Shown: one piece after another, positions 1-64,000 of the stretch
Position numbering within the stretch: position 1 is the first letter of the stretch
Layout of the letters: every line of letters starts with the position of its first letter
Assembly: GCA_009691255.1 (NCBI GenBank)
Contig: SHUT01000001.1
Coordinates: 865 to 64,864 of the forward strand
Length of the DNA stretch: 64,000 bases
Source of the DNA: Ilumatobacteraceae bacterium
GTDB taxonomy: Bacteria; Actinomycetota; Acidimicrobiia; Acidimicrobiales; Ilumatobacteraceae
Direction: 5' to 3'
Program-made: the position numbers and the translations under genes
Notes under the pieces: generated by a model
What the model saw: only the letters and a program-made list of their open reading frames with translations
Databases searched by the model: none
Told to the model about the DNA's origin: nothing

Positions 1-8
1 CAGCTTTT

Positions 9-1754
9 TTGATGGCGATTCTGTTATCGGCCTTGATTGCACTGGCGCCACCGTTATTGTTTCGCGGAATCTTGGATCATGCAATTCCCGACCAAAATCG
101 TGGCCTGATCACAACTCTTGCCTGCGTACTGGTTTTAGCCGCGCTTATTGATGCGCTGCTCGCAATCGTGCAGCGGTGGTATAGCTCCACGATCGGAGAA
201 GGTCTGATTTATGACTTGCGGGTTGCGTTGTTTGACAAAGTACAAAGAATGCCGATTGCTTTTTTTACACGCACTCAAACGGGTGCCTTGATAAGTCGAC
301 TCAACAATGATGTAATTGGTGCTCAGACAGCGGTGACATCGACTTTGGGCAGCGTGGTGTCAAATGTTGTTGTTCTGATTACCACCTTGGGAGCAATGTT
401 GGCGCTTGAGTGGCGCTTGACATTGCTGTCTCTTGTTGTCCTTCCCTTGTTTATCCTGCCTGCAAAGCGAGTTGGACTAAAACTCGGCGTGATTGCGCGC
501 CGACAAATGGAACTCAATGCCGAGATGAATACTCAGATGAGCGAACGCTTCAATGTCTCGGGGGCAATGTTGGTCAAGTTATTCGGACGCAAAGAGCGTG
601 AAGTTGCAAACTTCAGCGCAAGAGCGGCGGGCGTTCGAGACACCGGAATACGTAGTGCTATCTATGGTCGCGTATTTTTTGTTGCGCTTGGTCTTGTTGG
701 CGCACTCGGGGCTGCAGCGATTTATGGAGTTGGCGCTCATCAGGTTGTTTCGGGCGACATCAGCGCCGGAACGCTCGTGGCGATGGCGGCTTTTGTGCAA
801 CGTATTTATCAACCACTGACTGGCCTCACGAATGCCCGTATCGAAGTAATCACTGCGTTCGTTAGTTTTGACCGAGTCTTTGAAGTACTTGATGCGCCAG
901 TGTCTATCTTTGACAAGCCAGGTGCATACGATCTCGTCGAACCTCGGGGTGAAATTGTTTTCGACAACGTCACGTTTCGGTATCCGCCCGGTGCGTCGGT
1001 GTCTATTGCGTCACTTGAAGCGGCTGGGGTTATGCAGGGCTCAGACCCCGATGTTGATGTCTTGCAAAACGTTTCGTTCACGGTGCTGGCGGGCAAGACG
1101 GTGGCGCTAGTTGGCGCAAGTGGCTCCGGAAAAACAACAACTGCCATGTTGACTGCACGTTTGTATGACGTCACGTCTGGTGCTGTGCGTGTAGATGGTC
1201 ATGATGTCCGCGACCTGACGGGGGATTCACTGCATGACGCCATCGGTGTGGTGTCACAAGATCCACATCTGTTTCATGAGTCAATTGAATCGAATCTGCG
1301 ATACGCACAGCCAAATGCGACTGATGCAGAATTAGTGATTGCGTGTCAGGCGGCGCGAATTCATGACACCATCGCGTTACTACCAGACGGATACAACACT
1401 GTCGTGGGTGAGCGCGGTTATCGCTTGTCGGGTGGAGAAAAACAACGACTGGCCATTGCTCGTTTGCTTTTGCGAAACCCAGCGGTGATGATTCTGGACG
1501 AAGCGACAAGCCATCTTGACAATGAAAACGAGGCATTAGTGCAAGAGGCACTTGAGTCTGCGTTGTTTGATAGAACTGCACTCGTGATCGCACATCGCTT
1601 ATCGACGATTCGAGATGCGGATCTGATCGTTGTACTCGATCAAGGATGTGTTGTCGAACAAGGGACGCACGCAGAATTAATTGACAAAGATGGCTTCTAT
1701 GCATCGCAGGTGCGAGCAGGTGGCAGTTTTGGCTTGGTGAGCGATGTCCTCTGA
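9..1754 (+). CDS. ABC exporter, fused permease/ATP-binding protein (MsbA/MdlB-like); probably 5'-truncated by the window edge
   Basis: 581-aa ORF. Multi-TM N-terminal half, then Walker A GASGSGKTT, signature LSGGEKQR and Walker B ILDEATS. The frame stays open back to base 3. Confidence 0.85.
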   Translation: MMAILLSALIALAPPLLFRGILDHAIPDQNRGLITTLACVLVLAALIDALLAIVQRWYSSTIGEGLIYDLRVALFDKVQRMPIAFFTRTQTGALISRLNNDVIGAQTAVTSTLGSVVSNVVVLITTLGAMLALEWRLTLLSLVVLPLFILPAKRVGLKLGVIARRQMELNAEMNTQMSERFNVSGAMLVKLFGRKEREVANFSARAAGVRDTGIRSAIYGRVFFVALGLVGALGAAAIYGVGAHQVVSGDISAGTLVAMAAFVQRIYQPLTGLTNARIEVITAFVSFDRVFEVLDAPVSIFDKPGAYDLVEPRGEIVFDNVTFRYPPGASVSIASLEAAGVMQGSDPDVDVLQNVSFTVLAGKTVALVGASGSGKTTTAMLTARLYDVTSGAVRVDGHDVRDLTGDSLHDAIGVVSQDPHLFHESIESNLRYAQPNATDAELVIACQAARIHDTIALLPDGYNTVVGERGYRLSGGEKQRLAIARLLLRNPAVMILDEATSHLDNENEALVQEALESALFDRTALVIAHRLSTIRDADLIVVLDQGCVVEQGTHAELIDKDGFYASQVRAGGSFGLVSDVL

Positions 1755-2925
1755 GATGCCTGACGGGCGTCCTGTTTTTACGGTCTCGGCGTTTGGCAAT
1801 ATCATCAAAGGTCTTGTAAGTGAAGCGTTTCTTGGCGGCGTATGGCTAGAAGGGGAAATCCAGGGTGCAAAGCCAGCTAAACCTCATATGTATTTTTCGC
1901 TTGCCGAAAAAGTTGACGATGTCGATGTAAAAATTGATATTGCAATTTTTGCGGGTGCATTACGTGGTGTGAATGCAAAATTACGTGAACAAGGACTAGA
2001 ACTCAAAAATGGCATGAAAGTTCGAGTGTTCGGAGTTCTCGATTTCTATGCGCCACGCGGAAGCTTGACATTTAAGGTCTCTGATATTGATACGCGGTTT
2101 GCATTAGGTGAACTTGCGTTGCAGCGTGAGGCGTTGTTGCGCAAGTTGATTGAAAATGGCATGACAGAGTTAAACAAGGCTCTTGAGGTTCCAATCGTGC
2201 CGCTGCGACTTGGAGTTATTAGTAGTGAGACAGCTGCAGGTTGGGCGGATGCGCGAAAACACTTAGAAGAGTCTGGATTTGGTTTCCATATCTCGTTTGT
2301 CGACTGTCGCGTACAGGGTGATCAGGCAGTGCCGATGGTGGTTCGAGCACTCGAATTACTCGGAGCACGTTCAGACATTGATGTGATTTTGCTGATGCGT
2401 GGTGGTGGAAGCAAAGGTGACTTGGCTGCTTTTGATGACGAAGCGATTGCTCTGGCGATTGCTCGCTGTCCGTTGCCTGTTTTCACCGGAATCGGTCATG
2501 AAGTTGATCGCAGTATCGCCGATGAAGTTGCACACACGGCCTGCAAGACACCAACTGCATGTGCAGACGAAATCATCGGCTATGTTGCTGAGTTTTTAGA
2601 AGCAATAAGCGATGCGGCACACGATCTGCAGCGCCAAACTCAACAGGTGCTTGAGCGTTCGCGGACGCGACTCACCGTGACGCGTGATCGCTTGCGACGA
2701 GTGCCGGTATTACAGTTAGAGCGTCACGCCCAGCGTCTTGACAACATCACCGAGAGAGTGCGACTGCTCGATCCAGCGAATACTATGGCAAAAGGCTGGA
2801 GCATTACACGAGCAGCCAACGGAGACATTGTTCGTGATGCGGCATCACTTTTGGTGGGCGAAGAAATAACTACTGCGTTTGCATCAGGTTCTGCCACTAG
2901 CACTATCAAGGAGACACACACATGA
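1744..2925 (+). CDS. xseA: exodeoxyribonuclease VII large subunit
   Basis: 393 aa with an OB-fold-like N-terminus and the motifs LLMRGGGSKGDL and GIGHEVD. Overlaps the downstream xseB start by 4 nt. Confidence 0.85.
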   Translation: MSSEMPDGRPVFTVSAFGNIIKGLVSEAFLGGVWLEGEIQGAKPAKPHMYFSLAEKVDDVDVKIDIAIFAGALRGVNAKLREQGLELKNGMKVRVFGVLDFYAPRGSLTFKVSDIDTRFALGELALQREALLRKLIENGMTELNKALEVPIVPLRLGVISSETAAGWADARKHLEESGFGFHISFVDCRVQGDQAVPMVVRALELLGARSDIDVILLMRGGGSKGDLAAFDDEAIALAIARCPLPVFTGIGHEVDRSIADEVAHTACKTPTACADEIIGYVAEFLEAISDAAHDLQRQTQQVLERSRTRLTVTRDRLRRVPVLQLERHAQRLDNITERVRLLDPANTMAKGWSITRAANGDIVRDAASLLVGEEITTAFASGSATSTIKETHT

Positions 2926-3149
2926 CACCACCATCTAAGTCCACATCTGACGAACCCAAAGGATACGCCGAAGCCCTCGCAGAACTTGAGAAAATACTTT
3001 CGGTTCTTGACGGCAACTCTGTTGATGTAGACGCCCTTGCCACACAGGTGCAACGCGCATCGTTTTTAATTACTTGGTGTCGTGGGCGCATTGACGCTGC
3101 TCAACTACAAGTGGACAAGGTTGTTGCCGGCCTCGGCGACGACGAATAG
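2922..3149 (+). CDS. xseB: exodeoxyribonuclease VII small subunit
   Basis: 75-aa helical protein, translationally coupled to xseA (ATGA overlap). Size and position are typical. Confidence 0.8.
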   Translation: MTPPSKSTSDEPKGYAEALAELEKILSVLDGNSVDVDALATQVQRASFLITWCRGRIDAAQLQVDKVVAGLGDDE

Positions 3150-3177
3150 ATTCGAACCGACTGACGATTTATACCTA

Positions 3178-4233
3178 ATGACGGCCCAACCAGCATCTCT
3201 TGGCGAAATTGCTAGGCGAGTAGAACTATTACTGACCTCTACTCTTGATCAAGAAATTGATAGATGGAGACAACTTGATCCAGAGTTGGCTACACCCATT
3301 ACCGAGATTCGTCGACTTGTTTTGGTTGGCGGCAAGAGACTGAGACCTGCATTTTGTTATTGGGGATACGTCGGTTTGGGTGGCGTTGATCAAGACAAGG
3401 TTGTCCAGATTGGTGCAGCAATTGAGTTATTGCACGCAATGGCATTGTTTCATGACGACATCATGGATGGTGCCGCAACTCGGCGCGGCGACACAACGAC
3501 GCATCTACGATTTGAAGAGCAGCATGCACGAGCCAAGTGGGCTGGTGAAGCACGTCGATTTGGTGAAGGTGCAGCGATATTGATCGGCGATATGGCTTTT
3601 GTATTGTCAGATCGATTAGTGAGTGATGTATCAACGCCTGTTCGTAATATGTGGGACGACATGCGAATGGAACTCAATGTTGGGCAGTATCTCGACATGT
3701 TGGGCTCTGCTCGACGTGAACGCAGTCGTGAAGTCGCCGACCGTATCTGTCGATACAAGAGCGGTAAATACACGATCGAGCGACCGTTGCATATTGGCGC
3801 ATTACTCGCTGATTCAGACAACGCCGACGTAGTACTTCAACAGCTTTCTGCATATGGCTTACCGCTTGGTGATGCATTTCAGATGCGCGACGATGTTTTG
3901 GGTGCTTTTGGACATGAGTCAGTGACCGGAAAATCAGTAGGCGGAGATTTACGAGAGGGTAAGCCAACTCCACTATTGGCGCGCTCTACCCAGAGAGCAA
4001 CGACAGCACAACTCGGCATCTTGCACACAGTCGGTCAAGAAGACCTGACAGATGCTGATATCGCAGCGATTCAGCAAGTAATTATTGAGACTGGTGCTCT
4101 TGAGGAACTTGAAGATCTCATCGCTTCTTTGCGCGATGAAGCAATTGCTTCGCTGGCTCATACAACATTGAGCAACGAAGCAGTCGACGAATTAATCTTG
4201 CTCGCGCACTACGTGTCAGACAGAGACGTGTGA
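3178..4233 (+). CDS. polyprenyl diphosphate synthase (GGPP/longer-chain trans-prenyltransferase)
   Basis: Two aspartate-rich motifs, FHDDIMDG and QMRDDVLG. Start moved to ATG 3178, because the ORF-track start at 3082 overlaps xseB. Confidence 0.85.
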   Translation: MTAQPASLGEIARRVELLLTSTLDQEIDRWRQLDPELATPITEIRRLVLVGGKRLRPAFCYWGYVGLGGVDQDKVVQIGAAIELLHAMALFHDDIMDGAATRRGDTTTHLRFEEQHARAKWAGEARRFGEGAAILIGDMAFVLSDRLVSDVSTPVRNMWDDMRMELNVGQYLDMLGSARRERSREVADRICRYKSGKYTIERPLHIGALLADSDNADVVLQQLSAYGLPLGDAFQMRDDVLGAFGHESVTGKSVGGDLREGKPTPLLARSTQRATTAQLGILHTVGQEDLTDADIAAIQQVIIETGALEELEDLIASLRDEAIASLAHTTLSNEAVDELILLAHYVSDRDV

Positions 4234-4246
4234 ATCACGAGATCTA

Positions 4247-4918
4247 TTATGGAGCGGCGTAGTTCTCTAGAGCTTCTTCAATACTGAGTCCGGTCACGAC
4301 GCCTGGTTCTTCGTTGATGGCATCAATCCATGGTGGACGCACAACACAACACACGGCAATTGGATCGATGCCGTTAGGGTCAGTCGCGCTTAGCCGAGCA
4401 AAAGTGCTGGCGTAGTTTGCTGGCCTTGCGTCGCGAGAAAGTTCAATTAACGCCCACGGGTCAGGGGTCTTGCCGCTGCGATCACCCGCCGTTGCAATTT
4501 CGGTGACGGCGCTGATGTGTGTTGCGCCACCAGCGAGTCCTGGTCCGTCCGTAAGGACTGCGCCGTGGACGAGTTCTGGTCTGGCACCAGCAGCCAACAG
4601 AGCAACATAGGCACCTAGACCACGCCCCAAAAGACATGCGCCTCCAAGATGACGCAATGCGATATCAACGTCTGCGAGCAATATCTCACATGAATATCCG
4701 CCACCCGCGGGAACACTTGATTGCCCGTGTCCTGTGAAGTCAAGTGCATAGATTGGTCCAGGCCAACGAGCGGCAACCTCTGGAACTGTGCTCGGAGAAT
4801 GCTCTCCCAGACCATGTAGCAATAACAATGGTGTGCCAGAACCGACACGTAATGTATGCAGTGCTAGCGAAATTTTGTTATGCGTAAGTTGTTGCATGGT
4901 GTGCGCAGTGGTGTTCAT
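4247..4918 (-). CDS. alpha/beta-hydrolase-fold protein lacking the nucleophile serine
   Basis: 223 aa with LLLLHGLGEHS, an oxyanion-region-like segment. The nucleophile elbow reads GRGLG instead of GxSxG. Confidence 0.6.
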   Translation of the reverse strand: MNTTAHTMQQLTHNKISLALHTLRVGSGTPLLLLHGLGEHSPSTVPEVAARWPGPIYALDFTGHGQSSVPAGGGYSCEILLADVDIALRHLGGACLLGRGLGAYVALLAAGARPELVHGAVLTDGPGLAGGATHISAVTEIATAGDRSGKTPDPWALIELSRDARPANYASTFARLSATDPNGIDPIAVCCVVRPPWIDAINEEPGVVTGLSIEEALENYAAP

Positions 4919-5820
4919 GACAAAAACTCCAAAATCATCGTGCTGACTTCGTTTGGTTTTTCGATGTGCACGAAGTGTCCAACATCAGCGATTGCTTCGA
5001 GTCGTCCGTTGCGCGGAATCCACGGAACTAAATCTCGTGGTCGTGTACCCCATCCCATTGGTTCGTCAACTGTGCCGATGAGTCCAAGAAATGGCATGCC
5101 AAGCGCAATCATGCGCAAGAGGGTCCACTCTGGTCGCCATGGACCAAAACCACCAAAGCGCATTGTCGGGTCGAGTTTCCATCTCCATCCGTCATCATCT
5201 TGACGCGCGCCAATAGTGACAAGGTATTCGAGCCATTCGATAGGAAGCCGTGGATTCATTTTGCCGCGGCGAACTGCAAGTTCATGCAATGTGCCTGGTT
5301 TGCGATGCGTTGCCGCCGCTTCGTGACGAAAATCTAGCCAACCTGTGATTTCACCTGCCATCATTCGTGTTTGATCATGGTCTGGTGCGTCAGGCATGCG
5401 CCTTTTTGAGGGCATGCCATCAATATTGACCAACTTGGAGATGCGATACGGAGATGCGTCAGCGAGTTGCAACATAAGTGCTCCGCCCTTGGAGTGGGCA
5501 ACGACAGGTGCAGCCTGAGTGGTGATTGAACTCATCACAGTCAATGCGTCACGGATATCAGCGTCCCATCCGTAGAGGGCGGTGTGGTCGCTATCGCCAT
5601 GTCCACGATGATCCCAACTGATGACCCGATACCCCGCGGCCGCCATAATCGGCGCAAAGACGTCGTAGGTGCCCGCAAAGTCAGATCCACCATGAACCAA
5701 AAACAATGGAGGAGCAGATTCATTGCCCCACTCATAGGTGGCGATGCCAACTCCATCGGCGTCTGTGCGATAGGAGCGAGCAGGGCGTTGAGCGCCAGGG
5801 AAAGTAAGAAGGTTTATCAT
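4915..5820 (-). CDS. alpha/beta hydrolase
   Basis: LFLVHGGSDFAGTYD and nucleophile elbow AHSKGG. Start set at MINLL (5820), because the longer ORF N-terminus mirrors the opposite-strand LysM gene. 4-nt overlap with the downstream hydrolase. Confidence 0.7.
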   Translation of the reverse strand: MINLLTFPGAQRPARSYRTDADGVGIATYEWGNESAPPLFLVHGGSDFAGTYDVFAPIMAAAGYRVISWDHRGHGDSDHTALYGWDADIRDALTVMSSITTQAAPVVAHSKGGALMLQLADASPYRISKLVNIDGMPSKRRMPDAPDHDQTRMMAGEITGWLDFRHEAAATHRKPGTLHELAVRRGKMNPRLPIEWLEYLVTIGARQDDDGWRWKLDPTMRFGGFGPWRPEWTLLRMIALGMPFLGLIGTVDEPMGWGTRPRDLVPWIPRNGRLEAIADVGHFVHIEKPNEVSTMILEFLS

Positions 5821-5869
5821 GGGCTGTATCACTCTACGCCGACCAAAATGTCTCGTAGTGTGGTTTGTG

Positions 5870-6226
5870 ATGTTCTTGCGCACGCGGCTCCATAAATATT
5901 TGCTGTGGGGCGCATTGGGTTTTGCTGTGTTGGCAATTGTTTCAAGTTTTTTTGACGGCGGCTCATCATCATCATCAACAACAACATCATCATCATCTGT
6001 ACGAACAGTCCCAGGATCAACCACGACGTATGTGCCACGCAAGTACACCGTGCTTCCAGGAGACTCGCTCTATTCCATCGCCGAAAGATTTAATCTCAGC
6101 GCTCCCGGCCTGGTGGCACTCAATCAAATAAAAAATCCTGATCGCGTGCCAGCCGGCACAGTCCTGAAGTTGCCCCCCAGTGCGGGTTTTGTCCCCATCG
6201 GTGCAACCACCACAATGCCCCCTTGA
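5870..6226 (+). CDS. membrane-anchored LysM domain protein
   Basis: TM helix (LLWGALGFAVLAIV), a Ser/Thr-rich linker and a LysM domain (YTVLPGDSLYSIAERFNLS...GTVLKLP). The start is uncertain (5819 or 5870). Confidence 0.7.
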   Translation: MFLRTRLHKYLLWGALGFAVLAIVSSFFDGGSSSSSTTTSSSSVRTVPGSTTTYVPRKYTVLPGDSLYSIAERFNLSAPGLVALNQIKNPDRVPAGTVLKLPPSAGFVPIGATTTMPP

Positions 6227-6243
6227 TAGTTACACTTCAAGAT

Positions 6244-6939
6244 ATGAGTGCAAAGTTTTGGCCCACTGCCGAGCATTGGTCTGTCGAGATACCACTTCAG
6301 ACACCTCACCCAAGGCTGGCTTGGCTCGATGCGACCGGTTGCATTTCTTTGAGTACGTGCCCCTTTGAAGTACCAACTGCGGAGTGGGAAACACTCGAAT
6401 ATTTAGACTGGAAAAGTGGTGGTGACACCAACTTTGCACCGCTCGCATCTGCTGACGGACAACTCGACTGTCGTGGTTTTTGGGACAAAGGTAAAACAGA
6501 TAAAGACGCCCTGTTCACTACTAATGCAGATAAGGCACCAACACTAAAAAAATATGTCCAAGATATTGGCGCCAACTTTGGGCGAGTCAGGATTATTAAA
6601 TTAGAGCCACAAGATCATGACACTGCAATACGCAACCTGCATCGTGACGACAACAATCGTTTTAATCCAGAGAACGAGGGTTGGGTGGTTCGAACATGGC
6701 TAGAGCTCACGGATAGTCCTGACAGTTATATGTTGCTCATGGATAACGGAACAGATGGCCTACCCGACCCTGCTACTGAACAACGCATCCCATTACATAA
6801 AGGAGCACGTTTTGTGGTGGATACACAGCGTTTGTGGCATGTGGTGGTGCACAATTCAGATACTCCGAGATATGCACTGATAACAAGTCTTGAGAGTGGT
6901 CCGGCTCTCGATAGTTTTATCGCATCTAGTCACATCTGA
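6244..6939 (+). CDS. cupin-type Fe(II)/2OG oxygenase-like protein (aspartyl/asparaginyl beta-hydroxylase family-like)
   Basis: LHRDDN (HxD) and later VVDTQRLWHVVVHNSDTPRYALI, which resembles the fDdsxxHxvxN...R signature of that family. Confidence 0.45.
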   Translation: MSAKFWPTAEHWSVEIPLQTPHPRLAWLDATGCISLSTCPFEVPTAEWETLEYLDWKSGGDTNFAPLASADGQLDCRGFWDKGKTDKDALFTTNADKAPTLKKYVQDIGANFGRVRIIKLEPQDHDTAIRNLHRDDNNRFNPENEGWVVRTWLELTDSPDSYMLLMDNGTDGLPDPATEQRIPLHKGARFVVDTQRLWHVVVHNSDTPRYALITSLESGPALDSFIASSHI

Positions 6940-6953
6940 AAAGAGAAACTACG

Positions 6954-8921
6954 CTAGTTCTGTGAGCGTCGATGTGCTGCTGCAAGTTCTGCAACCTCAC
7001 GCATGATTCGAGCGATGTCAAAATCTTTTGGTGTATAGACAGCCGCAACACCCACTTCTTTCATGCGCGCACGATCGTCTTCGGGGATAATGCCACCGAT
7101 AATAAGTGGAGCATCAACTCCTGCTTGGTGCAGTAACCGAATCACGGTTGGTACTAAAGATAAATGCGAACCAGAGAGAATCGACAAACCGATGACGTCA
7201 GGGTCTTCATCACGAGCACTCGCAGCGATTTGTTCTGGCGTCATACGAATACCGCTATAGACAACTTCCATACCAGAATCACGAGCAGCGACAGCGATTT
7301 GTTCTGCGCCATTGGAATGTCCATCTAGTCCTGGCTTGGCAACCAAGAACTTTGGTGGTCCACCAGGAATCGTTTTAACGAATGCCGCAACATCAGCCAA
7401 CTCTGTCGTGCGTCTGCCTACCGCAGCGCCCACCCCAGTCGGAGCCCTGAACTCTCCAAACACTTCACGCAACGCCTCTGACCATTCGCCGGTTGTGCCA
7501 CCAACCTGAGCGAGCGCAATAGATGGCTCCATGATGTTGTCTCCGCTCTGGGCTGCAGCCGAGAGGGCAGATAGCGCTGTTTTCACTGCCACATTGTCAC
7601 GGTTGGCACGCCACGCCACAGCATCAGCGACAATCTCTTTTTCAACTTCTGGATCAACTTTTAAGATGTTGTCAGCACCACCGAGTGGAGATTTTTCAGT
7701 CTCAGTAAATGTATTTACTCCCACAACAACCTGTTCGCCACTCTCTATCGCGCGAGTACGCTCAGCCATTGAGCTGACAAGTCGGCCCTTTAGTTCGTCA
7801 ACAGCGTTGAATGCGCCGCCGAGCGATAAAACATCTTGGAGCTCTGTCCATGCAGCTTCGCATAATTCTGAGGTGCGGGCCTCAATGACATGTGATCCGT
7901 CAAAGATGTCTTCGTGCTCAAGAAGATCTGTTTCAAAAGCCAGTACTTGCTGCATGCGTAATGACCATTGCTGATCCCAAGGTCGTGGCAAGCCGAGAGC
8001 TTCGTTCCATGCGGGTAACTGCACACTTCGAGCACGCGCATTTTTTGACAATGTCACTGCCAGCATCTCAAGAACTATTCGTTGCACGTTGTTTTCGGGT
8101 TGCGATTCAGTGAGGCCCAGTGAGTTCACCTGAACGCCGTATCGAAAACGGCGTACCTTAGGGTCTTGCACGTTGTATCGTTCGCGGGCAATGCGGTCCC
8201 AGAGTTGGGTAAAAGCACGCATTTTGCAGACTTCATCAACAAAGCGAATTCCGGCGTTGACGAAAAATGAGATTGATCCAAAGACTTGGTCAAATTGGTC
8301 AGGGCTAACTTGTCCACTTGCGCGCACAGCATCAAGAACATCGATTGCAGTCGCAAGCGAGAAGGCAATCTCTTGCACGGGTGTAGCACCGGCTTCTTGC
8401 AAGTGATACGAACACACATTCATCGGGTTCCATTTGGGTGCGTTATTGGCGCACCACGCAACCATGTCAACGATGAGACGCTTCGATGGCGCTGGTGGAA
8501 AAATGTATGTGCCGCGAGACAGGTATTCCTTGACGATGTCATTTTGCGTAGTGCCACGTAGTTGTGGGGGTGTCACGCCTTGTTCTTGTGCGTTGGCAAT
8601 GTATAGAGCAAGCAACCATGCCGCGGTCGCATTGATGGTCATAGACGTATTCATTTGGGCAGGGGGAATACCGTCTAACAATGTGCGCATGTGTCCGAGA
8701 TGCACAACCGGAACTCCGACTTTGCCGACTTCCCCGCGAGCTAGTTCGTGATCAGGGTCGTATCCAGTTTGTGTCGGAAGATCAAAAGCAATCGACAGGC
8801 CGGTCTGCCCTTTGGCCAAGTTGGTGCGGTACAACTCATTTGAGGCGCGTGCCGTGGAGTGTCCGGAGTATGTCCGAATCAACCATGGGTCGTCACGGCT
8901 GCGCTTGTCAGTGGATGCCAC
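6954..8921 (-). CDS. B12-dependent acyl-CoA mutase, fused catalytic and cobalamin-binding domains (MeaA/ethylmalonyl-CoA mutase-like)
   Basis: 655 aa. N-terminal IRTYSGHSTARASNELYRTNLAKGQTGLSIAFDLPTQTGYDPD. C-terminal B12 domain with GLDGHSNGAEQIA (DxHxxG-type). Confidence 0.8.
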   Translation of the reverse strand: MASTDKRSRDDPWLIRTYSGHSTARASNELYRTNLAKGQTGLSIAFDLPTQTGYDPDHELARGEVGKVGVPVVHLGHMRTLLDGIPPAQMNTSMTINATAAWLLALYIANAQEQGVTPPQLRGTTQNDIVKEYLSRGTYIFPPAPSKRLIVDMVAWCANNAPKWNPMNVCSYHLQEAGATPVQEIAFSLATAIDVLDAVRASGQVSPDQFDQVFGSISFFVNAGIRFVDEVCKMRAFTQLWDRIARERYNVQDPKVRRFRYGVQVNSLGLTESQPENNVQRIVLEMLAVTLSKNARARSVQLPAWNEALGLPRPWDQQWSLRMQQVLAFETDLLEHEDIFDGSHVIEARTSELCEAAWTELQDVLSLGGAFNAVDELKGRLVSSMAERTRAIESGEQVVVGVNTFTETEKSPLGGADNILKVDPEVEKEIVADAVAWRANRDNVAVKTALSALSAAAQSGDNIMEPSIALAQVGGTTGEWSEALREVFGEFRAPTGVGAAVGRRTTELADVAAFVKTIPGGPPKFLVAKPGLDGHSNGAEQIAVAARDSGMEVVYSGIRMTPEQIAASARDEDPDVIGLSILSGSHLSLVPTVIRLLHQAGVDAPLIIGGIIPEDDRARMKEVGVAAVYTPKDFDIARIMREVAELAAAHRRSQN

Positions 8922-8940
8922 ACCGTAAGTATGGCAATGC

Positions 8941-9621
8941 TCAGGTAGTTTTCTCTATCCGTGACGGGGCAAGGGCTTGTTTGAGACGTTTGAGATAGTC
9001 GTCACGAGGGAGTTCAGAGGCTCCAAGGCTTTGGAGATGTTGGGTCCACCACTGCGTATCAAGAAGAGTCATCTCGGTCATTTGCATTGCGCCGACGAGA
9101 GCCATCAGCGCCACCTTGGAAGCATCTCGCCGTCGATGAAACATTGATTCACCAGCAAATAATCCGTCAACACGAATTCCGTATAGACCACCGACGAGTT
9201 GGTCGTCTTGCCACACTTCAACGCTGTGCGCCCAGCCCAAGTCATGCAGCCGACAGTACGCCTCAATGAACTCCTCTGTGATCCAGTTGCCCTCTTTGTG
9301 AGTAGTGGAGCATGCGATCATGACATCACGAAATGCCTGATTAAAAGTGGTGCGCATCTTGCGAGCACTCTGACGCATTGAGCGAGTAATTCGTAAGTCG
9401 TTGAGTTCAAGAATTCCGCGCTGCACTGGCGAAAGCCATCCCAAGACAGATTGTTTATCATCTAGGTACATCGGAAAGATGCCGTGCATATAGGCATCAA
9501 GGATGGTCACTGGGGCAAGATCACCACCAATGCAGATGACGTCGTCAGTCGGGTCCCACTCATGGGCATCTGGAAAGTTCCAATGATTCTCACCGAGATC
9601 TTGCCTAGGTGTTAGTTGCAT
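8941..9621 (-). CDS. aat: leucyl/phenylalanyl-tRNA--protein transferase
   Basis: 226 aa with GGDLAPVTILDAYMHGIFPMY and ESMFHRRRDASKVAL, both typical of L/F-transferase. Confidence 0.75.
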   Translation of the reverse strand: MQLTPRQDLGENHWNFPDAHEWDPTDDVICIGGDLAPVTILDAYMHGIFPMYLDDKQSVLGWLSPVQRGILELNDLRITRSMRQSARKMRTTFNQAFRDVMIACSTTHKEGNWITEEFIEAYCRLHDLGWAHSVEVWQDDQLVGGLYGIRVDGLFAGESMFHRRRDASKVALMALVGAMQMTEMTLLDTQWWTQHLQSLGASELPRDDYLKRLKQALAPSRIEKTT

Positions 9622-9649
9622 ATGAGGAGTCTGGCGAGTGCGGGTCTGC

Positions 9650-10519
9650 TCAGTAGGTGTAAAAGCCTGCGCTTGTCTTGCGTCCGAGTTTTCCGGCGGT
9701 CACGAGACGACGCAATGTTGGCACTGCTGCGTAGTTGGGGTCTGCAAATTCAGCGTAGAGCGCGTCAAGAATCGAGACAGACGTGTCAAGCCCAACGAGA
9801 TCGAGTAAAGCGAACGGCCCCATCGGGAAGTTGCAACCACCTTTCATGGCGGTGTCGATGTCCTCCATAGATGCAGTGCCAGTTTCCCAGATTCGAACGG
9901 CGTTATTGAGATACGGGAACAACAACGCATTGACAATAAAACCAGCACAGTCTTTTACTTGAACGCCACTTTTGCCACACGCTGTAACAAACTCATTCGC
10001 CGTTGACATGGTGTCATCTGATGCAGTGATTGGGCGCACTACTTCAACAAGGGGCATTGCTGTTGCTGGATTAAAGAAGTGAATACCGCACACTTGGGCA
10101 GGGCGTTGGGTGGCCATTGCCATATCTACTACTGGGAGTGTGCTGGTGTTGGTAGCAAGAATTGCTGAAGGCTTCACAATCGTGTCGAGTTCTGCGAAGA
10201 GTTGTTTTTTTATGGCGAGATCTTCGACCACTGATTCAATAATGAGATCGCAATCAGCAAGGTCAGCAAGATTTGATGTTGCACTGAGGCGTGACAAGAT
10301 ATTTGCTTTATCGTCAGCTGTGATTTTTTCGCGTTGAACCTGCTTGTCAAGTCCCTTGGCGATGCTGGTGATCATCGCGTCGGCAGCAGATGCCTTGCGT
10401 GACCGAACGATAACCGTGAAGCCTGCCTTGGCCGCAACTTCGGCGAGCCCAGAGCCCATGATTCCGGAGCCCAAGATTCCGACGGTGGAGATTGTGTTTG
10501 CTTTGTGTTGTTCTGACAT
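9650..10519 (-). CDS. 3-hydroxybutyryl-CoA / 3-hydroxyacyl-CoA dehydrogenase
   Basis: 289 aa with NAD fold GILGSGIMGSG and a HFFNP motif. The length is typical of Hbd. Confidence 0.85.
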   Translation of the reverse strand: MSEQHKANTISTVGILGSGIMGSGLAEVAAKAGFTVIVRSRKASAADAMITSIAKGLDKQVQREKITADDKANILSRLSATSNLADLADCDLIIESVVEDLAIKKQLFAELDTIVKPSAILATNTSTLPVVDMAMATQRPAQVCGIHFFNPATAMPLVEVVRPITASDDTMSTANEFVTACGKSGVQVKDCAGFIVNALLFPYLNNAVRIWETGTASMEDIDTAMKGGCNFPMGPFALLDLVGLDTSVSILDALYAEFADPNYAAVPTLRRLVTAGKLGRKTSAGFYTY

Positions 10520-10568
10520 TTGATTGAGGGTAACAATTCAGACACCTTTGTCCCCTACCGTGTGATTC

Positions 10569-11330
10569 ATGGATACAACTACTCCCCACAGACTGGTTCC
10601 CCTGCAGGCCGTTCATAACTTCAGAGATATTGGTGGATACCTTGGCGAGGCTGATTTGATGGTCAAGAGGGGCGTGTTGTACCGCGCCGATGGGCTTTAT
10701 CGACTCACGGCGAGCGATATCGAGGTGGTGCGAACACTGGGCATTAAGACCGTTATTGACCTGCGTTCTGGTGACGAACTCAACAACGTTGGCACCTTCC
10801 CGCGCGAGGCCTATGAGGTGCAATTTCATCATGTGCCAATAATTGACACCACTTGGCAGCACAGCGATGTTCCAGATTTTGGTCAAGACACTGATTTCTT
10901 GATTTGGGCCTATACCGAGATGTTGTCAGAAGGTGCCGCCCAGTTTCAGCGCGCATTCTCCATTATTTCCGACTGGCCACAGACGCCGTTGGTGTATCAC
11001 TGTGCTGCTGGCAAAGATCGCACCGGTCTATTGACGATGTTGCTACTCGGAGTTCTTGGCGTCGATGATGACGTGATTGTGCGCGATTATGCATTATCAG
11101 AACCTGCGATGGTGCGAATGATGGAGTGGGCACACACTGAGTATCCAGATCTTGAGACACGCATGGCGGCTTCACCAAAGTATTTTCTGTCGGCAAATCC
11201 GCTCGCTATGACGCGGCTCATCAAAATGTTGCGCGAGCAGCATAAAGATTTTTATGGAATCGCAGCATCACTCGGAATCACTGAACCAGCAATTGAATCG
11301 CTGAAATCAATGATGTTGATTGCGAACTAG
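10569..11330 (+). CDS. protein-tyrosine phosphatase (Y_phosphatase3-like)
   Basis: CX5R active-site loop HCAAGKDRTG. 253 aa. Confidence 0.75.
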   Translation: MDTTTPHRLVPLQAVHNFRDIGGYLGEADLMVKRGVLYRADGLYRLTASDIEVVRTLGIKTVIDLRSGDELNNVGTFPREAYEVQFHHVPIIDTTWQHSDVPDFGQDTDFLIWAYTEMLSEGAAQFQRAFSIISDWPQTPLVYHCAAGKDRTGLLTMLLLGVLGVDDDVIVRDYALSEPAMVRMMEWAHTEYPDLETRMAASPKYFLSANPLAMTRLIKMLREQHKDFYGIAASLGITEPAIESLKSMMLIAN

Positions 11331-11340
11331 TTCAGGAGAT

Positions 11341-12198
11341 CTATTTTTCTGTAATTACTACAGATGCAATCTTTACTTCACGGCTCGGAGCACCACCGAG
11401 TTGACCACTGCCAGCGTTGAGGCCGATAATTGTTTTAGCGACATCAAGACCCTTGGTGACTTTGCCGAACACGACGTATGTTCCCTGGCCATCGAGTGCA
11501 GATGCGTTTGGTCCGGTGACAATAAAGAATTGTCCTCCAGCGCTGTTTGGCTCGTCAGTGCGGGCCATCACGATGTCGCCTTCAGAGTATTTGTAACCGC
11601 TGCCTTCGTCTTCAATGGTGTAGCCAGGGTCGTCTGTATTTGATTCGCCACCACCCTGGATGATGTCAATGCTGGGGTCTGTTCGAAAGATGAACGAGCC
11701 GTTGTAATACTTGTATCGCGACAAGGTGACGAAGTTGTTCACTGTCTTGGGTGTCTTGGTTGTGTCGAGGGCAATTTCGATTGCACCTTCTGATGTGTCA
11801 AAAGTCGCCGTGTAGGACTTTTTGGCGTCAATGCACATTGGCGGTGCCTTGGTGAAGTTTGTAGTGCGTACTGCCGTGCCATCTGTTGGCGGGCACTTCG
11901 TATCACCCTCAATTTGTGCGCCTGGCGTGGTGGACAATGTGGTGTCTGATGTGGCAACCGTGGTGTCTGATGTGGCAACCGTGGTGTCTGATGTGGCAAC
12001 CGTGGTGTCTGTAGTACTTGTGGAATCAGTCGTGATGAAGTATTTCGACACTGCCCAGAGCGCAAGTATGGCCACGGGGATACCGATACCATAGCGAATT
12101 GCCCGCTGTTTGATGACGGCATTTCGCTGTGCTTTTTGGCGCCCTTCACGAGCGATGTTTCGGTTTGCCTTCTTGCGTTCGCGTTTATCTGTTCCCAT
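11341..12198 (-). CDS. membrane-anchored cyclophilin-type peptidyl-prolyl isomerase
   Basis: Basic N-terminus, one TM helix, a Thr-rich repeat linker, then a cyclophilin domain (FIFRTDPSIDIIQGG, GGQFFIVTG). Confidence 0.8.
   Translation of the reverse strand: MGTDKRERKKANRNIAREGRQKAQRNAVIKQRAIRYGIGIPVAILALWAVSKYFITTDSTSTTDTTVATSDTTVATSDTTVATSDTTLSTTPGAQIEGDTKCPPTDGTAVRTTNFTKAPPMCIDAKKSYTATFDTSEGAIEIALDTTKTPKTVNNFVTLSRYKYYNGSFIFRTDPSIDIIQGGGESNTDDPGYTIEDEGSGYKYSEGDIVMARTDEPNSAGGQFFIVTGPNASALDGQGTYVVFGKVTKGLDVAKTIIGLNAGSGQLGGAPSREVKIASVVITEK
11939..12011. repeat. perfect 21-bp tandem repeat (3 full copies plus a 10-nt partial copy) inside the PPIase linker
   Basis: The unit GTGGTGTCTGATGTGGCAACC occurs at 11939-11959, 11960-11980 and 11981-12001. 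It encodes TTVATSD x3 on the minus strand. Confidence 0.95.
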
Positions 12199-12240
12199 GA
12201 ACTCTGCAGGCTACCGCCTCGCCGATAACCTGATTAATCG

Positions 12241-13503
12241 GTGGCACTAATCGTTCAAAAATATGGCGGCACTTCGGTGGCCGACCCCGACCGCATAAAG
12301 GCGGTGGCCGCCCATGTGGCGACCTCGGTCGCTGACGGCGATCAGGTTGTAGTTGTGGTATCTGCAATGGGTAAAACCACAGATAACTTGCTGGCCCTCG
12401 CTCACCAGGTATCGAGTGTTCATCCTGTGCGCGAACTAGACATGTTGCTTACAACGGGCGAGCGCATCTCAATGGCACTGATGTGCATGGCACTCGCTGA
12501 CGTCGGAGTAGATGCCGTCAGTTTCACCGGTTCACAAGTGGGGATTATTACCGACACGGCCCACACCAAGGCAAAGATCATAGAAGTCAAAGCAGATCGC
12601 GTGCGTGAAGCAGTCGCGTTGGGCAAGGTTGCCGTTGTTGCAGGTTTCCAGGGTGTCTCTACCGAACGAGAGATCACCACATTGGGTCGGGGCGGCAGCG
12701 ATACAACGGCAGTCGCCCTAGCCGTGGCCATGAACGCAGATGTTTGCGAGATCTACACCGATGTCACCGGCGTATTTTCTGCTGATCCGCGCATTGTGCC
12801 AATGGCTCGCAAACTTGCACATCTAGAATTTGAAGAAATGCTCGAGATTGCAGGAGCAGGCAGTGCCGTTCTTGCACTTCGGGCAGTTGAGTTTGCACGT
12901 CGACACGGCGTACCAATTCACGTGCGTTCAAGTTTTACGTGGGAGCAAGGAACATGGATATCAGACGTTTTGTCAGAAGGAGAATCCACAATGGAAGAGC
13001 CAGTCATTTCGGGTGTTGTACACGATGCAGCCGAGTCAAAAATTACAATACGCAGTGTGCCAGACAGACCGGGCGTGTCCGCAGCACTTTTTGAGCCACT
13101 CGCTGCAGCCAACATCAACGTGGACATGATTGTGCAAAATACATCCAAAGAAGGATCGACAGATGTGTCTTTTACTGTTCCAAAGTCCGAACTTCAACAC
13201 GCAGAAAAAATCGTCCGACAAGTTGCTAAAGAAATTGGCGCTCAAGATGTGACAAGTGATTCAGAGATTGCCAAAGTATCGTTGGTAGGTGCTGGTATGA
13301 AAACAAGTCCAGGTATTGCAGCACAGATGTTTCGCGTGTGTGCCCAAAACGATGTCAATATACACATGATCTCGACTAGTACGATTCGAGTGTCGGTGGT
13401 GGTGGCATCTTCTGACATGGAACGTATTGTCAGGGCACTACATACCGCATTTGGCCTTGACGGCGACACTGCATATTCCGCACCTTTACCGGTGCGCGAG
13501 TAA
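12241..13503 (+). CDS. lysC: aspartate kinase
   Basis: 420 aa with N-terminal VQKYGGTSV and two C-terminal ACT domains. GTG start. An internal in-frame ATG at 12991 has a good SD. Confidence 0.9.
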
Positions 13504-13513
13504 GAATGGATAC

Positions 13514-14362
13514 ATGAGTCGTAGTCGCCCGCATCTCACTCCCTGGAAAGCTGCCGGAAAAAGAACAGAGCGCGGAACAACGGCAGATCAAGTCGTGCGC
13601 GATACGGGTTGGGTATTCAACAACGAAACTGGCAACACTCTCACACTCGAGCAGTTCGTCGAAACTGGTAACGAAGAAGCCGACAAGTATTTACGTCGTT
13701 TCGGCTTGATGGCGACAGCAAGTAGCAAAAGCATTGTTGAGATCGGCTCTGGGATTGGTCGCATGACGGCTGCTTTTACGCGCGTGTTTGGGACTGTCGT
13801 AGCAACTGATGTTGATGCCGCATTTCTCGAACGTTGCCGCGAAACAGTAGCTAAGTTCGGCAACACATCAACATTGCGCACCACGCATATTGCCGATGGG
13901 CGCACTATTGCGCTGCCATCTCAAAGTGTTGATGTTGTGTTTTCTTACATCACACTGCAGCACTGCAAACACGATGATGCCTTGGCTCTGACGGCTGAAG
14001 CGTGCAGAATCGTCAAGCCAGGCGGGCGACTAATTCTCAATTACCGCACATGGGTGTTGTCAGATGTGTTTCTTATCCCGTTAAGTGCAATCATGCGAGT
14101 GTTGTGGCATACGCCCGTCATTGGCGAACAGCTGTCTCGGTGGCGATGGTCAACGCGCCTTGGTTGGCAGGCCAATCGCCTCAGCCCACGACAGGTGTAT
14201 GCCCATCTTGAGTCGCTTGGGATCCAACTCCAGACGCCAAAGGCATTTTCGGGGGGTATTCGGGTGCGACGGCCAGTCAGCATTGGGACAACGCAAGTCT
14301 TACATGACGAGTTTCCGATGGGCAATAAAAGTCATTGGTGGCTGGTTGCTCATCGCAGTTAG
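13514..14362 (+). CDS. class I SAM-dependent methyltransferase
   Basis: Motif I VEIGSGIGRMT. Start moved to ATG 13514, just after the lysC stop. Confidence 0.65.
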   Translation: MSRSRPHLTPWKAAGKRTERGTTADQVVRDTGWVFNNETGNTLTLEQFVETGNEEADKYLRRFGLMATASSKSIVEIGSGIGRMTAAFTRVFGTVVATDVDAAFLERCRETVAKFGNTSTLRTTHIADGRTIALPSQSVDVVFSYITLQHCKHDDALALTAEACRIVKPGGRLILNYRTWVLSDVFLIPLSAIMRVLWHTPVIGEQLSRWRWSTRLGWQANRLSPRQVYAHLESLGIQLQTPKAFSGGIRVRRPVSIGTTQVLHDEFPMGNKSHWWLVAHRS

Positions 14363-15799
<1,437 letters not shown>

Positions 15800-15824
15800 G
15801 CCACAACTCTACTGTTGGGCACCG

Positions 15825-16859
15825 CTAGGGCGCTAATAACGAAGTCGCTAGGTCGGTGATTCCGTCTAGGTCAATGATGTCGTTGGACCGTTCTGCAACA
15901 CGAAGACACGATGTCGATGGTAGGGCGAGCATAAATCCCGCCAGTTGAGAATCGGCTTGCTCGGCTTCGGCATGAAGTTGGGCCAGATTGCGCCAAAGGT
16001 CCCCGTCAGGGTCTTGTGCATGAGAGAGCGCAACCTCGGCTGCAGTATCACCAAACCGTGGAGGCATCCGATTGGCAATAACGAGTTCGATTGCGATGTT
16101 GTTTTGTCGCAAGCCGTCAGCAAAAAACGCGGCTTCTTCGAGGGTATCGGCGCGGGCCGATGCCACCAAAACAAACGATGTAGTGGGGCCACGAAGCAGT
16201 ATCGAACTTTGTCTGGCGCGTTGACGGAAGCCGTCCTCTATGCCAGCGAAAGCTCGCAGAAATGCAATCGCATCGTCAAGGGCAGCAGTTCCAACAAGTT
16301 TTCCGGCGGTACGCACTACTGGTTGTAGTGCGCCCGTAATGAGTTTCATTCCTGTCAGGGTGGAAGAGATGAGCAATTTGAAAAGTCGATGTTCTAAAAA
16401 CCGCGCGAGGCGTTCGGGTGCTTCAACAAATGCGAGTGCAGATCGCGTTGGTGGCGTATCGACGATGACAAGATCAAAGCGCTCATCAGCATGCAGCGCA
16501 AGCAGACGTTCGGCGGCAATGTAGTCGCGAGTTCCGCTTATCGAGCGAGACACATTGCGGTAAAAAGTGTTCTGAAGTATTTTAGTTGTCTGTTCCTCAT
16601 CTTTTGCGTATCGCGATACGAGAGAATCGAATGTTTCTCCGACGTCAAGCATGGTTGCCCACATCTGACCGTCACCTATTTGTTGCACTAAAACTGGTTC
16701 GTTGCCAATCTCATGGCGCAGACCAATTGCGTCTGCAAGTCGTCGAGCAGGATCAATTGTGATGACAATGGCACGACGACCGATCTGTGCGGCTGAAAGA
16801 GCGAGGGCTGCTGCAACTGAAGTTTTGCCGACACCGCTCGGGGTCAGCGAGCATGTCAA
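15825..16859 (-). CDS. ArsA/Get3-family ATPase (Rv3680-like), N-terminus apparently lost
   Basis: GVGKTSVAAALALSAAQIGRRAIVITIDPARRLA matches the family. The Walker A glycines upstream of GVGKT are missing (TPSGVGKT). There is no convincing start of its own, only a TTG at 16859. Confidence 0.6.
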   Translation of the reverse strand: MTCSLTPSGVGKTSVAAALALSAAQIGRRAIVITIDPARRLADAIGLRHEIGNEPVLVQQIGDGQMWATMLDVGETFDSLVSRYAKDEEQTTKILQNTFYRNVSRSISGTRDYIAAERLLALHADERFDLVIVDTPPTRSALAFVEAPERLARFLEHRLFKLLISSTLTGMKLITGALQPVVRTAGKLVGTAALDDAIAFLRAFAGIEDGFRQRARQSSILLRGPTTSFVLVASARADTLEEAAFFADGLRQNNIAIELVIANRMPPRFGDTAAEVALSHAQDPDGDLWRNLAQLHAEAEQADSQLAGFMLALPSTSCLRVAERSNDIIDLDGITDLATSLLAP

Positions 16860-17337
16860 GAATCTCGATTGCTTGGTTATGTATCGGGCCTCCGCTCACT
16901 GCTTGGCGCAACGACAATGGCGCTCGCAATAATCCAATGGCTTGTCCAGCAGGTGGGCCATCAACAATGATGAGATCCCAATCACCCGCTCGCTCAAGTT
17001 GTTTGATTTTTCCAAGAATCAAAAGGTCATCGATTCCCGGAGCCGTGGAGGCAACTAAATCAACTATTCCGGCTGCCAACAGACGTCGCGAAACTTGTCC
17101 TAGCCCGAGGGAATCGAAATAATCTGCCAATGCAGCTCCAGGGGTGATGGCCAGCCTCTGTACCCTTTCATCGAGGCCAGCAATGGCATTTTTGCCCTCA
17201 ATTTAAACCAAAAGGGTGTGAAGTCCGACACTTGCAGCCGCATTGGCAAGCGCCGCGGCCACCACCGATTTCCCAACTCCGCCTTTGCCCGCCACAATGA
17301 GTACACGCGATGCGTTGAGAAAGTGTCGTGTATCCAT
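16753..17337 (-). pseudogene. ArsA/Get3-family ATPase (Rv3679-like) remnant with an in-frame TAA and a missing C-terminal half
   Basis: My translation from ATG 17337 gives MDTRHFLNASRVLIVAGKGGVGKSVVAAALANAAASVGLHTLLV-TAA-IEGKNAIAGL..., continuing in frame into ORF 16753..17130. The family-like sequence stops at ...ILDMLADPER, after which the frame reads gene-2 DNA out of frame. Confidence 0.7.
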
Positions 17338-17352
17338 CAGTCGGAGGCCTTA

Positions 17353-18780
17353 GTGCGAAAAATATCAAGCATCACCATGATGCTGGGTTTGGCAATACCA
17401 GTGTTGTCGCCAATCGCAAGCGTGCTCGCATCGTGGAATGTGGCGAACGCTGCCCGTGTTGTTGAAGCCGTCGCTGCACCACATGTTGCTAATGGTGTCA
17501 TATCTGCAACTGCCGCGCCTGATCTTGCACTCGTTGATGTTATAGAAGTCAGTGGCATCATTGACGAGATCGCTGTCGATGCAATCGAGCGGTCACTAGA
17601 GAAGGCCTCGGCGCACCGATCTCAAGCAGTCATCTTGCAACTCAATAGCCGCGGGGCAGTCGTGAGTCGTGCGCGCATGACAGAACTTCTTGAAACAATC
17701 AAGACATCAATAATCCCCGTTGCTGTGTGGGTTGGACCATCTGGTTCGCGGGCCTACGGAATGCCAGCGCAGATACTTGCAGTCGCAGATGTGACGGCGA
17801 TGGCGCCCGGCACACGGATTGGACGCATTGGTGTCCCGCTAAAAGTTGGTGGTGTAAGTATTTCGTTCGGCAAAGCAGATGAAGTTCTCGGAACACAAAC
17901 ACTTGGCTTCTTGGAAGCTCGTGAGCAAAATGCACTCAAGTTCGCAACTGATGATCGAGGTGTTCCGGTATTGCGCAACATGCTGTATGTGCTTGATGGC
18001 GTCACCGTCAAAGGTGTCACTCTTGATACGGTGTCCGACACTGTTGATGCAAACGGCCAAGTTGTACGCGAAGCAACGACAGTTCGATTTTTTAAACTAG
18101 GACTCCTGCCAAGACTTTTGCATACCGTGGCGAGTCCACCGTCTGCTTTGTTGTTGCTCACGATTGGTCTGGCGCTTTTGATTTTTGAGTTTTTTACTGC
18201 TGGCATTGGCATTGCTGGCGTGGTCGGAGCCGTTTGTCTAATTCTTGGTTCGCTTGGTGCAGGTGCATTGCCCCTCAATGGTGTTGGGCTTCTCTTGCTG
18301 CTGCTGTCAATGGTGGCGTGTGCTGTTGACGTGCAGGTAGGTGTTCCTCGTCTGTGGACTGGCGTCGGAATAGCAATGTATTCAGCGTCAACATTTTTTC
18401 TCTTTCGTTCGGTCGATGGCCTGACATTGCGTCCTTCGTGGATCACATTGTTGGTCTGCATTGGCGGACTAGCGCTCACTTTCATTGTCGGAATGCCATC
18501 AATGACACGAACTAGATTCGGCACGCCAACGATTGGTCGTGACAAATTGATCGGAGCTCAAGGTATTACGGTTGGTGCGATTGATCCAGAAGGCACAGTT
18601 CGTGTTGATGGCGCGCAGTGGCACGCGCGTACAAACCGAGCCACCCCATTAACTAGTGGCCAACCCGTTCGAGTTGCAGCAATTGACGGCATCACTTTAT
18701 TGATCGAGCCCCTCGAAGGCGCTGCACGCGATTATCGAGAGATGCGCAAGAACGATTCACCTGAGACAGTGGCGGATTAA
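17353..18780 (+). CDS. NfeD-family membrane protein, long form (ClpP-like domain + TM region + C-terminal OB domain)
   Basis: GTG 17353 lies 5 nt after GGAGG. Signal/TM N-terminus, a MAPGTRIG ClpP-class segment, 4-5 TM helices, and C-terminal GTVRVDGAQWHART...VRV (NfeD OB). Confidence 0.75.
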   Translation: MRKISSITMMLGLAIPVLSPIASVLASWNVANAARVVEAVAAPHVANGVISATAAPDLALVDVIEVSGIIDEIAVDAIERSLEKASAHRSQAVILQLNSRGAVVSRARMTELLETIKTSIIPVAVWVGPSGSRAYGMPAQILAVADVTAMAPGTRIGRIGVPLKVGGVSISFGKADEVLGTQTLGFLEAREQNALKFATDDRGVPVLRNMLYVLDGVTVKGVTLDTVSDTVDANGQVVREATTVRFFKLGLLPRLLHTVASPPSALLLLTIGLALLIFEFFTAGIGIAGVVGAVCLILGSLGAGALPLNGVGLLLLLLSMVACAVDVQVGVPRLWTGVGIAMYSASTFFLFRSVDGLTLRPSWITLLVCIGGLALTFIVGMPSMTRTRFGTPTIGRDKLIGAQGITVGAIDPEGTVRVDGAQWHARTNRATPLTSGQPVRVAAIDGITLLIEPLEGAARDYREMRKNDSPETVAD

Positions 18781-18786
18781 AAGCCA

Positions 18787-19242
18787 ATGTTTCTGTTGAT
18801 TTTTGCTGTCATCATTGCAGTGCCATTGATTGAGATATATTTTGTTGTCAAGATTGGTTCTGTCGTAGGTGTTGTCCCGACTATTGCACTACTGTTTGTG
18901 ATTTCGGTTTTCGGGTCCAGGGTCGTGAAGCATCAGGGGCTACGGGTCTGGCGCAAGTTCAACGAACAAGTAAGCAGTGGCAACGTGCCTTCTCGAGAAC
19001 TTGTCGAAGGTGTCTGCCTGCTTCTTGCCGGGGCACTCCTCATCGCTCCTGGTTTTTTTACGGATCTTCTGGGTTTCTTGCTCTTGCTCCCACCGGTGCG
19101 ACTTGTCGTTGCAAAAATTATTGGTGCTCGCACTGCAAATAAAGCCCAAGTAATTCGTGCCACTTACGGCAAACCTATTGTCGACATTCAAGAGCATCGT
19201 CACGATGACGCAGATAATGCGACGCGAGAACTAGACCAATGA
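18787..19242 (+). CDS. FxsA-family cytoplasmic membrane protein
   Basis: 151 aa with PLIEIYFVVKIG and LLIAPGFFTDLLGFLLLLPPVR, both typical of FxsA. Confidence 0.75.
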   Translation: MFLLIFAVIIAVPLIEIYFVVKIGSVVGVVPTIALLFVISVFGSRVVKHQGLRVWRKFNEQVSSGNVPSRELVEGVCLLLAGALLIAPGFFTDLLGFLLLLPPVRLVVAKIIGARTANKAQVIRATYGKPIVDIQEHRHDDADNATRELDQ

Positions 19243-20093
19243 GTATGCCGCGCAGTAGTGGACCGGGCAAGGACGAACCATTTGATCCACTCACAGTTCC
19301 CATTAGTCCAGCCGCGACGGTGTTATTGGTGCGCGATGATGAAACAGGTCTTGATGTATTTATGTTACGTAGAACCTTCTCTGCGGCGTTTGCAAGCGGG
19401 ATGTATGTTTTTCCGGGCGGAAGAGTTGATGACTCTGATTTCCACGACGAACTGGGAGAAGTCTGTGACGGGCTCACCGACGAACATGCGAGTTCTCTGC
19501 TCCAGATTCCGCGTAATGGTTTGTCGTATTGGGTCGCAGCAATTCGTGAATGCTTCGAAGAAGCAGGCGTGCTCTTGGCTAGACATGCTGACTCTGGAGA
19601 TGTCGTGCGTTTTGACACCCCTGAGGTGATTGAAAGATTCGAAAGGGCGCGTCATCTAGTGCATGAAGGACAACTTTCGTTGGCGCAACTCTGCCGTCAA
19701 GAAAATCTTCGCCTCACGACAGATGCGATTCACTATGTCAGTCATTGGATTACTCCGGCTGGCGAGCGACGACGATTCGATACGCGGTTTTTTGTGGCGC
19801 GTGCGCCACAAGCACAAGAACCATTGCACGACGACGGCGAGACCATTGAAAGCCTGTGGGTGAAACCACACGAAGCACTGAGCCGCTTCGCGGCAGGTGA
19901 TTTGCAAATGTTGCCCCCAACAATTAGCAGCCTTGAATTCTTGCTTGACTCTACGACGGCCGATGACGCCTTAGACGCTGCTCGCAAAGTTGGTGTGCCA
20001 CCAGTGATTGAGCCTCGCCTTCGACTCAACTCTGATGGCAAAGTTATTGCCGTTGTGATGCCGGGCGAATCTGGCTACGACGAACTTGGTTAG
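19239..20093 (+). CDS. NUDIX-family hydrolase
   Basis: Nudix-box-like segment AAIRECFEEAGV preceded by FPGGRVD. 4-nt overlap with the fxsA-like gene. Confidence 0.65.
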   Translation: MSMPRSSGPGKDEPFDPLTVPISPAATVLLVRDDETGLDVFMLRRTFSAAFASGMYVFPGGRVDDSDFHDELGEVCDGLTDEHASSLLQIPRNGLSYWVAAIRECFEEAGVLLARHADSGDVVRFDTPEVIERFERARHLVHEGQLSLAQLCRQENLRLTTDAIHYVSHWITPAGERRRFDTRFFVARAPQAQEPLHDDGETIESLWVKPHEALSRFAAGDLQMLPPTISSLEFLLDSTTADDALDAARKVGVPPVIEPRLRLNSDGKVIAVVMPGESGYDELG

Positions 20094-21313
20094 CGACTGC
20101 GTACGCTGACTGGGACGATGTCTTCAGTGCGGGCTGAGCACCCGGACATTTCTGTCATATCAGGTGTGTCGTCAATGATGCGCTTTGCAATGGCCAAAAA
20201 GACGCCAGCAGCTTTGCCGGTATTGGAGAGAACTACTGGTTCGCCAGAGTCTCCACCAGCAGCAACTGTTGATTCGATTGGCACTTGACCGAGTAGTTTG
20301 ACGCCTATTTCGTCTGCCAGTGTTTGTCCGCCACCGGTGCCAAACAACGCATATTGTGTGCCGTGATCACATTCGAACGTGCTCATGTTTTCGATTACGC
20401 CAGCGACGCGCAAGAAACTACGGCGTGCCATGTCTGCGGCACGAATAGCTACTTTTTGGGCAGAGACAGCAGGAGTTGTGACAATCAACAAGTCAGTGCG
20501 TGGCAACATGCGAGCAAGACCCATCTGCACGTCACCTGTCCCGGGTGGCATATCGATGAGCAAGTAATCAAGTTCTCCCCACTCAACATCGTGAAGAAAT
20601 TGCTCGACTGCTTTCGTGAGCATTAGGCCACGCCACATCAGCGCAGTGCTTTCGTCTTCGACCAACATTCCAGTCGAAACAACCTTAAGCAGACCCGAAC
20701 CAACAACCCGAACATTGGGCACGATCATGGGCTTGTCGCGGCCGTCAACTGCGCGTGCCTGCAGGCGATCGGGCATCCCGAGCATGCGCGGAATCGAGAA
20801 TCCCCAAATGTCGGCGTCTAACACGCCAACGGTTTTTCCGGCTTGGGCTAATGCGGCAGCCAAGTTGACGGTAACCGAACTTTTTCCGACCCCACCCTTG
20901 CCGCTGGCAATTGCCAAGATGCGCGTGTTGGCAGGGACCGCGGTATCAGACGCTTGTTCCTTGGCGTTCCAGCGCGCCCGAGTCATGACTGCGGTACGTT
21001 CGTCTGGGGTCATCTCGCCCCAATCAATAGTGACTTTGGTGATCGCTGGATGAGCAAGCAAGCGGGATTCAATGTCATTGCGGATCTGCACGCGCAGCGG
21101 ACACCCTTTAATGGTGAGTTTCATGGCTACCGTGACGAGCCCGTCAGTAAATGTGATGTCGCCAGCCATACCAAGGTCGACGATATTGTCTCCAAGCTCT
21201 GGGTCGATGACGGCACGCAGCAACGAGCGGATGTCATTAATACTGGGGGCCTGAGTTTGGCTCACATAAGTAGTGTATGGGGCTGTAGGGTGAAGGACAG
21301 ATATAAAGCTCAT
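20090..21313 (-). CDS. Mrp/ApbC-type Fe-S cluster carrier ATPase
   Basis: N-terminal DUF59-like IDPELGDNIVDLGM, then the deviant Walker A SGKGGVGKSS. The start is uncertain. Confidence 0.85.
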   Translation of the reverse strand: MSFISVLHPTAPYTTYVSQTQAPSINDIRSLLRAVIDPELGDNIVDLGMAGDITFTDGLVTVAMKLTIKGCPLRVQIRNDIESRLLAHPAITKVTIDWGEMTPDERTAVMTRARWNAKEQASDTAVPANTRILAIASGKGGVGKSSVTVNLAAALAQAGKTVGVLDADIWGFSIPRMLGMPDRLQARAVDGRDKPMIVPNVRVVGSGLLKVVSTGMLVEDESTALMWRGLMLTKAVEQFLHDVEWGELDYLLIDMPPGTGDVQMGLARMLPRTDLLIVTTPAVSAQKVAIRAADMARRSFLRVAGVIENMSTFECDHGTQYALFGTGGGQTLADEIGVKLLGQVPIESTVAAGGDSGEPVVLSNTGKAAGVFLAIAKRIIDDTPDMTEMSGCSARTEDIVPVSVRSR

Positions 21314-21342
21314 AATCCCCAGCCAAGCCTTTGGAGGTTCCC

Positions 21343-21663
21343 ATGATCACACTTACCGACGCAGCAGCAGTCAAAGTAGAGCAGTTGCTCCAAGACGAAG
21401 GCGCCGCCGAAATGGCCTTGCGCGTAGCCGTTAAGTCAGGCGGATGCTCAGGCTTTCAATACGACATGTATTTCGACGGTGACATCGCACCCGATGACAT
21501 CGTTGTTACATTTGGCGCAGTGCGCGTTGTTGTTGACCCAGCATCTGCTCCGCTGCTTGAAGGCGCAAGTCTTGATTTCAAAGATGGCCTCAACGAACAA
21601 GGTTTTGCAATCAGCAATCCTGGTGCCACACGCAGTTGCGGTTGTGGCAAATCTTTTAGCTGA
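21343..21663 (+). CDS. IscA/HesB/ErpA-family Fe-S cluster insertion protein
   Basis: GGCSGFQY and C-terminal SCGCGKSFS. ATG 21343 lies 5 nt after GGAGG. Confidence 0.85.
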   Translation: MITLTDAAAVKVEQLLQDEGAAEMALRVAVKSGGCSGFQYDMYFDGDIAPDDIVVTFGAVRVVVDPASAPLLEGASLDFKDGLNEQGFAISNPGATRSCGCGKSFS

Positions 21664-22549
21664 TTCCAGCTACTGACAACAGCACGTCGCGCACTTCTTC
21701 TTCGTTGAAGATGGCGTCGAGTCGTGCTCGAAGAATTCCTTGTGCGTCGGTTATGTACAAGGCTGGCTCATACGACATGTTGTAGGCGCTAACCGCTGGA
21801 GCAGGAGTCGTTGCGGTCGAATCTGAGTACACATCAGCATGGACAAACAGGGCTGAGTCGCCAACATTTTTTTGCACTGCAATAAGTGCGTCAAGAGCAG
21901 GAGCACATGTTCCGGTTTGGCAATACGCAGGCGTACCAATGAGATACACGACAGGTTTTCCGGAGCGAAGCGCATCGGTCAGTGTGACGCTATGAAATGG
22001 ACAGGTTCCTTCTACACGAGTACAAATTGGGTCGACACCGTTGTTGTTTGTAGTTGTTGGTGTGTCAAATGGTGGTAGCGCATCTCCAATGAGCGGAATC
22101 TGCACGGCAGTGCGTTGCAGTATTTGAAATGCGGCGCCATCTGCTGGACCGCCATCAACAACGAGCGAATAAATACCCGGAGTGTCTACGGTGACCGTGA
22201 ACGGCCAGTATGGCTGCGGAACACCTGTGGTGTGTTTTGTCGCAGTCACTTGCTGGATGACGGTTTTACCAGTGGCAGTCTCAATGACCTTGGCGCTAAG
22301 AGTTACTGGAAGATCAGTGTCTGCATCTGTAAGAACACCCTTTTGAACCGCTAATGAGATTGGCAAACGAACAGTGCCCGGCACTAGGACATTATTGGGA
22401 AACCGCTGCACAAGGGCCACGCCCTTAGGCAATGTCGGAGCCGACGAGCCTGCTGATGCGCCACACGCAGCCAAGGCAAAAGCGCCGACTGTTGTTGTGC
22501 CGGCATAGATCAAAAAAGTGCGCCGCGAGAACGGAGTAAGCGAAGTCAT
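21656..22549 (-). CDS. Tat-exported lipoprotein, possible thioredoxin-fold/SCO-like protein
   Basis: Twin-arginine motif SRRTFL, lipobox LAAC, and a Cys pair (CQTGTC) in the C-terminal domain. The function is not clear. Confidence 0.5.
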   Translation of the reverse strand: MTSLTPFSRRTFLIYAGTTTVGAFALAACGASAGSSAPTLPKGVALVQRFPNNVLVPGTVRLPISLAVQKGVLTDADTDLPVTLSAKVIETATGKTVIQQVTATKHTTGVPQPYWPFTVTVDTPGIYSLVVDGGPADGAAFQILQRTAVQIPLIGDALPPFDTPTTTNNNGVDPICTRVEGTCPFHSVTLTDALRSGKPVVYLIGTPAYCQTGTCAPALDALIAVQKNVGDSALFVHADVYSDSTATTPAPAVSAYNMSYEPALYITDAQGILRARLDAIFNEEEVRDVLLSVAGIS

Positions 22550-22594
22550 AACTGCAATCGTAGAGGAGTGGGGCTGTGACCTACAGTAAGACAC

Positions 22595-22957
22595 ATGGCC
22601 AAACAATCACCACCGACGAGTCCCTATACCCCAGCCGTGCGAGCCGGAGACTGGATCATTGTGTCTGGTCAACTTGGCATCAAAGACGGCGCCTTAGTGG
22701 CTGGAGGTGTGGCAGCGCAAACTGCCCAAGCAGTGGCCAACCTAAAGGCGCAACTCGCAACGATGGGGGCTTCACTCAAAGATGTCAGCAAGACGCTGTG
22801 CTTTCTTACAGACATGGACACCTTCGCAGTATTCAACGAAGCTTATGTCGCTGGCTTTGGTGATAGTCGCCCTGCGCGCAGCACTATTGGAGTTGCTGCG
22901 CTGCCGTTTAGTGGCGACGTAGAGATTGAAGCTTGGGCGTACAAGCCAGTACGCTGA
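22595..22957 (+). CDS. RidA/YjgF-family reactive-intermediate deaminase
   Basis: 120 aa with YTPAVRAGDWIIVSGQLG and ARSTIGVAALP...VEIEAWA. Confidence 0.8.
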   Translation: MAKQSPPTSPYTPAVRAGDWIIVSGQLGIKDGALVAGGVAAQTAQAVANLKAQLATMGASLKDVSKTLCFLTDMDTFAVFNEAYVAGFGDSRPARSTIGVAALPFSGDVEIEAWAYKPVR

Positions 22958-22962
22958 TAGTC

Positions 22963-23118
22963 ATGCCAGGCGTTATTCTTATTACTATCGCTTTACTTGC
23001 ATTTCCTATTGTCGTTGGCTTGTCAACTGCTGGTCTAGCGGCATTGATTGGACATTTTTTGTATTCAGATGCAGAGGTTCGCCACGAAGGTAGCGAACTG
23101 CTTGAGACCAACGTCTAG
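22963..23118 (+). CDS. possible small two-TM membrane protein
   Basis: 51 aa, hydrophobic (MPGVILITIALLAFPIVVGLSTAGLAALIGHFL). It exactly fills the gap between ridA and the decarboxylase gene. No homology support. Confidence 0.3.
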   Translation: MPGVILITIALLAFPIVVGLSTAGLAALIGHFLYSDAEVRHEGSELLETNV

Positions 23119-24507
23119 TTGTCAGAAACGACGCCGGTGGTAGCGATGCACCGGTTTGACCGGAAGAGCAAGAGACTGAGTTGGAAGATTCTGTCGTACG
23201 CCCTGCAACGAATTCGACGAGATTATCCGCTTGATCGGGGAAGAACTCCAGATGAATTACGTCAAGCCGCTGGCGTCACTATCACGCCGACGGGAATCGG
23301 CGGCAAAAGGGCATTGCAATTATGGAGAGATGTGTTGGCGCCGACTTGTATCACGGTTGATCATCCCAGATTCTTGGCATATGTGCCGTCAGCCCCAACA
23401 GAAGCAGCGGGATTATTTGACGTTGCCGTATCTGCGGCAAATGTTTATGCAGGCTCATGGCAAGAGGGGTCTGGTGCAGTATTTGCTGAGAACGAAGCAC
23501 TCCGCTGGCTTGCTGACGTTGCTGGGTTTTCTGCAACCGCTGGTGGAGTATTTGTCAGTGGCGGAACAGCTGGCAATTTGTCAGCACTTATCGCTGCGCG
23601 CTGGAACTGGCGTCATCATGCCAATGGTGCTTACGACAACGTACGCGGTGTAATCATCGCGTCGCGCGGCACGCATTCATCGATAGTTCAGTCTGCACGT
23701 GCAATGGACGCCGATGTCATTTGGGTTGACACAGATCCATGCGGACGCATGACCGGTGTCGCGACTCAGTTTGTTATTGACACCTTGTCTGAGCACGACA
23801 AATTAAGAGTGTTTGCAATTGTGGCGACAGGCGGAACAACAAATGTCGGTGTTGTCGACGACTTATCCGGCGTTGGTGATTGTGCTCGTAATTTGAATAC
23901 TTGGTTTCATGTTGATGCCGCGTATGGTGGCGCAGGTCTCATCGCCCCATCAGTTAGACATTTGTTCAACGGGATTGAACACGCCGATTCATATATTGTC
24001 GATCCACATAAATGGTTGTTTGCACCGTTTGATTGTTGTGCTTTGTTGTATGCCAATCCTCAGATTGCACGCGCAGCGCATACACAACATGCCGAATATT
24101 TAGATTCACTGCACCAAGATGATGCATGGAACCCATCCGATTACGCACATCATCTGTCACGACGGGCGCGTGGATTGCCGTTTTGGTTCAGTCTGGCAAC
24201 ATATGGCACCAATGAGTATCAGCGCTCAGTAGAAGTCACGCTTGATGTCACTCGCGCAGCAGCAAGACAGATCTCTGCACACCCAGATCTTGAATTAGTG
24301 ATGTTTCCTGAGCTGAGCATCGTGATATTTCGTCGTATTGGATGGTCAGCAGATCAATATTATGCGTGGTCCGACAAAGTTCTTAATGACGGAGTGGCGT
24401 TCGTGACACCCACGACATGGCAAAATGAAATCATGTTGCGACTCTGTATCGTTAATCCACTTACGTGTGCTCAAGACATTGCCACAGTGCTCGGAACCCT
24501 GAAGTAA
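23119..24507 (+). CDS. group II pyridoxal-phosphate-dependent decarboxylase
   Basis: HVDAAYGG and the PLP-lysine motif DPHKWL. 462 aa. The start (TTG 23119 or ATG 23146) is uncertain. Confidence 0.8.
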   Translation: MSETTPVVAMHRFDRKSKRLSWKILSYALQRIRRDYPLDRGRTPDELRQAAGVTITPTGIGGKRALQLWRDVLAPTCITVDHPRFLAYVPSAPTEAAGLFDVAVSAANVYAGSWQEGSGAVFAENEALRWLADVAGFSATAGGVFVSGGTAGNLSALIAARWNWRHHANGAYDNVRGVIIASRGTHSSIVQSARAMDADVIWVDTDPCGRMTGVATQFVIDTLSEHDKLRVFAIVATGGTTNVGVVDDLSGVGDCARNLNTWFHVDAAYGGAGLIAPSVRHLFNGIEHADSYIVDPHKWLFAPFDCCALLYANPQIARAAHTQHAEYLDSLHQDDAWNPSDYAHHLSRRARGLPFWFSLATYGTNEYQRSVEVTLDVTRAAARQISAHPDLELVMFPELSIVIFRRIGWSADQYYAWSDKVLNDGVAFVTPTTWQNEIMLRLCIVNPLTCAQDIATVLGTLK

Positions 24508-24511
24508 CCCG

Positions 24512-25891
24512 ATGAACACTCAACAAGTCGACCTTTTGATTGTCAATGCAGATCTCGTAGCAACTGTTGACGAGATGCGCCGCGAAATACCTGGTGGCTG
24601 GGTGGCCATCACTAATGGATTTATCTCAGCACTAGGGGGCGTGCGCGATGCCCTGCCGTTGGCTACACAAGTCATCGATGCCAGCGGGTGTTTAGTTACA
24701 CCTGGTCTGATTAATACTCACCACCACATGTACCAAAACCTCACACGAGCGTTTCCGCCGATGACAAATGCTGCGTTGTTCGGGTGGCTACAAACTTTGT
24801 ACCCACTCTGGAGTGTTCTTGACGAAGAAGGTGCTCATGTCTCGGCATGGGTAGGTCTGGCTGAACTCGCTCTCTCTGGTTGCACAACGTCGACGGATCA
24901 TCTGTATTTGCACCCGCACGGCGGCGGCGACTTGTTGTCAGCAGAAATTGCAGCGGCACAAGACTTGGGATTGCGGTTTCATCCCACTCGTGGCTCGATG
25001 TCGTTGTCGCAAAAGGATGGCGGATTACCGCCTGACAACGTGGTGCAAGAAGACGATGATATTTTGGCAGAGTCTCAGAGCGCAGTTGAACGTCATCACG
25101 ATCGCAGTCATGGTGCAATGGTTCGCATTGCACTTGCACCGTGTTCGCCTTTTAGCGTGACAAAAGATCTGATGATTCGTTCAGCAGAACTGGCTGAAAA
25201 ACTAGATGTACGTTTGCACACCCATTTTGCAGAAAATGTCGAAGATGATGATTTCTCTTTGCGGATGTTTGGATGTCGTCCATTTGAATATTTACGCGAG
25301 GTGGGTTGGCTCAGCAGTCGCACATGGGTTGCGCATTGTGTGATGCCTAACGCCGACGAAGTACGACAGTTAGGTGCAGCCGGAATCGGTGCCGCGCATT
25401 GCCCAAGTAGCAATATGATTATTTCTTCTGGCATTGCTCCTATCATCGAAATGCGGGCAGCTGGCGTGCACGTCGGACTCGGAGTAGACGGTTCATCTTC
25501 TGCTGACTGTGCATCGCTATGGATGGAGGCGCGAGAAGCAATGCTGTTGGCTAAGTTACGCAGTGGTGCGGGTGCCGCAGATGCTCGCATGGCGCTTGAG
25601 TGCGCCACGATTGGTGGTGCAGGATGTTTAGGTCGTCTTGGCGAAATCGGAAGCCTACAGATTGGTGCCGTCGGCGATGTTGCGGTGTGGTCACTTCAGG
25701 GCGTTCGATTTGCCGGAGCCATCGCCGACCCGATTGAAGCGTGGATGCGTTGTGGCCCAATCAGCGCGCGGGACACAATCGTGCATGGTCGAGCAGTAGT
25801 TCGTAATGGAGAACTTGTCAGCAAGCGAGTCGATGAAATGCTGGGTATTCATCGTCGAATCGCTAGCAAAATGCAACAACTCGCCGACTAG
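24512..25891 (+). CDS. amidohydrolase-superfamily deaminase (8-oxoguanine deaminase/chlorohydrolase-like)
   Basis: Metal-binding INTHHHMYQ and HTHFAE, and VAHCV. 459 aa. Confidence 0.75.
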   Translation: MNTQQVDLLIVNADLVATVDEMRREIPGGWVAITNGFISALGGVRDALPLATQVIDASGCLVTPGLINTHHHMYQNLTRAFPPMTNAALFGWLQTLYPLWSVLDEEGAHVSAWVGLAELALSGCTTSTDHLYLHPHGGGDLLSAEIAAAQDLGLRFHPTRGSMSLSQKDGGLPPDNVVQEDDDILAESQSAVERHHDRSHGAMVRIALAPCSPFSVTKDLMIRSAELAEKLDVRLHTHFAENVEDDDFSLRMFGCRPFEYLREVGWLSSRTWVAHCVMPNADEVRQLGAAGIGAAHCPSSNMIISSGIAPIIEMRAAGVHVGLGVDGSSSADCASLWMEAREAMLLAKLRSGAGAADARMALECATIGGAGCLGRLGEIGSLQIGAVGDVAVWSLQGVRFAGAIADPIEAWMRCGPISARDTIVHGRAVVRNGELVSKRVDEMLGIHRRIASKMQQLAD

Positions 25892-25980
25892 TCATCTTGA
25901 CTATGCATGCATTTTGGTTAAGTCTCGTTGTTATCTTTGGCGCGTTCTTGCTGATTGATGCGTTTAATTAGCAAGGATAA

Positions 25981-26676
25981 TCAGGTATTCCAGCGGGATT
26001 GACCAAATCGATATCCGACGCTGCGTACCGTTTGAATCAGGTTGGCGTGTTCTTCGCCCAGTTTTGCCCGCAAACGCCGAACATGAACGTCAACTGTGCG
26101 AGCTCCGCCGTAGTACTCGTAACCCCATACTCGTGAGAGCAGCATCTCGCGCGAAAATACCTTGCCAGGGTTCTGTGCCAAGAACTTCAAAAGTTCGTAT
26201 TCCATATATGTGAGATCAAGTGGGTGATTATTAAATGTTGCTTGGTATGTCTCAAGATTAAGTGCCAGACCACCGTGCTCGATCAGTTCTGGTTTTGTAC
26301 CGCCAACTGATTGCCATAGTAAGTGACGCAACCTTGCCTCAAGTTCGCGCGGATGAAATGGCGTCAGACAAAAGTCCTCATACAGATCATCGCGCAGTTC
26401 TAGGTCGCCGAGTTGTGCTCCTGACACCAACACCACCACAGGCGATATAGGCGTGTCGCGTTTGCGCAATGAGCGGGCGAACAGCCATGCAGACTCTGGG
26501 TCTTCGTCGCACACAATGATTGCACCTGACCAGCCATTAGCCGGTTCGTTACGTGTGGCTTCGTCCGCGTTAGAGACGGCTTTCCAGCGATAACCAGAAA
26601 GGTCGAGCATGCGCGCTAAATCAGTTGACGGTGGATCGGGATACACCACCAGCATGTCAAGAAAATTTGCCACCAT
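25981..26676 (-). CDS. glnR: OmpR-family orphan response regulator, GlnR-like
   Basis: The C-terminal winged helix LDLTYMEYELLKFLAQNPGKVFSREMLLSRVWGYEYYGGARTVDVHVRRLRAKLGEEH...VRSVGYRF closely resembles Streptomyces GlnR as I remember it. It lies 4 nt downstream of glnA. Confidence 0.7.
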   Translation of the reverse strand: MVANFLDMLVVYPDPPSTDLARMLDLSGYRWKAVSNADEATRNEPANGWSGAIIVCDEDPESAWLFARSLRKRDTPISPVVVLVSGAQLGDLELRDDLYEDFCLTPFHPRELEARLRHLLWQSVGGTKPELIEHGGLALNLETYQATFNNHPLDLTYMEYELLKFLAQNPGKVFSREMLLSRVWGYEYYGGARTVDVHVRRLRAKLGEEHANLIQTVRSVGYRFGQSRWNT

Positions 26677-26680
26677 GGTC

Positions 26681-28018
26681 TTAGATTGATTTCAGATAAC
26701 GCGTAAGTTCGTAGGGCGTCACTTGGGTTTTATATGCACGCCATTCGGAGCGTTTGTTGCGCAAAAACCATTCAAAGATGTGTTCACCGAGTGCTTCGAG
26801 CACGAGTGATGACTGCTCCATAATATGCAATGAATCAGAAAGTGATTGGGGAAGTTGATCTATGCCGAGTTTGAGTAAGACATCATCGCCCATCTCGAAT
26901 AAGTTGGCATCGGCCTCAGGTGCGAGTTCGTATCCGTCGCGGATTCCTTTGAGGCCGGCGGCCAAAATAACCGAAAAAGCCAAATACGGATTACATGCAG
27001 GGTCTGGTGAGCGGTATTCAATGCGAGTGGCACTTGCGTTGCCACGTTTGGCGATAGGGACACGAATCAAACCACTGCGGTTATTGCGCGCCCACGAGAT
27101 GTGGATTGGGGCTTCAAACCCAGGCACAAGTCGCTTGTAGCTATTGACGGTCTGATTCGTTACTGCTGTAATTTCTGCAGCGTGACGCAAAAGCCCCGCC
27201 ATAAACTGTTTAGCGACTGGCGACAAGTTATACGGATCAGATTCATTGTAGAAAGCATTGTTTTCGCCAGAGAATAACGACAAGTGCAGGTGCATGCCTG
27301 AGCCCTGCACGCCTTCAAGAGGCTTTGGCATAAAAGTTGCATGCACATTATGAATCGCAGCAATTTCTTTGACGACCATACGGAAAGTCATCACACTGTC
27401 AGCCATTGACAATGCATCAGTATGTCGCAGATCTATTTCTTGTTGGCTCGGTGCGTCTTCGTGGAAAGAATATTCCACAGGAATACCCATGGTCTCGAGT
27501 GTGCGGATTGTCTCTTTGCGCATTGATGACGAAACATCGTTGCTAGTGAGATCAAAGAACCCGCCTTCGTCTAGCGGTACAGGTTTTTGTCCAGCGACAG
27601 GTGGTTCGAAATAGAAATACTCCATATCTGGGGCAACAAGAAATTCAAAACCTTGAGCACGAGCAGCATCAAGATTGCGTCGCAACACCTGCCGGGGGTC
27701 TCCTTGAAATGGTGTTCCGTCCAAATTATGGATGTCACAGAACACCCTCGCCTCTGCGCCTTTGGCGTCTACCCAGGGCATGACTTCAAACGTGTTGGGA
27801 TCAGGGATCGCCAAAACATCGCTCTCTTGTAGTCGGCTGAAACCATCAATGGACGAACCGTCAAATGTCATTCCGTCATTGAGTGCGTTTTCGAGCTCTG
27901 CTGGACTGATGGCGAAACTTTTGAGATTTCCTAGGACATCTGTGAACCACAGGCGCACGAGTCGAACGCCACGTTCTTCAACGGTTCTTAGGACATAATC
28001 GCGCTGCTGGTCAAGCAT
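26681..28018 (-). CDS. glnA: glutamine synthetase type I (GSI-alpha/GlnA2-like, no adenylylation tyrosine)
   Basis: 446 aa from ATG 28018. VRLWFTDVLG, GSGMHLHLSLF and RIEYRSPD. NLFEM occupies the place of the NLYDLP adenylylation site. Confidence 0.9.
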   Translation of the reverse strand: MLDQQRDYVLRTVEERGVRLVRLWFTDVLGNLKSFAISPAELENALNDGMTFDGSSIDGFSRLQESDVLAIPDPNTFEVMPWVDAKGAEARVFCDIHNLDGTPFQGDPRQVLRRNLDAARAQGFEFLVAPDMEYFYFEPPVAGQKPVPLDEGGFFDLTSNDVSSSMRKETIRTLETMGIPVEYSFHEDAPSQQEIDLRHTDALSMADSVMTFRMVVKEIAAIHNVHATFMPKPLEGVQGSGMHLHLSLFSGENNAFYNESDPYNLSPVAKQFMAGLLRHAAEITAVTNQTVNSYKRLVPGFEAPIHISWARNNRSGLIRVPIAKRGNASATRIEYRSPDPACNPYLAFSVILAAGLKGIRDGYELAPEADANLFEMGDDVLLKLGIDQLPQSLSDSLHIMEQSSLVLEALGEHIFEWFLRNKRSEWRAYKTQVTPYELTRYLKSI

Positions 28019-28082
28019 TGGGGACATCCTCATATTCTGCCGTGAAAGTCGGTAAATCACCCACGGACTGTTGTTGATAAAG

Positions 28083-28113
28083 CACAACGGGGGGTATGAC
28101 GCCCCCCGTTGTG
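28083..28113 (-). terminator. perfect 12-bp GC-rich hairpin after the glnII stop
   Basis: CACAACGGGGGG / 7-nt loop / CCCCCCGTTGTG. It lies between the glnII stop (28144) and the glnA start (28018). On the minus strand it is followed by a weak U-tract (CUUUAU). Confidence 0.6.
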
Positions 28114-28143
28114 GAACATTTGATTATTCCCGAAGGAAAATGA

Positions 28144-29157
28144 TCAGTCACACACCGTTTCCAGGATGAGACGCGTGACTGTGTATGGGTCGCAGTTTGC
28201 GTTCGGGCGACGGTCTTCGGCGTAACCCTTTTGGTCGCGAGCAACTTGCCATGGGATGCGCACCGAAGCACTGCGGTTCGATACTCCGTAGGAGTACTTG
28301 TTCCATGGAGCAGTCTCATGCTTGCCGGTGAGGCGACTTTGAATATCATGGCCGTAGTTCTCGACATGCTCAAGAACTCGTGTTCCGAGTTTTTCGCATG
28401 CAGCAACAATGGCGTCGTATCCTTCGCGCATTGCCTTAGTGGAAAAGTTTGTGTGTGCACCTGCTCCGTTCCAGTCACCCTTTTCAGGCTTGGCAGCAAA
28501 CGAAATAACAACGTCGTATTCTTCGGCGATGCGATGCAATAACCAATGCGCGATGTACATCTGATCACTGACTGCCAAGGCATCAACTGGTCCGATCTGG
28601 AACTCCCATTGACCAGGCATGACTTCGGCGTTAGTGCCAACAATATTCAGACCGGCATCAATGCAGGCTTGTGTGTGCTCTTCGATGATGTCGCGACCCA
28701 TAACTCGTCCAGCTCCGACACCGCAGTAGTACGGGCCTTGTGGGCCTGGGTAACCACCGACGGGGAATCCAAGTGGCGAACCATCAAGGCGAAGCATTGT
28801 GTATTCCTGCTCAATACCGTAGATCATTTCTTGTGCAGCGTGTCGCTCGGCGACTACTTCGAGTGCTGCTCGGGTATTGGTGGGATGCGGTGAAGCATCT
28901 TTTGCCAACAACACTTCACACATCACCAAAATATTTTTTCCGCCACGGATCGGGTCTGGACATTGAAACACTGGCTTCAAGATGCAGTCAGAAGCTTCAC
29001 CTGTCGCTTGGTTTGTTGATGATCCGTCAAAACCCCACTCATCAAGAGGCATGTCCGAGATTGCTCCCGAGAAGTCGGGAAGGATTTTTGTCTTTGATCG
29101 CAGTAACTGGGTTGGTTGGGTTCCATCTAGCCAGATGTATTCAGCCTGAATTGGCAC
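28144..29157 (-). CDS. glnII: glutamine synthetase type II (eukaryote-like GSII)
   Basis: AEYIWLDG...LRSKTK N-terminus, GAGAHTNFS and RIPW. I prefer GTG 29157 (AAGGA 6 nt upstream, 337 aa). The ORF-track start is 29226. Confidence 0.85.
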   Translation of the reverse strand: MPIQAEYIWLDGTQPTQLLRSKTKILPDFSGAISDMPLDEWGFDGSSTNQATGEASDCILKPVFQCPDPIRGGKNILVMCEVLLAKDASPHPTNTRAALEVVAERHAAQEMIYGIEQEYTMLRLDGSPLGFPVGGYPGPQGPYYCGVGAGRVMGRDIIEEHTQACIDAGLNIVGTNAEVMPGQWEFQIGPVDALAVSDQMYIAHWLLHRIAEEYDVVISFAAKPEKGDWNGAGAHTNFSTKAMREGYDAIVAACEKLGTRVLEHVENYGHDIQSRLTGKHETAPWNKYSYGVSNRSASVRIPWQVARDQKGYAEDRRPNANCDPYTVTRLILETVCD

Positions 29158-29303
29158 AGCGTGTCCTTTGGGTGAGTCGGGTAAACCCGATGAATAAGTA
29201 GGTACATCCTGCCAAATTGCGAGCACGTCTCCATTGCCGAACTGTTACGGCTGTGTGAAATACCACAAGGAGGTGCCCGTGTTGGTTGGGTAGCCTCTGA
29301 AGC

Positions 29304-30947
29304 GTGACGATTTCATTGACGCTTCGGATTGGAATGGCTCAGATCAATCCTGTCGTGGGTGATCTGGGGGGCAATTTGCTCAAAATACAGGAGTCATACC
29401 GCCAAGCTGTCACTGCTGACTGTGCGGTCGTTGTGTTTGGTGAACTGACTGTGACGGGCTATCCGCCCGAAGATCTTGTGCTCAAACAGGCTTTTGTGCG
29501 CGACAACATCGACACCGTTCAGGCATTTGCCGCCACGACTGGGTCATGCGCGGCTGTTGTCGGGTTTGTCGACACTGTGGGCGACCAACTCTTTAATGCA
29601 GCAGCACTGTGTTGCGATGGTCGCGTTGTATCGGTGTATCACAAGCAACTACTCCCGAACTACAGCGTGTTTGATGAAGAACGATACTTTGCACCAGGTG
29701 CTGCCATGTCCGGAACTATTCCGAGTGGTGTGGTCCAGATCGGCGGGGTCACGATGGGAATCACGATTTGTGAGGATATGTGGTTCGACATCGGGCCTGT
29801 GTCAGCACAAGCACAGGCAGGTGCTCGAATAATTGTCAACATCAATGGCTCACCATTTCATGTCGGAAAGCAGACAGAGCGAGAGAAGATGCTGTCGATA
29901 CGGGCAAGCACGAATAGTTGCGCCATCATTTATGTCAATCAAGTCGGGGGTCAAGACGAGTTGGTTTTTGACGGTGCAAGTGTTGTCTTTGATGCGCACG
30001 GAAAATTAGTAAGCCGCATGGCATCTTTTGTAGAAGGTTTTTCCGTTGTCCAACTTAACGCCGACGGTATTGGAGCTGAAGCAGAAGTGGTGCAGACAAA
30101 GGGAAATCTTGACACAATGTACGAAGCACTCGTGCTTGGTACTCGTGACTATGTGCGAAAAAATGGTTTCACAGATGTAGTAATTGGGCTTTCAGGTGGC
30201 ATTGACTCCACTCTTGTTGCAGTAATTGCTGTTGATGCGCTTGGCGCAGAGCACGTTCACGGAGTTGCTATGCCATCTCGTTATTCAAGTCAAGGTTCGT
30301 TAGACGATGCAGCAACACTTGCAAATAACTTAGGGATCGACCATCGGGTTATTTCTATCGAACCAGCGTTCTCGTCCTATCTTGAAATGTTGGCACCATC
30401 GTTTATTGGTCGCAACGAAGACCTGACAGAAGAAAATCTACAAAGCCGTTGTCGTGGCACAACGTTGATGGCGCTTTCAAACAAATTTGGATGGATGGTG
30501 CTCACTACAGGCAACAAGAGCGAAATTGCAGTTGGCTATTTCACAATTTATGGTGACTCTGCTGGTGGCTTCGCAGTAATCAAAGATGTCTTCAAGACAG
30601 ATGTGTTTGCGTTGTGTCGCCGTTATAACGAGCGAGCAGGTCATGAGGTTATTCCGCTGGCGGTAATCGACAAACCGCCATCTGCAGAGTTGCGACCCGA
30701 TCAACGTGACGACCAAAGTCTTCCGCCGTATGACGAACTCGATCCCATTCTGGAAATGTATATAGATGGTGACCTCACAGTTGCTGACATCGTGGCACGA
30801 GGTGCCGACGAAACACTTGTCAGGCGATTAGCCAGACTTGTTGATCTCAGTGAATACAAAAGACGCCAAACGGCTCCGGGAGTGCGTGTGTCGTCGAAGG
30901 CCTTTGGAAGAGACAGGCGCGTGCCAATCACTCATCGATATACATAA
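29304..30947 (+). CDS. nadE: glutamine-dependent NAD+ synthetase
   Basis: N-terminal CN-hydrolase domain (LRIGMAQINPVVGD, ICEDMW) plus a synthetase domain with the SGGIDS P-loop. 547 aa. Confidence 0.9.
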   Translation: MTISLTLRIGMAQINPVVGDLGGNLLKIQESYRQAVTADCAVVVFGELTVTGYPPEDLVLKQAFVRDNIDTVQAFAATTGSCAAVVGFVDTVGDQLFNAAALCCDGRVVSVYHKQLLPNYSVFDEERYFAPGAAMSGTIPSGVVQIGGVTMGITICEDMWFDIGPVSAQAQAGARIIVNINGSPFHVGKQTEREKMLSIRASTNSCAIIYVNQVGGQDELVFDGASVVFDAHGKLVSRMASFVEGFSVVQLNADGIGAEAEVVQTKGNLDTMYEALVLGTRDYVRKNGFTDVVIGLSGGIDSTLVAVIAVDALGAEHVHGVAMPSRYSSQGSLDDAATLANNLGIDHRVISIEPAFSSYLEMLAPSFIGRNEDLTEENLQSRCRGTTLMALSNKFGWMVLTTGNKSEIAVGYFTIYGDSAGGFAVIKDVFKTDVFALCRRYNERAGHEVIPLAVIDKPPSAELRPDQRDDQSLPPYDELDPILEMYIDGDLTVADIVARGADETLVRRLARLVDLSEYKRRQTAPGVRVSSKAFGRDRRVPITHRYT

Positions 30948-32121
30948 CGGACGATGATGATCGCGGTGCGCGATAGAAAAGCGTGCACACACCCGCGCCC
31001 ATCGCAAGAACAGCGCTGATCGCGGCGGGTAACCATAGTCCGTTTGATTCGTAGCTCCGTGTCGAGAGAAAAGAAAATGTCGCACGACCCAGTGTGCCTG
31101 CTCCGACTACGGCTCCAAGGCTTGCCCCTGTGCTTCCGGGAACTAAATTTGCAGCAATAGGCAACAGACTGACAACGGCAAATTCAAAGCCACCCATAAA
31201 CAGAACCAACAAGATCACGCCGCTGAGCCAATGTTGCTCACCAATAGTGAGTAGCAGTGCCGACACCACCATTAATACTGCGCCGTAGACAACACTGCGT
31301 TCTTTACCCCACGTGTCGGTGCGTCGAGCACTAGTAATGCTTGCGATGAGTTCTACGAGTCCCAGGGCGATGACAACGGCGGTGATCCAACTCTTGCCAT
31401 TAAAGTTGTCTTCTAGCCACGGACCAAAGGTGATACCCAGGCTCTGGCTTGCGCCCATAAGAAAGAACGATGCACCAACAATCAATAAAGCCTTACCGCG
31501 AATGTGAACTTTCTCAGCGGTGACTGCGCTAACGCTGCTGCTTTCTTTGGGTAGTTGTCTCATCACAATGAGTGCGGTAATCAACAAAACTAATGCACCA
31601 CAGGCAAATCCAATACGCCACGATGTGAGCAGTGTGATTAGGCCCATAATGGCAACGCCAAGCAAAAGACCCAACGCCCACGATGTTTCGATGATGCCAA
31701 TCACACGACCACGTCGTTCGTAGGCGACATGTTCGTTTATCCAAGCCACCATTGAAGTGTCAAACAAAACTTTTGAGGCGCTCAAGAAAAATACGCTCGC
31801 TCCGAACATTATTGTATTAACTGCGACAGAGGCGCATAACACGCTGACAACGACGCCAAGCATTCCACATGTCATTGTGATTCTGCGGTCTCGCGTGTCA
31901 ACAGCTCTCCCGATCAAACGACTGAGTAGTCCGGCGAATTCTCCGAACATAAGTGCTAGTCCCAGAGTGCTCACTTTGACATCAAGCCCAGCTGCGATGG
32001 TGGCAATAAACGGCGGAGAAAATCTGTAGCACGCGTTTGATGTCATGCGCGCCCAAACCAACGCATCTAATCGGTCGCGCAAGATGGGGGAGTGCGACTC
32101 ATCGAGTTGGCGAGCAAACAC
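30928..32121 (-). CDS. MFS transporter
   Basis: 397 aa with about 12 predicted TM helices and a GRAVDTRDRR loop motif between TM2 and TM3. Confidence 0.7.
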   Translation of the reverse strand: MFARQLDESHSPILRDRLDALVWARMTSNACYRFSPPFIATIAAGLDVKVSTLGLALMFGEFAGLLSRLIGRAVDTRDRRITMTCGMLGVVVSVLCASVAVNTIMFGASVFFLSASKVLFDTSMVAWINEHVAYERRGRVIGIIETSWALGLLLGVAIMGLITLLTSWRIGFACGALVLLITALIVMRQLPKESSSVSAVTAEKVHIRGKALLIVGASFFLMGASQSLGITFGPWLEDNFNGKSWITAVVIALGLVELIASITSARRTDTWGKERSVVYGAVLMVVSALLLTIGEQHWLSGVILLVLFMGGFEFAVVSLLPIAANLVPGSTGASLGAVVGAGTLGRATFSFLSTRSYESNGLWLPAAISAVLAMGAGVCTLFYRAPRSSSSVMYIDE

Positions 32122-32123
32122 CG

Positions 32124-32738
32124 CTACAGTTCCTCGCCGACTGGGCCGTGAGTGAGCAGTTCGACAATGTCTTCGACTAGTAATGATTTTGTTCTAGCGC
32201 CAGGGGTAAGAAGAAAACGACATCCGCCCAGATTGGGGATGCGTGGATCGGTGGCTCCCAACGCACGCCGCATGACACGGATAACACCAGCGTGAGCCAC
32301 TACGAGGACCTCGCCTCCGGCACATAATTCAGAAATATCGCCAAGTGCTGCCGTGAAGCGGGTGATCAAAGAAGCATCGGACTCAAAAGACGGTGGCCTT
32401 TTGTGGCGGTCAAGCCATCCTGGCCACTGTCGTTCTATTTGGGCATGCGTGAGTCCTTGCCATTCTCCAACATCGGTCTCACGAAGTCGTGCGTCAACAA
32501 TGAGTGGTCCGATACCTATGCCGTGAGCGATGATTTGGGCGGTTTCATGTGCCCGCTGTAGATCGCTACAAGCAATCACATCAAATGTGCCAAGTTTTTC
32601 AATCGCTCGAAAGGCTTGTTGGCGTCCGTCATCTGTGAGGGGCGGGTCGGCTTGTCCCTGCCACTTCCCCAACGCATTCCACTCGCTCTCGCCATGGCGC
32701 AGAACCAGGATTCGAGTTGTTGGAGCTGATGAGGACAC
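32124..32738 (-). CDS. histidine phosphatase (phosphoglycerate mutase) family protein
   Basis: LVLRHGESEWN catalytic motif. 204 aa. Its stop is 2 nt upstream of the MFS gene start. Confidence 0.8.
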   Translation of the reverse strand: MSSSAPTTRILVLRHGESEWNALGKWQGQADPPLTDDGRQQAFRAIEKLGTFDVIACSDLQRAHETAQIIAHGIGIGPLIVDARLRETDVGEWQGLTHAQIERQWPGWLDRHKRPPSFESDASLITRFTAALGDISELCAGGEVLVVAHAGVIRVMRRALGATDPRIPNLGGCRFLLTPGARTKSLLVEDIVELLTHGPVGEEL

Positions 32739-32784
32739 GACTCCTAAGGGTAGTTCGGCGAGTACGCTCAGATGCGTGGCTCAG

Positions 32785-33018
32785 ATGCGTTTTTTTGCGG
32801 CGGCACGTGAGGTCGTTGGGCGGTCGACTGACGATGTGCCCGGCACAACCGTCGCCGAAGTACTGGCCGTTGCCGTTGCTCGTTACGGAGACACGTTCGC
32901 CGCAGTCTTGGCATCGAGTCGGATCTGGGTGAACGGCGAAGAAGCCGACGCCTCGAGCGTCGTGCAAGACACCGATGAATTGGCAGTTTTGCCGCCCGTC
33001 TCGGGAGGATCAGTATGA
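32785..33018 (+). CDS. MoaD/ThiS-family ubiquitin-like sulfur-carrier protein with a GG-SV C-terminus
   Basis: 77 aa. MRFFAAAREVVG...DELAVLPPVSGG is the classic MoaD shape. Two residues (SV) follow the diglycine. Confidence 0.7.
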   Translation: MRFFAAAREVVGRSTDDVPGTTVAEVLAVAVARYGDTFAAVLASSRIWVNGEEADASSVVQDTDELAVLPPVSGGSV

Positions 33019-33497
33019 GTGATGCAACGCGCTTGCCATTGTCAGACTTACGGGCCCAACGCAACGCCCTGCAACGCCAAGAAGACGCGGTGTCGTTTGT
33101 GCGCCGTCTTACTCAGGGACGTGTCGACCTCGTGCATGACGAAGAACGTCGCCGTGCAACAAATTCCCCCGTACCGGATGGCACACTGACGCAGCGCTTG
33201 GCGAATGTTTTTGGGCAAGAACATGGCGGCGGAAGCGCTCGACCACCACGCGAGACAGATGTTCCCGCTGACCATCCTTTGTTGGTGCAACTCGATGAAT
33301 TGTGTGCAGAATTTTCGTTTGAAAATCTTGAGTCATTGACAGATGCAGATCTAAGTTCACTTCGTGATGCCCTCACAATGTTTGAACAGAGTTGTTCGCA
33401 ACAACGCCATCAGATGTTTGAGGTAATCGATGCGCTCACGGCAGAACTCGTTGCACGGTTGCGTGATGGCGGTACGGCAGCCTTGCTGACTGACTAA
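33015..33497 (+). CDS. RsiG-like coiled-coil protein (candidate c-di-GMP-binding anti-sigma factor)
   Basis: 160 aa. Residues 23-38 (EDAVSFVRRLTQGRVD) match ExxxSxxRxxxQxxxD exactly. Residues 124-139 (EQSCSQQRHQMFEVID) match except Q to F. ATGA overlap with the MoaD-like gene. Confidence 0.45.
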   Translation: MSDATRLPLSDLRAQRNALQRQEDAVSFVRRLTQGRVDLVHDEERRRATNSPVPDGTLTQRLANVFGQEHGGGSARPPRETDVPADHPLLVQLDELCAEFSFENLESLTDADLSSLRDALTMFEQSCSQQRHQMFEVIDALTAELVARLRDGGTAALLTD

Positions 33498-33595
33498 TGA
33501 AATCAAGCCTAATGGCCGCACCAATTGCCTAATGAGCTGACAAATGGCGGCTCAGCCGAGCCTATTTGAGCACTCCAGGGATAGATTAAAGGCGC

Positions 33596-34807
33596 ATGCA
33601 ACGCGTGGCCGTGCTCTCATTTCATACTTCTCCACTGGTGCAGCCTGGCGTGGGCGATGGTGGCGGCATGAACGTATATGTACGCGAATTGGTATCAGCC
33701 TTGGCACATGCTGGAGTTGATTGCACCACTTACACACGAGCATGGAAACCAGATCTTGCGCCAGTGGTAAACGTGGAACCAAATCACAGAGTGGTACACA
33801 TCTCTGCTGGTGATTTTGATACACCCAAAGACTCGCTGTCGGCAATGATCCCTGAGTTCACCGACAATGTCATGCAACACATTACGGGCGCAGGGGGCAC
33901 AGATGTTCTGCATGCCAACTACTGGATGTCGGGTGTTGCTGGACACGATCTAAAGCATGCGCTTGGTGTACCGCTGGTCTCGACATTTCATACTTTTGCT
34001 CGAGTCAAAGCACAAGGTGGTGACTATGAGTCGGCGCACCGCGAACAGGCCGAAATAAGTGTCATCGGTTGTTCAGATGCAATCTGCGTGAGTTGCACCG
34101 AAGAAGAACGTCAATTTGTGTCGCTGTACGGATCACCACCCGGATCACTCGAAATAGTTGCACCCGGAGTGGAGCACGCGTTCTTTGCACCCGGTGATAA
34201 AAAGGGCGCTCGCAAAGCGCTTGGTCTTGGCGATTATCCGGTGTTGTTATTTGTTGGTCGCATTCAACCGCTCAAAGGTGTTGATGTAGCAGTAGAGGCA
34301 CTGGCAGCGCTCGATCGCAAGGATGCACATTTGTTGATTGTCGGCGGAGCAAGTGGCGCTGACGGCGATGCCTATTTTGCCGCAGTACAAGCACTCATTA
34401 CGCAACATAGTCTCAACGACCGCGTGCATTTCATTGCTCCACAGCCACATCATTTATTGTCAACGTATTACCGCGCAGCCGACGTGGTTCTAGTGCCTAG
34501 TCGCAGCGAAAGTTTTGGTCTTGTTGCTTTAGAGGCAGCAGCGTGCGGAACTCCGGTTGTAGCCAATGCAGTAGGTGGACTACTTACTGTTGTCGAGCAC
34601 GGCCGCACTGGCTTCTTGGTTGCCGATCGCAAACCAGAAATTTTTGCCAAACATATTGCCGAGATTCTCGATAATCATCACATGACAACGATGATGTCTG
34701 CCGCCGCCGCCGAACACGCCACTCGGTATACATGGAGCTTCGCTGCCGCACGTTTGCGGCGTGTGTATGCCGATCTAGCAGTACGCGATCGTGTGATCTG
34801 CGTTTAA
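33596..34807 (+). CDS. mshA: D-inositol-3-phosphate glycosyltransferase (mycothiol biosynthesis)
   Basis: N-terminal SFHTSPLVQPGVGDGGGMNVYV signature. GT4 C-terminal domain (PSRSESFGLVALEAAACGTPVV). Confidence 0.85.
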   Translation: MQRVAVLSFHTSPLVQPGVGDGGGMNVYVRELVSALAHAGVDCTTYTRAWKPDLAPVVNVEPNHRVVHISAGDFDTPKDSLSAMIPEFTDNVMQHITGAGGTDVLHANYWMSGVAGHDLKHALGVPLVSTFHTFARVKAQGGDYESAHREQAEISVIGCSDAICVSCTEEERQFVSLYGSPPGSLEIVAPGVEHAFFAPGDKKGARKALGLGDYPVLLFVGRIQPLKGVDVAVEALAALDRKDAHLLIVGGASGADGDAYFAAVQALITQHSLNDRVHFIAPQPHHLLSTYYRAADVVLVPSRSESFGLVALEAAACGTPVVANAVGGLLTVVEHGRTGFLVADRKPEIFAKHIAEILDNHHMTTMMSAAAAEHATRYTWSFAAARLRRVYADLAVRDRVICV

Positions 34808-34828
34808 TAAAGTGAAGCAGTTGTTGAG

Positions 34829-35317
34829 ATGAGTGAATTGTTTGCAGATTCGTTTCTATTGGACTTCGAACAACGGATCGATCAGTGGCTCGAAAAATCA
34901 TCTACCAAGAACGATGCAATCGTGGCAGTCGATCGTGGTGACACTGACGAACGACGGTGGTTTGTGCGGATGCGTGGTGAAGAAAAAGAATTTACGACTA
35001 TCTGGTTGTTGCTTGGACAGCGCACACTTCGCTACGAAACATACGTCATGCCTGCTCCAGAAGAAAACGCACAAGAGTTGTATGAGTTTGCACTCCGCCA
35101 AAACGAACGCATCACGGGCGCACACTTTTCGATTGGCATCGAGGACGCCTTATTTCTGCGTGGCGAGTTGCCACTCGGGGTGCTCAGCGAGTCAGAACTA
35201 GACCGTATTATCGGCACGATGTATGCCACAGTTGAGCAATTCTTCCCGATGCTTATTCGCACGGGGTTCGCGACACGTTTTGCGCGCACCGATGCGCCGT
35301 TAGCCTCTGAAAGATGA
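34829..35317 (+). CDS. YbjN-domain protein (Rv0487-like neighbour of mshA)
   Basis: 162 aa. Its position directly after mshA matches other actinobacteria. The acidic/helical composition fits the YbjN family. Confidence 0.55.
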   Translation: MSELFADSFLLDFEQRIDQWLEKSSTKNDAIVAVDRGDTDERRWFVRMRGEEKEFTTIWLLLGQRTLRYETYVMPAPEENAQELYEFALRQNERITGAHFSIGIEDALFLRGELPLGVLSESELDRIIGTMYATVEQFFPMLIRTGFATRFARTDAPLASER

Positions 35318-36108
35318 CATCTACTTCGTCCTCTTTGGCCATTATCGGAGGTGGCAACATGGGAACGGCTCTCATCGCTGGTCTCATCGCTGGTGGTGTC
35401 TCTGCTGGCTCCATCGTGGTGGTTGAAATCGACGACGAAAAACGCGATGCAGTAGCGCGACAATTCGGCGTTCGTACTTCGTCGACCATCATTTCGTGTG
35501 ACAGTGCAATCGTTGCTGTCAAACCTCAATCAGTTGTTGACGTGTGTATTGAACTTCGCAAAGTTGCAGTACAACGAGTTGTGTCAATTGCTGCTGGTAT
35601 TTCACTGGCAACTCTTGAGCGCGCGCTGGGTTCAGATATTGCAGCGATACGGGCAATGCCCAATACACCTGCGCTAGTGGGAGAGGGTGTTTCTGGATTC
35701 GCGGTCAGTGCAAACTGTTCACCAGCAGACATCGATTGGGCTGAGTCAATATTGGCTGCAGTGGGTGTTGTGGTGCGCGTGCCAGAAGAACAGATTGATG
35801 CCGTAACTGCGGTTGCTAGTTCTGGACCTGGCTATTTGTTCTTGATTGCCGAAGCCTTGATCGACGCTGGGGTGGCGCAGGGGCTCGCCCCTGACGTGGC
35901 TCAAATATTGGTCAAACAACTATTTAGGGGCTCAGGAATATTGCTGGCCCAGTCCCCAGAAACAGCCTCCACATTGCGCGAGCGAGTGACATCTCCCAAT
36001 GGCACAACGGCTGCAGGGCTGATGGTGCTTGAAAATGCCAAAATTCGCCAGATCGTAGATCAAGCAGTATCCGCCGCCGCCGCTCGTAGCCGGGAAATGG
36101 GCGCCTAG
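35314..36108 (+). CDS. proC: pyrroline-5-carboxylate reductase
   Basis: IIGGGNMGTALIAG NADP fold and C-terminal SPNGTTAAGL motif. Confidence 0.9.
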   Translation: MTSTSSSLAIIGGGNMGTALIAGLIAGGVSAGSIVVVEIDDEKRDAVARQFGVRTSSTIISCDSAIVAVKPQSVVDVCIELRKVAVQRVVSIAAGISLATLERALGSDIAAIRAMPNTPALVGEGVSGFAVSANCSPADIDWAESILAAVGVVVRVPEEQIDAVTAVASSGPGYLFLIAEALIDAGVAQGLAPDVAQILVKQLFRGSGILLAQSPETASTLRERVTSPNGTTAAGLMVLENAKIRQIVDQAVSAAAARSREMGA

Positions 36109-36247
36109 GGCGCTGGTCGGTCTCTGGAAAATAATTAGCGTGACATTTTTCATAAGTACCCATTTGGGCGTAGGGTACAGAGGTACGAAGTCGCCGAACA
36201 GGGTTCGCCCAGTTCGAGAGTCGCGTTCCCTCGGGAACTGCGCCGAC

Positions 36248-36282
36248 AGGGCCGATGCCATCGGGGGGTTGGCATCGGCCCT
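36248..36282 (+). terminator. perfect 13-bp hairpin (candidate intrinsic terminator or riboregulator stem)
   Basis: AGGGCCGATGCCA / 9-nt loop / TGGCATCGGCCCT, followed by GTCGTTTAG (weak T-tract). It lies 140 nt after the proC stop and 46 nt before the next start. Confidence 0.5.
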
Positions 36283-36327
36283 GTCGTTTAGTCGCTCTGC
36301 ACAACGCATCACATTGGTAAATCAATC

Positions 36328-37191
36328 ATGAAGTACTCGCACATTTCTTTACTCACTGATTACGGAATCCAGGATGAATTTGTCGGCGTGATGAAATCCG
36401 TGATGATCGACATGGCTCCGCATGTGACGATCACTGACATCACACACGGTGTTCCGGCATTTGATATTCGTTCTGGCGGTCTCACATTGGCTAGAGCAAT
36501 TCAGTATGTTCCAAAGGGAATCGTGATTGCAGTTGTCGACCCTGGTGTTGGAACAAATCGTCGTGCGATTGCTGTTGAAGTTGCCGATGGTGACGGCATT
36601 CTGCTCGGACCAGATAATGGCTTGCTCGCACCAGCTGTTGCAATGGCGGGTGGCGCACAACGTGCATTTACTCTTACTAATACCGATCTGCATCTGCTGG
36701 CCCCCGGAAACACCTTTGCTGGGCGCGATATCTTTGCCCCTGTTGCTGCGTTCCTCTGCAACGGTGGTGAACTTTCAGAGGTAGGTGAAGAAGTTGACGC
36801 CGACCTTCTTATTCCTGGTGTCGTTCCCCTCTCCCAAGAAGAAACCCATGATGTTTATGGCGTGGGTTTGCGATGTGAAATTACTTGGATCGATTCTTTT
36901 GGCAATTGTCAACTCAACGTTGGCATCGATGACGTCGCCCACCTACCAACTCAATTGCGAGTACTCGTCGGAGAAGATATTCGCAGTATGCAGGTACTAA
37001 CTAATTTTGCTGCTATCCCAACTGGTGGAGTGGGGCTCGTTATCGATTCATACGGGATGTTGGCACTTGCTTGCGACCGTGAATCCGCTGCGGTCACACT
37101 CAATGTGGGCGCCGGAGACAGAGTGTCACTATTTGCTGGTGACAACGCCACAGGTGTGGCCAGTTCAGCAGTCTCAATCCGCCCTAAGTAG
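36328..37191 (+). CDS. SAM hydroxide adenosyltransferase family protein (DUF62, SAM-dependent chlorinase/fluorinase-like)
   Basis: N-terminal ISLLTDYGIQDEFVGVMKSVM and DPGVGTNRR motifs. Confidence 0.8.
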   Translation: MKYSHISLLTDYGIQDEFVGVMKSVMIDMAPHVTITDITHGVPAFDIRSGGLTLARAIQYVPKGIVIAVVDPGVGTNRRAIAVEVADGDGILLGPDNGLLAPAVAMAGGAQRAFTLTNTDLHLLAPGNTFAGRDIFAPVAAFLCNGGELSEVGEEVDADLLIPGVVPLSQEETHDVYGVGLRCEITWIDSFGNCQLNVGIDDVAHLPTQLRVLVGEDIRSMQVLTNFAAIPTGGVGLVIDSYGMLALACDRESAAVTLNVGAGDRVSLFAGDNATGVASSAVSIRPK

Positions 37192-37292
37192 CGCCACGCA
37201 CTACGGTAGAGATATGCGCCCTGCCACGACACTCGCCGTTGTACTTTTAATCATGGTCATCTTTGGTGCTGGCATTATTAATTTGTTGATGC

Positions 37293-38030
37293 TCAAATAA
37301 TAAAATGTTGGCGCGTCCGACGCGCAGCAGTGGCGTATGTAGCCACCAAAAATCCCAGAAACAAGATGCTTATTCCGACCAGCAACGAGGCGACAAAGGC
37401 AGTGTCCTTGCCCAAACGTCCAGCCACGGTTCCGCTCGCAGACAAGACCACTGTTCCAAAAGCAATTAAAATATTTCCGCTCGCTAAGGCGCGTGGTGAC
37501 CTGACTTCCCGCGTGGCCTCAGAGGTGATGGTTGGAGACTTCCCACGCCACAGGCTGATCGCTGACCATATTGCTCCGACAAAAATAACTAGAGCCGGAA
37601 CCCCGGAGCCCACTGCTGCAAGTACTCGGGGCAGTACGCCAAAAAGTTTGCGAGCAGTGGGGAATTCGTTGGCCAGAACCGGCGCTTTCAATGGCGCCAC
37701 CAATATGACTCCGAGTGAAAAACCAGTTAAACCCAATAGCCATCGCCCCACGATGTCGCCAATACGTGTCCCCAGCAAGAGATATACGGTTCCTAATGCC
37801 AACCACGCAACATTGACGACTGCTCCCAGCGCAAAAAAAAGTCGGAACGAAGCCGCGCTCCAGCCACGAGCCTGAGCCCACCACAACGCTAATGACGCCA
37901 GGCCAAATAGTGCCATTGCCACTGTCCACGCCAAGTCTTGGCGACGGCCTCGACGCAACCAGCGGTCAAGTGTGCTCAGTCCAAAGGCGAGCGCGACCAG
38001 AGCAGATGTGGCGGCGAGTGCGGTATTCAT
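37293..38030 (-). CDS. integral membrane protein, unknown function
   Basis: About 7 predicted TM helices. Start taken at ATG 38030 (the ORF-track TTG is at 38069). Confidence 0.5.
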   Translation of the reverse strand: MNTALAATSALVALAFGLSTLDRWLRRGRRQDLAWTVAMALFGLASLALWWAQARGWSAASFRLFFALGAVVNVAWLALGTVYLLLGTRIGDIVGRWLLGLTGFSLGVILVAPLKAPVLANEFPTARKLFGVLPRVLAAVGSGVPALVIFVGAIWSAISLWRGKSPTITSEATREVRSPRALASGNILIAFGTVVLSASGTVAGRLGKDTAFVASLLVGISILFLGFLVATYATAARRTRQHFII

Positions 38031-38106
38031 CGCCAGACCTTGCGATCCTGAAGGGGATAATGAGTGCAAAAGGTCACGGCAGAAAGCCTAGATGAGTGCC
38101 CATGGA

Positions 38107-38128
38107 CTTCGTGAATGAATGCACGAAG
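38107..38128 (+). promoter_or_regulatory. candidate Rex operator (ROP-like palindrome)
   Basis: CTTCGTGAATGAATGCACGAAG has 7-bp perfect arms (CTTCGTG/CACGAAG). Bases 38109-38126 match TTGTGAA-N4-TTCACAA at 11 of 14 specified positions. It sits at the 5' end of rex. Confidence 0.45.
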
Positions 38129-38831
38129 TAATAGCGTAGAGGTCATGACCACCGCCTCTCGTCGTCGGATTCCCGAAGCTGCCGTGATTCGCCTTCCTCT
38201 GTATCTGCGTATTCTCAATGATCTCAGCGCCGACAATTGCACACAAATATCAAGTGATCAACTTGCAGTTCTAGCAGGGCAGAATGCCGCCAAGGTACGC
38301 AAAGACCTGTCGTATTTGGGGAGCTACGGAACCCGCGGTGTGGGCTACGACGTCTCCTATTTGCTTTATCAAATTCAACGTGAACTCGGACTGAATAAGT
38401 CATGGCCGGTCGTCATTGTTGGCGCGGGCAATTTAGGTCAAGCTCTTGGTAACTACGGCGGACTAAGCGAGCGCGGTTTTGTTGTTGCGGCAGTCGTTGA
38501 CAGTGACCCGTCAAAAGTTGGCAGCGTTGCGGGTGGCGTCCGCGTAAGTCATGTTGATGACTTGCCTCTCATTGTTCAATCAAAAGGAGTCAGTATCGGC
38601 ATTATCGCGGTTCCGGCTCAATATGCGCAGTCAGCAGCAGATCTTCTCGTGCGTGCAGGAGTGGGTTCTATTCTCAACTTTGCCCCCATCATCTTAAATT
38701 TGCCTGCAGAGATTCATATACGCAAAGTAGACATGGCGCTCGAACTGCAAATCTTGAGTTACCATGAGCAGTGTCGCATGGATGCGCGTGGAGTTGCCGT
38801 GGTGTCAGATCCAGAATCAGTAATCGCGTAG
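38115..38831 (+). CDS. rex: redox-sensing transcriptional repressor Rex
   Basis: IPEAAVIRLPLYLRIL, KDLSYLGSYGTRGVGYDVSYL and the Rossmann motif VVIVGAGNLGQAL. The start may be ATG 38145. Confidence 0.9.
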   Translation: MNARSNSVEVMTTASRRRIPEAAVIRLPLYLRILNDLSADNCTQISSDQLAVLAGQNAAKVRKDLSYLGSYGTRGVGYDVSYLLYQIQRELGLNKSWPVVIVGAGNLGQALGNYGGLSERGFVVAAVVDSDPSKVGSVAGGVRVSHVDDLPLIVQSKGVSIGIIAVPAQYAQSAADLLVRAGVGSILNFAPIILNLPAEIHIRKVDMALELQILSYHEQCRMDARGVAVVSDPESVIA

Positions 38832-38838
38832 ACAACTC

Positions 38839-40098
38839 ATGAGCATCGTCGTAATCGGAATCAACCACCGTACAAGTCCACTCGAACTTCTTGAGCGAGT
38901 CACTATTGCCCAAGAGGCACTGCCTAAAGCGCTACATAGTTTGTCCGTGCGTGATGATGTGCGTGAAGCAGTTGTCTTGTCGACATGCAACCGCATCGAG
39001 GTGTATGCAATCACCGAACGGTTTCATGCTGCATATGCCGATATTCGAGATTTCTTCTGCGAATCAAGCGGTCTCACGCCAGATGAACTGCACCCCCACC
39101 TTTACAGTCAACATGACGAAGCAGCAATTGCGCACTTATTTGAAGTTGCATCCGGTCTTGATTCAGCAGTTGTCGGCGAAACAGAAATCCTCGGCCAAGT
39201 CGGTGACGCATGGGCAACTGCTCGCACAGAAGGTGTGGCACGAACAGCACTCAACGCACTGTTTAGGCATTCTTTAGAAGTTGGTAAACGAGCACGAACA
39301 GAAACCGGAATCAGTCGCGCGACAACCTCGGTATCGCATGCAGCAGTCGAAATGGCTCAAGAGATTTTAGGCACACTGTCGGAGCGACGCGTTCTTGTTG
39401 TGGGGGCTGGCGGAATGGGAGAAGGCGTGGCAAGTGCATTACTGCGCGCTGGCGCGTCAAGCATTACGGTCATGAATCGCACCGAGTCACGGGCACATGA
39501 TTTAGCACAACGCATTGACGCCAAAGTTGCATCAATGGAAGATCTCGAAGAAGAGTTGTCGCGTGCAGATGTTGTGTTGGCCTGCACGGGTGCTGGGCAA
39601 GCAGTGATCACTGCCGATGCACTTGCCCGCGCAAGAACAGCAGTCACAACTCCACTGTTGATCGTAGACATTGCGCTCCCACGCGACGTCGAGCCTGCGT
39701 CATCGCGTCTTGATGGAGTCACTCTGCGAGATCTTGGAGATCTCAGCGATTGGGCGTCTCATGGGGTCGAACAGAGGGCTGGCGAAGCGGCAAAAGTTCG
39801 TGACATCGTGGGTCAAGAGGTCGAGCGATTCATCGTTGATTCTGTCGCACGTCAAGCAGCACCCCTTATCTCTCAACTTCGCGAAGTTGCAGAGCGTGTG
39901 CGCCAAGAAGAACTCACTCGCTACGCCCATCGCCTTGAAGACCTCACCGCTGACCAGCAAGAGGTGGTCGAATCGCTGACCCGCGGGATACTTGCCAAGC
40001 TGTTGCATTCGCCCTCAGTCCAACTTAAAGATGCTGCTGGAACTCCCCAGGGAGATCGTCTGTCAGCCGCGGTACGCGACCTCTTTGGATTGCAGTAG
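38839..40098 (+). CDS. hemA: glutamyl-tRNA reductase
   Basis: IGINHRTSPLELLERV, active-site STCNR(I)EVY and VVGAGGMGE. Confidence 0.9.
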   Translation: MSIVVIGINHRTSPLELLERVTIAQEALPKALHSLSVRDDVREAVVLSTCNRIEVYAITERFHAAYADIRDFFCESSGLTPDELHPHLYSQHDEAAIAHLFEVASGLDSAVVGETEILGQVGDAWATARTEGVARTALNALFRHSLEVGKRARTETGISRATTSVSHAAVEMAQEILGTLSERRVLVVGAGGMGEGVASALLRAGASSITVMNRTESRAHDLAQRIDAKVASMEDLEEELSRADVVLACTGAGQAVITADALARARTAVTTPLLIVDIALPRDVEPASSRLDGVTLRDLGDLSDWASHGVEQRAGEAAKVRDIVGQEVERFIVDSVARQAAPLISQLREVAERVRQEELTRYAHRLEDLTADQQEVVESLTRGILAKLLHSPSVQLKDAAGTPQGDRLSAAVRDLFGLQ

Positions 40099-40127
40099 TT
40101 CGTTGGCGGACTTCGTACGCTAGAGGC

Positions 40128-41009
40128 ATGACAACAATTCGTCTCGCCACGCGAGGCAGCGCTCAGGCAAAAAAACAGAGTGAGTTTTTGGCGCAACAAC
40201 TGATTGCAGCAGATGCTGATCTAGTGATCGAACTTGTTTTTGTCGAAACACTTGGTGACAAAAAAGCAGACACACCATTGCATGAAATTGGCGGTCAGGG
40301 TATTTTCGTCAAAGAAGTACAGCGAGCAGTATTAGACGGACACGCTGATATCGCAGTGCACTCAGCAAAAGATCTGCCATCCGAACAACAACCAGGATTG
40401 CTTATCGCTGCGTTCACCGAACGACGCACTGCTAACGACGCACTTGTCGGTTCTACGCTCGATGGGCTTGCCAGTGGAGCAACCGTTGCCACAGGATCAG
40501 TTCGTCGTCGTGCACAACTTGCACGACTGCGACCAGATCTACAGTTCATCGACTTACGCGGCAATATCAATACTCGTCTTGAAAAGATTCCCCATAATGG
40601 GGCAATCGTGATGGCGGTGGCCGCGCTTGAGGTTTTAGATCTTCAAGACCGAATCACACAAGTGTTGTCACTTGATGATGCTGTTCCAATGATTGGGCAA
40701 GGTTGTGTCGCTGTAGAAGCACGCGCTCAAGATGATGCGACGCGAACCCTTTTGCAAATCATCGATCATGCCCCAACTCGTCGTGCTGTCGAAACAGAAC
40801 GTGCATTTCTCGCTGAACTTGGTGCTGGTTGCACTGCTCCTATTGCTGCACATGTGTCACCAGACCACATACTTCGCGCGTTTATGGCCAATGACAGCAC
40901 ATCAGTGCAACTCACGGGCTCCATTCTGGGCATTCATGACCATCTTGAGGTGGGACGAGAAATTGCCAGGGAATGTCAAAAGCAACTGCGTAGAGGTCGG
41001 CGCAGTTGA
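40128..41009 (+). CDS. hemC: porphobilinogen deaminase (hydroxymethylbilane synthase)
   Basis: IRLATRGSAQA, GDIAVHSAKDLP, RGNINTRL and the cofactor Cys in GAGCTAPIAA. Confidence 0.9.
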   Translation: MTTIRLATRGSAQAKKQSEFLAQQLIAADADLVIELVFVETLGDKKADTPLHEIGGQGIFVKEVQRAVLDGHADIAVHSAKDLPSEQQPGLLIAAFTERRTANDALVGSTLDGLASGATVATGSVRRRAQLARLRPDLQFIDLRGNINTRLEKIPHNGAIVMAVAALEVLDLQDRITQVLSLDDAVPMIGQGCVAVEARAQDDATRTLLQIIDHAPTRRAVETERAFLAELGAGCTAPIAAHVSPDHILRAFMANDSTSVQLTGSILGIHDHLEVGREIARECQKQLRRGRRS

Positions 41010-41740
41010 GCGACGAACTACTTGGTCGCACTGTTGTTGTCACGCGAGCAGCCACTCAAAATAAAGAACTCACTGAACTTCTGACCGCACACGGTGCCAA
41101 AGTAGTTGAACTGCCACTTATTGCCATCGCAGAGCCACTTGATAATGGCCGCCAACGTGATGAACTACTACAGCGTCTCAATGAGTTTGATTGGATTGTC
41201 GTGACATCGCCAAATGGTGCAGAACGCATCGTTCCATTTCTCACTCTTTCATCTGCGCTAAATAATCGCAATGATGTCACCAAAATTGCGGTGGTTGGTG
41301 AGGCAACTGCGCGCACTCTAGAGCGTGAATGTGACCTAGTCGCATCTCCTGCACGCGCAAGTCAACTTGTTCACCAATTCCCAGCAGGATCCGGGAGCGT
41401 GCTTCTTGTGCAAGGAGATCTGGCTGACACAGAAGTTGCAAACGGACTCACAGACCTTGGTTGGCATGTCACATCTGTTGTCGCGTATCGCACCGCATAC
41501 GTGCGACCAAGTCCCGACAAGATGCTTCCGGCTCTTGCTGCTGACATATTGTTATTGGCATCATCAAGTGCTGTCCTTGCGTGGTTCGACGTTTTTGGCG
41601 CATCAACTCCACCGATTGTGATCAGCCTTGGTCCGTCTACATCAAGTACTGCGACCGCACGTGGACTGAGCGTGACAGCAACAGCATCCGAGCAGAGCAT
41701 GACAGCTTTCGTGCAGGCTGCAATAGAGGCCTGTCAATAA
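41006..41740 (+). CDS. hemD: uroporphyrinogen-III synthase
   Basis: 244 aa, 4-nt overlap with hemC. The two-lobed HEM4-like sequence includes FDWIVVTSPNGA. Confidence 0.75.
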   Translation: MSDELLGRTVVVTRAATQNKELTELLTAHGAKVVELPLIAIAEPLDNGRQRDELLQRLNEFDWIVVTSPNGAERIVPFLTLSSALNNRNDVTKIAVVGEATARTLERECDLVASPARASQLVHQFPAGSGSVLLVQGDLADTEVANGLTDLGWHVTSVVAYRTAYVRPSPDKMLPALAADILLLASSSAVLAWFDVFGASTPPIVISLGPSTSSTATARGLSVTATASEQSMTAFVQAAIEACQ

Positions 41741-41890
41741 GTCGTGCTGTACGAAAGCCATACGCCACAACTGAGCACCATCTCTGGCATCTGGTCTTGC
41801 GGGGGTTGTGCCGCCAGGGTGCAGACATGTTTAAAACCAAGAAAGTGGAATCAATAAATTTACGCTGAAACGCCCATAGCATTTAGAGCA

Positions 41891-42874
41891 GTGTTCCCGA
41901 CATCTCGCCCCCGACGACTGCGCGCCACAGAGGCCATGCGCGACTTGCTTGCCCAGACTCGCCTGCACACTGCTGATCTGGTCGCACCTCTTTTCGTACG
42001 AGAGGGAATTTCAGCACCTCATCCGATTATGTCGCTTCCCGGAGTGATGCAACACACTATTGATTCGCTCGTTCAAGAGGTAGTCGAGTTGCGCGATCTA
42101 GGTGTTCGAGGAGTGATTTTATTCGGAGTTCCAGCATCCAAAGATGAAGTCGGGTCAGGTGCTTTTGATCCGCATGGCGTCGCTCAAGTTGCGCTCGCCA
42201 AAGTACGTGCTGAGGTTGGTGACGAAATAGTAATTATCGCAGACCTGTGCGTTGACGAATATACATCGCATGGTCACTGCGGAATACTCGATGGTCATGG
42301 CTCAGTCGATAACGACAAGACACTTGATGTGTACTGCAAGATTGCGATTGCTCAGGCCAATGCAGGTGCACACATGGTGGCGCCAAGCGGAATGATGGAT
42401 GGTCAAGTCGGAGCTATTCGGGCAGCCTTAGATGGCGCCGGACATTTTGGCGTAGCGATAATGGCGTACTCAGCAAAGTATGCATCTTCTTTGTACGGAC
42501 CTTTTCGTGAGGCAGTTGATGTGAACATTGCCGATGGGGGTCATCGCCGAGGGTACCAACAAGATTGGCACAACAGTAACGAGGCCTTGCGCGAAGTACA
42601 CGAAGACATTGCCCAGGGAGCCGACATTGTCATGATTAAGCCTGCACTTGCGTATCTTGACATCATTAGTGCAGTGCGGCAATCAGTTGATGTGCCAGTG
42701 GCGGCGTATCACGTGAGCGGCGAATACTCCATGATTAAGGCCGCTGCCCAAAATGGTTGGATCGATCATGATGCAACCGCAATGGAGCATCTCACTGCGA
42801 TCAAGCGAGCCGGCGCAGATATTATCCTGACGTATTTTGCACGATGGTTTGCCGAATCGATGAACGCACGGTGA
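41891..42874 (+). CDS. hemB: porphobilinogen synthase (delta-aminolevulinate dehydratase)
   Basis: RPRRLR N-terminus. The metal-site region CVDEYTSHGHCG deviates from the canonical Cys-rich zinc motif, so metal dependence is unclear. Schiff-base lysine in VMIKPA. GTG start. Confidence 0.9.
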   Translation: MFPTSRPRRLRATEAMRDLLAQTRLHTADLVAPLFVREGISAPHPIMSLPGVMQHTIDSLVQEVVELRDLGVRGVILFGVPASKDEVGSGAFDPHGVAQVALAKVRAEVGDEIVIIADLCVDEYTSHGHCGILDGHGSVDNDKTLDVYCKIAIAQANAGAHMVAPSGMMDGQVGAIRAALDGAGHFGVAIMAYSAKYASSLYGPFREAVDVNIADGGHRRGYQQDWHNSNEALREVHEDIAQGADIVMIKPALAYLDIISAVRQSVDVPVAAYHVSGEYSMIKAAAQNGWIDHDATAMEHLTAIKRAGADIILTYFARWFAESMNAR

Positions 42875-42903
42875 GTATCGCTCTATGTGATCCTGTGCGA
42901 TGC

Positions 42904-44217
42904 GTGCAGGCTGGTTGTTCGGCAATCACTTGCAAGGGCGCTGGTGTACCCTCAAATCAACAGCTGTTCGAACGATCAGCAGCAGTTATCCCGGGTGGCG
43001 TCAATTCCTCGATTCGTGCATTTCGCGCCGTTGGTGGGACGCCCTTTTTAGTAGCGCGTGGTTCTGGTGCATATTTATATGACGTCGAAGGTCGACAGAT
43101 GATTGACCTTGTTCAAAGTTATGGTGCGATTATTTTGGGTCATGCCCATCCAGCGGTCACGGCTGCTATCACCGCTGCTGCTGTTGACGGAACATCTTAT
43201 GGTGCCCCAACGCCACGAGAAATGAAACTAGCCGAAGCAATTTCTGATCGCGTACCAAGTTGTGAGCGAGTGCGTCTGATGAATAGCGGAACTGAAGCGA
43301 CGAGCACTGCTGTTCGTTTGGCTCGCGGTGCAACCGGACGCAAACGCATCGTGACATTTCATGGCAATTTTCATGGGGCAACTGATGCGTTATTGGTGGC
43401 AGGCGGCAGTGGTGTCGCCACGCTGGGTTTGCCAGGTACTGCTGGTGTGCCAGAAGAAACAGTTGCCAACACATGGGTGGTGCCGTATAACGTTGTTCCG
43501 CATTTGGATAATGATGTTGCGGCTGTCATCGTTGAACCTGTTGCCGCCAATATGGGAGTAGTTGCCCCAGTACCAGGATTTTTAGAAGGCTTACGTGCCG
43601 AATGTGATCGCGTTGGCGCACTGTTAATTTTCGATGAGGTCATTACTGGATTTCGAATTGGACTTGGTGGGGCCCAAGCCAAGTATGACATTCGGCCAGA
43701 CATCACTTGTTTTGGAAAAGTAATTGGCGGAGGTTTGCCGATTGGTGCAGTTGGTGGCTCTGCTGACGTCATGAATCACTTATCGCCGCTCGGCCCTGTG
43801 TTCCATGCCGGAACTTTGGCGGGCAATCCGCTCGCAACTGCAGCTGGATTGGCGGCGCTCAACGAACTAGTTCCTGATGTCTATATCGAACTTTCAGCAC
43901 GGGCACGCCGATTGAGTGCGTTGCTTCGAGACGCATGCGCAAGCAACGGCATTGTGGCTCAGTTTCCTGTGGTGGGTACTTTGATAGGGATGCACTTTGG
44001 CCCAGGGCTACAAAATAATGCACCACAAAACTTCGTTGATGCAAAGACCACTGACGAGGCCTTGTACGCCAAGGTTTTCCACGCGATGTTGTCTGCTGGG
44101 GTGGCGATGGCGCCAGGTGCATACGAAGCACTATTTGTCGGACTCAGCCATGACGACGCGGTGATTAATCGAATTGGTGAAATTGCGCATGAGGCGTTGC
44201 AATGGAACAGTCACTAA
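42904..44217 (+). CDS. hemL: glutamate-1-semialdehyde 2,1-aminomutase
   Basis: IPGGVNSSIRAF, FDEVITGFR and the PLP lysine in FGKVIGGG. The start is uncertain: GTG 42904, or GTG 42871 overlapping the hemB stop. Confidence 0.9.
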   Translation: MQAGCSAITCKGAGVPSNQQLFERSAAVIPGGVNSSIRAFRAVGGTPFLVARGSGAYLYDVEGRQMIDLVQSYGAIILGHAHPAVTAAITAAAVDGTSYGAPTPREMKLAEAISDRVPSCERVRLMNSGTEATSTAVRLARGATGRKRIVTFHGNFHGATDALLVAGGSGVATLGLPGTAGVPEETVANTWVVPYNVVPHLDNDVAAVIVEPVAANMGVVAPVPGFLEGLRAECDRVGALLIFDEVITGFRIGLGGAQAKYDIRPDITCFGKVIGGGLPIGAVGGSADVMNHLSPLGPVFHAGTLAGNPLATAAGLAALNELVPDVYIELSARARRLSALLRDACASNGIVAQFPVVGTLIGMHFGPGLQNNAPQNFVDAKTTDEALYAKVFHAMLSAGVAMAPGAYEALFVGLSHDDAVINRIGEIAHEALQWNSH

Positions 44218-44819
44218 ACCGCCGCGTAGCAATTATTTTTATATTGCTTGCCGTGGTGGCTGTGTCAGTACTGTTTCTTTTTACGCACGGATCAGGTTCT
44301 GCGTCAGTTACGAGTAATGCGACAAAGCGACGCATAGATCTATTCGCTTCAGCAACAACCGTGACAGCAGACGCCGGCTGGTCAGTATTTGAGGGCCGAA
44401 CTATCGGAAAAATGCAATTGACTCTTGCCGATGACCGAGTCATTACCATCTCTGACGGAACATATGTCGATGACTACAACTCGGTAACAGCCTGCACCAA
44501 TTTTCAAGAGCAGGCGGCGTGTGTTCTTGTCGCAGACATGCTTGGCGATGCCGTGGTGTGGTTTGCACTCGTGCAGGCTGATTCAAAAAATGGAACCAAA
44601 CAACTCCGTTTACCGGGCCTTGTTGATATGCAGAGTAATGGAGATGAAGGTGTTTTGGGCAACGGTTGGATAGTTGCGCTTGGTGTTGGAGTAAAACGGG
44701 TGTGCCCCAACTCAGAAACAACATCGTTGCGTGATTTCATCACGCGTTTTGGAGGTCCCGCTGCTGTGTCAATTGTTGATCTAGAGCAGGACATTGTCGT
44801 GCAAGTTGTGTGCATTTAA
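44202..44819 (+). CDS. membrane-anchored hypothetical protein
   Basis: N-terminal TM helix (VAIIFILLAVVAVSVLFLF) and a 4-Cys extracytoplasmic domain. Overlaps the hemL end by 16 nt. Confidence 0.45.
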   Translation: MEQSLNRRVAIIFILLAVVAVSVLFLFTHGSGSASVTSNATKRRIDLFASATTVTADAGWSVFEGRTIGKMQLTLADDRVITISDGTYVDDYNSVTACTNFQEQAACVLVADMLGDAVVWFALVQADSKNGTKQLRLPGLVDMQSNGDEGVLGNGWIVALGVGVKRVCPNSETTSLRDFITRFGGPAAVSIVDLEQDIVVQVVCI

Positions 44820-46102
44820 GCGTTAGGAAACAAGCGCACAATTTGTGCGGCTGCTTTATACGCCACCTCGGCTGTGCCTACTTCGTCAGGTCGTAAAAGA
44901 TTCGCCATGATTCGTAGCACCCACTCCATGAGTGTGCGCGACTGTAAACCAACCCGCGAGAGTTCGCGCATCAGCACAGGCCGACCGATGATGCGCGCGA
45001 AGAGCCTTGCCACTTTGAAGTACTGACCGTACTCGTCTTCAATCATTTTTGAGTATTGCTGCAATGCAACAGGGTCTCCGCTGACAAGTGCATCGTGTAA
45101 ACAATCTGCAGCCATGTGCGCTGTTTCGTAGGCGTAGTCAATTCCTTCACCATTAAACGGGTTAACGCTGCCAGCGGCATCACCAATAACAATGTGCGTT
45201 GGTCCAATCTTGGGACCAACCGAACCACCCATTGGAATACGACCACTCGTTGCTTTGCATGTGGGCGCATCTGGAGTGATGCCCCAGTTGTCAGCAATCA
45301 TGTGTGCATACGAATCGAGCATGTGTGTTGTGTTGACGCTTTTAAAATCACGAAAAGTAGAGAGTAGGCCTACGCCAATATTGACCGTGCCATCACCAAC
45401 TGGGAATATCCACCCGTATCCCGGCATTGAGTTCCCGTTGCGATCCTTGACGTCAAGTGCAGATTCGATCCATGGTTCGGCATGACGAGGACTTTCCCAA
45501 TATGTACGGATTGCAGTGCCGTATGGCCATTTTTTGGCGCGCGCTGTTCCGAGTGCGCGACCAAACCGTGAGTTTGCCCCGTCTGCAACTATTACGTATT
45601 TAGCGTGTATTTCAAATGTTGTGTTGTCAGCCTTTGATGTGATCACTGCACCACGAACGAATCCGCGATCGATAATCGGCGTGAGTGCTTCATGTCCCTG
45701 CAGAAGATGAGCACCCGATGACTCCGCATTTTTTGCAACCATCATATCGAGTTCGCGGCGACGCACAACATAACCATGTTGTGGATAAATCGGGTGTTCG
45801 GGCCATTGCATCTCGAGTGCTTTGCCGTGTGCCGTTGCGCGCAAACCTTCGTAGCGATGAAACTGTGTTAGTTGATCACCGAGTCCCATGTCATGAAGTT
45901 GTTTGACAGCACGAGGCGTCAGACCGTCACCACAAGTTTTTTCACGTGGGAAAGATTTTTTTTCGATGACTGTGACATCGTGCCCGAGTTGAGAAAGCCA
46001 GTATCCAGCAGCGGAGCCTGCTGGTCCGCCGCCAACTACGAGAACTTCTGTTTCTCGAGCTGGGGCATTTAGTGCCACAGGGGCAGAATCAATGTCAGTC
46101 AT
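44816..46102 (-). CDS. FAD-dependent geranylgeranyl reductase family protein (MenJ-like menaquinone reductase candidate)
   Basis: VLVVGGGPAGSAAG dinucleotide fold, 428 aa, CGDGLTPRA motif. Next to respiratory genes. Confidence 0.75.
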   Translation of the reverse strand: MTDIDSAPVALNAPARETEVLVVGGGPAGSAAGYWLSQLGHDVTVIEKKSFPREKTCGDGLTPRAVKQLHDMGLGDQLTQFHRYEGLRATAHGKALEMQWPEHPIYPQHGYVVRRRELDMMVAKNAESSGAHLLQGHEALTPIIDRGFVRGAVITSKADNTTFEIHAKYVIVADGANSRFGRALGTARAKKWPYGTAIRTYWESPRHAEPWIESALDVKDRNGNSMPGYGWIFPVGDGTVNIGVGLLSTFRDFKSVNTTHMLDSYAHMIADNWGITPDAPTCKATSGRIPMGGSVGPKIGPTHIVIGDAAGSVNPFNGEGIDYAYETAHMAADCLHDALVSGDPVALQQYSKMIEDEYGQYFKVARLFARIIGRPVLMRELSRVGLQSRTLMEWVLRIMANLLRPDEVGTAEVAYKAAAQIVRLFPNA

Positions 46103-46144
46103 ATCACTACTCAGTCAATCGCACGAATGACGATGTTGCGTGAT

Positions 46145-46969
46145 TTAGCCAGCGATTGATGCGCGTGGTTCTGTGCCGACGACGCCTGGTTTGTTGGGCA
46201 GACTGGCAAAGTCTTTGTCAATCGAGTCAAAGCTTGTTGACCCAGCCTCAAGACCTATGAAGATTTCTGATTCTGGTGAACACCATGTCTCGTATTCTTC
46301 TTTCCATTGTTCGCTTTTGGGGTCTGCGCCACCAATCACGTAGCGCTCATGACATACCACTGAAAGAATTTCTTCGTCTGTCAAACCGCCACCAGCTTTT
46401 TCGCCTTGCATCGGCATCGGGTTTCCGTTGTAAGACAAAGGTGCATGTGCACCACCTTCGCGATTAGGGTTGCCATAGATTGCGAGTCCGTCAGAAACAT
46501 ATTTTTGGCTGCCGGTGTATACAAAGTTGAGCATGTCCTCGATCTCGGGGAACGTCTCGAGAACTTCTCCTTGATACAGCACTCGACCAGCACCACCAGC
46601 GCCTTGAGCACCGTGGCAACCAGCGCAACCACCAAAAACTTCTGCGCCAATACTGAGTGGTCCAGCCTCTACGACGTTGGAAGGTTTGAGGGCGATGAAA
46701 TACATAAAAGCCCATAATGGCAACAGACTCAGGGTGGCCATTGCCCAATAAGGAATCTTTTTGCGAGCATTTGCGGCGGCCACGTATGGGGCAACTGGCT
46801 TGGGTGTTTGAGCCACTACTGGGGCAACGGGCTTGGGTGCCACAGCTGGTGCGTTGCTGGTTGTGGCCGGAGTAGTGCCAGAAGCGGGTTGACCAGAAGC
46901 AGTTTCTCCGGCTGCTGCGGCCCGACGCTCTTGCGAGCGCTTCAGCAGGTGTTCGGGGATTTCGGTCAC
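46145..46969 (-). CDS. membrane-anchored monohaem class I cytochrome c with an N-terminal EIPEHLLKR motif
   Basis: A single CxxCH (GCAGCHG), distal Met region NPMPMQG, one TM helix and a Pro/Ala-rich linker. The N-terminus is MTEIPEHLLKRSQERR. Confidence 0.8.
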   Translation of the reverse strand: MTEIPEHLLKRSQERRAAAAGETASGQPASGTTPATTSNAPAVAPKPVAPVVAQTPKPVAPYVAAANARKKIPYWAMATLSLLPLWAFMYFIALKPSNVVEAGPLSIGAEVFGGCAGCHGAQGAGGAGRVLYQGEVLETFPEIEDMLNFVYTGSQKYVSDGLAIYGNPNREGGAHAPLSYNGNPMPMQGEKAGGGLTDEEILSVVCHERYVIGGADPKSEQWKEEYETWCSPESEIFIGLEAGSTSFDSIDKDFASLPNKPGVVGTEPRASIAG

Positions 46970-47218
46970 CTCTTAACGATAGACAATCGGGGACCCACTG
47001 AAGGAATCATGTGATAAATAGGCGCCAACAGGTTGCTCGCGTTTTGCACAAAAGCACAACCACCCGTGATGGACGGGTTGGCACGAGCGGGCAAGGTGAC
47101 TTTGGTGACATGCCGAGAAATAACGGTTTCGTCTGTAATCCTGACTAGTGTTCTCAGTGGTTTCACTACTCAAAACGAACACGCAATTGTCCCTCAGTCC
47201 GGAGAACTAGCCGCCATC

Positions 47219-47695
47219 ATGCTTGCTATCAATATTTTGAAATGGCCAGGAGTCAATCAGGCTTTTGTGTTCTCTTTTGCTGCCACGTTGGTGTTTATCT
47301 ACGGCATCATGGCCTACGGAAAACGTCGCAAAGCGGGCACTGCGGTGTCATGGGGTGAGGCGATGTTCGGATCGGTATATGTGTTTTTTGTGCTGTTCTT
47401 GGCGTTTGGTGTGGTTCCTCACCAGTGGATTGATCATGCTGACAAAAATCTCGGATGGCGACAAGACAAGTTATTGCAGGGTCCTTTTGACATCTTGAAG
47501 GCCAAAGCCTTTGGCGGTCATTTCCCTTTTACAATTAGTTATGAAGCAGTGCGAGACATTGTCGTTGTAGTTATTCATGTGATTTTTATGGGCATTTTGA
47601 TTGCACTCGGTGCGTGGTGGCAAAAGCGTGGACAGGCTGTGACAAAAGAAATCGAAACTTCTCCATACGGTCGTCCGTTAGTGAAGAAGGCGTAG
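47219..47695 (+). CDS. small integral membrane protein, unknown function, first gene of the Rieske/cyt b cluster
   Basis: About 158 aa from ATG 47219 with 3-4 TM helices. The ORF-track start at 47033 is less likely, because that N-terminus is non-hydrophobic and odd in composition. Confidence 0.5.
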   Translation: MLAINILKWPGVNQAFVFSFAATLVFIYGIMAYGKRRKAGTAVSWGEAMFGSVYVFFVLFLAFGVVPHQWIDHADKNLGWRQDKLLQGPFDILKAKAFGGHFPFTISYEAVRDIVVVVIHVIFMGILIALGAWWQKRGQAVTKEIETSPYGRPLVKKA

Positions 47696-47707
47696 CAGGA
47701 TTTATCC

Positions 47708-48121
47708 ATGACACGTACTGACGCCAATCCTCCGATGCCAGAGTGGTCCGATGAGTATCAACTCGTTGAAGTGGATGCCGAATATCTTGGTAAGGCCGTG
47801 AAGCCGAAACAATTCATCCATATCGATCAGAGCGAATGCATTATGTGCGAGGGCTGTGTAGACATTTGCCCATGGAAATGCATCCACATGGTGTCCACGG
47901 ATGCGATTGCGGAGTCAACTGGCATGGAAATGCCCGGAGCAGATCCGTCAGATCATGTTCTCTTTATTATTGATGACGATGTGTGCACGCGGTGTGCGCT
48001 CTGTGTTGATCGTTGCCCAACCGGAGTCATCATCATGGGCAAGGTAGGAGAACCTGCCGCAACTGGAGATAGTCACACTCGTACCAACGCCCACGGCTAC
48101 GCCTACGGTCTACGCCTCTAA
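47708..48121 (+). CDS. 2x[4Fe-4S] ferredoxin-domain protein
   Basis: CIMCEGCVDICP and CTRCALCVDRCP. 137 aa. Ends 17 nt upstream of the cytochrome b6-like gene. Confidence 0.8.
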   Translation: MTRTDANPPMPEWSDEYQLVEVDAEYLGKAVKPKQFIHIDQSECIMCEGCVDICPWKCIHMVSTDAIAESTGMEMPGADPSDHVLFIIDDDVCTRCALCVDRCPTGVIIMGKVGEPAATGDSHTRTNAHGYAYGLRL

Positions 48122-48138
48122 GATAAACGGAACACCTC

Positions 48139-48921
48139 ATGGCAAAAGTAATTGATAGTCCCAGACCGACACTCAAAGAACGGGCCGCCAAGCTTGGGCA
48201 GGCCACGTTGGCAAGTCAAGCATGGACATCTATTTTCAGACCAGGCTCAATCTTTCGCAAGGGCTACACCGACAGTCCGCGAAACCGTTCATATGTCATT
48301 ATGAACTCGGTTTTGTACCACTTGCACCCAGTCAAAGTGAAGCGTCACGCAGTCAAAGTGAGCTACACACTGTGTTTGGGTGGACTGAGTTTCTTCCTAT
48401 TTATTTTGCTGACGGTAACGGGTATTTTCTTGATGTTTTTCTATCGCCCAACAGCCACAAATGCGTGGGAAGATATTCAGACCTTGCAGACATCTGTGAC
48501 GTTTGGTCTGATGGTTCGCAACATGCACAGATGGGGTGCGCACCTCATGGTCTTGACGGTCTTTTTGCACATGGCGCGCGTGTTTTATCATGGTGCATAC
48601 AAGCCACCACGTGAGTTCAACTGGGTGATTGGTGTTGTATTGTTGACGCTGACATTACTGCTGTCTTTCACTGGCTATTTGCTGCCGTGGGATCAACTTG
48701 CACTCTGGGCTGTAACGGTAGGTACCAACATGATGGGTTATTCGCCTGTCATTGGTTCGCAGGTCAGATTCGTATTGCTAGGCGGTGTCGAAATCGGTTC
48801 GGAAACACTCTTGCGATGGTATGTATTGCATGTCCTCCTGTTCCCATTCATCATTGTGATTTTTATGGCCGTGCATTTCTGGCGCGTCCGTAAAGATGGC
48901 GGAATCTCGGGACCACTGTGA
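48139..48921 (+). CDS. cytochrome b6-type protein (N-terminal four-helix half of cytochrome b)
   Basis: Haem ligands in [12 protein letters not shown] and LHVLLFPF...[21 protein letters not shown] at the haem c_i cysteine position. The C-terminus [10 protein letters not shown] is as in b6 and Bacillus QcrB. Confidence 0.85.
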
Positions 48922-48937
48922 GAGAGGTGACTGCGCA

Positions 48938-49672
48938 ATGACTGAAATTCCAGAGCACCTTCTCAAGCGTGCACAAGAAGCACGTGACAAAGCAGCCGCA
49001 GCGGCCAGAGCAGATGCACCATCAGATGCAGCAGGAGATTCTCGCATCCCGCAACATTTGCTTGATCGCACTCGTGCGGCCCGTGCTGGCGGTGCAGTGG
49101 CGGTAGCAGATAAGCCTGATGCAGTAGTGGCGAGTGCACCGGCGAGTGGTGGATTGCCATTGGCCGCAGGTCCTGGTGGACACACGCAACGACTTCTCAC
49201 AGTGGTGAAGTCTGGCTCTATTCAAGAAGCCAAGACATCACCAATTGACAAAGTACACACATGGCCACATTTGCTTGCCGTCGAGTTTGTCGCTTCGCTA
49301 GCGTGCACGGCATTTTTGTTTGTTTTTTCTTGGGTCGTAAATGCGCCTTTGTTGCAAGCAGCCAACTTCAACCGTACTCCGAACCCTTCGAAGGCTCCAT
49401 GGTATTTCTTAGGTCTTCAAGAACTCCTCACGATGTTCCATCCGATGATTGCGGGCGTGACCTTGCCAGGTGTCGGACTCATCGCCCTTATCTTGGCGGC
49501 CTATCTCGATAAGAACCCATCAAATAAACCTGAAGATCGAAAATTCATTACAAGCCTGATGACAGTGCATCTCATGTTCTGGGCGGTTTTAGTTATTATC
49601 GGATCATTTTTTCGCGGACCTGGTTTCAACTTCACCTTCCCGTGGCGCGACGGAATTTTCTTTGAGTTTTAA
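48938..49672 (+). CDS. cytochrome b C-terminal domain protein (subunit IV-like) with an N-terminal extension carrying two IPxHLLxR motifs
   Basis: KAPWYFLGLQELL (PEWY-equivalent region), 3 TM helices, own SD (GAGAGG) and ATG 48938. The N-terminus is MTEIPEHLLKRAQEAR...RIPQHLLDRTRAAR. Confidence 0.8.
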   Translation: MTEIPEHLLKRAQEARDKAAAAARADAPSDAAGDSRIPQHLLDRTRAARAGGAVAVADKPDAVVASAPASGGLPLAAGPGGHTQRLLTVVKSGSIQEAKTSPIDKVHTWPHLLAVEFVASLACTAFLFVFSWVVNAPLLQAANFNRTPNPSKAPWYFLGLQELLTMFHPMIAGVTLPGVGLIALILAAYLDKNPSNKPEDRKFITSLMTVHLMFWAVLVIIGSFFRGPGFNFTFPWRDGIFFEF

Positions 49673-49708
49673 AAAGCACAAGACAGAACGGATTTAGGCA
49701 ACACAGCA

Positions 49709-50569
49709 ATGAGTACAGCAGTCATCATCTCACTAGTAATCGCCGCAGCAGTCGTGCTGGGCGCTGCAGTGCTGTTCACGTCTGCTCGCCGCAGCGGGGT
49801 ACGTGGTGGTGGTGTGCTGTCGCGCGAGACCCGGCAGCGTGACCGCAAAACACAGAGTGCGCCTGATGCAGAAATTTCGGGCAGGGATATTGAGCGCGAG
49901 GCAAACGCAACTCGTAGCGGAGTGTTGGTCAAGGCATCACGACCGGAGCTACAGGAGTGGTCACCTCCAGATGAAGAAACTCTTGGTGTCACTCGGCGAC
50001 AGTTCTTTAATCGCGCCACAGTTACATTGATGACGGCAAGTTTGGGTGGGTTTGGAGCGGCGTGCATCGGGTTTTTGTGGAAAGGTGCAACGGGCGGATT
50101 TGGTTCCAAGATTTCTGTCGGAAAAATTGATGACGTGATTCAGTCAATTCGAGTCAATAAAGGTTTCTTGTATCTCTCTGAAGCGCGTTCGTGGGTAACG
50201 GAGTATCCAAAAGATGCAATCGGCAAAGCAAAACTTATCTACGGCAAACAAGTACCCGTGTACTCAGGCATGGAAGCCGGAGTCGTGGCGCTCTACCAGA
50301 AGTGTCCACATCTTGGTTGTCGTGTTCCGGAGTGCAAGAGTTCGCAGTGGTTCGAATGCCCGTGTCATGGTTCGCAATACAATCGCGTCGGTGAAAAAAA
50401 AGGTGGACCAGCGCCACGCGGAATGGATCGTTTTGGTGTATCAATCACTAATGGCGTGCTGGTGATCGACACTGGCGCAGTATTCGCTGGTCCCGCAATC
50501 GGGACAAACACCACAGGGCAAGAGGCCGAAGGGCCCCATTGCATAGGCACTGTCGGAGGTCACCACTGA
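49709..50569 (+). CDS. Rieske [2Fe-2S] protein
   Basis: CPHLGCRV and CPCHGSQY boxes. N-terminal TM helix and a long linker. Confidence 0.9.
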   Translation: MSTAVIISLVIAAAVVLGAAVLFTSARRSGVRGGGVLSRETRQRDRKTQSAPDAEISGRDIEREANATRSGVLVKASRPELQEWSPPDEETLGVTRRQFFNRATVTLMTASLGGFGAACIGFLWKGATGGFGSKISVGKIDDVIQSIRVNKGFLYLSEARSWVTEYPKDAIGKAKLIYGKQVPVYSGMEAGVVALYQKCPHLGCRVPECKSSQWFECPCHGSQYNRVGEKKGGPAPRGMDRFGVSITNGVLVIDTGAVFAGPAIGTNTTGQEAEGPHCIGTVGGHH

Positions 50570-51630
50570 TGCTCTCGTCAGTCAGCACATCTATCGCAAC
50601 AGTGATCCTGCTGATTGCAGTTGGAGGATGGATCCTCTATGCCATCTTTAATGCGCGCGCAACACGTGCAGAAGTTGGCTCAGAGATTGAGCTTGCTGCG
50701 AACCGCAAAGAGTATTACGACGACGAGATTCTGGAGGGGCGCAAGATTGAGCGCACTCAGTTATTGGGCATTCTTTTCCTGGCCATTGTTACTGTTGCGC
50801 TTCCGCTGTACTGGGTGCTCGAACCCAGTCGACAAGCCGGAGCGATCGTTGGCTTTGATAAGAGATTCGTGAATTGGGGTGCAGGGCTTTTTGCTCCGAC
50901 AGCAGAAGGTGGATTCAACTGCGCCGGATGTCACGGTGGCATGAAGGCAACGGGTGGAGTCGCACCATTCGCCATCACAGATCCAAAGACAGGCGAAGTT
51001 AAATCAGTGAACTGGAAAGCTCCTGCGTTGAACACCGTGCTCTATCGATTTACTGAAGAGGAAATACGTTTCGTCTTGAACTACGGACGACCGTTCTCTC
51101 CGATGTCGGCGTGGGGAACAATTGGTGGTGGTCCAATGAACGATCAGCAGATCACTACCTTGATCTCGTATATGAAGAGCATTCAGATTCCGCGTGATAA
51201 CTGCGCCAATCTAAAAGATGATCCCAAGACGTGCGCAGGCGGAACGTTGCCGATTGACAAGAACGCCGAACTCCAAGCAGAAGCAGAGCGACTTGTTGCT
51301 GCCGGAACGTATGGTTCGCTCGGAGAAGCATTTTTTAATCTCAATCTGTATGGCGGTGGTTACTCGTGCGCGCGTTGTCACACCAAGGGATACTCATACG
51401 GAGATCCACAAGTCACCGGCGGCGGCGCATTTGGACCAAACCTTACGGGTGGGTCGACTGTGCGTCAGTTTCCAAATCAAAAAGACATGCTGGATTTCAT
51501 TAAGGGCGGTTCTGAATTAGGTAAGCGCTACGGAGAACAAGGTCAAGGCAGTGGTCGCATGCCAGCGTTTGGTGGGCTATATACAGAGAGTCAACTCACG
51601 ACCATTATCGAATACGTGCGGGGGTTGTGA
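50569..51630 (+). CDS. membrane-anchored dihaem cytochrome c
   Basis: Two CxxCH motifs (CAGCHGG, CARCHTKG) and an N-terminal TM helix. The ATG overlaps the Rieske stop (TGATG). GGAGG lies upstream. Confidence 0.85.
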   Translation: MLSSVSTSIATVILLIAVGGWILYAIFNARATRAEVGSEIELAANRKEYYDDEILEGRKIERTQLLGILFLAIVTVALPLYWVLEPSRQAGAIVGFDKRFVNWGAGLFAPTAEGGFNCAGCHGGMKATGGVAPFAITDPKTGEVKSVNWKAPALNTVLYRFTEEEIRFVLNYGRPFSPMSAWGTIGGGPMNDQQITTLISYMKSIQIPRDNCANLKDDPKTCAGGTLPIDKNAELQAEAERLVAAGTYGSLGEAFFNLNLYGGGYSCARCHTKGYSYGDPQVTGGGAFGPNLTGGSTVRQFPNQKDMLDFIKGGSELGKRYGEQGQGSGRMPAFGGLYTESQLTTIIEYVRGL

Positions 51631-52448
51631 TGGCGTTGGCGTTGTTGGCGATTAACTGGGAACCAGAAATTCGCGGAATCCTTGTTGTTCTCATCATGGT
51701 GATGTGTCTGATTGGCGGAACCTATTTGGTTATGGCCACTAATGTTGGCGTACGACTCGGATTCATGATTGTGGTAGCAGGGTTGGCCGGATGGATGATG
51801 CTGATGGCCGCTGTGTGGTGGATATACGGCATCGGTCTGAAGGGTGAAATGCCGTCATGGAAACCAGCGGCCCCTATCACGATTGTGCGAGATGGCTCAC
51901 TGTTGAGTAGCGCCGAAGTTGTTGATGAAGCCATCGTGACTGACGGGCAAGCACCAATGGAAGCTGCGGCCACGGTGAGTCGTGCGCTGACTGCCCAAAA
52001 GTGGATCACTTTAGATGAAGCCGATCCTCGTCGCGGGCAAGCCGCCGCCGCATCTGATGACATCTTGCAAAATCTCACAAAAGAGTTTGCAGCAGGTGAA
52101 TATGCAACCGTTGCGGTGTATGACCGCGGCGGCGATCGGTATCCAAAAATCAATAAGTCACTTGACTTCTTGGCATTTTTTCATAAGCCCCACTATGCGC
52201 TAGTCGAAGTTGCGCCAGTTATCGCGCAGCGCACTGAACCCGGGCGAGCACCAGCACGACCTATTGTTGACACCAAGCAACCGCATCGCTATGTGGTGAT
52301 GATTCGAGATCTTGGAAAACGACGTCAACCGGCAATCTTCATCGCGTTTGGTGCTGGACTAATTTTTGCTCTGATGTGTTGGTTATTGCATCGTCGCGAC
52401 CAGTTGTCTCGCATTAACCGTGCCGCGCTTAATCCGGCTGATATCTAG
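51627..52448 (+). CDS. integral membrane protein of unknown function, coupled to the dihaem cytochrome c gene
   Basis: 273 aa with three N-terminal TM helices, a soluble loop of about 150 aa and a C-terminal TM helix. GTGATG overlap with the cytochrome c stop. nuoA starts 9 nt after its stop. Confidence 0.55.
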   Translation: MMALALLAINWEPEIRGILVVLIMVMCLIGGTYLVMATNVGVRLGFMIVVAGLAGWMMLMAAVWWIYGIGLKGEMPSWKPAAPITIVRDGSLLSSAEVVDEAIVTDGQAPMEAAATVSRALTAQKWITLDEADPRRGQAAAASDDILQNLTKEFAAGEYATVAVYDRGGDRYPKINKSLDFLAFFHKPHYALVEVAPVIAQRTEPGRAPARPIVDTKQPHRYVVMIRDLGKRRQPAIFIAFGAGLIFALMCWLLHRRDQLSRINRAALNPADI

Positions 52449-52457
52449 GTCGCAGTC

Positions 52458-52931
52458 GTGGGTCAGTATCTTCCCGTCATTGCATTGATGATTGTTGCAA
52501 TCTTGTTTGGTGCAATCAGTTTTATCGCCTCCGGATTATTTGCGCCTCGTCGACCAAGTTCTGCCAAAGAAGCACCATATGAATGCGGAATTCTCGCCAG
52601 TCAAGAACCAACACAGAGATTTCCTGTAAGTTTTTATGTGGTGGCAATGTTGTTCATCATGTTCGATATCGAAATCATCTTTACATATCCGTATGCAGTA
52701 GATCGGGAGTTTCTGGGCACATACGGATTCTTTGAGATGATTACGTTTAGCGCTATTTTATTTGTGGCGTTTGTCTACATGATTGCGCGCGGTGCCCTTG
52801 AGTGGGGCCCAATCCACAAACATCAACCGCTTGACACTTCGCTTGAAGGAGCAATCTCAAGTACGCGCACAAGCACTTCAACGATTAAGCGCGTTGGCCA
52901 TGAAGGCCGCAACGAGACAGTCGCCGCCTGA
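52458..52931 (+). CDS. nuoA: NADH-quinone oxidoreductase subunit A
   Basis: 3 TM helices, PYECG motif, first gene in the nuoA-L order. 157 aa with an extended C-terminus. Confidence 0.85.
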
Positions 52932-53518
52932 TGGGAGTAGTACGAAACGTTCGTGATGATGGGTTAGGCGGACTCGAGCATAATTTTCTGACCGCTCGCG
53001 TTGAAGATCTAGTGAACTGGTCACGTTCGAGGTCTAGTTGGGGAGTGACTTTTGGGCTTGCGTGTTGTGCAATCGAGATGATGGCAACTGGTGCGTCGCA
53101 CTATGACTTAGCAAGATTTGGAATGGAAATATTCCGAGCTTCTCCGCGGCAGGCAGACATCATGATTGTCGCTGGTCGTGTCAGTCAAAAGATGGCGCCG
53201 GTACTGCGTCAGGTATACGACCAGATGATGGAACCAAAGTGGGTCATCTCAATGGGCGTGTGCGCATCAAGTGGCGGAATGTTTAATAACTATGCCATCG
53301 TTCAGGGCGTAGATCAGATTGTGCCCGTTGACGTTTATGCGCCAGGCTGTCCGCCCACACCAGAAACACTGATTCATGCCATCGAAACATTGCACCAACT
53401 CATCGAAGACGAAACTATTTTGCATCGTCGAAAAGAGCAGGGTGGTGGTGCAAACGTACACATTCTCGAAGTACCTGCAGGCGCAAATGGTGTGTCCATC
53501 AATTTTGGATCGAAGTAG
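52931..53518 (+). CDS. nuoB: NADH-quinone oxidoreductase subunit B
   Basis: [10 protein letters not shown] and [12 protein letters not shown] (N2 cluster ligands). Confidence 0.95.
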
Positions 53519-53520
53519 AA

Positions 53521-54024
53521 ATGTCCGACGACGTGACTGAGGTGCAAAATACTGCAGAAGAGCTGCATGGTTGTCCTGTAATCATGTCGCTTGGTCAGCG
53601 AGTTCTACTTGTTGCGCGCGACCAGTATGTTTCTGTGATGAAAGCACTCCTTGACGACACCTTCGATCTGTGCGTTGACTTGACGGCTGTTGATTATTTG
53701 CTGATGCCAACGAGAGTTGTGGGTGCAGGCATAAAGCCAGAGCGTTTTGAGGTCGTAGTAAGTGTTATGTCAATGCAAAAACACGACCGCTTGCGCTTGC
53801 GGGTACAAGTTCCAGCAGATGACGCCACTATCGACACCCTGTTTGATGTGCATCCCGGGACAGAAGCACTCGAACGAGAAGTCTTTGACATGTTTGGCAT
53901 TGTGTTCAATGGTCATCCAGATCCGACCCGCATTTTGATGCCAGAAGACTGGGATGGTCATCCGTTGCGCAAGGACTACGACTTCGGTCGCATTCCAGTC
54001 CAGTTCAAAGGATCGCCAGCATGA
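53521..54024 (+). CDS. nuoC: NADH-quinone oxidoreductase subunit C
   Basis: 30-kDa subunit motif EREVFDMFGIVFNGHPD. Confidence 0.9.
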   Translation: MSDDVTEVQNTAEELHGCPVIMSLGQRVLLVARDQYVSVMKALLDDTFDLCVDLTAVDYLLMPTRVVGAGIKPERFEVVVSVMSMQKHDRLRLRVQVPADDATIDTLFDVHPGTEALEREVFDMFGIVFNGHPDPTRILMPEDWDGHPLRKDYDFGRIPVQFKGSPA

Positions 54025-55364
54025 CTGTTGTCGATGATCGCTTTGCTGCGGCAAATACTGACGAAGGGCATCAAGAACTGCGTTCGCGTAGTCAACTTAC
54101 TGCCAAAGAGGTTCTGCGTGAAGTCGGCGCTGTCTTACGCATGAGCGAAGCACAGGTAGCAGCACTGGCAGAAATAGAGCATGACGCTGGCGAAGATCAA
54201 ACCATGATCATCAATATGGGGCCACAACACCCCAGCACACATGGCGTTCTGCGCCTCATGCTTGAACTACAAGGTGAAACTGTCCTGCGCTGCAAACCAA
54301 TTGTTGGCTACTTGCATACTGGTATGGAAAAAACTGGTGAGCAGCTCACGTACATGCAGGGCGGCACAAACGTTACGCGTATGGATTATGCATCACCTCT
54401 TAATAACGAACTTGTGTTTTCACTCGCCGTAGAAAAACTGCTCGGAATAGATGGAGATATTCCAGAACGCGCTGTATGGATGCGGATGCTCTTGTCTGAA
54501 CTAAATCGGATGAGTAGTCATCTGTTGTTTATGGCGTCAAACGGGATGGATCTCGGGGCTGTTTCGATGATGCTTTATGGATGGCGCGAGCGCGAAGAAG
54601 TTTTGCGCTTTTTCCAAAAAGTTACAGGATTGCGGATGAACCACAACTTCATCCGTCCAGGTGGAGTCGCAGCGGATCTTCCTGCAGGCTGGCGCGATGA
54701 TGTCTTGGATATTCTCGAAAAAATTGAGCCACGCTTGCACGAGTACGACGTCTTAATGACAGGGCAACCAATTTGGCGCGAACGTCTGCAGGGAGTCGGC
54801 GTCATTACCGCCAGTGAAGCTGTCGCCCTCGGTGCAACTGGACCTATCTTGCGGTCGACGGGCGTGGCGTGGGACTTGCGCAGAGACATGCCTTATCTAA
54901 AATATTCAGAATTAGATTTTGATGTTGTCGTGGGCTCGTATGGTGATGCGTTTGATCGCTATGCAATTCGCCTAAATGAGATTCGCGAATCAATGCGCAT
55001 TGTGCATCAGATAGTTGATCGCATGCCGAGTGGTGACTATCGAATTCAGGATAAAAAAGTCACACCGCCACCACGAGCCCGCATTGATGAATCAATGGAA
55101 GCACTTATTCATCACTTTAAGATTTTTACTGAAGGTTTCAAGGTGCCAGAAGGCGAAGTGTATGTCGGTATTGAGAGTCCCCGCGGAGAAATCGGTTGCT
55201 ACATCGTGAGTGACGGATCAGCTAAGCCGTATCGAATGCGAATTCGTCCACCATCTTTTGTCAACTTGCAGACTTTGCCGCACATGATGCGTGGCGGACT
55301 TATCGCTGATGCTGTAGCAGTGATTTCATCAGTCGATCCAGTGCTCGGAGAAGTAGATAGATGA
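54021..55364 (+). CDS. nuoD: NADH-quinone oxidoreductase subunit D
   Basis: INMGPQHPSTHGVLRL and the C-terminal DPVLGEVDR. Confidence 0.95.
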   Translation: MTVVDDRFAAANTDEGHQELRSRSQLTAKEVLREVGAVLRMSEAQVAALAEIEHDAGEDQTMIINMGPQHPSTHGVLRLMLELQGETVLRCKPIVGYLHTGMEKTGEQLTYMQGGTNVTRMDYASPLNNELVFSLAVEKLLGIDGDIPERAVWMRMLLSELNRMSSHLLFMASNGMDLGAVSMMLYGWREREEVLRFFQKVTGLRMNHNFIRPGGVAADLPAGWRDDVLDILEKIEPRLHEYDVLMTGQPIWRERLQGVGVITASEAVALGATGPILRSTGVAWDLRRDMPYLKYSELDFDVVVGSYGDAFDRYAIRLNEIRESMRIVHQIVDRMPSGDYRIQDKKVTPPPRARIDESMEALIHHFKIFTEGFKVPEGEVYVGIESPRGEIGCYIVSDGSAKPYRMRIRPPSFVNLQTLPHMMRGGLIADAVAVISSVDPVLGEVDR

Positions 55365-55975
55365 GTCGCTTGACTGACGCACACGTAGCTCTAGCCAAAG
55401 AGATAATCGGTCGATACCCACGACCAAAGTCAGCACTTGTGCTGTTATTGCACTTGGCCCAAGAACAAGACGGTTATATCACTCGCGATGCAATGGTGCA
55501 TATCGCAGAACTTGTTGGTGTCACGTCAGCAGAGGTGTACGGAACAGCTACTTTTTATGAGATGTTTAAGTTCGAACCTGTAGGGAAATACGTTGTCAAT
55601 ATCTGCGGCACTATGTCATGTGCGCTCATGGGCTCAGAAGAATTAATGCACCATGCAGAGCAGCGCTTGGGAATTAAGGCTGGCGGCACTACGCCAGACG
55701 GAATGTTCACGCTCGAACACGCCGAGTGTCAGGCGGCGTGTACAGAGGCCCCGTGCTTGCAAGTCAACTATCGATATCGCTATCGGCTAACCCCTGCAGA
55801 TCTCGATGCATTAATTGATGATTTGTTGGCGAATCGTTTGACGCACGAGATTCCACCACACGGAACAGTGGCCAAAGTGCGACAACATATTCCATCTCAC
55901 CATGGGGTCGGTGTTGTTGCTCCAGAGTCAGTCACCGAGCCACCTGTATGGCTAAACGGGAAGGCGGCACTATGA
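55361..55975 (+). CDS. nuoE: NADH-quinone oxidoreductase subunit E
   Basis: 24-kDa subunit with Cys ligands in NICGTMSC and ECQAAC. Confidence 0.9.
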   Translation: MSRLTDAHVALAKEIIGRYPRPKSALVLLLHLAQEQDGYITRDAMVHIAELVGVTSAEVYGTATFYEMFKFEPVGKYVVNICGTMSCALMGSEELMHHAEQRLGIKAGGTTPDGMFTLEHAECQAACTEAPCLQVNYRYRYRLTPADLDALIDDLLANRLTHEIPPHGTVAKVRQHIPSHHGVGVVAPESVTEPPVWLNGKAAL

Positions 55976-57372
55976 CAAGTTCATATTCGCATGCACCTGG
56001 CTTTATTGCGGGAGATCGACCCAAGATTGTGACATCGCGTTTTGAATACGCCGACTCTTACACGATCGAACGGTTTGTCGCTACTGGCGGATACGAGGGG
56101 CTACGCGCTGCACTTTCACGACCTGCACAAACAGTGCACGACGATGTCAAGAGCGCAACAGTGTTGGGCCGTGGTGGCGCAGGTTTTCCTGCCGGAATAA
56201 AGTGGGGATTAACGCCTCAGGGTGTTTGGCCGCGCTATCTAGTTGTCAATGGTGACGAAAGCGAACCAGGCACGTATAAAGACCGACTATTGATGGAACG
56301 AGATCCGCATCAATTAATTGAGGGCTGTTTGATTGCGTGTTATGCAGCAGGTCTGTCGCAGTGCTTCCTATATATACGCGGAGAAATGGCTGTTGCCCAA
56401 GAACGTGTTGCGGAGGCACTCAACGAAGCGTACGCCGCCGGGTATGTCGGTAAAAATATTCTCGGCTCAGATTTCTCTGTCGATATTGTGCTCCATTGGG
56501 GGGCAGGCGCCTATGTTGTCGGCGAAGAAACCGCGCTCATCGAAAGTCTCGAAGGCAATCGTGGAATGCCCCGTCTAAAGCCACCATTCTTTCCTGCTGC
56601 AAATGGTTTATATGGTCAGCCGACAATCGTCAACAACGTAGAGACACTGGCTAACTTGCCGTGGTTGATGACCAACGGCGTTGATGCGTATACATCAATT
56701 GGCACAAAGACATCTCCTGGCACTCGTATGGTTGCAGTGTCGGGCCACGTTGTGCGCCCTGGCGTGTACGAAATAGTCAACGGAACAACTACATTTCGTG
56801 ATCTTTTATACGGCGAAGAATTCTGCGGTGGTATTCGCAATAATAATGCGCTCAAGGCGTTTGTTCCTGGCGGTGGGTCTGCGCCGTGGTTTACGGCAGA
56901 TCAACTCGATCTGCCTTTTGAAGGAAGCCAAGTTGGAGCAGCGGGTTCGATGTTGGGTTCTGGCGCCATCATGGTGATGGACGAGACAACTGATATTCCT
57001 GCTGCCGCTTTGACGCTGACTCGGTTTTATGCACATGAGTCTTGCGGAAAATGCACGCCATGCCGTGAGGGCGGCACGTGGCTTGAGCGCATCTTGAGTC
57101 GTGTCGTTGACGGCAAAGGAACCGAGACAGACTTGGCTCAACTCATTGAAGTTGGTGAATCAATTTGCCCCGGAGACTTTCCGCATGCGTCCAACGAAGC
57201 ATTGGGGCTATCGGCAGTTCCTTTTCCTTACAAGATGACCACAATCTGTTTTGTCGGACCGTCAGCGTATGTTCCAGTGCATTCTGCGCTGACATTGTTT
57301 CGATCAGAGTTTGAAGCACGAATCATAAAAAGAACAATGATCAAAGTAACAGCCGTAGGTGTGTCGTCATGA
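55972..57372 (+). CDS. nuoF: NADH-quinone oxidoreductase subunit F
   Basis: GRGGAGFPAGIKW (FMN site), GDESEPGT and ESCGKCTPCREG (N3). ATGA overlap with nuoE. Confidence 0.95.
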   Translation: MTSSYSHAPGFIAGDRPKIVTSRFEYADSYTIERFVATGGYEGLRAALSRPAQTVHDDVKSATVLGRGGAGFPAGIKWGLTPQGVWPRYLVVNGDESEPGTYKDRLLMERDPHQLIEGCLIACYAAGLSQCFLYIRGEMAVAQERVAEALNEAYAAGYVGKNILGSDFSVDIVLHWGAGAYVVGEETALIESLEGNRGMPRLKPPFFPAANGLYGQPTIVNNVETLANLPWLMTNGVDAYTSIGTKTSPGTRMVAVSGHVVRPGVYEIVNGTTTFRDLLYGEEFCGGIRNNNALKAFVPGGGSAPWFTADQLDLPFEGSQVGAAGSMLGSGAIMVMDETTDIPAAALTLTRFYAHESCGKCTPCREGGTWLERILSRVVDGKGTETDLAQLIEVGESICPGDFPHASNEALGLSAVPFPYKMTTICFVGPSAYVPVHSALTLFRSEFEARIIKRTMIKVTAVGVSS

Positions 57373-59732
57373 GTACAACCGAATCACATAACGAAACTGA
57401 TGCCGTGATAGACCCGAACGCTATATCAATGACAATCAACGGCAAGGTTGTTGCAGCACGCAAAGGCGAATGGATCATTGCTGCTGCTGACCGCACGGAA
57501 GACTTCATTCCGCGGTTTTGCTATCACCCTCGCATGGAGTCTGTGGGTATGTGTCGTCAATGTCTCGTTGAGGTTGAAGGACCCCACGGACCAATGATGG
57601 TGGTGAGTTGCATGACTCCAGTGGCCGAGGGGCAAGTAGTGCGCACCGATACTGACATCGTGAAGCGTATCCAGGAAGGAATGATTGAGTTGTTGTTGGC
57701 AAATCACCCACTCGATTGTCCTGTGTGCGACAAGGGTGGGGAGTGCCCATTGCAAGACCAGGCATTTAGTCATGGTCCAGGCGAAAGCCGATACGTTGAA
57801 GAAAAGCGCCACTACGAAAAACCAATCCCCATCAGCGGTTTGGTTCTCCTTGACCGCGAGAGGTGCATTTTGTGTGATCAATGCACGCGCTTTGCAGACG
57901 AGGTTGCCGGAGACCCTCTCATCACGTTTACGCATCGTGGCAACAACACCCAAGTCATGACATTTCCGGATGAACCATTTGCCTCATACTTTTCCGGAAA
58001 CACTGTGCAGATCTGCCCCGTCGGTGCACTAACTGCAGAACCGTATCGATTCAAGGCGCGTCCATGGGATCTGCAACAACAAGAGAGCACTTGCACAACG
58101 TGCTCAGTCGGATGTCGCACCGTTGTTCAATCAAGCTACGACGAAATATTGCGCTATCAAGGAGTTGATAGTGATCCAGTGAACTGGGGATGGTTGTGCG
58201 ACCGAGGTCGGTTTAACTTCCAATCCACAAACTCTCCAAATCGTCTAGCGACGCCACTCGTAAAAACTGATGCCGGTCTTGTCCCCGAATCATGGACAGT
58301 TGCTCTTGACGAAACAGTGCGAGTATTGCGCCATGCTCGACCTGGTTCAATCGCCATACTTGGTGGTGCCCGTGGCACCAACGAAGACGCTTGGGCATGG
58401 GCTCAACTTGCAGATCTTCTTGGTATAGAAATGCGCGATGCCCAGCTAGACGATGGACTCCCTGCTGAGATTTTTGGATACCCCAATGCCACCATTGACG
58501 ACGCATGCAGTGCTGCGACAGTTATTTTGCTTGCGCCTGACCTAAAAGAAGAACTTCCTGTTTTGTATCTTCGGCTCCGAGGAGCAGCAGAAAAGAAAAA
58601 AATTCGGATCATCGAAATTGCAACGCATGATTCTGGTCTCACTCGCTATGCATGGAAATCAGTAATGCACGAGCCAGGTCAACAGGCAGAAGCAGTGCAA
58701 CATGTTTTGAGCACTCCAGAGATGCAAGAGCAACTTAGTCGCGGCGCGGTAGTGGTAGTGGCCGGACGATCAAACTTGGCCGAGGCTGCTCACAACACGA
58801 TGGCTGCAGTTGACGCCATCGTCACAACTGTTGCTCAGGTCAGCGTGTTACCTGTGTTGCGTCGCGGAAACGTGCGTGGCGCATTATCTCTAGGTCTTGC
58901 TCCACGCATGTCAACTGATGCCGCAGCAATTCTTGAGGCATCTGCAAATGGCAAAGTTGACTGTCTTATCTTGCTCGGGGCAGATCCCCTTAGCGACGTC
59001 CCAGACGCAGATCTTGCTCGTCGTGGTATTGCTGGTGCTCGCTACATCATTGCCATTGATACGTTCTTGAATAAATCATCTGTGCATGCAGACATCGTGT
59101 TGCCAGCTGCGGCATACGGAGAAAAAGATGGCACTACCACCAACCTCGAAGGTCGTGTTACAAACGTGGTGCAGAGCATTACGCCACACGCCACATCGCG
59201 GCCTGATTGGATGATCGCGATCGAACTTGCTGCTCTTTTAGGTAATGACTTGGGTATTTTGACACTTCAAGACATCCAGACGCGCATAACCGAAACTGTC
59301 GTTGGGTTTGATGGGCTTAGCGTGAGCGTTGCCGTTCGAAAAAATGGTGTCCTAATCAGCACGCCACCTATTTCTCCGCTGCAAGTCCATCAGGACGAAA
59401 TCATAAAACGCAATGCGTATGAGTTCCGCCTTGTTGTTGCCCGAAAGTTGTACGACCAAGCAGTTGCAACCGCAATGAGTCAATCTTTGGCCGCACTTGC
59501 GCCAGGAGCAGGGGTGTTTGTGCATCCACTCGATCTCGAGCGCGTCGGGGCCAAGGACGGTTCTTCGGTGCGCGTTAGCAATAATGCGGTATCTGTCATA
59601 TTGCCGGCTCATGCATCAACGGCAGTGATGCGCGGAACCGCGTTCGTTCCGTTTAATCAACAAGGTGTCGATATTCGAGAGTTACTGCAGACGACCAACG
59701 GAGTCACCGATGTACAGATTGCGAACATCTAA
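57369..59732 (+). CDS. nuoG: NADH-quinone oxidoreductase subunit G
   Basis: 787 aa. CYHPRMESVGMCRQCLVEV, HPLDCPVCDKGGECPLQD and CILCDQCTRF Fe-S motifs, then a molybdopterin-like domain. Confidence 0.95.
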   Translation: MSTTESHNETDAVIDPNAISMTINGKVVAARKGEWIIAAADRTEDFIPRFCYHPRMESVGMCRQCLVEVEGPHGPMMVVSCMTPVAEGQVVRTDTDIVKRIQEGMIELLLANHPLDCPVCDKGGECPLQDQAFSHGPGESRYVEEKRHYEKPIPISGLVLLDRERCILCDQCTRFADEVAGDPLITFTHRGNNTQVMTFPDEPFASYFSGNTVQICPVGALTAEPYRFKARPWDLQQQESTCTTCSVGCRTVVQSSYDEILRYQGVDSDPVNWGWLCDRGRFNFQSTNSPNRLATPLVKTDAGLVPESWTVALDETVRVLRHARPGSIAILGGARGTNEDAWAWAQLADLLGIEMRDAQLDDGLPAEIFGYPNATIDDACSAATVILLAPDLKEELPVLYLRLRGAAEKKKIRIIEIATHDSGLTRYAWKSVMHEPGQQAEAVQHVLSTPEMQEQLSRGAVVVVAGRSNLAEAAHNTMAAVDAIVTTVAQVSVLPVLRRGNVRGALSLGLAPRMSTDAAAILEASANGKVDCLILLGADPLSDVPDADLARRGIAGARYIIAIDTFLNKSSVHADIVLPAAAYGEKDGTTTNLEGRVTNVVQSITPHATSRPDWMIAIELAALLGNDLGILTLQDIQTRITETVVGFDGLSVSVAVRKNGVLISTPPISPLQVHQDEIIKRNAYEFRLVVARKLYDQAVATAMSQSLAALAPGAGVFVHPLDLERVGAKDGSSVRVSNNAVSVILPAHASTAVMRGTAFVPFNQQGVDIRELLQTTNGVTDVQIANI

Positions 59733-60958
59733 TGATGCAGAACTTAGCGATTGATCCACTGTTGACCGGAGAAGTGTTGTGGACACCGCTCTTGATTGTA
59801 TTGCTCAAAGTTGTTGTGGTATTTGTTGTTGGGTTACTAGCAACGATGCTCATGGTGTGGTTTGAGCGCAAAGTTATTGCTGGCATGCAAAACCGAATAG
59901 GGCCAAATAAGGCAGGACCATTCGGAATATTGCAGACATTGGCGGACGGAATCAAACTCTTCTTCAAAGAAGACCTGATTCCAGAACGTTCTGACCGATT
60001 TGTTTTCAAACTTGCACCCTATTTAGCTTTTGTTCCGGCATTCTTAACGTTTGCGATTATTCCACTCGGCGGAGATTTTCGTGGCGATAAAGATGGTCTC
60101 GTAACATGGTTTGGGCATCAGACACGTGTGCAACTCGCAGATCCGCCCATCGGTATCTTGTTCGCATTAGCGATCTCGTCGATTGCGATTTATGGCATTA
60201 TGTTGGCGGGTTGGTCTAGTGGCTCAAAGTATCCGTTGCTTGGTTCTGTTCGTGCATCTGCACAGATGGTGAGTTACGAAGCAGCACTTGGATTATCAGT
60301 GGCCGCGGTGGTGCTGGTGACTGGAACATTGTCGACAAGCGGAATCGTCGCCAAGCAGAGCACGCTTGGCAACTGGAACGTAATTGTTACCGGAATTGTG
60401 CCGTTCTTTATTTTCATGGTTGCCGCGACAGCAGAACTCAACAGACCACCGTTTGACTTAGTAGAAGCCGAACAAGAACTCGTCGGTGGTTTCAATACCG
60501 AGTATGCCTCATTCCGCTTCGCTCTCTTCTATCTGGCTGAGTTCATGAATACAGTCACTATGTCGGCTCTGATTGTGACGCTCTTCTTCGGAGGACCTCA
60601 ACCGATTTCGGTTGGGTCGACGACAATCGACATCCCGCTCGTTGGCAATGCGCTTGAAGGAACCATTTGGTTGTTGCTCAAGGTGTTGGTTTTCCTTTAC
60701 ATATATGTCTGGTTTCGAGCCACATTGCCGCGCTTTCGTTATGACCAACTTATGAATCTTGGCTGGAAAGTTTTGATACCTGCCTCTCTTGGATGGTTTA
60801 TTTTGTTGGCAGCACAACGCGTTGGGCAAAGTGCCGGGTGGGATCGCTATGTAGTCACTATCTCTACTGCGTTGGTTCTCTTAGTTAGTTACAGCCTGCT
60901 GGTTTTGGCACAGCGCACGAGTACGAACGAACGCAAACGTGATGGAGTGATGTTCTGA
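59732..60958 (+). CDS. nuoH: NADH-quinone oxidoreductase subunit H
   Basis: [15 protein letters not shown], and [24 protein letters not shown] followed a few residues later by FALFYLAEF. Confidence 0.95.
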
Positions 60959-61641
60959 TGGGTTATTTTGGCGGATTCTTAGTCACACTGCGTCAACACG
61001 GGCGTCGCAATCGGGTAACAACTGAGTACTCGGGTGGCCGTGTTTTTCGGCGCAAGGACTCCGCTAAAAAAGATGAAAAAATCGCTAAGCCAGAGCGTTT
61101 GCATGGTCGTCACGTTCTTAACCGATACGAAGATGGCATGGAAAAATGCATTGGCTGCGAACTCTGTGCTGGCGTGTGCCCTGCAAGATGCATCTATGTT
61201 CGCGGTGCCGATAATGACATCGCTAACCCCACATCACCTGGCGAACGATTTGGTTTTGTCTACGAGATCAATTACTTGCGTTGTATCCACTGCGATCTAT
61301 GCGTCGAAGCGTGCCCAACCGAGGCCATCACCGAGACAAAACTGTTTGAGTTTTCTTTCACGAATCGTCGCGATGCCATCTACACCAAAGACGAATTATT
61401 GGTCGACGATAAGGGTTCACCACAACACTTGCCATGGGAAGACTGGCGTGATGGCGAAGATCTCGATACATCTGGCTGGATGCGTGCAACAGCACCGTCA
61501 GGCAGTGCAGATTTTGAAGGCCTCGTAGCCTGGAGCGGTGAGTTGGGCTATGGAGTCAGAGCTCCCGAACCCCGACAATCAGTTGTCGATGACGATCTTG
61601 ACGATCTTGACGAAGATGCAGCAACGGGGGACGCGCACTAA
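60958..61641 (+). CDS. nuoI: NADH-quinone oxidoreductase subunit I
   Basis: [12 protein letters not shown] and [12 protein letters not shown]. Acidic C-terminal extension. Confidence 0.9.
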
Positions 61642-62187
61642 ATGGAACTTTTTGTTTTCGTCTGTGCGGCGGCGATGGTGCTCGTGGGGGCTATCGGGGT
61701 TATCACGCGCAACAACCCTGTGCATGCTGCATTAAGTTTGGTTCTTACACTGTTTGGGGTTGCTGTTTTGTTCGTGGCAAACAACGCACACTTTCTGGCT
61801 GCAGTGCAAGTAATCGTTTATGGCGGCGCAATCGTGGTGTTGTTCTTGTTCGTCATCATGTTATTGGGTGTTGACCAGGCAGAGGATTTGTCAACAGAGC
61901 CGTTGACAGTGCAGCGACCACTTGCGCTTGTAGTTGGTGTCGGCGTTGCAGGCGTGATTATCGCCGCAGTCGTCAAATCTCAAGATGCACTGTTCGCTCG
62001 CGGAGCAGGTATTAATTCGGCGACAGTTCAAGACGCTGACGCCAACATTCGACAATTGTCTCGCTCTATCTTTAGCGACTATGTCTTTGCTTTTGAAGTG
62101 ACATCTGTTCTTTTGCTCATTGCTGTTGTCGGCACGGTTGTTATGTCAAGACGCCAACACGGTCACCAGGTGGAGGAGTCGGCATGA
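61642..62187 (+). CDS. nuoJ: NADH-quinone oxidoreductase subunit J
   Basis: 181 aa with 5 TM helices and the motif [20 protein letters not shown]. The position fits. Confidence 0.85.
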
Positions 62188-62504
62188 ACATGGCAGTAAT
62201 CGAGCCCACGACTAGTTGGTATCTGATCTTGGCGGCGGTTCTGTTTGGGATCGGAACAGTCGGAGTCATGGTTCGACGAAATCCGTTGGTGATGTTTATG
62301 TGCATTGAACTGATGCTCAACGCCGTGAACCTATCTTTTGTTGCCTTGTCATCATCACTGTCAGACATCAATGGGCAAACTGCGGTTTTCTTTGTGCTTG
62401 TCGTCGCTGCAGCCGAAGTTGTGGTGGGGCTCGGAATAATCGTGTCAATCATGCGCCGACGCAGCGACGCTACGGCCGATGATCTTTCGGTACTGAAGGG
62501 ATAA
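62184..62504 (+). CDS. nuoK: NADH-quinone oxidoreductase subunit K
   Basis: 106 aa with 3 TM helices, [11 protein letters not shown] and [11 protein letters not shown]. Confidence 0.9.
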
Positions 62505-62509
62505 CCCAG

Positions 62510-64000
62510 ATGCTCGACAATGCATGGCTTATTCCGGCACTCCCACTAGCGGGATTCATCATCATCTTATTGTTCGGTCGCCGACTTGGCGAACCAAAGG
62601 CAGGAGTATTGGCCACCTTGATGACGGCAGGCTCTTTTGCAGTCGCTATCGGTGTCTTTTTCGCAATGCTTTCACGCGCACATGAAGACCGCCATCACGT
62701 AATAACACTATTTTCGTGGCTGCCGGTTGGCTCACTACACGTAGACATGGCGCTTTTGGTTGATCCCCTAAGTATCACGATGGCACTATTCATCACGGGT
62801 ATTGGTGCGCTGATTCATCTATATGCAATCGGATATATGCACGGAGACCCTAAGTTCTCAAAGTTCTTTTTGTATCTCAATCTCTTTATTTTTTCGATGT
62901 TGATGTTGGTGCTCGGGGAAAACCTATTGGTCACTTTCTTGGGATGGGAAGGCGTCGGTGCATGTTCGTATTTCCTGATTTCTTTCTGGCACACACAAGA
63001 TTCGGCAGCAACTGCAGGCAAGAAGGCTTTCGTCACGAACAGGGTCGGCGACTGGGGCGTGATGGTTGCAATGTTGATGGCTTTTTCAGCTGTCGGAACA
63101 TTGTCGTACTCGGGTATTAATGAAGCAGCCGAGTCTGGTCATCTTGCAACCGTCACTGCGACGGGTATTGCGCTAATGCTCTTTGTCGGAGCATGCGGAA
63201 AAAGTGCACAACTCCCCCTCTATTTATGGCTGCCCGATGCCATGGAAGGACCGACTCCCGTGTCGGCACTGATCCATGCCGCAACGATGGTTACCTCTGG
63301 CGTGTTCTTGATGACACGAATTAATCCTGTTCTACACGTGTCGTATCACTGGGCCATGACAATCATTGCGGTCGTCGGAGCCGCAACGGCATTGTTCGCC
63401 GCAACAGTGGCAGTTGCCCAAACAGATATCAAGAAAGTGCTGGCCTATAGCACGGTGTCGCAACTTGGATTCATGTTCTTAGCAGTCGGATCAGGTGCGT
63501 ATGTCGCAGCAATTTTTCACATGGTGACGCATGCCTTCTTTAAGGCTCTGTTGTTCTTGGGTTCTGGTGCGGTCATCCATGGGATGCATCACCAACAAGA
63601 CATGCGTCGAATGGGTGCGCTACGCAAGGTGATGCCCATTACGGCGATGACGTTTATCGTCGGCTGGTTGGCAATTGCCGGAGTTCCACCATTTGCTGGC
63701 TTTTGGTCCAAAGACGAAATCTTGTTGTATGTCTATGCCAATAATCGTGGGCTCTATTTGGTTGGTGTGATTACCGCGTTGTTGACTGCGTATTACATGA
63801 CGCGACAAGTGATCATGGTGTTTTACGGAGAAGCACGTTGGCATGACCATAGCCAAGAACATGGCGCCCACGGAGACTCAACACCACACGAAAGTCCGTG
63901 GATCATGTTGGCGCCACTTGTGGTGCTCGCTGGATTGGCAATTGCTGGTGGATTACTGCAACTTCCGTTTTCTTCGAAGACACATTTCTTGGAGCATTGG
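62510..64000 (+). CDS. nuoL: NADH-quinone oxidoreductase subunit L (3'-truncated by the window end)
   Basis: Not in the ORF track because there is no stop. My translation from ATG 62510 gives MLDNAWLIPALPLAGF...GWEGVGACSYFLISFWH...PLYLWLPDAMEGPTPVSALIHAATMVTSGVFL. The frame is open to base 64000. Confidence 0.9.
   Translation, partial: MLDNAWLIPALPLAGFIIILLFGRRLGEPKAGVLATLMTAGSFAVAIGVFFAMLSRAHEDRHHVITLFSWLPVGSLHVDMALLVDPLSITMALFITGIGALIHLYAIGYMHGDPKFSKFFLYLNLFIFSMLMLVLGENLLVTFLGWEGVGACSYFLISFWHTQDSAATAGKKAFVTNRVGDWGVMVAMLMAFSAVGTLSYSGINEAAESGHLATVTATGIALMLFVGACGKSAQLPLYLWLPDAMEGPTPVSALIHAATMVTSGVFLMTRINPVLHVSYHWAMTIIAVVGAATALFAATVAVAQTDIKKVLAYSTVSQLGFMFLAVGSGAYVAAIFHMVTHAFFKALLFLGSGAVIHGMHHQQDMRRMGALRKVMPITAMTFIVGWLAIAGVPPFAGFWSKDEILLYVYANNRGLYLVGVITALLTAYYMTRQVIMVFYGEARWHDHSQEHGAHGDSTPHESPWIMLAPLVVLAGLAIAGGLLQLPFSSKTHFLEHW

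Follow-up and report, generated by a model that had tools for sequence, protein, structure and literature searches.

A class-wide Rieske/cytochrome b6-type gene module of Acidimicrobiia with a proposed iron-sulfur subunit

In this study, a gene module was analysed in the window, that is, the whole stretch of 64,000 nucleotides under examination, and it was found to encode, besides a Rieske protein and a dihaem cytochrome c, a split cytochrome b6/subunit IV pair with a CxGG cysteine and, within the operon, a 2x[4Fe-4S] protein, as a preliminary description had claimed. The host genome is a freshwater acIV member of the Acidimicrobiia, and the module is a conserved respiratory arrangement of this class. 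We consider it probable that the module represents a class-wide respiratory Rieske/cytochrome b6-type quinol:cytochrome c oxidoreductase, the equivalent of complex III, with a proposed iron-sulfur (FeS) subunit. Gene content, motifs, homology and conservation were established directly: all eight genes of the preliminary description were recovered as open reading frames at the coordinates below and in the order it gave, every motif was verified, and the profile searches it had suggested matched the N- and C-terminal cytochrome b, Rieske, cytochrome c and Fer4 families. A literature search found no characterisation of this subunit set. The features of the locus are as follows.

44816..46102, minus strand: geranylgeranyl-reductase-family flavoprotein (context; TIGR02032)
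46145..46969, minus strand: membrane-anchored monohaem cytochrome c, 274 aa (PF00034, CAGCH, one transmembrane (TM) helix)
47219..47695, plus strand: 158-aa protein with three TM helices, without known family (conservation, SD-like GGAGAA)
47708..48121, plus strand: 2x[4Fe-4S] ferredoxin-like protein, 137 aa (Fer4 families, two CxxCxxCxxxCP)
48139..48921, plus strand: cytochrome b6-type subunit, 260 aa, four TM helices (PF00033)
48938..49672, plus strand: subunit IV-like protein, 244 aa, three TM helices (PF00032, KAPWYF)
49709..50569, plus strand: Rieske [2Fe-2S] protein, 286 aa (PF00355, CPHLGC, CPCHGSQY)
50569..51630, plus strand: dihaem cytochrome c (PF13442 and PF00034; CAGCH, CARCH)
51627..52448, plus strand: 273-aa protein with three TM helices, without family match
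52458..53518, plus strand: nuoA and nuoB (context; open reading frames and translations)

The module had been presented as an oddity in an otherwise actinobacterial-looking genome, which did not hold, as its cytochrome b is encoded in more than 590 species representatives (species-level genomes). The best 80 of these species loci were compared, all of them from Acidimicrobiia-type metagenome-assembled genomes (MAGs) or isolates, with an acIV MAG as the top match at 99% identity. The seven plus-strand genes, followed by nuoA and nuoB, were colinear in 80/80 loci, and the module is therefore the norm of the class and not a peculiarity of one genome. Counts for single genes use only those loci long enough to show the gene in question; none of the seven plus-strand genes was absent from any such locus, the ferredoxin-like gene and both membrane-protein genes being syntenic with cytochrome b in every one. 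The monohaem cytochrome c gene was divergent in 59/60 loci and lay on the minus strand in 68/69. The module genes are closely spaced, with stop/start overlaps between the Rieske and dihaem cytochrome c genes and between the latter and the 273-aa gene. Cytochrome b6 displayed the highest median identity (88%), followed by the 2x[4Fe-4S] protein (80% over 78 species loci, second in the module); the Rieske protein reached 60%, and subunit IV and both cytochromes c likewise fell below 80%. Directly downstream, nuoA (60/60 loci) and nuoB (57/57) open a complex I operon on the same strand, which continues to the window end. A rex-hemACDB-hemL cluster lies upstream, and the flavoprotein at 44816..46102 scored 238 bits on TIGR02032, over the cut-off, and 336 bits on the MenJ model, below its cut-off of 700. 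Together, this MenJ-like flavoprotein and the rex-hemACDB-hemL cluster fit a respiratory neighbourhood that depends on menaquinone and haem.

Cytochrome b6 matched PF00033 at E 1.9e-47 and aligned end to end with the b6 of solved b6f structures at a constant offset of 44, placing H130, H144, H231 and H246 on the haem-b histidines His86, His100, His187 and His202, and C79 (in LCLGG) on Cys35, the haem ci cysteine. GISGPL forms the C-terminus of both proteins, in agreement with the earlier statement that the gene stops where b6 proteins stop. LCLGG is kept in 117/120 homologues, and C79 is a candidate haem ci cysteine by alignment. The experimentally confirmed haem ci cases are all YCxGG and the usual motif of the APWY clade is WCMGG (PMC4122944), whereas the window motif carries neither Tyr nor Trp before the cysteine. 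A conserved N-terminal extension of about 55 aa on the cytoplasmic (n) side contains H61 (HLHP), which is invariant in the clade alignment and belongs to a motif also kept by relatives without the FeS subunit. Subunit IV matched PF00032 at E 6.5e-6, and its Qo motif APWY was counted 79 times over the 80 loci. As previously described, it has its own Shine-Dalgarno (SD) sequence and start: ATG 48938 is preceded by the SD-like GAGAGGTG, and although a longer frame is open from 48896, this start falls after the b6 TGA (48919-48921), so the two genes do not overlap. Its predicted cytoplasmic N-terminal extension of about 110 aa holds the motif twice, as MTEIPEHLLKR and again as RIPQHLLDR.

The APWY clade (Dibrova's subfamily G) includes the cytochrome b6, subunit IV and Rieske protein of the module. 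The split had been regarded as a hallmark of b6f and Firmicute bc complexes, but APWY-clade/subfamily G complexes are the nearer relatives; b6f shares the b6 histidines, Cys35 and the GISGPL end with the window protein without being its nearest relative, and neither are the Firmicute complexes. APWY is likewise found in the closest representatives from outside the group, which have WCMGG or else lack a CxGG motif. Nor is the split itself novel, since split cytochrome b had been reported for Acidimicrobidae (Ilumatobacter) and Rubrobacteridae; Kao and Hunte counted the Ilumatobacter protein among five actinobacterial split forms, which cluster in the PEWY-cyt c or APWY clade (PMC4122944). The QcrCAB complex of other Actinobacteria belongs to a different lineage. 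A QcrCAB-type bcc complex was rejected on model scores (QcrB 120 bits against a cut-off of 500, QcrA 17 against 275), in line with the preliminary description.

In the Rieske protein, a first TM helix at the N-terminus and a charged loop in the cytoplasm precede the twin-arginine motif TRRQFF, after which come another TM helix and the external domain that holds the cluster. Its best PDB match was entry 9rk4, a Rieske protein that we regard as one of those described for Kuenenia in PMC12954380. Across the loci, box II (C.CHGSQY) displayed Ser in 74/74 and Tyr in 68/74, the pair being the signature of high-potential Rieske proteins (PMC3509893); the Kuenenia Rieske proteins have potentials of +303 and +335 mV (PMC12954380). 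The dihaem cytochrome c, found in 64/64 loci, has an N-terminal hairpin of two TM helices and gave no match to the solved actinobacterial QcrC; its ATG at 50569 overlaps the stop codon of the Rieske gene (TGATG), within a longer frame open from 50539. The monohaem cytochrome c (PF00034 at 23.5 bits, over the cut-off) is predicted to consist of a cytoplasmic N-terminal tail of about 75 aa starting (V/M)TEIPEHLLKR, a TM helix at residues 76-94 and an external CAGCH haem domain, and it is likely an electron acceptor or a shuttle towards the terminal oxidase. TEIPEHLLKR is thus an N-terminal motif common to subunit IV and the divergent cytochrome c.

The 137-aa 2x[4Fe-4S] protein is the part that is new as described. 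It matched Fer4 families at E about 1e-10; two CxxCxxCxxxCP motifs were present in 119/120 homologues, all eight cluster cysteines are invariant, and both terminal tails are conserved. Its gene was found in 69/69 loci, 17 nt upstream of the b6 gene. Neither a signal peptide nor a TM helix was predicted, which places the protein in the cytoplasm; two AlphaFold2 attempts gave a pLDDT of about 50. The preliminary description knew of no operon-encoded ferredoxin-type subunit in either type of complex that it compared; such a gene is indeed present here, but anammox Rieske/cytochrome b complexes of the APWY group offer a precedent in a cytoplasmic FeS flavoprotein subunit (PMC5600118, PMC12954380). 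That kind of subunit is a large GltD-like NAD(P)-binding protein, and the window protein matches its dicluster domain. GltD-like NAD(P)-binding FeS flavoproteins of 480-690 aa are encoded directly upstream of cytochrome b6 in sister complexes, an arrangement that has been described for the anammox complexes. In three relatives (L083, L085 and L086) whose cytochrome b is 51-55% identical (alignment A2), the same gene position is occupied by a protein of 482-666 aa in which Fer4_20 and Pyr_redox_2 are joined by a dicluster domain at the C-terminus; the stop of its gene overlaps the cytochrome b start. The 137-aa protein is 35-44% identical to this C-terminal domain of GltD-like proteins and, in matches to 118 of the large proteins that all lay at the C-terminal end, its median score was 57.8 bits, compared with 42 bits for NuoI of the same genome; the margin over a generic dicluster protein (about 58-69 versus 42 bits) is modest. 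A flavin module may have been lost, or a ferredoxin may have been fused to a GltD-like protein. A divergent lineage (P0224) likewise has a small ferredoxin upstream of b6, while the unsplit APWY relatives examined had no FeS neighbour, indicating that the FeS subunit is not a trait of the whole clade.

From these genes we infer how the complex is physically associated, which cofactors it contains and in which direction its electrons flow; it is most likely a menaquinol:cytochrome c oxidoreductase with an FeS subunit on the cytoplasmic side. Menaquinol would be oxidised at a Qo site built from b6 and subunit IV (APWY). The first electron would pass through the Rieske [2Fe-2S] cluster, the dihaem cytochrome c and the tethered monohaem cytochrome c to a terminal oxidase, which is not encoded in the window. 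[quoted passage not shown] The 137-aa protein would be a fixed n-side subunit, corresponding to the membrane-proximal dicluster domain of a GltD-like NAD(P) oxidoreductase subunit minus its flavin/NAD(P) module, and its two clusters could form a short electron branch beside haems bH and ci. Forward operation is assumed from context, since a reverse mode was suggested for APWY complexes by Kao and Hunte (PMC4122944).

It is unlikely, though worth weighing, that the complex bifurcates electrons or operates in reverse rather than as a plain Q-cycle complex III, which amounts to the anammox proposal minus its NAD(P) module. A high-potential Rieske branch would then pull menaquinol oxidation, and the second electron would travel via the low-potential b haems, possibly a His61 haem, and the [4Fe-4S] clusters to a low-potential cytoplasmic acceptor; alternatively, a cytoplasmic donor would supply the Qi/ci site with electrons through the clusters. 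The high-potential box II in a menaquinone context, the 9rk4 match (taken as a Kuenenia protein), the resemblance of the ferredoxin to the FeS domain of GltD-like subunits and the strong constraint on all eight cluster cysteines favour such a mode, as does the link made by Kao and Hunte between APWY and reverse operation (PMC4122944). Invariant His61 together with R251-K252 also matches by spacing the Kuenenia residues assigned to an extra inter-monomer haem b; those assignments come from AlphaFold3 models (PMC12954380), the anammox mechanism is itself a model-based proposal, and the His61 motif persists where the FeS subunit does not. Moreover, a flavin or NAD(P) site is absent, the conserved neighbourhood holds no candidate acceptor gene, and the hosts are aerobic heterotrophs whose operon is joined to complex I, fitting ordinary respiration.

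We also judge it improbable that the 2x[4Fe-4S] protein is co-transcribed without being a subunit, either as a ferredoxin that stays free and soluble or as a factor of assembly or maturation, and serves haem ci attachment, FeS delivery or menaquinone modification. The lack of a TM helix and signal peptide would suit this, and since no haem ci maturation system is known outside cyanobacteria and plastids (PMC5600118), such a factor could conceivably be a cytoplasmic redox protein conserved beside b6. However, at 137 aa with conserved tails it is far bigger than free dicluster ferredoxins, its class-wide median identity exceeds that of the Rieske protein, subunit IV and both cytochromes c, and in sister operons its counterpart makes up the terminal domain in a large subunit whose translation is coupled to that of cytochrome b. 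In the Kuste4569-4574 complex, which includes such a large FeS subunit, all subunits co-migrate experimentally, according to a passage of PMC12954380 citing de Almeida et al. 2016.

Very little speaks for an ExtOPQ-type module of extracellular or metalloid reduction in place of aerobic respiration. Cytochrome b scored 309.6 bits on NF040969 (cut-off 290), subunit IV matched ExtQ, and public Acidimicrobiales proteins bear the PGAP name "selenite/tellurite reduction operon b-type cytochrome ExtP"; yet the subunit IV score of 54 bits is far under the ExtQ cut-off of 150, and the neighbourhood lacks the porin ExtI, the rhodanese ExtH, the selenocysteine cytochrome ExtKL and the 10-/12-haem ExtN/ExtM. 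The module is also flanked by haem biosynthesis genes on one side and by the complex I operon on the other, and the match reflects shared APWY-clade ancestry, not function. A further reading, in which errors of sequencing or assembly broke up an originally fused gene to give the b6/subunit IV split or the separate ferredoxin gene, is refuted for practical purposes: fusions of ferredoxin with b6 or of b6 with subunit IV do occur in databases (P0003, P0022, P0035, P0038, P0093, P0224), but all except P0003 show Arg-rich out-of-frame junk at the junction and are therefore frameshifted gene calls, the stop, SD and ATG of the split are readable in the window, and the same split, gene order and strand recur in all 80 independent assemblies, as the preliminary description had anticipated in calling the split genuine.

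The two remaining membrane proteins would be lineage-specific accessory subunits or assembly factors. The smaller, described earlier with three to four TM helices, is present; its longest frame opens at TTG 47033, but conservation and the SD-like GGAGAA favour ATG 47219, most likely the true start, from which 158 aa and three TM helices are predicted. It had no Pfam, NCBIfam or PDB match, was found in 65/65 loci of sufficient length at 59% median identity, and may be a supernumerary subunit or a factor for assembly. The 273-aa protein, likewise without Pfam, NCBIfam or PDB match, is predicted to carry a pair of TM helices at its N-terminus and a third at its C-terminus, with a hydrophilic domain of about 165 aa in between; its gene, found in 61/61 loci at 53% median identity, overlaps the dihaem cytochrome c stop with its start and ends 9 nt upstream of nuoA.

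All eight open reading frames listed in the preliminary description are in place, and the reading of the frames together with Pfam and NCBIfam searches bears out the character claimed for each of them. Family matches were obtained for the monohaem cytochrome c on the minus strand and, on the plus strand, for the 2x[4Fe-4S] protein (here the ferredoxin-like protein), cytochrome b6, the cytochrome b C-terminal/PetD-like subunit IV, the Rieske protein and the dihaem cytochrome c. The genes of the module are as follows.

46145-46969, minus strand: monohaem cytochrome c, transcribed divergently
from 47219, plus strand: small membrane protein of 158 aa
47708-48121, plus strand: ferredoxin-like protein of 137 aa
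48139-48921, plus strand: cytochrome b6
from 48938, plus strand: subunit IV
49709-50569, plus strand: Rieske protein
50569-51630, plus strand: dihaem cytochrome c
up to 52448, plus strand: membrane protein of 273 aa

The junctions, read directly, show that the operon is tightly packed, as the ferredoxin-like gene ends 17 nt from b6, b6 closes with a TGA at 48919-48921, the ATG of subunit IV at 48938 is preceded by the SD-like GAGAGGTG, the Rieske stop codon shares bases with the start codon of the dihaem cytochrome c in TGATG, the start of the 273-aa gene overlaps the stop of the dihaem cytochrome c, and only 9 nt (52448-52458) lie between the 273-aa gene and nuoA. Because of these junction sequences, the starts of the small membrane protein, subunit IV and the dihaem cytochrome c have to be corrected to 47219, 48938 and 50569, respectively. 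The separation of b6 from subunit IV, which had been held to be genuine, is indeed so, since b6 stops after GISGPL, subunit IV has signals of its own, and the split is kept in 80 related loci; by transmembrane prediction it is placed after helix D, leaving four helices in b6 and three in subunit IV. A promoter and terminator scan performed no better than on shuffled sequence, and a tRNA and Rfam search of the window found none.

During the distribution analysis, a scan of one genome per species disclosed a close relative of the window cytochrome b in more than 590 genomes, with a lake MAG labelled acIV as the top match (99% identity), and the best 80 of these more than 590 belong to Acidimicrobiia (Ilumatobacteraceae, Microthrixaceae, Acidimicrobiaceae and unclassified MAGs). 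A search of the best 80 loci with the proteins of the window showed that nuoA and nuoB come after the seven plus-strand genes, all of them colinear on one strand, in 80 of 80, which answers the question, raised in the preliminary description, of whether the neighbourhood recurs in relatives. None of these genes was missing from any sufficiently long locus among the 80, and the divergent monohaem cytochrome c was found in 59 of the 60 loci long enough to hold it. This colinearity, together with the identities across species tabulated here, indicates that the module is neither an artefact nor an oddity of one genome; what had been presented as a peculiarity of an otherwise actinobacterial-looking genome is in fact the norm for the class Acidimicrobiia. 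A fusion-gene artefact is likewise ruled out, in practice, by the recurrence of the arrangement in all 80 related loci.

Median identity of the module proteins and of NuoB across 78 species loci
b6: 88%
NuoB: 81%
ferredoxin-like protein: 80%
subunit IV: 72%
dihaem cytochrome c: 62%
Rieske protein: 60%
158-aa protein: 59%
monohaem cytochrome c: 53%
273-aa protein: 53%

The surroundings of the module are a respiratory neighbourhood, with rex, hemA, hemC, hemD, hemB, hemL and a MenJ-like gene of the geranylgeranyl-reductase family upstream, and nuo genes following downstream on the same strand as far as window position 64000. The junction with nuoA is kept in 60 of 60 loci, and the conservation of this 9-nt junction suggests one long respiratory transcription unit of complex III-like genes and nuo. 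An open reading frame of 205 aa on the plus strand (44202-44819) matches no family and has a single hydrophobic segment near its N-terminus; it overlaps hemL at the end of that gene and abuts the convergent MenJ-like gene at 44816-44819, and it is kept in 26 related loci, yet at only 35-79% identity. Two of the related loci, L010 and L047, display the full Acidimicrobiia gene order in MAGs labelled "uncultured Bifidobacterium sp." and "Gammaproteobacteria bacterium", and are probably mis-binned contigs or mislabelled bins.

With reference to the core of the complex, the window cytochrome b matches PF00033 (E 1.9e-47) and aligns with the b6 of solved b6f without internal gaps, at a constant offset of 44. 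In this alignment H130, H144, H231 and H246 are equivalent to His86, His100, His187 and His202 of b6, the four ligands of the two b haems, while C79, lying in an LCLGG motif that is present in 117 of 120 homologues, aligns with Cys35, the carrier of haem ci in b6f, and GISGPL forms the C-terminus of both proteins. In confirmed cases of haem ci the Cys is preceded by Tyr (PMC4122944), where the window b6 has Leu, and a haem ci on C79 is a candidate. The Qo motif of subunit IV is APWY (KAPWYF in the window), noticed at 79 sites across the best 80 of the more than 590 loci, and the nearest cluster representatives (50% identity) outside the group also display APWY, many of them unsplit and lacking CxGG, others split with WCMGG. 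The best solved match of the window Rieske protein is PDB 9rk4, in our reading a Rieske protein of Kuenenia stuttgartiensis from among those in PMC12954380. On the strength of the APWY motif, the nearest representatives and this Rieske match, the module probably belongs to the clade that Kao and Hunte named after APWY (PMC4122944), roughly subfamily G of Dibrova et al. (PMC5600118). The b6f and Firmicute complexes, for which the preliminary description took the split with the ci cysteine to be a hallmark, are not the closest relatives; these are APWY, or subfamily G, complexes, a group with known cytoplasmic FeS flavoprotein subunits. Groups A1/A2 of Baymann et al. 2012, like subfamily G (Dibrova et al. 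2013 and 2017), are said to be roughly the same clade.

Survey work on sequences had already brought a split b6 to light in an actinobacterium, since Kao and Hunte recorded in 2014 a split cytochrome b in Ilumatobacter coccineum and Rubrobacteridae (PMC4122944); the Ilumatobacter sequence was one of five actinobacterial split forms, in the PEWY-cyt c or the APWY clade, CxGG was present within the APWY clade, and no APWY complex had been characterised at that time (PMC4122944). In the literature after 2014 we found no characterisation of any APWY-type Rieske/cytochrome b complex. With the complexes of this clade the module shares the APWY Qo motif, the split into b6 and subunit IV (seven transmembrane helices in total) and the CxGG cysteine, and its nearest sequence relatives are found among them, although the usual WCMGG of the clade is LCLGG in the window b6. 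The hosts of the window type are aerobic Actinomycetota in which the complex, joined to nuo, appears to be a housekeeping one rather than an extra copy, and the module adds a dicluster protein of 137 aa that stands alone, a tail motif common to two of its proteins, and two membrane proteins specific to the lineage, of none of which we found a description in the literature.

Among individual systems, two complexes of Kuenenia stuttgartiensis (Kuste4569-4574 and Kustd1480-1485) are alike in having a split b6 with the ci cysteine, a Rieske protein with the Ser/Tyr pair typical of high-potential forms, a gene for a cytoplasmic FeS subunit adjoining cytochrome b, and an N-terminal His and C-terminal Arg-Lys at compatible spacing. 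They differ in that their FeS subunit is an NAD(P) oxidoreductase, whereas the window keeps the two-cluster domain only, without the FAD/NAD(P) module; in place of their hexa- and octahaem cytochromes and HAO-like subunit the window has a dihaem and a monohaem cytochrome c, and its host is an aerobic heterotroph rather than an anammox bacterium. The b6f and the Firmicute and heliobacterial b6c complexes resemble the module residue for residue in b6 (haem ligands, Cys35, a helix D His spacing of 14, and the C-terminus), and also have a separate subunit IV and a Rieske protein. Heliobacteria use a dihaem cytochrome c, as the window module does. However, these complexes carry PEWY or PDWY instead of the APWY of the window subunit IV, whose N-terminal extension is about 110 aa, with a further one of about 55 aa on b6; cytochrome f, PetG, PetL, PetM and PetN of b6f have no counterpart in the module, and the ferredoxin of b6f is a transient soluble partner, whereas the ferredoxin-like protein proposed here as a subunit is operon-encoded.

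The actinobacterial QcrCAB (bcc) complex of Mycobacterium and Corynebacterium shares with the module the phylum, menaquinol-type respiration, a dihaem cytochrome c acceptor and a Rieske protein with additional N-terminal transmembrane helices. Its QcrB is unsplit, 535-573 aa in solved structures and without the ci cysteine, compared with 260 aa for the window b6, and its gene order differs. The claim that the module is not QcrCAB stands, as the QcrB model NF050120 gave the window b6 only 120 bits against a cut-off of 500, the QcrA model NF050121 gave the Rieske protein 16.8 bits against 275, and no QcrC with detectable similarity was found among the solved structures matching the dihaem cytochrome c, while the core is b6-like and the FeS protein is encoded in the operon.

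Identity with ExtOPQ of Geobacter (Rieske protein, cytochrome b and membrane protein), which is likewise a split APWY-type module, was considered because the window b6 passes the NCBIfam ExtP equivalog NF040969 (309.6 bits, cut-off 290), and was rejected, since subunit IV reaches only 54 bits on the ExtQ model (cut-off 150) and the Ext partners are absent; the b6 match comes from shared ancestry. The extHIJKLMNOPQS cluster holds a porin, a rhodanese, a selenocysteine cytochrome and 10- and 12-haem cytochromes (PMC5877670), and the multihaem, porin, rhodanese and selenoprotein partners were found neither in the window nor in the 80 related loci. As the b6 of Acidimicrobiia passes NF040969, public records name the Acidimicrobiales proteins (P0026 and P0091 in our set) "selenite/tellurite reduction operon b-type cytochrome ExtP", which is probably a systematic over-annotation and would mislead metabolic reconstructions from metagenomes.

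Among 120 homologues of the ferredoxin-like protein, 118 are 137-138 aa long and 119 have two CxxCxxCxxxCP motifs; the eight Cys and long flanking stretches are invariant, and neither a transmembrane helix nor a signal peptide was predicted in the window protein. For comparison, three independent sister contexts were taken, namely the loci L083, L085 (a Chloroflexi MAG) and L086 (an Acidimicrobiales MAG with a second complex type), the more distant cytochrome b relatives having 51-55% identity in our cytochrome b alignment. In all three, the gene just upstream of b6 overlaps the b6 start codon and encodes a protein of 482-666 aa, composed of Fer4_20, a pyridine-nucleotide-disulphide oxidoreductase fold and a C-terminal dicluster domain, which NCBIfam names a GltD-like "NAD(P)-binding protein". 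Two anammox Rieske/cytochrome b complexes have an NAD(P) oxidoreductase subunit with this same architecture, which occurs more widely in subfamily G (PMC5600118, PMC12954380). The window protein aligns to the last ~130 residues of the large proteins with 35-44% identity, also across stretches outside the cysteines (such as CVDICPW.C..MV and DD.VCTRCALC..RCPTG), and against 118 large proteins the best match always fell at the C-terminal end, with a median of 57.8 bits. It scored 69 bits with the L085 protein, compared with 42 bits for NuoI of its own genome and about 30 bits for other dicluster proteins, and Pfam detected no Fer4_20 or Pyr_redox_2 domain in its 137 residues. We conclude from these alignments that the small protein probably corresponds to the FeS domain nearest cytochrome b in the large subunit, the flavin/NAD(P) module being absent. 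Intermediate sizes of the large subunit exist, as the L085 protein (482 aa) lacks ~200 residues of the flavoprotein part, and the small form may have originated either by loss of the flavin module or as the unfused state. A small ferredoxin is likewise found upstream of b6 in a more divergent lineage (P0224), and unsplit APWY relatives were observed to have no FeS neighbour.

The best 120 matches to the 666-aa protein of L083 were Chloroflexota, Dehalococcoidales, NC10 and Syntrophales proteins and held no anammox names, so the link of the dicluster protein to the anammox complexes, by way of Chloroflexota and Acidimicrobiales homologues, is drawn from shared architecture and the literature. 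AlphaFold2 models of the ferredoxin with 44 homologues (pLDDT 49.5) and of P0003, a natural in-frame ferredoxin-b6 fusion (pLDDT 50.2, pTM 0.29), were both unusable, because the alignments hold close relatives only. P0003, from a single 4.9-kb contig, is the sole clean in-frame fusion of those checked and is not strong evidence of association; other apparent ferredoxin-b6 and b6-subunit IV fusions from public collections that might have been taken as such (P0022, P0035, P0038, P0093 and P0224) were discarded, being frameshifted gene calls with Arg-rich out-of-frame linkers.

The N-terminal extension of b6 has an invariant His in the clade alignment, H61 in HLHP, which lies 190 residues from R251-K252 in the window protein and in most relatives. 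In relatives with a 14-residue loop insertion the distance is 204, exactly the spacing of His43/Arg247 and His62/Arg266-Lys267 in the two Kuenenia cytochromes b. In AlphaFold3 models, those Kuenenia residues hold an extra haem b on the dimer axis, beside the first FeS cluster (PMC12954380). By analogy, the spacing match is suggestive of an extra inter-monomer haem at H61/R251-K252; H61 is conserved also in relatives without an FeS subunit.

A further feature is the motif (M/V)TEIPEHLLKR, with which subunit IV and the divergent monohaem cytochrome c both begin; a second copy, RIPQHLLDR, lies within subunit IV. The only three matches in the 64-kb window are the following.

48938-48970, plus strand: tail motif at the N-terminus of subunit IV
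49046-49072, plus strand: second copy within subunit IV
46930-46969, minus strand: tail motif at the N-terminus of the monohaem cytochrome c

The motif was found in 79 of the best 80 of the more than 590 loci and was absent from the distant relatives L081-L086, including those with the large subunit. As both tails are predicted to be cytoplasmic, we infer that the motif may be a shared docking peptide that keeps the cytochrome c attached to the complex. No Pfam, NCBIfam or PDB sequence match was obtained, even at E <= 10, for the membrane proteins of 158 and 273 aa.

The Rieske cluster boxes, CPHLGC and CPCHGSQY, adjoin the b6 module; CPHLGC is present in 74 of 74 loci, and in box II the Ser is found in 74 of 74 and the Tyr in 68 of 74. 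This Ser/Tyr pair is the signature of a high-potential Rieske protein in what is probably a menaquinone organism, and the unusual combination of such a Rieske protein with menaquinone underlies the bifurcation proposal for the anammox complexes (PMC12954380). The Rieske protein and both cytochromes c are predicted to be membrane-anchored. An N-terminal two-helix hairpin around a charged cytoplasmic loop is predicted in the Rieske protein, where the loop has about 80 residues and a twin-arginine TRRQFF precedes the second helix, and in the dihaem cytochrome c, where the loop has about 37. In the predicted topology, these loops would put cytoplasmic mass beside the FeS protein.

All the parts that quinol oxidation needs are present in the module, and they make up two branches, one of high potential and one of low potential that crosses the membrane. 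Electrons of the former would pass from the Rieske protein to the dihaem cytochrome c and on to the tethered monohaem cytochrome c, and those of the latter through the two b haems and the candidate haem ci. Since haem and quinone genes lie upstream and complex I downstream, the complex would be expected to run forward, serving its aerobic, heterotrophic host as a menaquinol:cytochrome c oxidoreductase. The FeS protein most likely belongs to it as a fixed subunit on the cytoplasmic side; its strong conservation argues that the clusters matter, and as it has no flavin site it cannot by itself link to NAD(P)H. That the two [4Fe-4S] clusters are a working cytoplasmic electron port on a respiratory Rieske/b6 complex, either as an exit or as an entry at the Qi/ci site, is improbable in our judgement, and is kept open because a high-potential Rieske protein with probable menaquinone matches the anammox bifurcation rationale. 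As an exit, the port would bifurcate menaquinol oxidation, the Rieske branch driving electrons by way of the b/ci haems and the clusters onto a low-potential acceptor in the cytoplasm. As an entry, it would let a cytoplasmic donor feed the Qi/ci site, a built-in ferredoxin:quinone reductase; such a role of b6f in cyclic electron flow has long been debated. In either version of the port, one cytoplasmic assembly would be the docking site for both TEIPEHLLKR tails, that of subunit IV and that of the cytochrome c.

What appears to be new is that the minimal 2x[4Fe-4S] subunit has been recognised, along with its relation to the large one; new, too, appear to be the constant set of eight genes linked to nuo throughout Acidimicrobiia, the two lineage-specific membrane proteins, and the tail motif that subunit IV and the monohaem cytochrome c share. 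Ideas on the direction, haem ci and FeS partners of APWY complexes rest largely on hard-to-grow anammox bacteria and structure models, and here a reduced version of such a complex, encoded directly upstream of complex I, is the conserved bc-type complex of a whole class of Actinomycetota, which takes in freshwater acIV and Microthrix-type lineages as well as cultured aerobes, Ilumatobacter among them. This offers aerobic, tractable material for three questions: does the Q cycle run forward, does the FeS domain work as a redox port or is it a relic, and is there an extra haem as predicted?

Two of the sister loci with a large subunit displayed further features. The L086 locus (GCA_047974625.1, 135-10449) represents a second type of Rieske/b6 complex in Acidimicrobiales, with the order cytochrome c, 591-aa GltD-like FeS flavoprotein, b6 without CxGG, subunit IV, Rieske protein and cytochrome c, and it adjoins COX1, COX2 and a 787-aa protein joining cytochrome b, Fer4 and FlpD-like parts. 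At L085 (GCA_016199375.1, 3209-11638), the large subunit is preceded by a 941-aa molybdopterin oxidoreductase with formate-dehydrogenase-like domains and by CcmE.
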